From Rhizodiscina lignyota (lineage: Eukaryota): a DNA stretch of 64,000 bases. A program made the translations under genes and the position numbers. Numbering within the stretch: the first letter of the stretch is position 1; each line of letters opens with the position of its first letter. The DNA is taken from assembly GCA_010015805.1 (NCBI GenBank), contig ML978122.1:2142453-2206452 (forward strand), in the 5' to 3' direction. Below, piece after piece: positions 1 to 64,000 of the stretch. Under the pieces are notes generated by a model. The model did no database searches. It saw only the letters and a list, made by a program, of their open reading frames with translations, and was not told where the DNA came from.

Positions 1-1750
1 CGCACTTCTGTCCTTCTGCAACGATCGTGTGGCCGTCCACCTCGACTTCGACCTCGTGCTGCACAGTCGGTGGTCCATCCACATCGGTGGTCGTAACCTT
101 TGTGAGGTCGATCTGCGTTGCTTGATGGGTGTAGCTCAACCTGTCCTTCTCTCTGGCAGAGTTGTCCCTCTGCGAACGTGGGGACATGGTCAAGTTGATG
201 TAGTCGTTAATCTCGCCTGGAAACTCAATTTCCAAGTTCACACTAATGCGGAGGTCGAGGTCGTTGTCCGGACGTAGAATGTCGATGTCGGCGACGCGAG
301 CCTTGACGATTTTGGCGGTGATTTGGTTGGTCTTGGAATCCGTTGTGATCCGCATCTTCCGCTTATGGTTGGGATTGATGACTTGACGTGCCATTTGAGG
401 AAGCTGGAGGTATCCAGTTTGGTTGAGCTCGTAGAACGCATCAGTCTCTCTGGGATGCTTGTACGTGATAGGTACACGACCTTTCCCCATCGATAGTCGT
501 GTGGCCTCGTTCAGATACTGGTTCAGGCGCTGGTACTGTTGCGGAGTGACGCCTGACTCAAAGCGAACATCGTGAACGTTCGGTCTCAGGACGGCCTCGG
601 TTTGAATACCAAGGTCAAGACGTTCGCCAGTCATCTTGTTGATGATTTTGCCCAGCTTTGCCTCGATTTCCCAATGTGCGATCGCAGGTGGTGGAGCCCC
701 AGTTGGTGTTTGCGCGATGGATGGATCACCACCCGCGACTACATATTGCTGGAGGAAAGTCATGACAGCTCTCCTTGTTTCGTAGAATGCGGAGATGGCG
801 GCTATGTTTGGCTCTGGCATGCCGTGTGCTTGCATGCCATGTGGCTGTTGGACATGCGGCTGCTGGACATGCGGCTGCTGGACATGCGGCTGTTGGACAT
901 GCGGCTGCTGGACTTGGGACTGCGGGGGGTTTGGCTGTTCGCTGCGTTCCGGACCTCGAGCTGGCGTGGCCTCTCTGGACGATGGTCGCTGACTGTGTCC
1001 GTTCACTAGAGACTTGGAAGGGCCGTGAAATCGTCGCGAACCCACAGGTTGTCTTTGTGCCCATTTTGGAACCTCGAGATACTTTCTCTTCTTCCTAGCA
1101 GGCTGTTCTGTGACTGAAGGTGCACTTCCGGGTTCTCTTTTAATGGTAGGTGTGGGTGTTCCGTCAGGTGTTGCGGACATTTTTTCAACAGCGCCATGAT
1201 TCTGCATATCAGAACTAGCGTTGGTTGATACCGACGGTCTTTCAGGACGGATCTGTGTCTCGCCATCGAATGCAGCGTCAGCTTTACGCTTCTGACTTGT
1301 CCTGCTATCCGTGCTTTGTGCGTCGCGATCAGCAGGCGGTGCTGCCATGCTGGGGCGTGAATTAAATTCGGGTGCAGGAGGAGGGGCAGGTGTGCTGCTT
1401 TTGCGGATCGCTCGATCGCTAGGCGAGGAGAGACCCGCGGATGGCGGTGCTTGCGGATTCAAGATGTCGCGCTGGAAGTCGGGAGAAGAGTGCGCCGTAG
1501 TTGGTGTTTGACTTTGCATGATGTCTCGTTGGATTTCTGGTGATGTCCGGAGGAGAGGGGGTGGGTGGCTTTGGAGTATGCTTCGTTGCGATTCTGGAGA
1601 GAGGTCGCCAATGGAGGAGTATGCTCTTACAGGTTGCATGCGAGGAGGTGGATGAGCAAACTGGTCTGCGCTTATTGACATGCTGCGGCCTGTTGGTGCA
1701 GGCGCTTTGTTGGCGCTGCCATCGGTATTGAGTATATTCCGAAGGTCCAT
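1..1750 (-). CDS. CET1: mRNA-capping RNA 5'-triphosphatase (Cet1, triphosphate tunnel metalloenzyme), 3' end outside window
   Basis: Hand translation of the minus strand from ATG 1750 (MDLRNILNTDG...) stays open to the window edge, so it is absent from the ORF track. Contains motif A WEIEAKLG, RISVNLE, REKDRLSY..QIDLTKV and motif C HEVEVE after a long low-complexity N-terminus. Confidence 0.92.
   Translation of the reverse strand, partial: MDLRNILNTDGSANKAPAPTGRSMSISADQFAHPPPRMQPVRAYSSIGDLSPESQRSILQSHPPPLLRTSPEIQRDIMQSQTPTTAHSSPDFQRDILNPQAPPSAGLSSPSDRAIRKSSTPAPPPAPEFNSRPSMAAPPADRDAQSTDSRTSQKRKADAAFDGETQIRPERPSVSTNASSDMQNHGAVEKMSATPDGTPTPTIKREPGSAPSVTEQPARKKRKYLEVPKWAQRQPVGSRRFHGPSKSLVNGHSQRPSSREATPARGPERSEQPNPPQSQVQQPHVQQPHVQQPHVQQPHVQQPHGMQAHGMPEPNIAAISAFYETRRAVMTFLQQYVVAGGDPSIAQTPTGAPPPAIAHWEIEAKLGKIINKMTGERLDLGIQTEAVLRPNVHDVRFESGVTPQQYQRLNQYLNEATRLSMGKGRVPITYKHPRETDAFYELNQTGYLQLPQMARQVINPNHKRKMRITTDSKTNQITAKIVKARVADIDILRPDNDLDLRISVNLEIEFPGEINDYINLTMSPRSQRDNSAREKDRLSYTHQATQIDLTKVTTTDVDGPPTVQHEVEVEVDGHTIVAEGQKC
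838..913. repeat. 15-bp tandem repeat (~5 units, GCGGCTG(C/T)TGGACAT) encoding (QQPHV)n in Cet1
   Basis: Units visible at 841, 856, 871, 886 and 901; in frame on the minus strand. Confidence 0.95.
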
Positions 1751-2618
1751 TGTGCCGCCCAGCCACCTTTTTTTTCAACAATAGCTTATTGAGTATGCCG
1801 AAATTTCTCCAGAGACAATAGTAATAAAGCGCGCGTAGCGATTTATAGATGACATGCGGAGGCTGAGGTACTTGTGACAAGATGGAGGCTGGCGGATCGC
1901 AAGCGTTACTCGCAGCGCGTGGAAAGGATGATGCGGAACTGGGATCGCACTGTCGGACTATACAATTAAAGGGTGGTAGATATCGCCCCGATGGCTACGG
2001 TAGTAATGAAATATGCGAGAAGGTGCAGATGATTCTTTGTTGAACAGTGGCCTAGGCTGCAGACCGGTTCACAGGCGGCTGGACGACGGCATGCGACCAC
2101 ATCTTCAGACGTGGCGAGACGAGGCGACTGCGCCTAATAGCTTCGACACGGTGGGGGAGGGGCGCTCATGGCGTGGCGTTGGTGTTAGCGGTGGTGATGG
2201 GCAACACACGAATATGTGGTGAAGATGAGATGCGCATGTCCTGCGCCAAGACCGTGGAGTGAAAAGTGCATTACATAAGCCGGACGTGAGTCGCGCTACC
2301 TCGTGTGCATCATTCGCGGCTGTGGTCGCCTGCACATCAACAGCAGAAGCTTTGCCAGCTCACCACCACCCAAGCAACAACATCCCTCACATCTTCTCCT
2401 TTGTTCCACACATTCGGCCCTTTCGAACTCTCCTTCATCGACCTTCTCCGACCACCTTCCCGCAGCCGAAAGGCTATCGAGGTTACTAAGCCGCGGCGTC
2501 AAACACGACTTCTTTCGGCTTCGAGCTTTGCCATCACACCACCTTCTTCACTCTACGCGCTCTTCTTGCGCTCGAATTTCCATCTACACAATATTAAACC
2601 ACCAAGGCTCGTTGCGGG

Positions 2619-5600
2619 ATGGTTGCCTTAACGTCCGCAGCCGGTCTGGTTGGCTTTCTTTCAGAGCCGGACAATGCTCTTCGGACCTTTGCTCTCGAGC
2701 GACTGAACGAGGAGATCGATCTGCTATGGCCAGAGGTATCAGGTTCGATCGGTCAGATGTAAGTGTTTGTTTTCCACGTATTACAAGTTGCTCGGCGATG
2801 GAATCCAAGCTATCGCGAGCTCTTGCCAGCTCCATCGGACAAGTCGATGATGGCAGAGCTAAAGCTCCAACGTACGATAAGAACATCGAACAGTTACTGA
2901 TGAATATCGGTCAAACAGTGAAGCACTCTACGAAGATGAAAGCTTTCCTGAGCGCGAGCTCGCTGCTCTCGTCGCGGCCAAGGTGTACTACCAGCTACAA
3001 GAATACAACGAGAGCATGGTCTTTGCGTTAGGTGCTGGAAAGCTCTTCAACCTCGATCAGCCTGGAGAGTTTGAGGACACGATAGTCGGTACGTCTACTT
3101 ATATCGCGGTTCCTGCCTTTTTCTCAACCTTCAACGGGCGAATCAAGATGTACCCAAAATCGATTACTAACACGAGATTCTTCCAGCAAAATGCGTGGAT
3201 ACCTACATCGCTCTATCTGCTATGCACAACCCTCCCACACCTGCCAGTACCGCGAATCAGCCGTTGCCGCAACTTACAACCGCGTTTCCCTCGAATGCAA
3301 ACGGTGGCGCAAGCACCTCAGCCGGCTTGACGTCACCTACGACCCCCTTCTCACAATCGACCCTTCCATCGAAATCGCTTCTCTCGCGAGTAGATTCGTC
3401 AGGTTTCGACCCATCCGTGCCTGGAGGTGGAAATGCCGGCGTTCCTGGCTCTCATCCTTCGCCTCTGGCTCTGAGCCGAAATGTACAAAAGAGCCTGCAA
3501 GCCATCATTCGGCGTCTATTCGAGAGCTGCTATGAGGTTGGAGCATACCAGCAAGTAGTTGGAATCGCTATCGAGGCGAGGAACTTGGATGTTCTCCGGG
3601 AGACAATCCTCCGCGCCAGCCAAGAGGAGAAACGACGAGGAAAGAAAGCGGCTACTGCTGCAACTGGTAAGAGCGAGGAGTTGATGGAATATGTTCTGGA
3701 TATCTGCATGAACGTCGTACAGGAGAGAGGTCTCAGAAATGAGGTACGATTTCAAAGCCACGGTGCTTTTCATTTTGTTTTACTAACAACTGGTGAAGAT
3801 TTTGCGACTCATTCTTGACCTCCTCAATGATATCCCGAATCCCGACTACTTCTCCATCGCCAAATGCGTCGTCTATCTCGATCAACATTCGATGGCTTCG
3901 AATATGCTCAAACAGTTGGTTGAGCGAGGCGATGGCCGCTCGCTCGCAGTCGCATACCAGATTTCCTTCGACCTATATGACAACGGTACCCAAGAATTCC
4001 TGACCAAGGTTATGGATGAACTACCGGAAACTGAAGAGAAAGAGCAGCCAACGGCAAATGGAGACGTCAATCATCAGCCAAAGGCCGACGGTGCTCAAGA
4101 AACAGACTCGCTGCTCGCGAACGCAGACAATAGCAACGAGGCACCCGCAACGTCAACTATTGTGTCGCGTTCAAAGCAGAAACCTCTGACAGAAGAAGAG
4201 AAGAAGGCGTTTAGCTCTATCCGCCAGATTCTCCGTGGAACGAAGAGCATTGAACTGAACCTCGAATTCCTCTTCCGGAACAATCATGCTGACCGAAATA
4301 TTCTCAACAAGGTCCGCGACAGCCTCGAGGCAAGAAACTCGATCTTCCACTCTGGCGTTACCTTTGCGAATGCCTTCATGAACTCGGGAACAGCTAGCGA
4401 CTCCTTCCTGCGCGAAAACCTCGAATGGCTCGGCAAAGCAGTCAACTGGTCCAAATTCACTGCTACAGCTGCTCTGGGCGTCATTCATCGCGGCAACATT
4501 AGCAATGGCCAGAAGTTGCTTGAGCCATACCTACCGAAGGAAACTGCAGTTGCAAATTCGGCTTACAGCCAAGGTGGTTCGCTCTATGCGCTCGGCTTGA
4601 TTTACACCAATCACGGCACTCATGTTCTGGATTACCTGCGGACGCAATTCAATAAGGCGACCGAAGAAGTAGTCCAGCATGGCGGTGCTCTCGGCCTCGG
4701 TGTTGCTGGAATGGCGACTGGATCGGATGAGATCTACGAAGAGCTTCGAAACGTGCTCTACACGGACTCCGCGATCAATGGCGAGGCCGTCGGCCTTTCT
4801 ATGGGTCTCGTCATGCTTGGCACGGGCAACATCAAGGCGCTTGAGGACATGATCCAGTATGCCCACGACACGCAGCATGAGAAGATTGTTCGTGGTCTAG
4901 CCATGGGCATGGCTCTCATCATGTATGCACGCCAGGAGGCTGCCGATGAATTGATCAACGGCTTGCTCGAGGACCCGGACCCGACTCTTCGATACGGAGG
5001 TATCATGACCATTGCGCTGGCGTACTGCGGCACTGGCAGCAACAAGGCTGTGCGGAAGCTCCTTCACGTCGCTGTGAGCGATGTCTCAGATGATGTTCGC
5101 CGCGTCGCGGTGATGTCTCTTGGTTTCGTCCTCTTCCGCAAGCCGGGTAGCGTCCCTCGTATGGTTGAGCTTCTCGCCGAGTCTTACAATCCTCACGTGC
5201 GATATGGCGCAACTATGGCATTGGGCATTGCGTGCGCTGGCACTGGTCTGGATGAAGCGGTCGACCTCCTTGAGCCAATGATGAAGGATTCTACCGACTT
5301 CGTTCGACAAGGCGCCCTGATAAGCTTGTCCATGATCATGGTGCAGCAGAATGAGGCCATGAATCCCAAGGTCGCAACCATCCGCAAGACTCTCCAGAAA
5401 GTCATTAGCGACAGACATGAGGATGCCATGGCCAAGTTTGGCTGCGCGCTCGCTCTCGGCATTATCGATGCTGGTGGCAGGAACTGCTCAATCGGCCTCC
5501 AAACCCAGACTGGAAACCTGAACATGGCAGCCATCGTTGGCATGGCCGTGTTCACGCAGTACTGGTATTGGTTCCCTCTCACACACTTCCTTGCCCTCTC

Positions 5601-6476
5601 ATTTACTCCGACCGCAATCATCGGTGTCGATCAGGAGCTCGAGATCCCGAGCTTCAAGTTCCACTCCGCGACTCGCCCGAGTATGTTCGACTACCCGCCC
5701 GAGCAGGAGATCAAGACGGAAGAGGCGCCCGAGAAGGTCAAGACCGCTGTGCTGTCGACGACGAATCAGGCGAAGCGGAGAAAGCAGTTGAAAGAGAGGC
5801 AGCAGAGGAGGGAGAGCATGGATGTCGACCCTGGACAGACGCCCACCACTCCAAAGCCAGATGAGGAGATGAAAGATGTTGAGGATGGGAAGAAGGACGA
5901 GAGCGCTGTCGTCGACGATGCAAAGGATGCGAAGGAAAAGGAGAGCACGCCGAACGGAGAGGGTAGTATCAAGAAGAAGATTGAAAAGGAGAAGGTGGGC
6001 TACGACTTGGAGAATATGAGCAGGGTACTGCCGGCACAAGTCAAGTATATCTCGTTCCCAGAAGCGAGATACGTACCGGTTAAGAAGGTGAGGAATTTAC
6101 TCCGTCTTCGTTCTACGGGGAACTATGCTAACCAAACCTACAGCCTACTGGTGGCGTAGTCCTGCTCACGGACACCAAGCCTGAAGAACCCAAGACTCTT
6201 CTCGAGCTCAAGGTCAAGAAGTCATCATCTGCTCCAGCACCAACTGCCGGTGGTGCAGGCCCTGCGGGTACGACTGGCCGCTCCCTGACTGATATGGTCA
6301 ACGATGCGTACAATGCGCGTGACAGCCAAGCTGACGCTGTCGACCCGGCTCAAGCTAATGCCGAGAACATTGCTGCAGTCCTCGGCGCCGTAGACGAGGA
6401 CGACGAAGGTGGAGAAGAAGCGGATGCACCCGCTGAATTCGACTACGAGAGCGCTGGCGAGGAAGGAGACCGGTAG
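2619..6476 (+). CDS. RPN2: 26S proteasome 19S regulatory subunit Rpn2 (5 exons)
   Basis: N-terminus MVALTSAAGLVGFLSEPD; PC repeats (NWSKFTATAALGVIHRG, HVAVSDVSDDVRR, ESYNPHVRYG, FTQYWYWFP). Introns approx. 2759-2918, 3089-3186, 3744-3798, 6088-6143. Acidic C-terminus ...PAEFDYESAGEEGDR*. Confidence 0.97.
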
Positions 6477-7768
6477 ATTAGCGGAGGAACACTTTCTTGT
6501 ATCATTGAGGCCTTCTTTAGCGCCCACGGGTTGCATTATTGGCGTCTAACTGCTTTACACCTGCCTCTCTCGGCCTACTTTCGGGGAACGTTAGGTACTC
6601 TATCCACCAGCTGCGGAAAGGACGGATATCGCTTACCCCAGAAGCGGATTACTAGATTTGTGCAATCAGGGATGCTGTAGTATAATACTCAATTTTGTGT
6701 GCCCTTCCTTATCTCGTAGTTCACTTGACGCTCTTCTGTTGTAGTGATAGGTCTCCTTAGTCCAAGGCTGTCGTGTGCCCGCCCTTACCCTGTTATTCGC
6801 TTTGCTTTCTTCTACTACTGTATCAAAATTATCGTCGGCAGATTCCGTACTGGTAAGTAACGCCTCTCTTCACATGAGTGCTACTACATACGCTCCTTCC
6901 ACTCCCCCAGATCGATATTCTTTTTACTGACCAAGGACCAATCAGATATTTGTTGAGTATTCGGCGACCAGCTGTATCATCGGTGGCTTAGTTCTTTACT
7001 CTCACCCGACCGTTCCCCGTGGTGAAGAAGGAGCGGGCCTCGCAAAGGCCGTCTTCCGCGAAACTTCATTGCGAAACATTGATCACGATAAGCTTTATAT
7101 GGGCTTTCCGATCCCGATCCAATGCGCTTCTGGGTGAAGAAGGAGCAAGCATTGCAAAGCCGTTGACGACATCAAGATGTGTACGCTCTTTCCGCGAAGT
7201 CGAATCACGATGCGCTTTGAAAGGAGATCTCGATCTCGAATACAATGCGGATTGGTGGATTCAGTGTATAAACTTTCACACAACCCAAAATGCGACTCTT
7301 TCCGTCAGCGCGTGCTTGGGCAAGAGGCTTGTGCCATCGCCGCCTGCTTGCAATCCAGCCGCAGGCGTCTTGGGCCTTTGGCCTCATGGTAGGTACATAA
7401 ATCTCTCAATATCTCTCTTGCACGCTGAGCAAAAGTCCAAATTCACACTTTGCTTCCAACACCAGCTTTTGGGCTGTGAATCCTTCATCTCCTGAACTTG
7501 TACCTGTTCGACACGTACTTTGCCCGAAATGTCTAGTGTCTCCCAAGTTGAAGAGCGAGGAGTGTTAGAGGGTGTGCTACACCTTGGTCTAAGTGGCGAG
7601 CAACACGGCCAATACGTTAGCGATGTCGCCATAAACAACACTCCGCGGCACACTCGCTTAGACTCGGAATTTTGCTCTATAATTATTCACCATGCGGAAG
7701 GGATTTCTCTTCCTCTTGCATCCTCTCTCACTACAACCGCCTCTACGAACGACGATTCATCTACCATC

Positions 7769-9083
7769 ATGGGCTTGCATATCGGCCAGGACTCGACTAC
7801 AAAAAAGGACTTGTACGCTGTGTTCCCAAATCTTTGGGTCAGCTTTGTGCCATGGAATCCAGCCATCAATCCGAACTACAAGCTGGTTAAGAAGGAATCG
7901 AACGCCTACATGATGGAGACTCTTGGACGCACTCTGAGCCAGTATGCGAAGCCGAGAGCTGGCAAGTTTCCCCTCTACGCGGCGATTCAGCTTCCCACTG
8001 CTTCGGCCGAGACTCTTCGGACGTGTGCAGACTGGTATGGATGGGTCTTCGAGTTCGACGATCGTAAGTTGCTTTCATAACACCCCCAATCTTCAACATA
8101 AACACAACAGATACTGGTTACGTTGGAGTTTTTACAGGTCTGCGCGCCCGCATAGAGAGTACAATTGAATACGACCTCCACACACAGACAAGGCTTTGTC
8201 TCGAACAAGCTAACACGGCGTTACTTAGAATTTGATGAGGATGGTATCTTCATCAAAGATCCCGAGAAAGGAATCAGACATGCGGAACACGTCCTCTCAG
8301 TCTTTTCTGATGATTGCGGTCTCTGGGCGGGGACATCGCCACTTAAGGAGATGTTTGCGTCGCTGTGGATGCGATTCAAGAAGGGCATGCCAAAGGGTAT
8401 GCATCCATCGTCAGTTGCACTTGTCGCAACCAGCTAATTACTGCAGATGCCCAAGAGCTGTACATCAAGCGGAACACGGAGTTCATCATGGCGCTCATCC
8501 AACAAATGAATCTGACCACGACGCCAAACTTCAAGAACCTCCAGGACTGGTTCAACTTCCGCCGCGACTCCATCGGAGTCCTCCCCGGATTCACATTCGC
8601 GCTCTACGTCCACGGTCTGACGATCAGCCGTGACATCATCGAGAGTGACCACATCCGCGAGATGGAGTACATGGCAATCGAAATCATCCTGCTGACCAAC
8701 GACATCCTCTCGTACCCGAAGGAGGGACCGGACCACATGTACAACACGACCGCCTTCCTCAAGAAGTCCCGTGGCCTCTCCACTCAAGAGGCTTTCGATG
8801 AGATCGGCCTGCTGCTCGATGAGCGGTTCAAGAAGTGGGACAGCCTCATGGCGACACTGCCGTCGTGGGGTGAGGAGAACGACCGACAGGTTCAGCTGTA
8901 CCTTGACGGCGTAAAGGGACATGTCAGCTCCAACACCAACTGGAGGTGAGCAGTATTCACACATGATGCTTTCGATAGCACAACTGACGTTGTTTTAGCT
9001 TCATGTCGCAGCGCTTCTTCGGACGCGACGGTCAGGCAGTCAAGGAGACTCGCCGCATCAAGCTTACACCTGAGCTACAGTGA
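7769..9083 (+). CDS. Class I terpene synthase (probable sesquiterpene cyclase), 4 exons
   Basis: Splicing 8064-8228 yields the DDQFD aspartate-rich motif. RRDSIG pyrophosphate-sensor region, NSE triad NDILSYPKE, and WSFMSQRFFG after the last intron (8946-8998). Confidence 0.9.
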
Positions 9084-10110
9084 TCGTGGACTTGGGCCCA
9101 GGACCAAGGATTGGATGGACTTGTGCTGTGCTGTCTGGAGGTTGTCTGGACTGCTGTGACGTGACATTCAGCAGTTAATACACTTGCTTAATAATTGAAG
9201 CTTAATGTTTAATGCAATACAACATCCTTATCACGAAACGTGCATTTTCAATAAAGTACTGTGCAATGAGTGTTATATCAAGCTTTCAAACGCGCTCTCA
9301 TCTGTATCGAGGAGCAAAAGACTTTCGTGTTGCATGTGTCCAACTTTCACGGTGTTTAACTATCCTGAGAGTGACAATAATATTTGCCATACTTTCGAAA
9401 TATCGAACAGTTCTAGTATAGCCTCTATCATTAACAAAGTGTACATATTGTTCAAAGCTAAGCTACTACCATAAAAACTCCAAACAGCATAGAACACAGC
9501 CTTCTGGAGTGTTCTCGTTTGTGTTGAAAGCAGCATGTGTTCGAGTTGTGTTTGACTTGACATATGGATAGTTGCACTCGTCGGCAGGCGCGTATGTACC
9601 CATAACATAGGCCGCTAGGTACCCGACATCGGGTACACATGCACCAGCCTCGGCACGGACTGCCCTGTCGCTTCCGTGCCAATGTTTTGACTTTCCATGT
9701 GGGGAGAAAATAACGGTAAGTATTTGCATCGCATAATTTCGCTAAGTGCAAGAAGGTGTTTGAGTTATCATGTATCAACATATTTATTATAGTTACAGGA
9801 GAAGCCACCACGAAGTCGCCTCGAAGATTGGCCGATATTCATTTGTGTCAAATCCGCCAGTTCAAGCGGACTGTCTTTCCCCGGCGTGGATCCCTGATCA
9901 TCAAATCGTCGGGGGTTTCTTCTCCAAGTCTCATCTTTATTGAAAACTTCATATACAAGACAATGCGGAGTGAAATCCGAAGCAGCTTCCGTCTGGTTTT
10001 GCATCTTTCTTACTGGTCATAGTTTGCTAGTTGCTGGTCAAGACTACACGTCTTCATCTTCGCTTGTCCGCTGACCGTCTCTTCCAAGTTATTTCGTTCG
10101 TAATTTAGCG

Positions 10111-11259
10111 ATGTCTGCCGCCATCAAGCCTCGAGTTTTGTTCTTCAGTCCAGTGCGACATGCTCTTGGAGTATACAAAGCTCTGTCAGACGTTGCCAGA
10201 ACAGAGGTTGTAACGAGCAAGTCGCGTGAGGAGTTCTTCGAAGATGTGAAAGGGAAATATAAGGATATTCGTGTGATATACAGGACTTCTTACAGTAGTG
10301 CTGTAAGTCGACTATTCAATTGAATCCTAGTCTCATCCTGTTCTATCAATTTGTAAAGATTTTCTTCAATTTCTGATATATCGTTTTTCATCGCCAATCC
10401 ACCAAACGATAGCAATCTCACGTCAACCCACCAGGTAGCGGGACCATTCGATGCTCAGTTCATATCAAAACTACCACCGTCATTGACACACATCCATCAC
10501 ACCGGAGCCGGCTATGATCAAATAGATGTCGCGGCCTGTACAGAGAAGCGAATTACGGTCACCAATGCACCCGACGCAGTAACCGACTCGACAGCTGACT
10601 TGACTCTCTTCTTAATCATTGGAGCATTACGAAACCTGAACCAATCCCTACTCGCCCTTCGCCGCGGTGAGTTTAAGAAAGGTGACTTCGGCCACGATCC
10701 GCAAGGGAAGACGCTTGGGATTATGGGACTCGGCCGCATCGGGCGAGCTGTCGCCGCTCGCGTCAAGTCTCTGGATATGAAGATCATTTACCACAGCCGG
10801 CGGCGCATATCGCCCGAATTAGAATCAGCTGCCGATGCGAGATATGTCTCGTTTGACGAGCTCCTCGCACAGAGCGATGTCATATCAATACACACGCCAC
10901 TCAACGCGGGAACGAAACACCTCATCGGAGCCGCACAGCTAAGAAAGATGAAGAAGGGGGCAATCATTATTAACACGGCTCGCGGTGCCGTCATCGATGA
11001 AGCTGCTCTCGTGGATGCTCTTGATTCCGGACATATCGGCGGAGTCGGACTTGACGTGTTTGAGAAGGAGCCGAAGGTTCACGAAGGACTGTTGAGGAAT
11101 GAGCGTACATTGATTGTTCCGCATATGGGCACTCATAGTACAGAGACATTGGCGAAAATGGAAGCTTGGGCGATGGGAGAAGCTGAGAGAGTAATCACAG
11201 GAAGACCTTTGCGGAGCGTAGTCCCAGAGCAGCAGGGTTTAGACTTCGCCAGGCTATAG
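10111..11259 (+). CDS. D-isomer-specific 2-hydroxyacid dehydrogenase (glyoxylate reductase-like), C-terminal -ARL
   Basis: Intron 10303-10434. Motifs GAGYD, GLGRIG, INTARG, LDVFEKEP, PHMG. Confidence 0.93.
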
Positions 11260-11783
11260 AAATGGCTCCGATTTGAAATGTACTAAAGTGTTGAGTGTAA
11301 CATCGCGATGACGGGGTCAGTTTGAGCCTCTCCATGACGGGCGACGATGAGCTTGTCGAATCATAGAGATTGAACGAGAAAAAGGACGACATTACCAACC
11401 AATTGCTAAGGCCTCTTTTACTCGGTTTAGTGAAGGTGCAGAATTCGGACTTAACAAGCAACCGGAGTGGCGAATATCTCGATAATGCATCTCCAATGCA
11501 ATTGTTTAGTAAGCGTCCCTCAGCTTGGAAATGTAGGTACGCGCGAATCAAGACCTCTGACCACGAAGACTGCGCTCTCAACTGGGAAATAGTGAATTGG
11601 GTTTGAAATTGGATTTGCGATATCGTACAGCAAGGTATGTGATTGTTTTCTATTCATCATTGTATGGATGGGGGAACTGGGAAGCTTCACTTGCATATAA
11701 AATATCGAAAACTGACTCAGGTCTCCTTGTTCAAACATCACTCTTCCCATTCATCATTAACCAATCGTTGAAGCGATTCGAAG

Positions 11784-12933
11784 ATGAAGACCTCTACAGT
11801 TTACTCCGAGGGCATATTTCACGCCTTGCCCACATTCCCTGAGCATGATGGGAAGAAGTATACCGCAATCGTTACCGGCGCAAACGGCATTAGCGGAGCC
11901 AACATCATTCGAGCACTTAGTCAAGCGCCTCAAAGATGGGAGAAGATCTACGCCCTGAGCAGGAGACCACCTCACGCGACCTATCCAGATAGGCCATACC
12001 GAAGCGCTTTGTCCTTCAGACGGGCGCAAAGCACTACGGACTTCACCTTGGTCCGCCTCTTACTCCTGAAGACGAGTCTGATCCACGTTTCACGGCTGTG
12101 GCAAACTTCTACTTCCCCCAAGAGGACTTGCTGTGGGGTTGGACAAAGAAGAACAACACGAGTTGGAATGTAACGCGTCCGGGATTCATCGTCGGTGCGG
12201 TTCCTGACGCCGCTATGAATATCACGTACGGCCTCGCTCTGTACGCTGCAGTGAAGGCGGAGATGAGAGAAAAGCTGGACTTCCCTGGAGACAACACGGC
12301 TTGGGATGTCGAAAACCATATGAGCCTGGCGCAATTGATTGGGTATCATGCTGAGTGGGCGGCATTGACGGCTGACACTGCAAACCAGGCGCTCAACATT
12401 AGCGACGGCAGTATGTTCTCTTGGGGCAAGTTCTGGCCATGCCTCGCCGCTGCATATGGGCTAGAGTACGGAGCTCCCGAGCAGGACGAAAGCAAATTCC
12501 AGACGGTGGAAATGCCCGTCAAGCCACCGCGGAGAGGGTTTGGACCAGCCGGCAAGTTCAGATTGTCCTGGTCGTTCGAAGCGTGGGCGCAGAGACCTGA
12601 GGTCATCAGCGTCTGGGAGAAGATCAAAGAGAAATACGGATTGAGCGCTCCGAAAGATCCTTTCCTTCAGGGCTTCCAGGACGTATTCGGCCTGCTGGAT
12701 GCTGCAATTCTTGGGCCATGGGGGAGGAGTATGGGGTGCATCTTTTCTCTTTGTCAAACAGTACCATCACTAACATTGTCATCAGTGTGACCAAAAGTCG
12801 CCAGCTAGGTTGGAACGGTTTCGTGGACACCAACGAGGGTATGTTTGCGACGATCGAGGAAATGGCGAGCATGAAATTGGTACCACCGTCTGTCAAAAGC
12901 AAGGATTTTGAGATCAAGTATATCGGATATTAA
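11784..12933 (+). pseudogene. PRISE (progesterone 5-beta-reductase/iridoid synthase-like) SDR with internal deletion and frameshift
   Basis: Frame 1 gives VTGANGISG...WEKIYALSRRPP and abuts, at ~11994-11996 and in another frame, IPKRFVLQTGAKHYG...NFYFPQED...VTRPGFIVG. No intron fits at the junction. Terminal intron ~12736-12785, then KSRQLGWNGFVDT. Confidence 0.75.
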
Positions 12934-14417
12934 GATCTCCGTTCAGACAGGCATGAAAGTTAATTGGAGCTGAAGAAAAGTAATCGGAATTGTATTCTCA
13001 GCAGCGAGTGTCGAGGTCGTCACCAGATTTGATGCCTAGAGCGTCTCGTAGTCACATCCTCGGTCTAAATTGATTTTGCGCGACCGACGTGGCCATTCTG
13101 CACAGTGTTGAGGAGGATGTCGTGGCTGTTGCTGTCTGGGTGAAGGGCCATTCGCACTATCACGAACCTGATTCGACCATACAGCTCCCTGCTCGAGGCA
13201 GTGTACTCGTAGAATCTGACCCATCTGAATAGGAACATGCCTCGGTGCTTTCGGGAAGTCCATAACAGTAGCAACCAAACCAGATCGAGATGACTCGTTA
13301 TGGATCTGAGGTGCCTGCTGTTATCGTGTTGAATGATTGACCAGGTGTTACTCATGAGCAAAAGGGCGGCGAAGCAAACGCTCGACGTGGAATCCTGCTG
13401 CGTAGCCGTTGTCGTATTGCAAAATGGAACCTATGACATATTTTAGCCTATTGATAGACCCCAATCTGTCTGGCTTTCTTGGCGACGAATTTCGCACGTA
13501 AGTTTGGAGGCGGCGTGCTTCGATGTTTGAGCCGCTGGTAGCGAATGCCTTGACTTGGAACCCACGACCCGGTTAAAGCTGCTGATCAGTCTAGAAAGGG
13601 CCAGGCCAGCTCAAGAATGACAAAATTCGGGAGGCTAGGTATCGCGAGTGCTGTCGTCAGGGTATTCCGGTCGTCTGGAATACATCGGAGACGGAGAGGC
13701 ACAGTGCAGCAGGACGTCCTTCCTCAATGCATGGAAAGCTGTACAAACGCCGTTGAGGCCGTTGAGGTTACATCATCTCTATAAACTGTTATTCAGCAAA
13801 ATACTCTATAGGAAATAGTCGACAAAGTGGGAAAGCTCGGAAAGCAATAGTGGAAAAAAGGAGGCTGAGCAGGCCGTGCGGCGACATGGGCACATGCAAG
13901 GAACTTCGCCTTCTTCCGGGCCCAAACTCTCCTTCACCATCTTCGATAGGCTCTGGCCAGCGATCTCAGCTGTCCGATCACGTTAGGTACATGCGATTGA
14001 GTGCATCATCTGGCTCGTGCGAGGCTGGGAATCGGGCGGAACGGTGAGAGCAAACACGCCAGACGAAAAGTACTTTGCCGTGTACCACCGGCGCACATAA
14101 GCAGGTGTTATTCTTGGGGCTGGGAAGCTGGCGACCTTGACGCAAGACCCCACATTGTCTTATTGGCTCACTGCAGTGGTCACGCTCCAAATACAGCTAT
14201 ATTGACTTCATGTGGCGGAGTGACGTTGCTGGTATGCCTGACGTATATAATGGTAGTTGATGCTTCGCAGTTTCTCTATCACTCACCAGTAGCTTCCAAA
14301 GTCTCATCTTCACAGTATACAAAGTCTCTCGTCTTCAACTCCTCCTATATTCTTCCATCAACAGAAGTAATTCGAACAACACTTAATTCGAAGACCTCCA
14401 ATCAAAACATCGTCAAA

Positions 14418-14969
14418 ATGGCAATTCTTCTTTCCGCTCTCCTCTTCTCTCTCCTCGGCACTGCCTTCGCAGCACCAGCTCCTCAGCAATCTGGAACGGT
14501 TGCACCTCAGCCAACTGAACCAATCATCATCACCTTCAATCTCGTCTCTACGAACGTCTCCTCTCCGGACTCTATTCAGCCCTCTCTTGACGACGACAGG
14601 GCCCTCATCATGTTCGATCCTTTACACCAGGATGATCTTCTCCTCCGCACAGCATCAAACTACAATCTCCCCATCTTCAAGCTCGAGGGCGGTTCCCTTC
14701 ATGTCAAGGCTCCTGGCCCATTTGGCGGTGCGGATAGATGGTACGCCTCCCAGAAGCTGGTTGAGAACCAGCCCATCACCTTCGCGCACAAGCCGAATGG
14801 AAACAGTGGCTTCAGCTGGAACGGCCCGCTGATCTCCGTTGGAGAGTTCTCTGGGCTCTTTACCCTTTGCAAGGGCCCACTTGGGGAGGACGTGATCTTC
14901 TGGAAGGGCACGGATGCCAGCTGCTCCATGAGCTTCATGCAGGCAATCCCGCGTTCAGAGGTTCTTTAA
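14418..14969 (+). CDS. Small secreted protein (183 aa, 2 Cys), possibly cell-wall associated
   Basis: ATG in CAAAATG context, signal peptide MAILLSALLFSLLGTAFA-AP, TATA-like TATATAA near 14244, intronless ORF. Confidence 0.8.
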   Translation: MAILLSALLFSLLGTAFAAPAPQQSGTVAPQPTEPIIITFNLVSTNVSSPDSIQPSLDDDRALIMFDPLHQDDLLLRTASNYNLPIFKLEGGSLHVKAPGPFGGADRWYASQKLVENQPITFAHKPNGNSGFSWNGPLISVGEFSGLFTLCKGPLGEDVIFWKGTDASCSMSFMQAIPRSEVL

Positions 14970-15869
14970 GCGTGTTCAGCTTTATCAACGACTGTTAATG
15001 TCCGTTAGTATGACTTTATGGTGGAAATTATGAGATATGGCTCCTGGGATGACGAATGGTTTTTGGATCGGTTGGATGCATAGCGTGGTTAAGCATAGCA
15101 AGGGCGCATAGGGATACTACATATAATACTAATACTAATTGGATCGGCTCAGTACCTCTCACTCAGCCTTTCTATCAAAACGTTACAATTTACATATCAA
15201 GATGATGACAGTGATTCCAACTCAGACGATGGGGCCAATCAGCGCTTGCCGTAACCTCCACAATTTCTTGCAAGCCAACTACCTACCTTTAATCCTTTCC
15301 ACTCTCCCTAATTGCTCTCTCGCTATCTTTGCTATTCAAGTCCTTGTCTGCCGCATGCTATCCTGAACCACTCAGTACTGGAAAGTGGGCGAGCTTGACT
15401 CGGCTACAATCGGACGTCTGCGGTTCGGACGGCATCATATTACTCTTGCAAACTCTCCGCATCCCGCTTCTCCGATTATGCCAACTCATACCATCTACTT
15501 GTGTACTGTACTTATTTACCCATTTCGGACAAGAGATATCCGATCATCTACTCCGGGAGGGCCCCTCACTAAGCCCTGCAAGTTTGGGAAGCTAAGCCAA
15601 TGAGTTATCAAGAGATCTGGGCACATGGCTTATCTCTCAGCAAGACGTTCAGGTACCAACGGGTCATATTGGCTGTCTTACTCTCACGCTGGAAGCATTC
15701 TGCTGTTGTTCACTTGGAGTCTTGTCACTTTTACAAATTTTCTATCTCTCATTCTCAGGTCTCAACACAGCCCCATCATTCCTGCTGCAACAATATCGTC
15801 GGGCTCTTCTCAGTTCAAATATATCAAATTAAATATTCGGAGAACTTCGGCTCTGTTAAATAGTTCACC

Positions 15870-17079
15870 ATGGCAGGCAAACCTGTGCCCATCCCGAAAG
15901 ATGCTGAGGAAAAAGAATCCGTGATCATGAACATCGAAGAACTCCGTGATATTGGCACAGCGAAGCTTCCCAAACCGATAGCGGACTTCTTCAACAGCGG
16001 ATCAACATATCAAGAGACGCTCGCCGCCAACACGGCTGCCTTCTCCAAATACAAGCTACGCTCACGTGTGCTCGTCGACGTATCGAAACCCGACACGAGC
16101 ACGGTCGTCTTCGGGAACCGTATCTCGTTTCCACTCTGTGTCTCGCCGGCGGGGATACAAGGAATGGCTCACCCGGATGGAGAGCTCGCGACTAGCCGTG
16201 CATGTGCGAAGGCAGGAATCAACATGGGCATCAGTAGCTTCGCGAATTACGACTTTGACGAGATAATGAAGCAGGGCGAGTCGAGCGGAGTGCATTATGC
16301 ACTGCAGATGTACACGATGAGAGACAAAGTACTGCAGGAGAAGATTATTCGGCGAGCTGAGGCCCGGGGCGTGAAGGCAATCCTACTCACAGCAGACAGT
16401 CCGGTTCTTGGTGTACGATGGAACGAGCATAAGGGCGACTTCCGTGCAATTACAGGGTTTGAGTTCCCCATTATCGGAATAACGGAAGAGATGTGGCGTA
16501 GTAGTTCGCATGAAGAGATGTTCGACAAGTTCAACGATGACACGCACAACTGGGCGAGGGATATCCCGTACCTGCGCAGCTTGACGAAGATGGAAATCTG
16601 GGTAAAGGGCATAATGACCGCCGAGGATACTCTTTTGGCGATCAAGCATGGAGTCAACGGAATTCTTGTCAGTAACCATGGCGGAAGACAACTTGATGGC
16701 GTCCCGGCCACCTTGGATGCCTTAGTAGAATGCGTGGGCGCGGGGCAAGGGAGGATAAAGATACATGTAGATGGAGGCTTCAGGAGTGGGACAGACATCT
16801 TTAAAGCTCTAGCACTAGGAGCCGACTGTTGCTGGGTTGGAAGGCCGACTATCTGGAGTCTTGCGGTGAGTTGAAACGCAATTGCCTGACTTTGGTGAAT
16901 TATGTTCCGCTGACAATGGAATGCAGTACAAAGGGCAAGAAGGTGTAGATCTCATGCTCAAGCTTCTACAGGACGACTTTCGAAGGTGCATGCAGCTCTG
17001 TGGATGTCGGACGATAAAAGACATATCGAGGTCTTGCTTGTCGAGGATGAATAGCGACGGAGTTCTGGCGCGTCTTTGA
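15870..17079 (+). CDS. FMN-dependent (S)-2-hydroxyacid oxidase (glycolate oxidase/HAO family), C-terminal -ARL
   Basis: Motifs AHPDGE, WVKGI, SNHGGRQLD, DGGFRSGTD, VGRP. No cytochrome b5 domain. Intron 16866-16926. Confidence 0.94.
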
Positions 17080-18491
17080 GCAATGTACTCCGCAAGTCCC
17101 AGTATTGTTCTATATGGCCGGTTACTTGCTGAATAAGACTTCGTGTGTGCGAAAGGATAAGGAGTGCCGAGTGTTAGAAGGATGTTGAGTATGGCCCGTG
17201 CGAGTGTTTGTGGTAGTAGTGAGACTGAAGAAAATGAAACTTGTGCTCTACGTTGGCACGATCTGTGGAAATCCGGTGCATAGTTGCAGCAATGCTCTGC
17301 GAACAGTGCGAGAATCACGGAAAAATGGTCATTCACAATCCAAAGGATGCTCAGATGACTGAGTGGGCTTGGCGGAAGAAAGTTCCTCTGCAATGTAAGA
17401 AAGGCTTGAAGACTGTGCAGATGTGTTGGGAAGAAACGATAACCGCAATCTAACAACTGCTGGAGCGCTCATGCATCCATAAGAGAAGAATAGCTGTCCT
17501 AGCTACAATTAGAGGTACGACAGCCGAGTAGACTCAACGGAAGAACAATTCCTCTTCATTATCCAGCGAGAGGAGAGCAGAGAGGCCGAAGGAGGTTGAA
17601 ATTTAATTAAAATGTGGCGTTGAGGTGGCTGAGCTATCAAACGCCACAACCGTTCCCGGAAGGCCTTACGATCCGTCAGACTTCAACCTCATCGTACGAA
17701 GCTTCAGTATTAGTATTCGACAAGTCTATTAATTGAGCTGAATTTGGACGAAGAAGCGTAAGCCAAAAGACTGAGCATGGTCTCGAACCATGCGTGTACT
17801 ATTAAGTCCTTCTCCTCCTGTTAGTGCCCTACAGAACGGGTTTTGTGCACATCATTCCGTCTAGTCATTCATTTGGCAAGTTTCCGCAAAATCTTCCCTT
17901 ACATCTCTGCGGGGACGTCGGCAGCATAAATTAGGACAAGCTTCAGCATCTATGCTTGCTAGCGATCTTGATTTCCGTCCAGTCAGACCTGTGCAGGGCG
18001 TTGACAGCTGGCGAGATCCGACCACTTCCGGCTGGCCCACAACCTTCTAGGACGACTGTTTCGAGATCTGACACTTTGAAGAGAGCCTCCATGATTACGA
18101 AAAGAGCTAGGATCCGTGTCATATCCGAAACTTTCTCAGTATTGTTGCTAGCCAACCAAATTTTCGTCTTATCCGTGGATGAAGATGACGAGAAGGAGAG
18201 TGTGGATCTGCTCAGATGCATCGTCGTTGAGCCTCTTGAAACTCGCATAACTAATCTAAACACAGCAATCTGCGGCGGTAGATGATGAGCCGGAGGTAAT
18301 TATGCTCCGCATTGTATGTGTTAAGGGCATAGGTTGACAGCTCAACGTCATGGCACTCCGCCGCATGTATCACTCACGCGACGTCTTTCCGTTTGTATCC
18401 GGTAACCCCTTTTCCCTGTCTCTTTACATCAGTACCCTTCAGTTTCGTTCTCTTTCTTCAAGAGTATTTCGATTTGATTGCGTATCGTGCG

Positions 18492-19730
18492 ATGGGTGTC
18501 TTCAAGGACCTAGTGGAGCCAGGAGGTAGGGCGTTCCCTGACCCAAACCGATATATCTTCACCAAGTGAAACATCTAACAGCTCAACGCTAGCCCTTTAT
18601 CTTACTCTCGCCGCTGGTGTCCTCATAAACAGACATGTTCCTCGTAGAAGGTCACCGAGTGACGACGCCTCGGATGCCGGTACACCACCTCTTCGTGGGC
18701 AAGTATACCTAGGAAAGCGCCAATCATCCGTTATCCCAGATAACACAATATTCCGCAACAACTTAATTTCTCGGGTCCTTTTATACTTCCCATTCCTTCT
18801 CGAGGTATTCTACTGGCATCTCACATACTGGGTTCGTCCCTATCACACCAAATCAGCATACTCAAGACTAATGCACGTCACCAGCCGTACCAACTCGCTC
18901 GCGCCCTCTCTGTCTCTCTCATCCGGAACTCTCCTACCGCGTATGTCCTTGCCGAGCATCACGCCCTCTCCCTCCTCAACCTCGAACGAATCCTGCATAT
19001 CGATATCGAAGCATCCTTCCAACACTTTCTCCTCACCCGGCTCCCATGGAGCATGCACCTCCTCGCTATCGTCTACCATAGCCACATAATCCTTGGCGTC
19101 ATATTCCTCGTCTACGCCTACACATTCTTCCCGCGTCCAGCCTTCCAGCGTATCCGCCGCACGCTCGCTATAGACAACTGGATTGCCTTCACCGTCCTAA
19201 CACTCTGGCGCTGTGCGCCGCCCCGACTATTACCGACAGAGTATGGATATTTAGACGTGCTGCATCCGAAGCGGATGAGAGAGCAGCAGGCAGAACTGGC
19301 TGAGGTCGTAGAGGGGGCGGTAGAGAGCACGGGGAGCGTGTGGACGAACAATAGCCATCAGCTTACTATTGCTGCGATGCCGTCTCTGCACTTTGGGACG
19401 TCGTTATTGATTGGGTATTCGTTGCTCCGTCATTCGCCTCATAGACTGGTAAGATTGTTGGCGCCGCTTTGGCCGCTGGCGATGCTGATTACCATTGTCG
19501 GGACTGCAAACCACTTCGTTCTGGACGCTGTGGTTGGTGCGATGGTTGTCGCTCTGGGATGGCGGATGAATGAATTGATGCTGTCGTTCCGGCCCATGGA
19601 GGAATGGATGTTCTGGGCACTGCGGACTGAACGACCAAAAACGGCGGAGAAGAGAGCTTGGGAGGCCACGGAAAGAAATAGTTATAGGAAAGATGAGCTC
19701 GAGGTGATAAAGGAGGACATGGATGTGTAG
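18492..19730 (+). CDS. PAP2-superfamily (IPC synthase/Aur1-like) integral membrane protein, 3 exons
   Basis: Introns 18526-18592 and 18832-18884. Motifs CAPPRL, AAMPSLHFG, TANHFVLDAVVG and several hydrophobic helices. Confidence 0.85.
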
Positions 19731-19926
19731 ATGGTTAAGGCATTGGAGAAGGGAAGTTCCGGATTTCATGCATTGAACATGATACCCAGATTGGGCGGGA
19801 TCTCAAAAATGGGATATTGGGTAATTAGAAGGGTTTGCGATAGCCTTGAGGTATTGGTTGAGGTCTTTACTGACCGCATTATTTCATTACAGTTACATAT
19901 CATAACCCCAGCGCCGATGCATATGC

Positions 19927-20958
19927 TCAGTTGGTGGGAACAGGGTGCCCCAAATTATTCGTATTGGGGTCGAATTCACCTCCTCCTTGTACGGCTTTTC
20001 CACCGTGAAATCCATGGTTTATTCCCCAAACAATGCCGAAACTCGCACCGCTTGCTATCGCGCCGACAATTAATGTCTGTGCCGCCGACCATAGTGCCTC
20101 TTTTCTTCCACACCCGGTAACGTATGCTTTCACATAGCCGAAGGAGACGAGTAAGAGAGCGGTGATAGATATAGATGTGTAGAGACCGTCGAGGACGCGC
20201 TTGTAGAAGAAATAGGGGAGCATAGGGAGGATACCACCGAGGAAGTAGGCCAGAGCCATAACCATGGCAGCGAGCCAGGCACCGTTGAGAGCTGGCTTCT
20301 CGAGTTTGAGGGAGTGGTCAATCAGGAACTAAGGTTCTCGTCAGTATGTAATATTTACCACGATGCTGTAGAGAATCTGTACCTTTGCCCACATTTCCTT
20401 ATCCTGCTTTAGGCCTTGGACAAGGGGCCTAACACGCTCCTTGCTGAGGCCATACTGCTCGAATATAGCATATGTCTCTTCCTCTTGCACAGCCGGTATC
20501 GTCTCAACCTCTCTGATCTCCTGTTGTTCGCGCACGAGGTAGGCTGTTCGTTCTGTGCTGGCAGCAAGGTAGGCACCCAAACCCATTGACAGTGCGCCAG
20601 CAATGAGCTCAGCGATGCCACCTATTACGACGAGCTTCTGGGATCCGAAGCTGGTGAGGCCGGCTGTGAGGGCGAATGGAACGGTCAGACCGTCGGAGAA
20701 ACCGATGATGGCATTCTTGACGGAGTCGCTGTTCGCCCAATTGTTCTGCTCTTTCCGAGAGGAGGGAGGGCGAGCGCCGGACTCGAGGCTCGACTCCGAT
20801 AATCGATTCTCAGAGCCTTCGGTGACGGCCTTGCGAGAGAAGGTGGATCTGATCATCTCGAAGTTAGGGAATTTTGCCTTTGGCATCTTGGCTGATGAGC
20901 TCGATGAAGGAAATGTATTGTAGTTCATGGAGGGTGGAATTGATGTGTCGGATAACAT
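19927..20958 (-). CDS. VIT1/CCC1-family vacuolar Fe/Mn transporter
   Basis: IIGFSDGLTVPFAL, GGIAELIAGALSMGLGAYL, YFLGGILPMLPYF, FGYVK. Intron 20382-20329. The exact start ATG is uncertain. Confidence 0.92.
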
Positions 20959-21035
20959 GAGGGCTTCAGTGTTGGAGCGAGGGAGGACCCTCGTCCCTCA
21001 ATACGCGGTGTAAGGGCTTTATGAGTGCATATATG

Positions 21036-21090
21036 TATCTGATCCGTAGGGCGGATCAGATATTGGACACCCAATAGGAGCTGAGGTATT
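21036..21090. promoter_or_regulatory. CCC1 promoter elements: 11-bp inverted repeat, two CCAAT boxes and a CSAAT-N12-RWT (CBC/HapX-type) motif
   Basis: TATCTGATCCG-tagggg-type spacer (TAGGG)-CGGATCAGATA at 21036-21062; ATTGG at 21062-21066; CCAAT(21071)-N12-ATT(21088-21090). Confidence 0.55.
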
Positions 21091-22028
21091 TCCAAGCATC
21101 ACAATTGCTGCATGGGGTAAGGTGTGACACGCGTTTTTTTAAGCCATAAAACCCACTTACACTCTTTCATATCCACCTAGCCGCGGCATTATGCTGTTCA
21201 GCAGAGCGAAGGCCATCTCCAACGGTATCAAGACGCGCAGAACAGTAACGAGAGAACGGCGAACGGTCATGACATGGCCAGAGGAGCAGAGAAGGCGAGT
21301 AGAGGCCAAGCCGCATGCGCCGGTCAAGCAACATCTTTAAAGGCTTGTTCTCGACGCCGTGCGAGTCGCGGACTCGCCGGCGCTGGACTGCGTGGAGGCA
21401 ATTGGCGGTAGGTCGATGTCAAAGATTCAAAAGACCTTCTGCTTTGGTGCAGCGCAAATGCGAACTGCGTGGGGAGCCAATCACTGGCCGCGAATTACTA
21501 CACGTTCCAGGACGGGCTGAACTGCTGTGCCTGCATATCACGACCAGCGTCACCAGCCTCCCGCCTCTCTCGGGCCCGTACTTCGAGATCGGCTCGCGCA
21601 TGAGGCGAGCTTCCTTGAGCTTGACAAAACTGGGAGAGATGCTTAGCGATGACCACAATAATGTCCTCCAACTACGATAAGAGAGACGTGGGCTGACACA
21701 GCAAAGCACACAGGATCATGATGGAGATCAGATTAGATTGATAAACCAGCTCCACGAGACTGGAACGACGGGATGAGAATTTGAAAGAAGACGGAAAACA
21801 AGACGATGTATATCATTCTTCATGGACATAGGAAATTTTGATCAATGAAATCTTTGTCAGATACTTTTGGACATTGCTCTTGTCGAGTTGTCAGTTTTTA
21901 GCTCAAACGCGGCGACGAGCGGCAGATGAAGCTTCCCCTGCCGAAGATCTCCCACCAAGAAAATAGTTATGGTGGGGAGTCGTCGTTAGAAACTTTTCTT
22001 TCAATTCAACAACAAGCAATTGATTGCC

Positions 22029-23863
22029 ATGGCACGCCCGGCTACTCCTCAGAATCATGAGGACGGCGCCAATGGCATATCCATTCCTGGAACTCCTATC
22101 AACTCGAGTTTAGCACTCACAGAATACACAACAAATCCGTCACCGCCTCAACCCTCAACTCCAAAATCGAACGCGCAGTCGATAGTACCTCAAGCTTTTC
22201 TCCTTCCAAATGGCTATCCCGATGTACTTCCCTCTCTGGCCGAAATACTCTACTTGGTTCCATCTTGTCCTGTCTGACGCTGCGGCAGTATCTTCGCCTC
22301 ATCCTTACCTCTCGAGTCTACGAAGTGGTCCAAGAAACACCGCTCACGCATGCCCAAAATCTCAGCAACCGGTTGGAATGCAAGGTGTTAATAAAACGAG
22401 AGGACCTTCAGCCAGTCTTCAGCTTCAAGCTGAGGGGAGCGTACAATAAAATGGCGCACCTGACGCCTGAAGAGCGGTGGAAAGGAGTGGTCGCGTGCTC
22501 AGCAGGTACTGTGCACACATCATGGAGATAGGCCGATGAAGCTCACAATATTGAAGGCAACCATGCACAAGGCGTAGCATACTCAGCGCGGAAGCTGAAG
22601 ATACCTGCCACGATCGTCATGCCCGAAGGCACACCAGATATCAAGCACAAGAACGTCTCGCGACTTGGCGGCACTGTCATCCTCCACGGTCCGGACTTCG
22701 ACGCGGCGAAAGACGAAGCCCATAGACTGGAAAAGTTACACGGCCTGACGAGTGTAGCTCCCTTCGACGACCCCTACGTCATCGCCGGACAGGGGACAAT
22801 AGGAATGGAGCTGCTTCGACAGACCAACCTTTTAGAGCTAGAAGCAGTCTTTTGCTGCATTGGAGGCGGAGGCCTAATAGCTGGAATTGGAACGTACATC
22901 AAGCGCATAGCACCACAGGTCAAGGTCATCGGCGTGGAGACGTACGATGCGAACGCCATGGTGCAGTCCTTGCACGAGCAGCGCAGGGTAGTGCTCAAAG
23001 AGGTCGGCCTCTTCGCCGATGGCGCAGCAGTCAAGGCCGTGGGTGAAGAGACATTCCGTTTATGCATGGAGGTCGTCGATGATATCATACAGGTTACGAC
23101 GGACGAGACGTGTGCAGCCATCAAAGACGTCTTTGAGGATTCACGGAGCATCGTCGAGCCCGCTGGTGCACTCGCTATCGCAGGTCTGAAGAAATACGTT
23201 GCTCAAAATCCCTGTCCAAACCCCAACAGAACGCTCGTTGCGGTGGCGTCCGGTGCGAACATGAACTTCGACAGACTCCGCTTCGTTGCCGAGCGCGCCG
23301 CGCTGGGTGAGAGAAAGGAGGCATTGCTCAGCGTTACGATCCCAGAACGGCCCGGCAGCTTCGCAAATTTAGTCAAATGCATCAATCCAATGGCTGTCAC
23401 AGAGTTCAGCTACCGCTATGCCGGCCCTGGTGGTGCGCACATTCTAGTTGGCGTTGGCCTCAATGCAGCATCGAGATCACGAGATCTTGCAGACCTACTT
23501 GAGCGACTGGAAAACGAGGGCATGCACGCCAAGGACCTCTCTGACGACGAGCTTGCCAAATCACATATTCGGTATCTCGTTGGTGGACGGAGTGGTGTAG
23601 CGGACGAGCGACTGTTCAGCTTCGAGTTCCCTGAGCGACCTGGAGCCTTGTATAAATTCCTCACGACGCTACAGCCAGGCTTCAACATCAGTATCTTCCA
23701 TTACCGCAATCATGGAGGTGATGTCGCGAAGATTTTGGCGGGTATTCAGTGTCCCAAGACCGCTGACGATGAGAAGGCTTTGAAGGAGTTCTTGAAGAAG
23801 ATAGGTTACCCGTTCAGGGAAGAAACGGATAACGAAACATACAAGATGTTCCTCAGGCAGTAG
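22029..23863 (+). CDS. ILV1: Biosynthetic threonine dehydratase (threonine ammonia-lyase), 3 exons
   Basis: [18 protein letters not shown] (PLP lysine), [24 protein letters not shown], and two ACT-like regulatory repeats (IPERPG/FPERPG). Introns 22224-22288 and 22506-22556. Confidence 0.96.
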
Positions 23864-24268
23864 GTGATCTGCATGGGCAGGAGTATTTTGGAGTACCCTG
23901 ATGGAATCTAAAGATGAGGCGTCTGGTACCAGTTCATCTAAGTGGATCTAGTGAGCGATTTGCCTTGGTTACCTTTGATGAACAGAGCGCCTGGATCAAA
24001 AGTCATTTGCGTATAGATATGCTGCATTGGTGGTAGTCTCTAATTCAATTCTATGAGGAACATTGTGTTGGACACTCTTAAACCGCGAGGCTCTGAAATC
24101 TCACCATGTCCCAGGCCCCATGAGAACACTCCTGCAGTCATCGAACGCATCGTTGGAGCATGCGTACAATTTCGCTCAGCCTCTCTGTAACCAAGCTCAC
24201 ACAGAGTTCGAAAGCGCGCTTCTCTTTCATCCTCGCTTCCGATAATTACATCTCGCGCTAGGTATAAT

Positions 24269-25000
24269 TTAGATCTTTAGCTCCGACTTCTTCAGTTCCT
24301 CTTCGATCGGAGCCTTCAGCGACTCTGGCTTCGTTGTGCTCGCCCACCTGCCGATAACCTTGCCATCCTTGTTGATCAAAAACTTCTCGAAGTTCCACTT
24401 TATCCTCTTCAAGCCCATAAGACCCGGCTTCTCGCTCTTCATCCACTCCCACACCGGCTCCGCCTTGTCGCCGTTGACGTCCGTCTTCCCTAAGACCGGG
24501 AAGCTGACGCCGTAGTTAACCATGCAGAAGTTCTGGATGTCATCGTTGGAGCCGGGGTCCTGCCCGCCGAACTGGTTGCAGGGGAAGCCGATGATCTCGA
24601 AGGAGTCCGGGTGGCTAGGCTTTAGCTCTTTGTACAGCTTCTCGAGGCCTTCGAATTGTGGGGTGAAGCCGCATTTCGAGGCGGTGTTGACGACGAGGAC
24701 GACTTTGCCTTTGAGCTCGGCGAGGGGGTAGGGTTCGCCTTTCTCTGTGGCGGGGCGTCTAGTTAGCCGGACGGAGTACAAACAGCTGTAGTGTCAGGAT
24801 CGCCACTTACTATCGAAAGGCTTGAATTCGTAAAAGCTCGTCGCGGACGCCATGCTGATTATCGTATGTGATTGTATACGTCTACTATCGATCGTGGACC
24901 AAGTATTGAGGAAAGGACGCGATTTAGTGATACCGTTTGCTAGCTGCGGTTGCGACGGAATACGAATAGCTGCTTGGAATAAGGAGCGCGAAGCTTGCAT
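24269..25000 (-). CDS. Cys-type glutathione peroxidase (Gpx3/Hyr1-like) with N-terminal extension
   Basis: VVNTASKCGFTPQ (TGC codon), GFPCNQFGGQDP, IKWNFEKFL. Intron 24810-24745. In-frame ATGs at 25000 and 24853. Confidence 0.95.
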
Positions 25001-26090
25001 TTATTGCTGTGGAGGGGGGATGGTGTGAGGATGGGTCATAATAATATGGAGCATGTTACAAATGCCTGCCGGGCTGGATCTGGAGCATTGCATGTGTCGC
25101 AACTGTCCGTGTCCGACCAATGGTCTTCAGTCGCATTGAAACCGAGGAATGACGTCGCCTCGAGATGGACTAAGGGACGAGCGTTCGGCCGGATGCATTT
25201 CCGGATATCCCATTGGAACGGAGGGATTTCAGCGGCGAAGTCGTTTGCTCGTTTGCCATCGTGCGAGTACGAAGCGCTTCTTGGACGAAAGTCTCGATAC
25301 GAAAGCTTAGATGATTGATACGAAAGGAGACGAAACGTTGACTCTGAATCATAGAGATGGGCAGGAGATTTGTCGCTAAACTCGGTTCAACCCAAATCCA
25401 TGTCGCCCAAGACATGAGCGATGGAAGAGAATAGTGCCTGTTGAGCCAGTTCTTCGCATTTGTAGAAAATAATTACCTTGTTGATAATCAGTACAAAATA
25501 CCTTGGACTGTCCGTTGATGGCAATATACTCGATGAGATTATCGAGTGGGCGGTACGAAGGGCAACAGGTGGGCGTCGTCTTCGTTTTAAAGCTGCTCAA
25601 TCACCGTGCTTTAGAAATCAGTCATCCAATTCGCCGTTGAAGACCGGTGAAGGCCGCTCCAGAAAGCCTGCAGCGCGTCGAAATTATGTCAGATCTCTGA
25701 ATCTGAAACGAGAGACATCACTTAAAGTTTGTTCAGAGTAATTGAATTTCAATGTGTTGCGTTACCGATGACTTGAACGGCGCACACCTCTATTGGCTAT
25801 CGTACCTTTGTGCGATAGGCGACTTGCTCGCCGACGTGTACGGAGATCGAGTACCAAAATATTTGAAGAACTGGCTTGTCTCTTGGAGACAAGACTTTCG
25901 AAGTGCTGGAATGCTTCCAGCAAGTGCAGCTATGCCTTTGGCTGTGCTGAGATATCTCCCGGTAGCATATTCCGTGCCACCATTTGCAACTCCCGACTCC
26001 AGCAAAATCCCCTAACTGCAATGCATCGTTCGCCCATGGTGTGGTTCCCACAAAATGCTCTACAACACCAGCCATCTGAATAGGTCGAGC

Positions 26091-29000
26091 TCAATCCCAA
26101 CCGCTTTCGTCATCGTCATCTGCGCTCGACTTGCTACCACTCCTCTTCCTTGGACGACCCGAGCCCTTCTTCGAGGGAGTCTTCTTAATCTTAGGCCGCT
26201 TTGGCGTGCTTCCTGCACCGACACTGCCCTTCCGCTTCTTGCCTCGTCCACCAGCGCTCACACCAGCCTGGCCGTCTTCGTCCTCGCTCGGCGTTTCGTA
26301 TCCTCCTGCAGCCTTCATGATTTCGTCTTCATCATCCTCGCTGGCTACCCGGAGTTCGTTGTCCACCGCCAGCAGCTCCGCAAGCGCACGGCATGTGGAG
26401 ACATCCGCGTCGGAGGTGTCAGAAGCAAGCTTATCGACGAGGTTCGCGACCCGGTCAACGAATTTGTCGCCAGTGACGAAGGGAACTTTGCTGGGTGCCT
26501 TATTGGGATCTTTGGCGGGCGCTTTGGGTTTGCTAAATGCGCCGTTTGCTGCCGCAGCAGAAGGCTGGGTCTGTTTCTGAAGACCCCAAAGACGGCGAAG
26601 GAAAGTGCGCGTTTCCCAGATGATCATGAGTATTGTCGATGCGGTAGCCAGCTGTCGCAGCCGAGCTGGATCAATGTCATCAGCACCTTGACTCTGCATT
26701 ATGTGCGCTTGAACGTTGCCGACCATGATCGTATCGGGAGGTTGATCGAGTTTTTGAGCTTGGCTGGACTCCTCAAGCTTCATTTTTAGGACGTCGGTCT
26801 CAATGGCGTGGGCGACAGTCGTGCCGGTTCCAGTAACAATCTTCTCCAGGGCCAAAATGAGAGGTAGCAGCTCATCGAGGCGAACGTAGTCGAAGAATGC
26901 CAGGTTCTCCATGCAGAAGCGCGTAAAGAGCACATGCTCGGACATATCACCTTGGGCAACTGCAAGCTTCGGAAGCTCAAAGTTGCACTTGGCGCTAATG
27001 TTGCTAAGGAATCGCTTCCGCACTTTACTACTTCCCATCTTCAGAACTTCAAAGGTTGACTGAAGTTTCGATGCGTACGGCTGGGTAGTGATGCCACCGG
27101 GTGACTGCAGGACGTCCCTCTGGTACTGGAATGCCTGGTAGACGGCCTTCATGTACTCTTTCTCAAACATAGTCTCATGCTTTTGATGCAAGTTCCTATG
27201 TTCTTGGAAAGCGATGTTGGCAATCATGGCATTGCTCGATGTTTCTAGCGCAACGAGGGCGGCTCCGCATTCCTTTGGATGTACCAGGCCTTGCTTGTTG
27301 ATGCTTGCAATGACGTGAGTAGCTGTGAGCGCGAGTTCGTCCGGTTTCGATAGCGCAATCTTCAGGATGTGCGGAAGGAATTGTTGAGCAAGTCCAGTCG
27401 ACGCACCATCGTTGTCAGTACCAATGAGCGATCCACCCAAACGTTCAGAGCCATGAACTTCACCCTCTCCAACCTTGATTGCAGCTCCAGATTCTGATCG
27501 TTTTTCTTCCTGGGCGAAGAACTCCCGGAACCCGGAGAGAATAATTTGTTCTAGCCGACGATCCTCGTTCATGAATGGAAACCGCAGCGCACTGTACACA
27601 TCTTTCCGTAAGAACTGTTTAGGGAAGGCTTGACAAATGAGACCAACGGACTCCAAGGCGGTCTCGCGTAGAACTGATGGTTGCTTCTGATGTGTGAATG
27701 GTAAGACGATATCGACCATGAGTGCAGCAACAGACTTTCCTTTGAACCATGGGAAGTGCTCCTGGAACCGAGCAAGATCGTTCTCGAAATTGCACGTTCT
27801 GCCGAAATAGCCGACGATCGTAATCAGGCGTCTGAGTCTCGCAATCTGTTGCTGGTCATGCCCTGTATCAGCGTCCTTCACTGCGTTAATCTGTTTGAGT
27901 ACCGAAATGACCACGTTGGCAAGGCGAAAGGTATTCTTTAGCACGCCGTCCATAATCCAGAGGCAAGATGCCAGTTCATCCAGTTCTGCTTTGGATGCTT
28001 TGGTAATGGCCCCAAACAGCGCATCTTGTACTTCTTTGAGAAAATTATGCTGTAGGCTCGACAATGAAGGGAAGACCAAGCGAAAAATGGTGACGACGTG
28101 CCGGAAGACATTCAAGTCGACTGTTGTCTTGATGTTCTTGATATAAGGCTTTAGAAGTTCCAATTGTTGTGCCGTGAAGAGCTTTGGGCTGGCCTTGGCA
28201 AACACTGTGAGGGTCTGCAGGAGCTGCACCTGAGGCGCATTGTTGGGCCCGCCGTCATTGTCCACGATCATGTCAAACATGAGAGCGATCATTGCTTTGC
28301 AGACTTTGAAATTGGCTACAGTTTGCTTTGAGTCATTTGAAAGCGCCCTCTGCAAGAGACCATCAAGGACCGCAAGCACGCCTTCGCCGCGCTGCAGAGT
28401 CTGTGCGATGAGCGAAACCTGCTTTTGCAATGCCAGGCGGGACTGCAGCGGAGCGTCATCGCCAAAGGACACGCCATAGAAAGGTGCAAACCAGATGTCC
28501 TCAATAATCTGGCGAGCAAGATCTGCGACGCTCTGCTCTTGATCTTGAATATGTTTAAGCACGGCATCAGCAATCTGCGATTTGATATCGATTTCATCGT
28601 TGTGCAGATATATGTCTTTCAAGAGCTTCATCACTCGCTTGCGGACTGGAGTGGCCGTGTCATTTATTCGAGTAATGATGCGTTTCCACACTCGCTGTTC
28701 CAATGAGGGTCGAAGCGAGAGGCATTTGCCAAGGATGTCCAGTGCAGAATCTCGCACAAGAGACGAGCGGTCCTCTGTGCATTTCAACACTTGATTCAAG
28801 ACCATGTTTGTTCTGTCAAGGATGGATGCATCTTTCTCCAGAAGCTGCGTGACACTCTTCAGACTCCTGCTCTTTAGAGTCGCATGGTCGCTAGTCATGT
28901 TCGTCAAGAGTGTTGTGAATATGTGACCGAGAGCTTTGCAGAATGGGAGATTCAGCGTTGTGACGGCCGCTGCAAGTCGGCCTTGTGATGCAGAGACACT

Positions 29001-31715
29001 CTCAAATTCGTATTCGCGATCCAACCAGTTTGGGTCTGCCACAGCATTGTGTAGCTGCAGGATAAGGTCTTTCTCCAGCGGGGGCTCGTTATCATCCAAG
29101 CCTTCCTTTGACTCGAAAAGCTGCATGGTGCTTTTCGCCCATTGGGTCAGGTGGAAGCCCTTCGCACTTTGCAATTGAGCATCGTCCACATCTGAGTGCT
29201 GCAGATACTCTAATGCCATTCGCCATGGTCCGTCGAATTCTACGAAATCCATGTCAGTTTGCTTCTCCTCGAGCAAGTCCTCAGCAAGTTGGACGAGTTT
29301 TGCAGATATATTGGATTCGCTGATGTCGACGGTTCTCAATGCATTTCTTGCATAGATTTGAAGGTCAGATATACCGGAACCAATCAAGCCCATCAGGTCG
29401 AGAGCCATGTTTTTAGCAGGCACTGGGGTCTTGTCTCCCTGTAACAGAGAATTCATGTGTAATAGAAGCATGTAGAGAAGCGCCTCTGCGGCAGGCCAGT
29501 CCGGCCTGCCAAGGACATTGAGAAAGTCTTCTGTGAAGATGTCCAATAAGTTGCGATATGGTTGATCGCCGGTTTTTGTGGAGGTGAGTGCCCGTTGAAC
29601 AAGGAAATTGACCACGTAGCGAGCGCTCTTAGTTGCACTGTCGTACAGAGGTTGCACAGCTTCCTTGAGTTCTTGTAATGCCTGGTCCAAGTCGATATTG
29701 TGAGCCTCATCAAGGGACCGCACTGCAATGCCTCGGGCAGGCGAGGTAGCCTCCTCATTTTCATATTCAGCTCCATTTTCTGGACCCTCCAGGGATGTTG
29801 AACTCGTAAGATGCCTCGCTCTAAAGGAAGAAGTTGCGCAGGTTTGGACTAGACGCATTAGGAGTGCCGAGACCAATTGGATGGGTTTTCCATCTGGTAG
29901 TTTGAACTGCCTGGCACTTTGTCTCGTCACAGGGAGCTTCTCGAGCGAGGTCAGGATCTCGTCGAAAATGAAAGTGCGTTGATCGTCATATCGAGCGAAT
30001 ATCTTCGCTATGACATCCATAGCAACGAGGCGTAGTGATTCAAACCGCTGAATGCCGACTGCAGAATCCTTTTCGGAATGCGCATTTTCGACGAAGATGA
30101 GCTCTTTTGCGAGGAACTCAACAGAAGTGATAGCACTTTCCGAGACGTCAACTTTGGTTAAGAATTCCCCAAGCAGTTTCAGCACTCGAGCAGAAACCAG
30201 GAACAAAGCCCCGACAGGTTTGCGGTTAGCCGAAAGTGTTGCAAATGCTTCCTTATTGCTATCAGAGTTGCGCGTTTCGACAGTCCGAACGACAAACATC
30301 TCCACGATATATTTGAGTCCATTGATGGCCTGAGAGACTAAATCTTCGGAGTACAACTCCTTCTCATCTCGCCCTGCGGTCATGATTCGCAGCAGCAGAC
30401 GAACTGATTGGAGGCGACTCTCTGCAGTTTCGACTCGTTGCACCCACTCCTCGGCATCTGACTCGCTCCAATCTGACCCGATTGTTAGACTGATAGATTC
30501 GAGGGTGCCTACAGCATGCTCGCATAGCTTTTGTATCCGTGTGAGGTCTTCGACTGAGATCTCTGAAAAACGTTTGGATGAGATGACGTTTTGCACAAGA
30601 GTTGAGAGCTTTGATTGCATATGAGGTGACAGAATCGGGGCATCGCTGTCAGGGACTTGACCAAATTCGAAATAATGGGCGACTTCACTGGGGAGAGCGC
30701 CTGAAGTATCAGGCTCGAGCTGATCTTCAGCTTCGATGATGTCGATCAGCTGTTCCTGCAGTGCTTGTACAGCCGAGTCGGACTTGGCGCGTTGATCAAT
30801 GCTCAATGAAAGCACCTCGCTGTCGGTCTGGGGCCGCTTTTTGGACAATCCATCTCCTGATTGAGCCTTTGCGTCGATGTCAGGGAACTCTTGATAGTCG
30901 GAATGCTGAGAGCTCTGCGGCAACGCAGGTATGACAACTGCTGTGCCTCCTGGGGAGACTTGCGGGCCTGCTGGAGGGGCGTAGCCGTTACTACTTGCAG
31001 AGAGTCGCGCATTCTGCTGAAAGATCGCAGCATTTCGTGCCTGAAGTTCATTCTGCCGCTTTAGATCTTGCTTTGCAGTTGTGGGCTGTGGTGGCCGCTT
31101 CGTACTGGTGGGAATGGGTGATTCAGGCGTAGGATACCTGAACGGTATTGTGGTATTGTTCAGCACCATCCTAGCAAATGGGCTTAGGTTGTGCTGCGAC
31201 GCATGTAAGATACCGTTCGATAGATGTAGCGACTTGGAGGAGGAGGGAGGCTGGAAATGCTTCGGCCGTGGAAAGTCGAAAGTCGTCAACTCCTTCGCTT
31301 GTAACAATTGTTGTAGGTCTTGCAAAGATCTCTGCAGCCGGACGGACGTTGGCTCTAGGGAGGCCTCCTGATTCAACAATTCCAGGCCCTTCCGAGAAGC
31401 CTGTCGTTCGTCTCGGTCACTGAAGGCTGTAGATAATGTTGGAGGGCCGGCCGAGGGGTAGGGAATAATATCTGTGGGTTGAAATGTCAGTCGAAGAAGG
31501 AAGAGAGACGAATGAAGTATAAGGTAGCAGCCTAAGAGGAGTAACCTGCTGCCAAACGGAGTGACATGGCAAACCCACGAGGGCCTTCACTAACCGGGAG
31601 AGAAAGGTACAATGGAGCTAAGAGGAGAGTAGGGGAGCGCTTCATCTACTGTGGGAGCTCGAACCCTGCCTCCTGCTCCATGGGGATGTGTCATGCCCCC
31701 AGATTGCCTATCCAT
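26091..31715 (-). CDS. SCC2: Cohesin loader Scc2/Mis4 (NIPBL family), 2 exons
   Basis: Exon 1 MDRQ...PTVDEALPYSPLSSIVPFSP, intron 31594-31472. HEAT-repeat body with FIFDEILTSLEKLP, LDIFTEDF..VL..PDWPAAE, VRKRVMKLLKDIY, QGLVHPKEC. Basic C-terminus. Confidence 0.95.
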
Positions 31716-31898
31716 CTTTCACTGCAGCTCCCTATCGTACAGAAAGTGAATTTAAGGAGGGTGCCTGAGGATCGTTCATGGCGCATCGGAAAGCAGCATG
31801 AGAGTGACGCGCTAGTGTTGGATCACAGGCGCCAAGCCGCGGAGTGAATGAGTCGATTGAGTGTTGCGACTGCATATACGATGCAAGTTTGAAGTGAA

Positions 31899-31978
31899 AA
31901 GACGCGTAAAGGCAACGCTCTCGTATACGGCGCTGCTCTTCGTTGAACTCACGTTCGCCGCGGATGCCAAGACGCGTA
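31899..31978. promoter_or_regulatory. Two MCB boxes (ACGCGT) upstream of SCC2
   Basis: AAGACGCGTA occurs twice (ACGCGT at 31902-31907 and 31972-31977), with ACGCG partial sites nearby. Confidence 0.6.
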
Positions 31979-32709
31979 CGATATACGGAGTAGGTAAGGC
32001 TGCACTTAGACGCGGTCGGCTAAGCGCGCGCCTCTAGAACACGTTTAGCCGCAAACTGGCATCGCCGTTTTCGCACGGCCGATGAGCCTTTTCACCAATC
32101 TTGCCCGTGCGCAACGTTAAACCTAAAACGCTCTAGCGTAGAAGCCTCTGATGAAATGAGATGGCTTTTCACTACGAAAATAGCTATATTTATACTCGAA
32201 TAGCTATTTTCACAACTTCTTAACGAGCTGCAGGCTCTCGACACGGCCAACATTGATGAGATCTATCACATTCACTTTACGATAGGATAATGGTATCGAA
32301 ACCAGTTGGTCACATGTAATGCTTTCGCTTCACGCCACTCAATGCAGATTTCCACCGCCATCGAAGGATTTCTAGTTCAGCACATCGTACTCACTCCAAT
32401 TGTTCATGTGAATCCAACTACCAAAGCTAGACTTTTGCTTTATTTGGTTTGGCGTACCTTTAGCTGCAGTCTGTGCATTTTTTGTTGATGAGGAGCCATC
32501 ATAACGGTGGTGAGGGGGAGAGCCTGTGAAGCATGATCCCATTTGCAAACAGTTATGACCAAGCGAGGCCAATTGGTCTCCCATCATGAGTCGTTTGAGG
32601 GAGGCCTGAGCCCATTAAAAGAACGTAGGTTATGCATCCAGGATTTTGTTCTTTTTGCTCCTTCCCCTTTTCCGCCAGCACAAAGTAGAACAGCGGCCCT
32701 AATACAGTC

Positions 32710-33994
32710 ATGGCATACTTGGCTATCTTGTCACTCCTCTCCCTAGCAGCTGGCGCCGCTGCGCAGTTGCAGCTCAGCACCATAGAGCAATGCTCTACGA
32801 TTATGGGAAGCGAACCACCAAACGGTTTTCTTTCGACTCGCTACGTCGACACCGTGACCGAGAAATGGTATCCGAAGACCGTCGTGCAAACATTGCAAGA
32901 TACGGTATTCCGTACGCGGCGGCCCACTACGGTAACTTCAGAAATTGCGGCAACAGAGACCGCAAGTACGACTGGAGATTCGTCTATGGGTACGCTCACC
33001 GCCACGGCATTTTTCGAGCGAACGGTATATGTAACGAAGACATCGACGATTACGGGCCCTACAGCTACGCGGGCCGTAAGAACCACTACTACAACAACTG
33101 CTCCGACGCCAGGTGGTTTCTTTCCAGTTCTCGATACCATGGATCAACTTATAATTGGGCGGTCTCTCAAGGCTCCGGACTTTGAAATCGAGGCTGTCGA
33201 GTCTCCGATATTGGAAGGGCCACGTATCAAAGGGGGCTCTTCGAAATATTTGCGCCCTTCTCCTCATCTCCCGAGACAGGTATCGGTCAGAGCTGGAATT
33301 GCGGCGTCATACCCTGTATCCGTTGAATGTAAGCCAAAGTTCTCATTTTGTGGCGAGAGCAATTTGGTTTGGATTAATACATGACGCAGGTAGGAGAATC
33401 ATTATCGCTCAAAGGTTAACCGTTACGACAAGATCTCTACCAATCACCACAATCATGCGAGATGGCAAAACTGAAACACAGTATACTACGAGGTCGGCGA
33501 GAGTCCTTGCGAAATTCGTGTCTCACGGGTGGAATGTCATGACGCATACTCAAACCTCGACAATCACCAAGACCACGACCGAAATCACCACTTTCACTCC
33601 CAGAACCACGCAGACAGTCACGCGAACGCGAACTGCATACGCAGCTTGTAACTCGGATAACTTCCTCGGTCCATTGCCCGACGGCCAGGCCATCTCAAAT
33701 GTCTTCAACAACGGACCCATCAATGCCACAGCATCTGTTGCTTCACCTGGGGACTCAGCACTTGATTGCTGCAACCAGTGTTTCGCATCCGACATCTGCG
33801 AAGGTAGCATTTTCTTGCCGAATGGGGCAGGTGCACAAGTTGGTGTTTGCCTCAGGCTTCAACGAAGTGGTGATACGTGCAACTTCGTGCAGAACGACGC
33901 GTATTACGAGTATAGTGATAGTGGGGAAAGCTACGTGGTATCAAATGGTCCGTGTGGGTATCTTTACAATAATGGGCGTGAAAGTGGCATATAA
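32710..33994 (+). CDS. Secreted Thr-rich protein with C-terminal Cys-rich (Apple/PAN-like) domain
   Basis: Signal peptide MAYLAILSLLSLAAGAAA, Thr-rich tracts, intron 33329-33389, YAAC...DCCNQC...C...C...C...VVSNGPCG. Confidence 0.82.
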
Positions 33995-34321
33995 TGTCAA
34001 GCCGCCAACTTGAAAGCGGCTTTCAGTAGGCATGGATTTTATTGCACGGTTTCGCTAAGATTAACGAGCCCTTTCTTTACCTTAAACTTCATGTACGTAT
34101 GCAGTTAAATAGAGCAGTAGCACTTTTGTCTTATCTTTAGTATGAAATGAATTCACTACTGTTCAGAACCGGCCGTGCTTGTTTGTTGATAGCCAATAGA
34201 CGGAGCCGATGAGCTCCTGACGTCTGCGAAGTTATACCATTTGAGATAGGCGTTCGAAGGGCCCTGCAAGAGATCTTTCCCAGCCACCCCCTGATTTCAC
34301 CAGTTGCGACGCTCCTGTGGC

Positions 34322-36275
34322 TTACACGATAGTTATTCTGCGCTCTCTAGCCTTTTCAAATATCTCTCGGTCCATTTCCGCGAGACCAATCCTTTCGTAG
34401 ACATCTACAGAGATGCTTGTAAGGAGGAGAGCCCAGGTGAGATTATTCCGCACATCCAACACGGACGGTGCGAATGGCCGAAAACCCACGTCGACGTCGA
34501 AAACCGAGAGAGCGTGAACTGAGCCAGATGTCTCTTGAAGCCCACAGTCAAGCACTGCGCAACCAGTGGTAACACCCTCACTATCCAATAAACGCATCGT
34601 GCTCTTTCGCCAGCTTCGAGCGGCTACTGTCCTGTCTTCTGGGATGCCTTGGACTGGTACAGTTCGACCTGTAAGCTCAAGGTGCCCTGATTTGATCGGG
34701 CCGTAAGGGGACAGTATTGGATCTGTCACCGATACAACATTGCTCACGCGTGGTTGCCCGTCCCAGCCGCTTTCAAAGTCAATATCAGCAGTAACGGAAG
34801 CCCAAGACCATGAAGGTGCTCTCCATGTTTTGGGCTTATGGAGAGGTTGACCTCCAGTCCAAAGAAGGCCTGTGGCAATATCATTCTCCCATAGGCCGGC
34901 AATGTATGCGTCTTTTCTGCGTTCGCCAAACACTCTTGCAAGTCCCGAGATGGCAGCCAATGTGTCTTCTTCCTTTGTCAGACTCCTCTTAGAAAATTGC
35001 TCTATCAGACGGTACCAAGTTGAAAACTCTGTCGAAGTCATCGGCAAGCGCTTCCCAAGTTGATCATACTCTTTCCACGACATGGACCTGAGCTGCTTGA
35101 AATAGCCGCTGGTCAGATTGCCATCGAATCTACTGAGAGACGTATGGTCCTGCCGGTCAGATTCTTGCCATATTGTGCTCTGGCATTCCCAGAGTCGCTG
35201 CGTTCGGCCAAAGTGAATGATGTGAGGGGATAACACGCGCTCCTGTAACGTCCATCCGCGCTTGTTCAGTGGGCCATTGGCAACTTCAGCCTCAAAATCA
35301 TCCGGCCTGAATTTGCTGATCCAGAATTCCCCAGATTCAATCTCATCTGCGTCGAAATATGGCATACACACTGTCGTGCCAGCATCTCGGTGCAGAAGGA
35401 GCCCAGTATCACCCGAGACTGCCGCAGCTGCAGAAAGGGTAATGACGGCATTACTGTAGACATCCGCCATCGACGCTGATTCAGACAGCCAATCTTGCTC
35501 TGAGTCTTGAATGATACAAAGCGAATCTATCCAAATGTAATCAAATTTAAGCGTTGCTGTCATTGCCGCTGCCTCTTGAAAAGTCCGGCACATTTGGGAG
35601 AGGGGAATCTCCCGTTGATGGAGGTGATAGTTTGCCTGGGTAGTCTGCGTGATAACCGCGCCACCCCATCGATGAGAGAGTGCAACATATAATCCGCTCT
35701 CCCCGTGCGTTTCGATCAGCTTCGGATTCTCTCCTTCTCGTAACCTCGATACATCAAGGAGCCGACGTGGGAGAGGCCGCAGGGTGTTGTGATATACTCC
35801 AGGGTCGTCCTTGTCAAAGTGGCAAAAAGGATGCTCCATATCGCACCTGGCGAGCCATTTCTCAATCCTGATAGTGTCCTTAGGCGAGAAGACGGGTCGG
35901 CCATGAATATACTTTGCTGAAGGGCTATCTGGGAACAGTTAGTATTTCCGTGAGTGACGTTAACGGATTATTTGGAAACGGACTCTCTTCGGCGAAAACA
36001 TGAAATGAAGCACTGAGGCTAGTATCAACCGTGACCGTGAACGCATGGACACCGCCTTGTGGTGGGGGATAGATCGAATCCCACATGAAGGCCAGGGTGA
36101 CTGATGTGTCATCGTCGCTGCTGTACTTTGAGAAGAATTTGCTGTCTACGATAAAAGCGCACAAGCTACATTGAGCTTTTGATATATGTAATTTTGCAAC
36201 CGTTGACTTGACACTTTGTCCTGCATCATTGAACGTAGGTATTCTCAAGGCCAGACAGTCACTACATAGAGCCAT
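34322..36275 (-). CDS. HET-domain heterokaryon-incompatibility-type protein, 2 exons
   Basis: N-terminal CxxC pairs; LPRRLLDV, YVALSHRWG, YIWIDSLCIIQD, MADVYSNA, RGWTLQE, RAPSWSWAS. Intron 35983-35929. Confidence 0.92.
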
Positions 36276-36826
36276 TGATAACTGACTCCGGTTGCGATGA
36301 TGCCAAGTCTGTGTTACCAGCGAATACTGAAAATTGCAATTCGATAAATCAGCTGGAGTGGTTTGAGTTAATAGAGGTCAATTCACAAGCCAGGAAGTAC
36401 ATCGTCGATGCGACATAGTGTAAGAAGAAAAGTGCGGATGGCTTGACTGATGAGCAGCCTCAGCACCAGATGGAATGGAGTCCAAATACTTGCTCTCCAG
36501 GTAGAGCCAGATATGGGAAATGCTGAATCTGCGACAGGGATCGATGTATTCCCAGAGCCTTTGAAGACAATCGTAGTTTGAATCGTGTTAGACAGCCTTT
36601 AAACAAACGTCACCAACCTAAGGATTGTAGATCGAATATGTCATCCGGCGTGCCGTATTCGTTTTTGCAAGAGCAACGCTCAGAGATGTTCTCTGCAACG
36701 AATGGCGTCTTCTCGCAATGAAACTCAGAAACTAGGAAGTTTGAAGCTCATCATCAAGCCAGCCTGGCCATTGCACTGGTGAGAGGAGCCGTCGCGACAT
36801 TTTTTAGCGCCCTCGTCTGCCCCGCA

Positions 36827-36863
36827 ACGCGTCTTCACAGCGACGCGAACGCGCCACACGCGC
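36827..36863. promoter_or_regulatory. MCB-like cluster upstream of the GCP4-like gene
   Basis: ACGCGT at 36827-36832 plus ACGCGA/ACGCGC at 36843, 36849 and 36858. Confidence 0.5.
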
Positions 36864-36968
36864 TAACTGAATTGGACAGTCCACAATCGTCTTAGCCCAC
36901 TTCAACAACCGAGACATGTGTCGCTTCGAGCTGTTCAGCCTTCTTCTTCTATATCTAGAAGAGCTGAA

Positions 36969-39284
36969 ATGCTTCACGAGATCCTACTTTCACTTTCCGG
37001 CCACCCGTCACCGCTCTTCGGCGACGACGGCAAGACCGGTGCTGTAACGGCCGATGATTTCCCTCTCGTGTCTCCACCAGAGGCGGCGCTGCTCTCTTCT
37101 GTCGGAAGTCTGTCACGAAGACACAGAGAATTACGCGCACATGCATCGCGAATATCTTCGTCACATCCGTCAACAATATGTCGGGCGATCGCCAGCTCCA
37201 TAATATCCACTCATCTCGCTAGATTCAAGAGCAAAGTTCTGGATGTCGAGCAGAGTATTCTCAAAAGGGATGCAAGTACTGTCGCAGCTTACGACATTGT
37301 TCCTTTGTCTGGAATTGTAGGGGAATTTGAGGGCTGGAAGAGGAGGATGGATTGGTATTGGGGTATTAGTTGTCTGATCCACCCTCTATCGTTAGTGCAA
37401 TCGAAGCAGCTTTGCTGTGGCGCGGATATCATAAACACACTACGAACCGAGTCGCAGACTGGATATCCGGACATCGAACAGGCAGCCTTAGAACTCAGCA
37501 AAGTCGCGGAATCCGCTTGGCTGCGACAACTGTCATCCTGGGTTCTATATGGGAGGCTCCCCACATTTGGAAAGGACGATTTCTTTATACGGCAACAGAG
37601 CCATCAGCATGGCTCCGATTCCGAATTCGTTTGCGACAGCAATCTAATGCCAAATTTCGTTTCTCCAGATACGGCTGCCTCAATTCTGTTCATCGGAAAA
37701 TCCCTCAATCAGATACGATCGAGAGGCCTCGTAAACAACGATCACACACCTGAGGGTACTGTCGCTTCTGAGATGGAACTGCTCCCAATCCATCTCAAAT
37801 ATCTCTCCGAGCTCACATTTCCACTTACAAGCGCCAGCTTGTCTGCCGCGATCTCATCAATCCGCATGTCTCTCTCTCGAAATACACTCCAACGCCTCCT
37901 GCCGCTTTCGAAGATCGTCGAAGTTCTCTGCGTTTTTCAAGAATTCTTCCTACTGGGACGAGGAGAATTCGCGACTAGCCTTGTGACCGAAGCTGATGAA
38001 CGTTTGAGTTCACGTAACCAAAGCGGTTCAGGTGGCGATGGCTTGAGAGGCTTGATCCTTAAGGACCCCGAATTGGCAATTATCCTCAATCGCTCATTCG
38101 CCACGCTTTCCGCACTCGTCATAGAAGATGATGAGGATAGTGATTCAGATTCCACGCTTGAGCTAGCTCGCTCTTTAATTCGATTCAACGTATCAAAGCC
38201 CTCGAAGTCTTCCATAGCCGCTTTCCATGACATCCTTCTCCCTGTCCCAACATCTTTGACTCTCCTCACGCCGTCTCCTCTGGATCTCTTTCTTTCACCT
38301 GCGGACCTATCAGCATACTCAGACATCCACGCTTACCTTCTCTCTATACGCCGCGCGCATCTACATCTAACTTCAGTGTGGCGCCTGACGTCCATGCGCC
38401 GGGACCATCCAGCTCCGGCAGGCCCACCAATCAGTGCATCCAAACACGGAGCGGAAATTCTGCGACAGCGACGAGCAAGGAAAAATAAGCGCGAGAAAGA
38501 CATGCGGAAGGTGTGGGCTACGAGCAGCAAAGCCGTCTTCTTCCTCTGTGAATTGGTCTCTTATCTGGAAGGCGTAGTTGTCAAAGACGCATGGGCATAT
38601 CTTCTCTCATCAATCACTCGGAAGCCACAAGAAAGACCTTCATCTTCATCCTCGATGGAAGCCGGAAGAGACTTCTTGAATTCGAGCACGCGCACAACCT
38701 CCCGGCCTGAGAAATCTTTCCCCTACTCTCCGAGAACTGGCGATCTTGCGCCCGGTGCTGCCGACCCTACGGCTGAAGAGAATATGCCGCACGATCCCAC
38801 CGCACTAGCGAGCCTCCATTCTGCCTTTCTCACATCCTTGACCTACGCATTGCTCCTAAGTAATGCTCCGTTTACAAAAGAATTACGTCACCTTCTCAGC
38901 AACGTTGAGCACTTTGTAGCGCAGATAAAACGACTACAGGCGGCGCAAAGCAACCTCGACCTCGAAGAAGACGAGGGTGTCGTGGATGCACTAAATGACT
39001 GGAGAACTGAAGAGATCACTGTGTCGCGTGAGGTTGATCGAGCAAGGAAGAAAGTAGACGAGGGATGCAGGGCTTGTGTCGATGTACTGGGACAGGTCGA
39101 CAACGACGGGAGCCGTGCCGGCTTGCTAGGCGAAAAAGTGCAAGGAGCCGGTCAGACTGTCGGAACTTCGGGACAAGGCGAAATCAGGTGGAATTGGAGA
39201 CCGCCAGGCGTAGATCGCTTGCTGATGAAGCTAGAGTTTGGCAGCGAGAATGGATATGAAGGGGATGGCGACGATTCCCCATGA
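36969..39284 (+). CDS. Gamma-tubulin complex component, Spc97/Spc98 family (GCP4-like)
   Basis: MLHEILLSLSGHPS start, WLRQLSSWVLYG, ASILFIGK, EFFLLGRGEF, DRLLMKLEFG. Intronless. Confidence 0.88.
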   Translation: MLHEILLSLSGHPSPLFGDDGKTGAVTADDFPLVSPPEAALLSSVGSLSRRHRELRAHASRISSSHPSTICRAIASSIISTHLARFKSKVLDVEQSILKRDASTVAAYDIVPLSGIVGEFEGWKRRMDWYWGISCLIHPLSLVQSKQLCCGADIINTLRTESQTGYPDIEQAALELSKVAESAWLRQLSSWVLYGRLPTFGKDDFFIRQQSHQHGSDSEFVCDSNLMPNFVSPDTAASILFIGKSLNQIRSRGLVNNDHTPEGTVASEMELLPIHLKYLSELTFPLTSASLSAAISSIRMSLSRNTLQRLLPLSKIVEVLCVFQEFFLLGRGEFATSLVTEADERLSSRNQSGSGGDGLRGLILKDPELAIILNRSFATLSALVIEDDEDSDSDSTLELARSLIRFNVSKPSKSSIAAFHDILLPVPTSLTLLTPSPLDLFLSPADLSAYSDIHAYLLSIRRAHLHLTSVWRLTSMRRDHPAPAGPPISASKHGAEILRQRRARKNKREKDMRKVWATSSKAVFFLCELVSYLEGVVVKDAWAYLLSSITRKPQERPSSSSSMEAGRDFLNSSTRTTSRPEKSFPYSPRTGDLAPGAADPTAEENMPHDPTALASLHSAFLTSLTYALLLSNAPFTKELRHLLSNVEHFVAQIKRLQAAQSNLDLEEDEGVVDALNDWRTEEITVSREVDRARKKVDEGCRACVDVLGQVDNDGSRAGLLGEKVQGAGQTVGTSGQGEIRWNWRPPGVDRLLMKLEFGSENGYEGDGDDSP

Positions 39285-40491
39285 ATGCATTGTTAGTGAT
39301 TTCAGAATTATAAATGACTTTTCGATTACCCGGGTCTTATCTCTGTTGCAATTCTCCAACACTGAGGAACCTACTGAGCAGTGAGTCTATTCTCGTACGA
39401 AGACTCACGACGGAGCCTTAAACAAATTTCGCAGTCGGAAAGTAATGTTGTGCCTTTGCTCACGCGACACTGCGGCCGCTTCAATGCGGGTCACGGTAGG
39501 ATCGAAGATTCGAAATACGATAAGATTTTAGCTCCTGAGCTGCGCAAACGCATGTTTTATGGGTTGTTTCTCGAATACCCATTCCCGGAAATAAAACGTC
39601 TCAGGAAGATTATATGTGTAGAGCAAGATCCCAGCATATGCTTTTTTTGGAATATCGACAGCCTTGAGAAATCCTTTCTCTCTAGTAGATTGCAATAGGG
39701 CTGAATTGTTATAGCTTATTTGGTCAAGGGTGCCACCATTGCCGGCTGTAAGTGCCTTTCAAAAAGGTGTCGAGATGCGCGGCGAGGCGGCCGCAAACGG
39801 GACCAACGACAATCTTCGAAAGCTAAAACTTGCTAGGTGCATTGTGTCTGCTTACTCAGTGAAAATCGTTTCCTCACAGAGTGCAATGTCGCGTGCGACT
39901 CAAAGGTTGAACTTCAACCGACATCTTGGTGTATCGTATCGGCCCCCAGATCATTCGAATGCTCAAGTACACTTAGAATCTACGTTCCTGAATAACCTTG
40001 ATTTCGACAGAAATCTGACAAAGAAATTAGTTTCCGCTTTACTCGTAGTTAGGGTATTTCAATTGCAAAGTTCCGATTTGTACTTCTGTACCCCTGGTTT
40101 CAGCATGAACGTGTCTGTTTGTCGCCTAATCAATAAGCATTAAACGCCTTTAGCAATCTGTTCGTACATCACTTCTCAAGATGTAACCTTAGAGCACTCG
40201 ATTTGAGTCTGAACACCGACAGAAGGATTTCTTAATGTGACTGCTTTATTTCCCGTAGCCAATAAGGCTTCTCAAATTCTCTACAACATGGTCCGTACGT
40301 GATAGGAACGTAAGCCCGATCACCTTTAGTGTGGACGTTTTGCCTTCTTCAGTAGTGGCGTTCCAATCATGGTCTGCTCCGGAGCTACAATATTTGGTTT
40401 CTCCAAATCCGCGCTGTTATGACGTCTATCTCTAGGGGATGTTCGTCGTAGCTTCGTTGATATATAAATCGATCATCGCCTCTCATTGCAC

Positions 40492-40560
40492 TTGATCGAC
40501 AGCTCGTCGTTGTTGATCTGCTTCTCAGCCTTGTTGATCTGCCGCTCATTATCGTTGATC
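40492..40560. repeat. Degenerate 21-bp-period repeat (TTGATC anchored) in the putative 5' UTR of the DPBB gene
   Basis: TTGATC at 40492, 40513, 40534 and 40555, exactly 21 apart. Confidence 0.7.
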
Positions 40561-40584
40561 TTATCGTCCATCGTTACGAACATC

Positions 40585-41306
40585 ATGAAGATCACACTTT
40601 CTACTATTTCGATTGCCACCGGCGTTGCGTCCCTGATCTGCCACGCCGAAGCCGCCGCATTCAGTGGGACTGGAAAAGCATCCACACTGAACGGCAGGCA
40701 GACCGCATGCTCAACTCACGATGGTGTCGCAACTTTCTTCTGCAGTGGAACAAGCTCCACTCAAACAACCGCTTGCGGAAATACGTTTGATCCAAACTCC
40801 CCGGGCGTTGCCATTAGCACCGCGCTCATTTCAGACTCTGATCAGCGTACGTTTCTCATGCTTTCCATTCCCAGTGGTAATGGTGCTGGGCTGATCGTGT
40901 TCCGGGTTATATAGTGGCACCATACTGCGGCCAAAACGTCGTTATTGGAAACACAGATAATGGCGGTAAGCAAACACATGCTGCTCCATCCTGAGTTGTC
41001 TGTACTGATAACACTCAGATCAGACTTTAGCACCGATTATTGATCTGTGTGCAACCTGTGACGAGGGACAATTCCAACTCGACTTGTCGTAAGTGTACTG
41101 GAGACTGACTTGTTTGAGCTTCGTGCTAACTTATGTGAGGCCTGCATCCTTTGCCGCGCTTGGAGGCGATGCGGATTGTAACCAAGGGGGTCAACTTAAC
41201 GTGAGTATTTCTCTGATTGTGACAATATTCAAAGAGAGATCAGGTACCAACTCTGCTGCAGATAAATTGGTTCCTCGAGGACGGCTCGAGCGCCTCGTGC
41301 TTTTAA
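40585..41306 (+). CDS. Small secreted Cys-rich RlpA-like double-psi beta-barrel protein (expansin/loosenin-related), 5 exons
   Basis: TATATAAA at 40461; signal peptide. Spliced product reads TACG..GVAIS..YCGQNV.I..IIDLCATC..LDLSPASFAAL..G.LNINW. Introns ~40847-40914, 40966-41018, 41089-41139, 41201-41261. Confidence 0.85.
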
Positions 41307-42726
41307 ATTTACAAATTCTGTTCATCGTCAGACTTATTCAACGGAATTGAATGAACGGAATGATTTCCACGGCGCTGACCTGATATATGTTGCCTTCTGG
41401 CGGGCCTCCGAGGCCCCGAGAAGGGGTGACTGGCACTGTTTTGCTTGAAACGTAGCAGAAAGACCAAGTTCCAGAACCAAATGTGATTAGATTCAATTAC
41501 CTACTATTCAGCTTCCATGCAGTGATAGATTAGCCCTGGTCGCGACGAATGATTCCTGATGTGCCACATGCCAATTTTGTACGATGGCGATGCTGAAGCT
41601 GTTCAATCGCCGACGTAGCCCTGATTAGTACCATAATCGTGTATCCCACGCATTGCCATGCTTAGTGATACATCTTGTATATCCTGAGATAACGGAGAGC
41701 AATGTATGAGAAGAGCTGGTGAAGGGCTTCTGAAATACCTAAGTATCCTATGGTTGCAGATTTTGAAAGTTGGATCGGCGGCACAGCACGTCAACGTGAC
41801 CATATCATTAATAGTTCCGGCAAGAGACACTGACTAAATTAGTAAGTAAGGACAGTGCAAAGGCTCAGCTCCGAGATTGGAACGGATGAGCTTTGAAAGA
41901 CTGTAAATGAGTTACGTTTTCTTCTGAAGTGAGTTGATGCCAGGGAGTAGCTAAATCGAGCTTTAGATCAAGATAAGATTAGAGTAGATCTTCCGATATC
42001 CGACTTCACTCGTCTCTCGTCTCATCTTTTCATGAGCCCTCACGCCTCTCTCGCGAGAAGCAAGTAGTATTGTATTGCAACTCCTCAATTTTCTCCAATC
42101 GTTGTCGCAAAGGAGTGTTGTTTGTGGTTGCGGATGGATTCTGTCCTGCTCGCTGTGGCAATTTCGACTGAAGAGATGAACATCCCAATGCTTACTAGCA
42201 GCGTAGTCAAACCTGTTCAGCTCTTTTTTTTTTTTATCCCTATCACATTGTTGACAGCCTTTAGGGTCATCAGTCTCGTAGCGACGCTTATTAGAGAGCA
42301 TCTTCTGTACGCTCGATGCGTGGCGATCTACTCCACCAAGGCAGGACGCTTGGAAATGTTCTTCTAGTTCACAAATGATCCTAAATGCTGTTATTTGATG
42401 CTCTCTATTCTTCTCAAGAGGAAAATCATTTAAAGAAAAGCGAAGCATTACAAATAATTTGCTGATCGTTATATCTGAAGGCGAGCTGAAAGTCCTTAGA
42501 ATCCTGTAATGCGCATAAAGATGAAAAGTGTACAAGAGTTATGTCAAGGCGATTTCATTTACGAGAAAAGATGAGAAAGAGTATCAGGGCTCAGTGTTAA
42601 GTTATTAAGGCGTGGTCGGTCGCAGCTTGCATGCGCTTGGGAATTCGCCCTGCGGTGATGCGGTGCGCTATTTATTTCATATGCAGTTATATACTAAAGT
42701 TAATTTACTAACTAACGGATCGAAAA

Positions 42727-42871
42727 GGCAGTATGGCTCAAGGGGTTAGCCCCGACTTCAACTGAGCTGTACTTGCTCCTCCTGTCACACCTCCAACCAA
42801 CCGGTTGGGGCTGTCAGGTCTGGGGAATAGGTTCGAATCCCGCGGGGTTGGGTCTATTCTTTTGCTTTTTT
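42727..42871 (+). ncRNA. Candidate RNA polymerase III transcript (A box, B box, oligo-T terminator), three-hairpin fold, not a canonical tRNA
   Basis: A box TGGCTCAAGGGG at 42734, B box GGTTCGAATCC at 42830-42840, T-runs at 42860-42863 and 42866-42871, AT-rich upstream flank. Hand-folded hairpins at 42727-42777, 42781-42818 and 42825-42859. Confidence 0.6.
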
Positions 42872-43485
42872 ATTTTCTTGATTTAATTTTTATAATTTTT
42901 TTTGGAGTGGAAAAATTTCTAATCGCGTGTTTCCTTCCCTAGTTATTGCCTATCTATCGCTTAAACCAACATTTTGCACCTCTCCAGTCCCTGACTCGCC
43001 TGTCCATATTTACAGCTTCCCTGCTGACCAGTGTCCTATCAGTCTCTAAACCCTTTACCTCCTGCCAAAGTCAGCGCCCCCTTTAGTAAATTGAATCTAA
43101 GTGTGAATATGGAGAGGACAGGTAACATCGACATAGCTCTGCGCGCTTCGGGTTCTCGTTGAAGGGACCTGGGAACTCAAAGGATGAAAAGCAAGTAGAT
43201 CTTCCACTCGCCACATCTATAGTTGCGCATTTACAAATTGAGATTAGTATGGTTCACCGTGAGAATTCAATGTGATGTAGTGACATTCGTGTCCAATGTG
43301 GAATCGCGAGTGCCGTAGCCTTCTTTTGTAGTAAACATTATGAAACAGTTCTTTTTCAAGTGTCAGTGACTGTATACATTAATTTTTGCAGAATATTGCA
43401 TGCACGATATATAAACACAGTAATTTCAGTGTATAATTGAGCGCGGTTGCATGGGTATCACTCAAGCAAAGCAATCGCTTCGCCA

Positions 43486-44427
43486 TTACATTCCAGCCCA
43501 TTCGAAGCAAAAGGCTCTCACTTCGCTCTGATCTCCGACTTCCTCTCCATCCTTACATTCGGTATTTCCGCCGATCATGAACGCCTTCTTCACTCCGGTA
43601 CCAAGTCTCCCGCCTCCCACAATCTCCATCATCCGAATATCGTCATCCCAACCCCTGCCCACAGCAAGGAAATGGCTGTGAAATCTTAGGGGATCACCAG
43701 GATATATAGAGTATTGGCACCCAAAGCGAAGCCCTGGCATCATGAAGTAGCCTTTCTGCTGCAAATGCTTGAAGAGCGGATAGCTCGACGGTACTTCTGG
43801 GAGCAGCACGGCAGGACTTAAGTCTGGCTGTGGAAGCGGCGGATACGATGTCGTAGGTGTGACGGCAAAAGAATTTGGCGGCTGGGCACTGGCTACTGAG
43901 ATTGTCGAAGCAGTGTCTTCAGTTTGCGAGGCATTCGAAAACAACGAGCTCTCCACGTCGTCCCCTTCCAATGTGGAGCCTGATGCATCCGTCTCCACAG
44001 AACCTTCTTTGTGCTTTCTGCGCTGCATTGCAATCTTCTTGAGGGCCTTTTCTTTCCTCTCACCTGCCTTTCTCCTGACTGCTTCTGCAGCCTCCATACT
44101 TTGTCTTCCAAGCAATGTCCTGAAAGCAGCCTTCTCGTCTTCACTTAACCCTGCCTCGAGCATTGCTGCTTTATGTTCTCGCGCATCATCGACAATATAC
44201 GCGTGCCCTTGTTCAGCAAGCAGGCGTGCCTCCTCGGGCAGCAACTGCAGCGGTAGACCAAGAAAGACACTCTGCTGCGGGATCTGCGGCAGCGAGCCAA
44301 GCAGCACGCCACAGATGTTGTATTGTCGGCGTATGTGAGAGACAACATTGATGTCGTAGAGGATATAATTCCCCGCTACGCGAAAGATTGGAAACGGTTC
44401 GGACACGACATCGGAGGAGGCAGCCAT
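43486..44427 (-). CDS. SEN34: tRNA-splicing endonuclease catalytic subunit Sen34
   Basis: GSLPQIPQQSVFLGLPLQLLPEEA, PGLRFGCQYSIYPGDPLRFHSH, GRLGTGVKK (catalytic Tyr/His/Lys). Confidence 0.95.
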   Translation of the reverse strand: MAASSDVVSEPFPIFRVAGNYILYDINVVSHIRRQYNICGVLLGSLPQIPQQSVFLGLPLQLLPEEARLLAEQGHAYIVDDAREHKAAMLEAGLSEDEKAAFRTLLGRQSMEAAEAVRRKAGERKEKALKKIAMQRRKHKEGSVETDASGSTLEGDDVESSLFSNASQTEDTASTISVASAQPPNSFAVTPTTSYPPLPQPDLSPAVLLPEVPSSYPLFKHLQQKGYFMMPGLRFGCQYSIYPGDPLRFHSHFLAVGRGWDDDIRMMEIVGGGRLGTGVKKAFMIGGNTECKDGEEVGDQSEVRAFCFEWAGM

Positions 44428-45222
44428 CGTTTCGCTCGGGGGGAGTTCATTGCCGGGAATTCTGAGTGAGGTCTCGTTAGCTCCTTACACCTCTAGGATC
44501 ATGTACGATATTGATGAAGAAAGAGTGAAGATCATAAAGAGCATAGCAAAAGTGTATCGTCAGCGCAGATTTGCTCAGTGGATTGACAGATTATTTTGGT
44601 TCTTAATCATTAAAATGGAGTGTGCTGTGGAAAGTTGTCTGGTACTCACCCAGAAATTGAACCGCTGGATGAGAATGATATACGCCCCTATGCGTAAACT
44701 CTTCATGTCACGTCCATGGTGGACGGTGAGTCGAATGGAAATTTGGATGGACAAGTGAGTGGAGTCTAGAAAAGTTGCTTGGCGCACACTGCTGCAGTCG
44801 TCCAATCAGAGCGAGGCTTGGATTCCCGTTTCAGCGAATTGAATGGATAATTCTCAATCCTTCGCTAAAGCGATAAACTATTGGTCAGTATGCTAATCTG
44901 GACATAATTCGAACGCTGAAATGTTCGTTATAATAAGCTTTAATACTACATTATCGAATATGCAAGTTCTTTTGTGCAGGAAAGCCTCACGAGGAATTTT
45001 CTCGCTCCTCCGTACTCCTTCGCACTTCCCCAATGCGTGGACCAGAAGTCGTTGCAGTTAGAATAACAATTCCCCAGTGGAAGTGATCTAAGGTGACATG
45101 CCATAAACTCCACAGCTTACACAGACAGCCAATGCACATAGCGACTGCCATTGATCATATATCCAAATACTGAAGCCCGCTCTCCAATGCTGAAAGTACA
45201 GAATCCAGTACCAATACCCGTA

Positions 45223-46068
45223 TCACACCCGCTGGGGTCTATCGAATGGCTCCAAGTGGACATCTGTCTGTATGCGTGTCTGGCGGGGGATATCGAGGGA
45301 GACGGCACCGCCGACAGCCAAGCACAACGCAGCGATCAGCTGAACAAGGAAGATCAGACCAAATTTGACGCCGAAAGTTCCAGTGACCGGACTCAGGCTT
45401 GGATTGTTGCTGAAGGCATAAGTGATGCTGTATATGATCCGTGTGGCAACAAAGGGCAGTGCAGGGAAAATCCAGAAGACTAGCTTGAGGGCGAGGCTTT
45501 TGTGATCATGGCTGCGCAGACGGAAGTAAGTGTAGAGGCAGTTGGCCGTGAGGAATATGGAGACGAGGAACAAGATGAGGTATCCTGCTCTCTGGTTGTC
45601 GTGATCTTTAGAGAGCTTGTCCGGAGACGATGCATCGCTGGAAAGGTTTGAGGCCCCAACAGCTGCAAGCGCAATCCCTCCTGTAGTGAGGACGTGAAGA
45701 ACAAGTTGTATGGTCCGCCCTATTTTGACATTGTAATTTGGAATGTACGTCGCGCTACGAGTCGCTCGTCAGCCGGAACAGCTCGAATAAAAGTATGCTG
45801 GCACCTACGCTTCATAGATGACTCCTGAGAGGGCCATAAGCAGAGCGTATATACCAATTGAGTTGATGATAGCTCCTGTTATAGACGTGGTGTTGCTGTC
45901 GCCAATTTGGACGCTGGACGACGTGACCGGCAAAATACAGTAGACAAGGAGAAAACCCCAGCCAGAGTATCCACGTCGGCCGTGTCGGATGAGGACGTAA
46001 ATGATATCGGGAGCTAGAAGGAGGTATATCACAAGCTCTGCGATGGCAAGACGAGTGGTAGCACCCAC
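45223..46068 (-). CDS. Fungal multi-pass membrane protein of unknown function; GTG at the expected start
   Basis: AIAELVIY..RHG..GW first exon, intron 45808-45755, open second exon with several hydrophobic helices (ALPFVATRIIYS). Confidence 0.72.
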
Positions 46069-46790
46069 AGTGGCCGAGTGTGTATGGATTCAGTACTTGA
46101 GAAAAAAGTTGAAGGAAGGGAGGTCAACTCTGAGTTGGAGACAGTATCGAGTTGCAAGACTTGTCTGAAAACCTTATGAAGCTGGAAATCTCGAGACAAG
46201 AGCACCGCGAGGAGTTTATGTAGACGTCGTTGTTTCTCTTGCGATGCCATGATCGACAAGCTGAATAGAACACCGCCACAGAGAGGTGAAAGCCACTATA
46301 CGTTAAATTTGAGTACACAGATTGAAGAGCTAGGGTGAAATAGTCTCGTTTCTCCATTACTTTGTGAGGCTGAGTGTCCTCCTGGCTGCGAGCTGTGCAC
46401 CATATGGGGATAGTCGCGACGGAATCCGATTCCGAGGATCCTTGCACGGACACGCCCGAGTCCGAGAATCCCTGCATTTTAAAGCCCTATGAGATGGGAC
46501 TAAGGAGCCTTTGAGACGTACATATTCTCCGCTATTTGTGCCTCTTCCAGGATGCATCTCATCTCCAGCGCACCAACATCTTTCGAAGCCTCTCCTGAGC
46601 TGAGAAAATTAGAAACCGCAAAGCGTCTGATAAATCCAAGGCGGAATTCCACCGATCGAGCGATGTTGATTCTGTCGAAGATCGTCAAGTAGCCTCTTTC
46701 TCGTCCCGGTTAACTGCACAGAAGGCGGTGAGAAGGTAATTCAGCATGGTGATGACCGACAGCAGATATGCTGATCTTTTTCGGTGTACT

Positions 46791-48089
46791 TCACGGTGAA
46801 TTTTGCTGAAGTAGAGCAAGTGGCCACTCCATTGCCCATTGCCATTCTTGAGGCAACATGCTCTGGATGCCATATACCTCTCTTTCCGCGAAGCCGTGAA
46901 ATATCCAATGATCATCCACAACCTTAGCCATCGCACAATGGAGAGACAGAATAGCTAATGCCCGTGGCCTCCCCTGCTCTACAAGAGCGATGAAATGCGT
47001 AGGAACAAGTGGTGCTAGAGATATAAGCCGACGAAAAATTAACCCCGGATCCTCCCGATCTAAGAGCGCGTGGTAGACGCCCGCGATATAGTATAAGGCT
47101 TGTTCGTACGCCGACTTGCTTTGCTCGTCGAGGTCAGGTTCCGGGAACTGTTCCCAGTCAAGGAGGGAGGCAAACGGTTTGCTATGCTCGGGGTTGAAGA
47201 TGGCAGCTCTGTCTCGAAAATTTGGTTCGCTAACTGAGGCCAGAAAGACACCAGGACATTGGTAGTCGTCAGATTCATACCGTGATTCCAGGAAGGGGAT
47301 TGTAGCGTCCGATACATGTCGAATTGCGTTTGCCATGCGGAGCCAGGCCGTTGGTGGAGTATATTCAATAGTTGGGTTATGTCCGTCAGGGAGCATTTTC
47401 AGTCCTTGGTATGAGAGTAGGACCGACGAGAGAAAGAGTGCATCGCTGTTTTCGGCGCATATATTCGTAAGGGCGTTTCTCTGCTGAGAGACAGCCAGAT
47501 TCAAATAGAACTGGTGAGCCATAACAGGGTCTATTCGCCCAAGAGACGTTTTCGGGAGGTTCAAGATGTGAGCCAGAGCGAGCGAGATCTCATCTTTGGT
47601 ATGATACCGAGGGCTAAGCGGAATATCGCGTGCCAGGTGGAGCGCTGACATGGCGAATATTGTATTCATGAGAAACTCATGCTCAAATCCAAGCCGGACA
47701 GCGTCGACTCTCCACATTTCAGAGATGAGCGAGGACGGAAAGCTGTATGACACTACGGAAGTGAAATGATGAAGTAAGCGAAGCTCAAGCATCCTTCGAT
47801 CATCGGCATTAGATATCATGCCATAGATCTCATCGTCGGTGTATGGTGTCTGGATGCTAAGATCGAGGCTAGCATGGCGTCCGGCCGACTGGTCAAAACC
47901 GTTTTCACGATGCGTCCCAGGGAATGGTGCAGCGCCTGCTTGCTGTGGAAAGTGATTGACATATTCGCATTCCACACCGTGTCTCTTGCAATTGTTACAC
48001 GTTGGATGGACTTCATCACATTTTACCTTTCTAACTTTGCACCTCTTGCAACCGTTTCTTGACTTTGTATGCGATAGGCGTGGAGCCAT
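46791..48089 (-). CDS. Zn2Cys6 transcription factor, Upc2-like architecture
   Basis: HTKSRNGCKRCKVRKVKCDEVHPTCNNCKRHGVECEY, ELRLLHHF, AMSALHL, C-terminal W..AMEWP. Confidence 0.93.
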   Translation of the reverse strand: MAPRLSHTKSRNGCKRCKVRKVKCDEVHPTCNNCKRHGVECEYVNHFPQQAGAAPFPGTHRENGFDQSAGRHASLDLSIQTPYTDDEIYGMISNADDRRMLELRLLHHFTSVVSYSFPSSLISEMWRVDAVRLGFEHEFLMNTIFAMSALHLARDIPLSPRYHTKDEISLALAHILNLPKTSLGRIDPVMAHQFYLNLAVSQQRNALTNICAENSDALFLSSVLLSYQGLKMLPDGHNPTIEYTPPTAWLRMANAIRHVSDATIPFLESRYESDDYQCPGVFLASVSEPNFRDRAAIFNPEHSKPFASLLDWEQFPEPDLDEQSKSAYEQALYYIAGVYHALLDREDPGLIFRRLISLAPLVPTHFIALVEQGRPRALAILSLHCAMAKVVDDHWIFHGFAEREVYGIQSMLPQEWQWAMEWPLALLQQNSP

Positions 48090-49764
48090 CTTTGTTCACA
48101 TGTGAGAATACAGATCACCCAGGCGCGTCGACGTTCGGTGGAAGTGGTGTCTGTAGCAGTGTCGATGACCCCATTTGAATCCGAACCAACTTATCATCTC
48201 AAAGGGATCTTTGAGAAGGACTCCGTATCATGCCTGTATCCGCAAAGGTGGGAGAACCTTGGAACGGGACTGTCCTGCCCTGTGACAGGGACATGTCCCC
48301 TGCATAACGACGGAGAAAGGTCGGAATGACGTACGGAAATTAGCCGTAATTTATGTGTAACGGCACGTTTTCAAAATCCCACCACATCATCGTCCTTTGA
48401 CGTGATCACCACCATGCCAATTCTGGCTCCAATGGAGTCCATTCTGTTGCCCACAACGCTAGCTTTACTGACAATTGGCTCATTCCGACCAGTGGCTGCT
48501 CTATGATCTGCGCTAATCTATCCCAGCGAAAGCAAGTCCATCACCGTCATTTCTGTTGCCGAATCTGATCTACCTCCTTACGGCTACAAACAATCGCGAA
48601 AGGGACTCTTACGCCTCTCAAATCACCGCAGCCGAGTTCGAGCCGTTTCCAACGGACTGTTGTCCGAACTGTCGCGAACATTTCGCAATAATGCATCTTC
48701 TAGAACTCTTACCGAACGCGACCTTCCGCCTGATCGAAAGTTCCCACACTAAGTGACCCCGGATATACCATCCTCTTTCACGGATACGGGAACCACGAAG
48801 TCACGTCTGGAGACAAAATTATGGATTCAGTCAAGTAATTCGGAGCTCTTGGGGTCGCTCAACTCCGTTCCTTGCTGCTGCCATGACGGTCAGAATGTTA
48901 CCTTTAGACATACCTGTCTGGTGTCTCTACATTATTATTGGGAAGCAAACCCCGGATTATTATATGCAAATTACACGGGAATAGCTTTTTCGGGAAGGTA
49001 GGTGACCCATTCGAGGCTGGACTCTCTAAGATGCTCTTACGAATAGTTCGGCAGAATTCTTCTCTGAAGAGAGCAAACCACATTGGTAGATTTCGGCCTT
49101 CGCAGCCTCTCATTTCGGCGCTAACTAGAAACCAGACTGGGCTAAAAACCACCAGATAACTCGAGAAGAAGATCGGCTCTTCCCCGGCTCAGATTGAGTC
49201 GGTTGCGGAGAAACTCAGACTGCTTCCTGCTCTCAATACTCATGGTATGCAATATACACACATACTCGCTTTACTATTGTTGATTAATATAGTCGTACTG
49301 ACTCTTCGAAGTCAATTTAAAGGAGGATTACACTCCGAGTACCGTGTTTGACTGCAATTACGTACCTGCAATGCTGATACTGCGATGTCGCGGATCGCGC
49401 GTCCCAGCTGTGTGTTGCGTGCTGCAGGAGCTGCATAACGCAATTGCGCCGCTCCACCACCTGGGCACGCAATTTTCGTTCCACCTAGGTATCCTGGCGA
49501 ATGAAAAAAATTGCTTCGCCCAGCAATCAGAAGTTAAGTCTGGATGGTCTTTTTACCCAACAGCCACCCGAGTAGTTATCGTCAGCACTATGGTCGATGA
49601 TACCATGTGGGCCTGTTTGCACATTACCGCGGACTGTGGATGCATACAACCATGATATATCATATATGTAGGTCGAGAATGTACTCCGCTACCTCCGTAA
49701 GAACATTGCGTCTCTCGTCTCATTCTTTCGTTGTCGAGATTGCTCGAATTGAGTGAGTTCCAAG

Positions 49765-51977
49765 ATGGCTGTTCAACTTCTCACCCAGGCCGATGGCTAT
49801 GGCGTTATCATTGGCCTTTCAGTGTTGTTCTGCCTGATCATCATTGGAGCAGTCCGCATACAGAAAAGGTACCTCTCGGAGGACAGCGATCAGTCGGAGA
49901 TGTTCATGGTCGCAAATCGTTCTGTCGGGACTGGATTGACGGCCTCTGCAGTCTTCTCGAGTTGGTAAGTTCGAATGGCAGTGTTATGGGGTATGTGTGT
50001 TAACCGTGGTTTCCAGGATGTGGATCAACGAGAGTGTCTTTTCGGCCGCCTACACCTACAAATGGGGTATCGCTCTGCCAATCTGGTGGGCAACTGGGCT
50101 TTCTTTCCAGATTGCGCTCATGGCCGTGCTCGGTATCGTGGCAAAGCTGCGAGTCCCCTACGCGCATACCTCGCTTGAAATCATGAAAATGAGATATGGA
50201 AAATACGTCCACTGGCTGTTCATCCTGTTGAACCTGGTCAACAATATCTTTGGGTGCGGCAGTATGATTCTCGCAGGTGCTCAGCTGGTGACTGGAATGA
50301 CTGGAATGCACGTTATCGCTGCGTGTATCCTACTTCCTGCAGGAGGTAAGTTCAGATAAAGGGCAGGGACCAGCGCGCCGATGCTAATCTTTGTGCTTTT
50401 GTAGTCGTCATCTACACTGCCGTTGGAGGTCTCAAAGCGACCTTCTTGACGGACTTCCTGCATACGATGATCGCTCTGATCCTCTTGATCTACTTCTCTC
50501 TTGCAGTCTTAACGAATGAGCACATCGGTGGCCTCTCTGGCTTGTATGACAAAGTGAAAGCCACGAACGATTATATTCCTGGGAACTTTGAGGGCTCGCT
50601 GTTGACCATGAAGTCCAAGAGCTGTAAGGCTCCCGATCATGTTCATATATTTACTCAACGTTCTATACTAACGCGGGATTAGCGGTCATGTTTGGCCTCG
50701 TTTTGAAGTTCGGAAACCTTGCACTTGTGCTTATGGACACGGCCTTCTGGCAGAAAGCGTTCGCTTCGGAAGTACACTCGACAGTCCCAGCATACGACCT
50801 CGTATCTATCGTCATCCTTGCCATACCTTGGTGTACCGGTACCATTATCGGCCTAAGCGCGCGCGCAATCGAAAAAACTCCGGTCTGGTTCATCTACCCC
50901 AACACCCTGACAGACACTCAGGTGAATTCTGGTCTCGTAATGCCTTACGTGCTGAGGTCTCTGCTTGGTAGAGGTGCCACTGGTGGCTTACTTGTGCTCG
51001 TTTTCATGGCTATCACCAGCACGGTATCTTCGTCCATGATTGCCGTTAGCAGTATCATCTCGCTCGATTTTTTCCGCACCTACATCAACCCACGTGCGTC
51101 CGACCGAGCAACTCTCAAGGTATCACATTGGGGTGTGGTTTTCCATGGCTGCTTCATGGCCGGCTTCGCTATTATGCTCGAGTACGCTGGCGCTACAAAT
51201 AACTGGTCCACTTACTTCCGACCCATCATATCATGTCCTGGCATCCTACCCTTGATCCTGACGCTCCTCTGGTCTAGACAAACGAAATTGGCGGCCATCC
51301 TTGCTCCTATTCTTGGACTTCTCTCGGGTCTGGCTACCTGGCTTGCATGTTCTTGGAAATGGTCTGGAGCGATCAACATTCAAACCACACAGGATCAGGT
51401 GCCTGGTCTCTACGGGGCTATCGTCTCCTTCTTCTCCCCTCTGCTCTATTCTGTTGTTATCTCTTTGGTGTGGCCGAAACGTTTCGACTGGCGCGAATTC
51501 CTGCGCATTGACCTTATTGAAGACACGAGCCAACCGAACAGCTCTCTGCAGTCCAAGGTACCAAGCAGCGAAGCCATAAATGAGCAGCTCAAGGCAGGCG
51601 ACGTTTCCGAGAAAGGAGCGTACCTCACAAGTAGACAGGAACCTGTCATACATCCAAAGAACGCCCAAGTGCCTCTCGACCAAGTCGTCCACCCCTTTGA
51701 TGACGAGACAATCAGACACATCAAAAAGTGGTTCAAATATGCCAGCATCTACTTTGTTGTCAACGTGCTGGTCACTATCGTCCTCTGGCCAATTCCTCTA
51801 TACCGGGACTGGATCTTTACAAAGAGCTTTTTCGGCGGCTGGGTCACCATGGCGATTATCTGGCATTTCGCTGCCATGTTCTGTGTCATTGTATACCCAT
51901 TCTATGATGGACGACATGCGATTGCTCGGGCGCTTCGCGGGATGGCGAATGAGTTGAAGGGAAAGAGACGAGGCTAA
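49765..51977 (+). CDS. Urea active transporter, sodium:solute symporter family (Dur3/UreA-like), 4 exons
   Basis: FMVANRSVGTGLTASAVFSSWMW, YTAVGGLKATFLTD, DTAFWQKAF, FMAITST. Introns 49965-50016, 50346-50404, 50624-50682. Confidence 0.93.
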
Positions 51978-52129
51978 CAGTGACAAAAGAGTTGGCCGTA
52001 GCTTTTAGCACGCCTGAACAGCTGTGATGTATAGACTCCCCAGAGAATAGAACGCAACTTTTACACACATGCGATCCATACATTCAATCCGCCTTGCAAC
52101 CAGTAAAATGTATTGTACAGGACACTCGC

Positions 52130-52400
52130 TATAACCCTTACTTAGTGTAGGTCACATCCGGAATTTCAAATTTTAGCGACGTCAGAATAACCTCTAAGGA
52201 TAGCTGGATTTGAAATATCGAACGCCTTAAGAGATGGCTAAGGAGGCTATTCTATAGCTGTTCTATGTATTTTAGCGCTTTTCTATATGTTCTTAACATT
52301 GTTTTTGGTATATTAATTTTATATAAACTTATTTTAAGCCTAAGGATTTACCTACTAAGCGAGCAGTCGAGTGCTCACTAGCTATATAGACGACAAGGCG
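52130..52400. other. AT/TpA-rich tract resembling RIP-mutated sequence
   Basis: Abrupt drop in GC with many TA dinucleotides (e.g. TATATTAATTTTATATAAACTTATTTTAAG) relative to the flanks. Confidence 0.4.
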
Positions 52401-53830
52401 ATCCCCTTAAAGGTGCATGAGGTTCCAAATTCGGAACAGCCCAATTTTCGTCATCCACTCCAATGGCTGATCTAAAATCTCCCCTTATCACCTTTCCACC
52501 TCATTGATTGTCCATTGCCCAACAAATCGATATGGACCCGTTTGATCCGCGGGGGCCAGAAAAGGGCGCAAATTGGACATCTCTGGCAACTGTCAGTGGT
52601 GTAACTCTCGGGTATGAGTGCATGCAAATCGGCACAACCCTTCCATCGGCAGGATGTAGATCAAGTGACAAGGCTGCACATTCTTCACCCAAATCTTGCG
52701 CCGACGAATTTGAAGAGACAAGGTCATTGGCCATGGACCACTGCGACTCCTCGTCGAGCCACGCCCCTACTTCGGCAAGAGCCTCCAATCTCTTTTGCAC
52801 CGAATGACGGTTCAGTAAACGGGCTGATCTCTCCGAGAAGATGGCGTCGGGCAGATTTTCCTTCAGGACACAAAGCACTGTCGCCCATGATAGAATACGT
52901 GCTGAAAGCAGTATTCCTGCAGCTATCACGTCCAAAGCCTTTCTGCAATGCGAGAAGTACAGGAAAATGCAAACCCCCGAATCTGCAACCTAAATGGATT
53001 TCATAAGCTGTTTAGTTCGCATGGGGTTCTCTTACTTATGACTGACCTGTAGTACTGCCAACATCAATACCAAGAAGTGTGATTTTTCCATTGTTAAACA
53101 AAAGGAAAACGACGAAGGGATTCTATAATATTTACGCTCTAGGTTCTATGGAGAACTCTTCACTGAAAACTCGACGATCTTAAATATCTTAGAGGAACGT
53201 CTCGATAGTTTATTACCGGATGGTTGCCGGTTGCATGAGGCTGACTCGTTATACTAACTTTCCGAGGATGGTGGACAATTTCGAGGCGAAGGGAACCGCT
53301 GAACGACCGGCAACTTTGAATTTCTGAATCCGGTTATACTGGAGTATCCTATTGGGAACGACTGAGCAGCCAATCACAATGTCTTCTCGCCCATTTTGAG
53401 GCTCTGGCCTGCAGAAATGCTATGCTTCAGGCACAATAGCCGCACCGCCCTACGTATCACATGAGCTACAGCTGCCTTTCTCCTCTCCTTTCTCTAAATC
53501 ATCTTCTTGAGTATTACAAGCATGATTCGGACGATAATTTGTTTAGCTAAGGGAGCAAAGTTTTGAGAGGGTTGTGGGGAGAATGGAGGAAGAAAGCGAA
53601 TATAAATACTTTCGCGCCTGAATGCCGTGCTGCCGTTAGCTCGATTTCGCTCGACTCTCTCACTCTTAGGTGAAGGTAATGCTAGATTTGTCTATTATCA
53701 TGGCTAAATCTCGTAAATATGAACATTGAAATGGAGGGGTATCATGAAAATAAAGACTTGCAAGACAACGCGCAAAGCGACCACCCAGCACCCAAAAGCC
53801 CAAGATATTTCATTTATACAGACTCATCAG

Positions 53831-54924
53831 TCAACCGTTCTTCGCCCTTGAACCTCTCTTCCCCCTTCCCTTTAGCTTTCCGCCCATGTTCTCCATTACA
53901 TCTCCCATACTATCGCCAGCGCGATCGATCTTGCCCTGCAAGTCGTGCTTCTCCATCTCATCCGCTGCATCCTCAGTGACGTCAGTCGATCCCTGAACGC
54001 CTGTCCCATGCATCCAGTCCAATACTCCGATGCCGCCAAAGTTTCCTGTATTGCCCTTGTTCGACAAGTAGTGCGCGTCTGCGCGTCTCGCCATGCGATT
54101 GACCACGATTGTGCCTGGGAGGAGTGCGGAGCCGTAGCCGGAGTAGACGAAGACCTCTTCCAGGGACGTGATTATGACGAGCAGCTGGAAGGTGAGGATG
54201 TGGTATCGGAATAGGTATGCTGGGAAATATAGCGGGATCCAGCGATGTAGCAGGTACGGGATGGGATGGTCATAGTTGCTAGCAAGTGAGAATGGAGCAG
54301 AGAGCGAGTGACACCACGTGCGATGCAGGTGAGCCGGTGAGAGACGGTTGCGCGACGGGCCGTGGAGGATGAAGCGGTGGATGTAGTAGGCGAGGATCTA
54401 TAAGTCTTCTGTTAGTCGGGCTGGCTCAAGCTTCCAAAGAATGTTCGGCTTACACCGCGTATCCCAAGAGCCCAAACAATGTCCATAAACATTGTCCACG
54501 GCAGGGGGAGACTCGTCGTGATCTTCAACGCGCTGCGAATGTGGAATGCCTTTAAGACGAGTTCGACTCCGGCCTGGAGAGCAATTCCTAAGCTGAGGTT
54601 GAGCAAAGATACACCAACGACTTTGGCAAGCCTCTTTCCGCCAAGTCGGCCTGGAAGTGAGACTTCGCCGTGCGCCTTCAGATTAACTGCCACGCTGGGG
54701 ATCAACGCATCGATGAGGAGGAAGAAAAGTGCGGGCGCAAGGTAGAAAACGGTCCTGCTCATGAGCGTCCCGATGATCTCGACCTTTAGAGGCGGATAGG
54801 AGAGCACGAGGATGCTCCATGTCATGTAGAAGAAGAGGAGATTGAGAGACGTAGAGTAACTGCTCAGCCATGGGAGGGCGAAGAATGAGAGGATGGGGAG
54901 GGATATGAAGGCGTCGAGGAACAT
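53831..54924 (-). CDS. Fatty acid hydroxylase/sterol desaturase superfamily protein with degenerate His boxes, 2 exons
   Basis: Intron 54453-54398. YYIHRFILH, YDHP, YSGY, GNFG..GVLDWMHGT. Confidence 0.85.
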
Positions 54925-55861
54925 GTTGAAAGCAGTTGCTGACTTGCCAAATTATGAGCGACCTTGTGAAGGGGTAACTGACATGTCTAGATTGAAATGC
55001 GAAGTTGTAGATGGAATGCGATATCGAAAGTCGCGATAGGAAATTGGGGTGGTTGGTTCAGCCACGCGCCATGACGTCTGCAGCTCGCTGGAGCTTTGAG
55101 CTTGACTCGCCCAGCGCAATGGTTTCAAAACGATTCAGGCAGAATTAGCCCACTCAATCGGGGACTTTCCCAGCGCATGCGAGGAGCTCTGGCCTCCCAA
55201 GCACTTTCGGCCCTGGTCCCGGCGGATTTGTGCGTGCAGATAGGGAGCACAGTTGGGCAGTGAGGCTGTTAAGGGAGCGCGCTGTAATTGCGCGCCGCAA
55301 GGGGGCGACGGCCATGCGCATTTGGCCATCACTGCAATACCAATGTTCATGCTCCGTATCCACCACGATATTTGACTTTTCGTGCGCACGCCTACCCGAC
55401 CTGTCACGTCCGAATACAGCTGCTCACTGCAGCTGTGAACAGGCGTCTCCTTGTCGCCGCCGTCCGATTGACTGGAAATTCGAAGCCACTGATCGGGAGC
55501 CAGCATTAGCCTCCGCCGGTCAGTGGGCCCTAGGGGACCCTCTGCACTCTCTCTGCGTCCTGCATCTCCCAAAAGCTACGAAAAATCCTCCGCTGCTCGA
55601 GGCTGCAGCTGCACTCCTGCATCTCATACTTCTACCAAGGGCCTCGCTGCTGCTGCTGTCTCGTATACACCTTTCCCCCACCCGCCCACCGCGCGACGCT
55701 GCTGAAGCGTGCAGACGCGCTCGGTTGGCGCGCTACTGGACCGGTCCCATAGGAGAGCTGCTCGCCATGCTCCAGCGAACCATTGCTAGGATATAGCCGC
55801 CTGCCATCGTATCTCTAACAATTAGGACTTGCTTAGCGACGGGACGGGCGCAATCGCAACG

Positions 55862-58800
55862 ATGCCGCGCATATGGCTCGACGCGACCGTCGACCTCGAC
55901 GATTTCGACCTGGTCCCCACTCCGCAATGGCGACCTCCTGTCCCATCCATCCCCGAAGAGCAGAACTACCCTCCGCAAACGCCTGTGGTCCCGCTGCGTA
56001 GACGGCGTCGTTCTATGCCACCGCCTGTCACGAGGCACGAAGGCGCCCGCAAGAAAAAATCTGCGCGACAGAAGAACGCACCCGACGTGATCTCGACTCT
56101 CGTCGACTCCCTCGCCACAATCTCGAGCCCAGCGGACGACCACTTCGATGCGATTCCATCGATAAATGGGATTGGTTTGCAACCACCACATCAAGGCGGA
56201 CATACTCTGCGTAGGGTCAGGTCGACTGAGGATAGGCTAAGAAGTAGCGATCTTCATTCGCGGTTTGGCCAGATCAGTGGCGGGAGTATCGACGACGCTG
56301 CGATACCACCTGTGATCAAGACAGCGCCTCCGCCCTCTGGTTTCTCTCCTATCACGGCACCCAAGATACCGAAGGAGAGTCCAGCGCGCACACACTTTTT
56401 CAAGACCGGCTCGAAGACGTCGCTGAATTCTCAGCGCAGCGGTGAGATCGGCAGCACCATGGGGAATCCTAGCTTGGACTCGATAGTTATGGGACAATCG
56501 GAAAGGAATGACGACGATGTAGCGGAGCCTCCAACCATTCCAACTGGTGGCGGCAGGAGAGAAAGACACAGGAGTCTGTTCACACCATCGCAAGAACGCA
56601 TGAGGGAACTGTATGCGGATCAGAAGAGGGCGACGGTCAGCTTGGGTGAAGACGCGATGAATCTGCTCAATATCCCTAGGTCGCGGCATCGCTCGACCAG
56701 CCCGAAGAAGAGTCGACACGCATTCGATCCGCCCCTAGAAGAATTGGAGTTTGAAGCGCGGATGAGTGAGGCCTTTGGCGGGACGAAAGCCAGTGGTAAG
56801 CGCCCAGTTCGAAAGCCCGTCATTTCGACCACTGCGGCAAGTCCAGATGTGCCAAAACGGCAGTCGTCGCTGCTGCACACGGATGGCTCCTCCTTTGCAA
56901 GTAGCTCAAAGTCACGACGCCGCAGCAACCGGTCTGAGGTGACCTCGAACCGATCTACTTCAAACCAGTCAGAACAGAGGAGGCATTCGAAACGCGAACC
57001 GAGCACCACATCAGAACCTGTAGTAGAGCCCATACTGGAGCCTGCAGCAGTGGAGCTGGTAGTGGAGGAACCTGTAATAGAGGAGCCTGTAATGGAGGAA
57101 GCGTTCAAGCTCGAAGACGTGGAAGACATTGACACTGAGGTGGTGAAGAGAATCAAAGAGCTTAAAGCACGGAAAGAGCTCCGCGAAAAAGAAGCCCTGG
57201 AACGCCTGCAACCTCCGGACTCATCGAGGCCAATACGGTCTCCCAGCACTCGACACGGACGATCCGCGAGCGACCCATCATCTCCATTTCCCAACGAAGA
57301 TTCCAAGATGCTGCTCGCACACAAACCTTCGATACTGGCAAAACGTGCATCGACAAATGATATCGCTGAACGGAGAGGGCTGGCTGTAGATGGCCAGGCA
57401 GACACGCGACCCATCACTCCGCTCACGCCTCTTGAGGCGACGAGCTTACCAATCAACTATAACTACGTACTGCAGACACTGGAGCGGGCCACACTCGAGC
57501 AGCGCGCCGAAAGACCAACCACCAGCAGGGCATCCAGCAAAGCTCCCAGTGGAAAAATAAGACCCAAGAGCCTTGGCGTCGGTGCGAGAAGCGAAGCTGC
57601 AAGACAAAGAGCAGTTTCAGCCATTGAAAAGGAGAAAGACAGTATGAGTCTGCGCGCCCAGTCGCCGCCGAGGCGGGCAAGCATTGGTGTGAGGGCGAAC
57701 AGCGAGGAACAGCCGGTGCGATATCGCCCACCTGAGGAATCCCAAAACCGCTTTACTCTCGATCCTGTCCCAGCGCCGACGAGGACGTCGAGTAAGAAGA
57801 AGGTCAAGAGGTGGAGTCATCCGGATCTTCCATTGCGCGCAGAGTTAGAGGGACCGCCGAAGCTCAGCAGAAGAGTTCGGGATTCAGAGCCTTTGGCTGT
57901 GAGACCACCTGAGCCACCTACACCAGTACCAGAAGAACCGGTACGGCCAAGCACATCGGATAGTATCGATGATGACATCAAGTCGTTCATCCATGCGCCG
58001 AGGTTGACGCAGAAGATACGACACCCCGAGACTGGACGCACGATTGCGTTTTCGGAAGTGGGAGACCCAAAGGGACATGTGGTGTTTTGCTGTGTTGGCA
58101 TGGGACTGACGCGATATGTTACCGCATTTTATGATGAGCTTGCGGCGACGCTGAAGCTGAGGCTCATCACGCCCGACCGACCTGGTGTTGGGGAGAGTCA
58201 AACGGACACTGGCGGTGGAAATCCGTTGAACTGGCCAGGTGAGCGGTTCCATCGCATAGACGCTTGCAGCCAACTTGAAATGATAACTAACGATTTGCAG
58301 ACGACGTCATGGCAATCTGCTCAGCCCTACACATTCCAAAGTTCTCCATTCTCGCACACAGCGCAGGCGCAATTTATGCACTTGCAACAGCGCTCCGTAT
58401 TCCGCAACATATTCGCGGCAAGGTGCACCTCCTCGCACCATGGATTCCACCGAGTCAGATGACGTCTATCGGTCTTCCCCAAGGTGCAGCCGGCAAAGCC
58501 GAGCAGCCACCTGGGATGGGCCAGCTACCCAAGAGCCAGAGACTACTGCGCGTCCTGCCAACGCCGTTCCTAAAAGTCGCGAATTCCGGCTTCATGACAG
58601 CGACGTCTGCCTCTTTGAGCCCGAAAACAGCGGGCACACCGACCAAGTCGAAGAGGAGTAAAACCTGGAAGGCCGACTCCCCGTCTGGTGGTGGTCTTGC
58701 GCACAGCAGGCATCCAAGCAGCACGCTAAGGCCAGGAATTCAGCATACGCGACGAGAATCGATCATGCTGATGGATCAGAATGTGATGCCAAGCGGCTCT

Positions 58801-59310
58801 GCGCTGAGTCTGGGAAGCAGCCATGGAAAAAGAGATGATGATCCGAGGCTTTTGGCTGCGATGACGCTGGCGGAGCAAGAGCGGCGGAGAGAGTATGATG
58901 CCAGACTCACGCTTTCCATCTGGTCGCTGGCCACGACGAACGCGAATCCGGCTGTTGATTTGTTGGTGTGTTTGGAAAGGACGCAGCCTATCGGGTTCCG
59001 GTATGTGGATATCAATAAGCAGGTCGTTATCCACCACGGTAGCAGGGACACGCGTGTCCCTGTGGATAATGTGAAGTGGCTCGGTAGGACGATGAGGAGA
59101 TGCGAAGTGAGGATCTTGGAAGGCGAAGGGCATGGCTTGATGGCCAGTGCGGGGGTTATGGGTAGCGTGCTGACGGAGATGGCGAGAGAGTGGGAAGAGT
59201 GGGATCGTGCTGTGAAGGAGAGGAAGGTCGAGAAGAAGGAGAGGGTGCAAGTCAACGGCCATGGGAACCACCGCGTTGACTCGAGCAGAGATGGATATAG
59301 AGTCCGATAA
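55862..59310 (+). CDS. Alpha/beta-hydrolase-fold protein with long disordered N-terminus, 2 exons
   Basis: IAFSEVGDPKG, LITPDRPGVG, nucleophile elbow AHSAG, HGSRDTRVP, GEGHGLMA. Intron 58239-58300. Confidence 0.88.
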
Positions 59311-60360
59311 GAGGGGAAGGGGAAATGCATGTGAGCAACAGCTTGGAAAGGAGTATTGGCGGATGAGGTTGGTCTTGATTGAGCGAGCGGATACCCCCCA
59401 TATGAACAGCGTCTCCTTGGATTTTTCTTTTGGCTAGCTTTGGGGCAGATTTTCCTTTCCCTATAAGACTTTTGTAATATCCGGCGGTATATGTGTTAAC
59501 TTTGGAATGACCGAGATGGTTGGATGCGATGTGGTGAGATTTGAAATGGCGATGCTCCATAGCTGGCTCAACTGTTGTAATGTCTTAATCCCTGTTTGCG
59601 ATCTCCACAAGCTGCATCACTCGCGCCCACCCTTTTTTCTCCCGCCAAGAAGAATAGATTTAGCGCCGAGAAATACCATTTTACAAAAGTTGAAATTTGG
59701 ATGAACCTCAGAAATAGGATTTCCCATGACCTCATCCCGTCCATCGCGCGGCCAAGGCTGTTACTATCGATTGTTGCTAGGACACGCCACATCCGCAGCC
59801 CCTGTAAACAGAAGGTCCAGCGCATCTTCACATCACCCTTCAGTCTGCCATTGCAAGAGACCCACCACACATTGCCCGAGCCAGAACCTTGATTCGCACT
59901 TACCTGCGCCTGACAATATTGCTAGTGTCTCGGATTGACTAACAGCTCGCTTGTCCGGGCGGGTGCACAGAAAACCACGAGGCCGGGCCCCAGCCTCTGA
60001 GGTGGCAGGAAGCGCACTAAAGGTTATCCACCACCACCACCCTCCCAGAATTCTTTCCCTCACTCTGTACACACATTCTATCGCTGCTACGCTCGTTTCT
60101 GATATACCCTCACTAACTTCGAGTTTTTCTTGCGACTGCATCGTGGTTGCGTTTGCGGAGCAGACGCCGGAGCAAGCAAGCAGCAGTTCGGCGGTGTGGA
60201 GGGGTAGCTTCGAGCTCGACAATTCGCTCCATCCCATTCGACAATTGCCGGAGTGCATTGCGAGACGACAAATACCTTTCTCCGGCGACAATCCTGCTTC
60301 AACTACATCTCTCGACGCGCGATCGACTCTCTCGCGGTCCGGGGAGGCCAACCGCCCACC

Positions 60361-61612
60361 ATGCGCTTCAACTCTCTCCCTCCAGCTCTCTCTTGCCTCG
60401 CACTCATCCTCCTCACATCCACCGCTCCCACATCAGCAACGCCATATCCAAAAGACTACCTTGATGAGCGAGATGCCACGTCACTACAGAACTCGACAAT
60501 AGCAAAACGCTGTGACAATCCATGTGGTTGGTCCGGCCAACTCTGCTGCGACGCCGGCCAGACATGCTACACCGACTCGAGTAACCAAGCACAATGCGGC
60601 GACGGTAGCGCCAGTGGTGCGACTGTCACTCAGGCTGCGACATCAGCTGCTGGAGACAGTGGCTACTGGCAGTATTATACCTCCACATGGGTCGACACAG
60701 CCCTAATCACGACGACCGCCGTCTACTCATCGTTCGTCTCTCAAGCGAGCGCTACCGCAGAAGCCACAGGCAGCTCACAGAGCCCATCTTGTGACTACGC
60801 AGCCAATGAGTCACCCTGTGGATCCATATGCTGCGCAAGCGGGCAATACTGCTTCACCAGCGGCCAGTGCGAAGACGCTGGAAATGGCGGGTACACCACC
60901 ACCGCCGTCGTCGCAGGCACTACGGCCAGCCCGCCGACCCGCCCAACCACGATATCCAACTCCCTCACCACGGAGACGATATCCCCGACAACGACGGTCC
61001 CGTTCCAGACGCCTGTTGCGACCGGCGCCAACGTCACCGTCACAGGCGCACAGGCAAGCAGTGGTGGTGGAGGCTTGTCCGGCGGCGCAATCGCAGGTAT
61101 CGTCATCGGCGTCATCGTCGGGCTCATCCTGCTCGCGCTGCTGTGCTTCTGCTGCATCGCCAAGGGCCTGTGGGATCTGTTCACCGGCATCATTTTCGGC
61201 CGACGACGAGAGCAACGAAGAAGGACCGAAGAGGTGTTCGTCGAGGAGCATTACCATCATGGCTCGGCGTCCGGTGGCGGTGGGCGCGTCTGGTACGGCG
61301 ACAGACCTTCACGGCCCTCGAGGGCGAATTCACCGAAGAGAGGAGGATGGGGAGGTTGGGGCACGGTCGCTGCGGGCCTGGGAGCGCTGGGGGTCGGGCT
61401 CGCGGGGAAGAGGGCTCTGGATAAAAGAAAGGTGAGGAGGGAGGAGAAGAGCGATATTAGTAGCTCGTATTATTCGTATGATTATACGAGTGAGAGTAGT
61501 AAGTCTTGACTGACATTCCTGAAAATCCGACCGAACAGAAGACTAACGGAGTAAAATAGGTCCAAGCAGCGTGACGCAAGACAGACGGACGAGACGAAGT
61601 TCGCGGAGATGA
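60361..61612 (+). CDS. Type I membrane protein with Cys-rich and Ser/Thr-rich ectodomain (Mid2/SKG6-like sensor architecture)
   Basis: Signal peptide, KR site before CDNPCG, two CC-containing modules, LSGGAIAGIVIGV transmembrane helix followed by CFCC, Arg-rich tail. Intron 61499-61559. Confidence 0.85.
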
Positions 61613-62363
61613 CCGTAATAAAACGACTCTAATGGGACGAACGACGTGGAATCATGAGAGATGTATATATTGTTTTACCTCCTGGCTCGGAAACGGAAAC
61701 GGAACGGCAGATTGTGCATACGCTGCTGGTGCGCTTTCTGAAGCTACGCGGTCGGGTGTTTGAAGCAAATGGGCATTCTGAGCATTAGCATTTGGAGGCG
61801 TTTCTGGGTTTCTGAAGGTCCGAGAAGTAATTATGAGCTCTCGAGGCTGAACATGCCGCTCCGAATCGATTTGTGGGGTTGTTTGTTCATAAACCCTGCA
61901 AGAAATTCTACATAAGAGTTGAAACGGCATTTTCGATTCGCCAATTTGCAAACACAGGGACACAAATCTAAAACTCAAACTGTGAGCATCAACTGATAAG
62001 TGTACAAGAAGAGCAGAAGAACATTCTCGAAAGGCAAACGTAATATCGTTCTTTGCAGAGGCGTACATATGTAGTGGAACCACTAAGCCACAAAATGTTT
62101 ACGCAACCCCCGCCTTCACAGATCTCGTCTGCGCCACCATCTTCGCAAGCCGTTCTCAATGTTAACCTCTTAACCTCTTTCGCTTCACCACATCTGTTCA
62201 GTCATGCAATTTTTGTATCATATGTCTCTTTCTTTCTCCAAAGGCTGGAAGCGGTCACGCTTTAAGTTCCCCTTCCGGACATTTCGCGCTGTATCCTTCC
62301 TCACTTAAAGGTCGCCGCTTTATTTAGACCTTTCTTATTGTGAATTCATTAGAATCGATTAAG

Positions 62364-64000
62364 ATGAATCGAGTGAACATCTCAACTTCAAACAGTGCGA
62401 TCCCACCCGACGCGAGACCGATCAACGATACACTCCTGACGGGTGACAGCCTCCTGGGACCTGTGCGCCGCCTTACTCCAGCAGAGACATGGGTTGCGCT
62501 TCAGACACCGTACCAGTACCAGTCGTTGGAGCCCGGTTGCGTCCGTCTAGTCAGTTTCGACGAGGGCACAACGGCAGACGATTATCTTGTCATCAACATT
62601 CAGAACGTTCTGCTTTGCAACGCTACAGAGTTGAATTCGTACGGTGCTGTCTCATACGTAGTATGTCCTTCGAACCCACTTAGCTCCTTGCGGCTTGCCG
62701 AGACTGCTGTTAACTTTGAGCGTCTCGATGTAGTGGGGAGAGCCCGATTTTACCGAGTCAGTGCTCTGCGAAGGGGGCAAATCTCATTTGAAGGTCACAA
62801 AGAGACTTCTGAATATTCTGCGCGCCCTGAATTCCTCGACCAGGAGTTCCGGAGAGGCAGATTTCGAGATCTTTCCCAAGTTCTGGATAGACGCAATTTC
62901 CATCAATCAGAATGATGTCCAAGAGAGAAACCATCAAGTTCATCAAATGGCTCAGATTTATCGTCGAGCTTCCCTTGTCCACATCTTTCTGGGCACACTA
63001 TCGCTCCACCCACACGAATGTCTGAAAAGCGAGTGGTTCCATCGACGCTGGGTAGTCCAAGAAGTCATGTCAGCCCGTGTAGCGATAGCACATTGCGACA
63101 ACGGAACATCGTTGTCTTGGGATAAGCTCATTCGCCAGACTAAAGCATACCTACCTAAAACGCCCCTTCCCGTCGACTTTAAAGGCACGGAATCCGCAGC
63201 GCGGATGGTCCACGAGCTAAGCTACTTGCACGACTGCGATATGATTAGGCCGGGGATCCTCTTCCTCCTTCTCAACTTCCAGCACACGCAATGTAAAGAT
63301 CCAAGAGACCGGCTCTTCGCTTTCTTCGGTGTTGCCGATGACCTCGCCCCACCCGCTCAAACGAATAGTTCCGGGGAAGTCGGCTTCTGCGATGAGGTAT
63401 CAGAAGAGAGGCAAGAGACCACGTCGGCCAAGATAGATTGCTCGATTGACTACAATCTCACGACAACCGAGCTCTACACTTACTTCGCTGAGGCAGTCCT
63501 ACGGTCATCTTATCCCTTTGACCTGTTACATTGCGCTGGTGCATTTAGAGATCGCAAGCTAATTAACGACCTGGCCGTTCCGTCAAGTCTTCCAACATGG
63601 GTCCCGGACTGGCGGCTACCGCCTCTGTACAGTCCTCTCCTGAATACCATCCAGTTCTGGTCTGGAAAGTGCACCTTTCCTGGCTCGGACGCCAATCCAC
63701 GCTTGAGATATTCAAAATCGGGCCCATTCTCGAAACCCGATATTCAGCTCCATCACAACGAGACACAGAGTAGAATTACCGTGGCCGGCGTCCGCATTGG
63801 AACTGTCTCTGCAGTTCTGGATTCTCCTCCCGACCCTCGCTGGTGGCACAAAGTCCCGTACGAGTACGAGAAAAGTGGGAGGAAGCTGGACAAATTCCTT
63901 GGCCGAGTTCGTGTCTCCGTTACGACGGTATCTGATCAATCTAGACTGGGGTGTGCGCCCCCTGACGTCAGGACTGGCGATGTTGTTGTGTGCTTTGCAG
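62364..64000 (+). CDS. HET-domain protein (HET-6-like), 3' end outside window
   Basis: Intron 62661-62733 joins YGAVSYV|WGE. FWIDAISINQND..ERNHQV..MAQIYRRA, WFHRRWVVQE, DPRDRLFA, LPTWVPDW. Confidence 0.9.

Follow-up and report, generated by a model that had tools for sequence, protein, structure and literature searches.

The element at positions 42727-42859 of the window (by which we mean the whole stretch of 64,000 nt analysed here), together with the T runs that follow it, carries the signals of a Pol III promoter of tRNA type, fails every test for a tRNA, folds into three hairpins and exists in several dispersed copies in its own genome. We interpret it, with about even confidence, as one copy of a low-copy, dispersed, tRNA-derived repeat of the Pol III type, in other words a SINE-like repeat. 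The window comes from the nuclear genome of a filamentous ascomycete, and the element, about 140 bases long, lies in an intergenic region. An earlier description of this DNA, made from its letters alone (the sequence-only reading), had pointed to a GC-rich island amid AT-rich DNA, and the GC content of 42727-42859 is indeed 0.58 vs 0.375-0.417 in four flanking stretches of 200 or 400 bases. It had also placed an A box at 42734, an exact B box at 42830 and T4 and T6 runs directly after, all of which are found at these positions, and had implied a Pol III promoter of the tRNA type, which the in silico analysis bears out as a probable type-2 layout with a TATATA motif added to the signals listed earlier. 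The neighbouring genes and the putative promoter and terminator elements are as follows.

36969-39284, + strand: ORF with gamma-tubulin-complex domains (PF17681, PF04130), flanking the element on one side.
42688-42693, + strand: TATATA, a possible upstream TFIIIB/TBP site, read from the sequence.
42719-42726, + strand: probable transcription start zone or short leader; exact identity with other copies begins here on the 5' side.
42734-42745, + strand: A-box-like TGGCTCAAGGGG, found by sequence reading and pattern search.
42830-42840, + strand: exact B box GGTTCGAATCC, found by sequence reading and pattern search.
42860-42871, + strand: T4, GC, T6, the probable Pol III terminator.
43486-44427, - strand: SEN34-type tRNA-splicing endonuclease gene (PF01974), flanking the element on the other side.

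These signals have the arrangement of a type-2 Pol III gene, with an A box near +8 to +20, a B box downstream and a T-run terminator (TTTT at 42860-42863 and TTTTTT at 42866-42871). The motif GGCAGTA begins at 42727, and the start site, which we place at 42719-42726, is presumed from the usual distance to the A box. Counted from 42719, the TATATA motif lies about 26-31 nt upstream, and counted from 42727 about 34-39 nt. A stretch of 84 nt separates the A box from the B box, more than in most tRNA genes, yet such a distance is tolerated by TFIIIC. Nucleotides that are invariant in tRNAs are kept in both boxes (T8, A14, G18 G19 and A21 in the A box; G53 T54 T55 C56, A58 and C61 in the B box), and CTATTCTTTTGC of the terminator region occurs in another copy too. 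The exact B box is the sole match in the 64-kb window even when up to one mismatch is allowed; at least one match of this kind was present in 71 of 100 shuffles, so the count alone is not above chance, and a looser consensus, GGTTCRANNCC, gave two matches in the window vs 0.99 expected. The A-box consensus followed after 60-90 nt by the B-box consensus was found once in the window and in none of 100 shuffles, for a pattern that was picked post hoc, after the site had been seen.

The sequence-only reading implied a single novel ncRNA gene, and this part of it does not stand, the element being multi-copy and dispersed in its own genome. Copies were surveyed in the contigs of the one public run found to carry the locus, a DNA run that is possibly the window's own source, by comparison with positions 42600-43000 at a likeness of 80% or more. 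This gave 19 contig pieces, nine at 99% or more, two at 95-99%, five at 90-95% and three below 90%. Details of individual copies and variants rest on the 8 of these 19 pieces that were listed, other copies being seen as fragments only. Both contigs of the locus itself break inside the element, the left one ending at 42741 and the right one beginning at 42818. Among the pieces listed are a 75-nt unitig of depth 662, identical to 42719-42784, and two unitigs of depths 501 and 307, both spanning 42764-42836; the flanks have a depth of 149-161, and the unitigs of the element are thus 2 to 4 times as deep as its flanks. At position 42805, all three covering contigs differ from this copy, with a summed depth of 961, a figure that does not give the number of copies; dividing unitig depth by flank depth, we estimate that there are approximately seven copies (about six others and this one) in three or more sequence variants.

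Dispersal to at least three other loci was observed directly. A contig of 52,427 nt ends in sequence like 42680-42739 (7 differences in 60) and one of 26,799 nt in sequence like 42687-42734 (4 differences in 48), in both cases with unrelated DNA beyond, while a contig of 74,336 nt contains 42804-42847 with 3 differences in 44 and then diverges. At least three other long contigs therefore end in or run through sequence that is about 88-93% alike. Another long record, among the pieces listed, has a different 5' part and joins the element at 42787. No second copy was found inside the window by blastn at a word size of 7. Relatives were sought in metagenome contigs with a two-block pattern and with a 22-nt 3' motif (0 matches each) and in genome contigs (0 matches). 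A further GC-rich stretch just upstream, at 42609-42672, is single-copy, with a depth of about 156, and lies outside the repeat.

We hypothesize that the element descends from a tRNA gene that kept its type-2 promoter and lost its cloverleaf. TFIIIC would bind the B box (42830-42840) and the A box (42734-42745), TFIIIB would be positioned upstream, possibly aided by the TATATA at 42688-42693, and Pol III would start near 42719-42727 and stop in the T4/T6 runs at 42860-42871, giving an RNA of approximately 135-150 nt with three hairpins. Spread was most likely SINE-like or tRNA-pseudogene-like, through retroposition of the transcript or through small DNA duplications. Transcription, descent from a tRNA gene and the manner of spread are all proposed from the sequence. 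The SINE-like interpretation is favoured by the dispersed copies, by the exactly shared stretch, which starts at the plausible start site 42719, and by a precedent in a mould. Many dispersed copies with target-site duplications, the mark of a SINE, had been named in the sequence-only reading as grounds for giving up its own proposal; dispersed copies are present, and no target-site duplication was found in a test of this copy, the 3' limit of which is uncertain, the best flanking direct repeat being 7 nt long, AT-rich and equalled or bettered in 334 of 500 shuffles. There is no tRNA-unrelated body and no A-rich, simple-repeat or LINE-like tail, the downstream DNA being T-rich on the + strand, and the T run directly after the B-box hairpin is gene-like, unlike that of a classical SINE. 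Although the exactly shared unitig begins at 42719, two other loci also share the upstream 40-47 nt (42680/42687-42739), including the TATATA, at 88-92% identity, and this counts against retroposition because copying of a Pol III transcript would omit it. Differences between copies that keep the hairpins, which would fit selection on the RNA, likewise count against a plain repeat.

In the literature on fungal SINEs and Pol III ncRNAs (supplements aside), we found no description of this repeat family. The only comparable case that we found there comes from Aspergillus fumigatus, which according to the available portions of the report has tRNA-related SINE-like sequences that occur in few copies, measure 140-493 bp, carry degenerate A and B boxes and lack a cloverleaf (PMC5063351). 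As described in those portions, AfuSINE2 resembles the present element in its filamentous ascomycete host, its size range, its low copy number, its internal A and B boxes, its 5' regions without a cloverleaf fold and its downstream oligo-T tract (PMC5063351). The likeness is drawn from the published description, and the present element differs in that no target-site duplication was found and it has no unrelated tail, and in having an exact B box, placed in the last hairpin beside the T run. If the SINE-like interpretation is true, the element would lengthen by one family the short list of small tRNA-derived Pol III repeats known from filamentous fungi, in a host lineage that apparently lacks close sequenced relatives. 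What is unusual is its compact, tail-less, gene-like form combined with variation that preserves hairpins, and it is a reasonable test case for a tRNA gene turning into a different RNA while its promoter is kept. It opens no long-standing question and its importance is modest.

The sequence-only reading had proposed a three-hairpin fold in place of the cloverleaf and had suggested a comparison with shuffled sequences as a check. The three hairpins are the predicted minimum free energy (MFE) fold (-57.1 kcal/mol, z -2.61), which was matched by 3 of 200 shuffles, and when 42727-42859 was folded separately the z-score was -2.69, with 41 Watson-Crick and 10 G-U pairs, vs -1.70 for the opposite (-) strand. 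The fold is thus real, if only moderately above chance, and H3 by itself is weak. The predicted hairpins are as follows.

42727-42777, + strand: hairpin H1, 14 pairs (3 of them G-U) with a bulged T at 42773, enclosing an inner small hairpin; z -2.94 on the + strand and -2.26 on the - strand.
42778-42824, + strand: hairpin H2, made up of an outer stem plus an 8-bp inner stem, CTCCAACC/GGTTGGGG, closed by the loop AACC; z -2.53 on the + strand and -2.32 on the - strand.
42825-42859, + strand: hairpin H3, containing the B box, with lower stem GAATAG/CTATTC and an upper stem round the loop GCGG; z -1.72 on the + strand and -0.76 on the - strand.

Because their individual z-scores are worse on the - strand, H1 and H3 prefer the + strand; H2, which includes the exact 12-nt palindrome CCAACCGGTTGG, is in essence a DNA palindrome.

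Variation between copies bears on a different explanation, which we regard as a tentative alternative: a lineage-specific, multi-copy gene family encoding a structured Pol III ncRNA that was exapted from a tRNA gene, with its hairpins under selection and a function that might be, for example, that of an RNP scaffold or a small-RNA precursor. The gene-like layout, with a T run right after the last hairpin and an upstream TATATA common to two other loci, would suit such a family, as would the better folding of the + strand (z -2.69 vs -1.70) and the share of G-U pairs (10 of 51). Among the pieces listed, H2 is the part that varies most between copies. The variant of depth 307 carries A42795G and A42796G together with T42805C and T42806C, so that the H2 pairs 42795-42806 and 42796-42805 are both altered on both sides, from A-T to G-C. 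A one-base indel between copies falls at 42785, which is unpaired in the fold, and a further variant has a different H2 tip that is again self-complementary when continued into the window's letters from 42804. In another copy the inner 3' strand of H3 differs while the 3' strand of the lower stem, TTTT and GC are kept (from 42847). The record that enters at 42787 has C and A vs T and G in this copy at 42768-42769, in H1, and two H1 wobble pairs would become Watson-Crick pairs there if its 5' arm is the same.

These differences favour the view that the hairpins matter, on the evidence of fragments and with one state that leaves a mismatch. The commonest variant (depth 501) has just one of these changes, C at 42805, which leaves an A-C mismatch with A42796, and the helix is thus not strictly kept. 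In addition, all four changed letters of H2 are transitions in a near-palindrome, and a strand-symmetric C-to-T process could make them without selection on an RNA. The z-scores are moderate (-1.72 for H3 alone), and neither an Rfam match nor relatives in the contig scans speak for a gene family. The sequence-only reading had argued that hairpins burying the promoter boxes imply selection; this gains some support from the two H2 pairs changed on both sides and from the conserved lower stem of H3, as seen in fragments only. As a separate observation, the 3' patch of this copy at 42844-42853, which is unlike the other copies, repeats the GGTTGGG of H2 (42803-42810) and could be a small internal duplication or conversion.

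The 5' part of the element is suggestive of its origin. Its first 36 nt, when set against the general tRNA layout, can be taken for the 5' exon of a type-II tRNA that has an intron and a CAA anticodon: a 7-nt acceptor strand, T8-G9, a 3-bp D stem (GCT/AGC) and a GG-containing D loop are followed by CCGAC and then by TTCAAC, with U33 and with CAA at the anticodon position. The stretch GTTGG at 42804-42808 could close the anticodon stem begun by CCGAC, and the two ends of the intron-like stretch are also sites of unitig breaks (42764 and 42804). The tRNA-like 5' layout and the position of these breaks together suggest that the ancestor was a type-II tRNA gene with an intron. The 3' arm of H1 (42763-42777) resembles an imperfect inverted copy of the first 14 nt, and the 3' third of the element retains only the T loop.

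Intron-bearing type-II tRNA-Leu(CAA) genes share with the element the acceptor strand, the 3-bp D stem, U33, CAA and an intron-like variable stretch, and differ from it in that its acceptor and T stems are unformed and all tRNA tests failed. A more specific proposal, which we consider rather doubtful, is that a probable Leu(CAA) tRNA gene of this kind gave rise to a small Pol III gene family encoding a three-hairpin RNA of about 140 nt, the helices of which would be maintained by compensatory mutations. The ancestral A and B boxes would then act solely as promoter and would by now be enclosed in new stems. If this were true, the family would be a fungal counterpart of cellular ncRNAs that arose from tRNAs and would have its own function, for instance as an RNP component or small-RNA precursor.

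A repeat acting at the level of DNA (foldback, MITE-like or segmental), containing pieces of a dead tRNA gene and giving no Pol III transcript, with hairpins that are simply palindromic DNA, appears unlikely to us. The near-equal folding of H2 on both strands and its exact palindrome would be expected of such a repeat, the likeness to two other loci reaches upstream of any likely start site, and the first terminator run is merely T4. However, H1 and H3 need their G-U pairs and are less stable on the - strand, the Pol III signals (TATATA, A box, exact B box and T run) stand in the right order, spacing and orientation, and neither terminal inverted repeats nor a target-site duplication could be seen.

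That the element is not a tRNA was clear on several grounds, in agreement with the sequence-only reading, which had noted the failure of the cloverleaf. Where a 7-bp acceptor stem is needed, GGCAGTA and GGGGTTG show no usable pairing, and the T stem ATAGG/CCCGC has, of the five pairs needed, two G-C pairs, one wobble G-U pair and two A-C mismatches. ARAGORN found no tRNA in the window, with or without introns allowed, and none in 9,441 versions of 42700-42880 from each of which a single segment of 8-124 nt had been removed, every such segment in turn; one intron or insertion at any position therefore cannot rescue the cloverleaf, and a tRNA split in this way was excluded. Only lowered thresholds produced calls, namely a 'tRNA-Trp' at 42591-42852 with a 168-nt intron at -ps80 and five further calls at -ps60, all of which were treated as noise. 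Neither ARAGORN nor Rfam found a tRNA gene anywhere in the window (1-64000). A working tRNA gene family of exotic architecture, with several introns or unusual processing, would make use of the tRNA-like first 36 nt, of GTTGG as the closing strand of the anticodon stem and of unitig breaks that may mark intron ends, but no strand complementary to GGCAGTA follows the T arm, two of the five T-stem pairs are mismatched and the Rfam tRNA model stays silent on 164 bases even at an E value of 10, so that, with the ARAGORN results, we regard this reading as highly improbable and close to refuted.

Nor does the element match a catalogued RNA, as the sequence-only reading had also held. At the Rfam gathering score there were no matches, and at E values up to 10 the only ones were HCV_SLVII (16.5 bits) and ctRNA_p42d (14.9 bits), both at chance level; over the 164 bases searched at E up to 10 there was no tRNA, tRNA-Sec, vault RNA, SRP RNA, RNase P/MRP RNA, U6 or Y RNA. 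The identities SRP Alu domain, vault RNA, Y RNA and snoRNA were dropped for want of an Rfam match. A selenocysteine tRNA, with UCA in a 7-nt loop and GGGG-TTAG-CCCC, was considered by hand and rejected, there being no 6-bp D stem and no anticodon stem. A scan for promoters and terminators of bacterial type gave no sites and is irrelevant to a eukaryote.

ZOD1 of Saccharomyces cerevisiae is a tRNA relic that still carries Pol III signals. Relics of this type resemble the element in being degenerate tRNA-like units with A and B boxes that are rejected by tRNA finders; they are single-copy and syntenic, whereas the element is multi-copy and dispersed. Vault RNAs (RF00006) are about 90-140 nt long, with Pol III type-2 boxes near their ends, a variable middle and several paralogues. 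The element is like them in its size, in its boxes near both ends, in its variable middle, in its paralogues and in a motif following the B box; it is unlike them in having no Rfam match at E up to 10 and in 5' and 3' ends that form no stem with one another in the MFE fold. The idea of a vault RNA was also set aside given that vaults are reported, in the part of the source available, to have been lost from fungi (PMC3762200).

Nothing indicates that adjacency to the SEN34-type gene is of significance for the element. The SEN34 protein has top named relatives (Aureobasidium and others) that are only about 53% identical to it and are scattered across several ascomycete classes, and its top other relative is 68% identical. 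Since the nearest named relatives are so distant, the source lineage is sparsely sampled, and the genomes of close relatives are probably not public, to judge from these identities. Elsewhere in the window, an ORF of 109 aa at 40585-40914 (+ strand) has a hydrophobic, signal-peptide-like N-terminus and several cysteines but matches nothing in Pfam; it may represent exon 1 of a gene for a small secreted protein. On the - strand, at 17760-17800, a second B-box-like site, GGTTCGAGACC, is outside any ORF of 70 aa or more and gave no tRNA or Rfam match; it sits inside a perfect 5-bp stem resembling a T arm (CATGG/CCATG), with TTTT 7 nt past the stem, and could be another tRNA relic.
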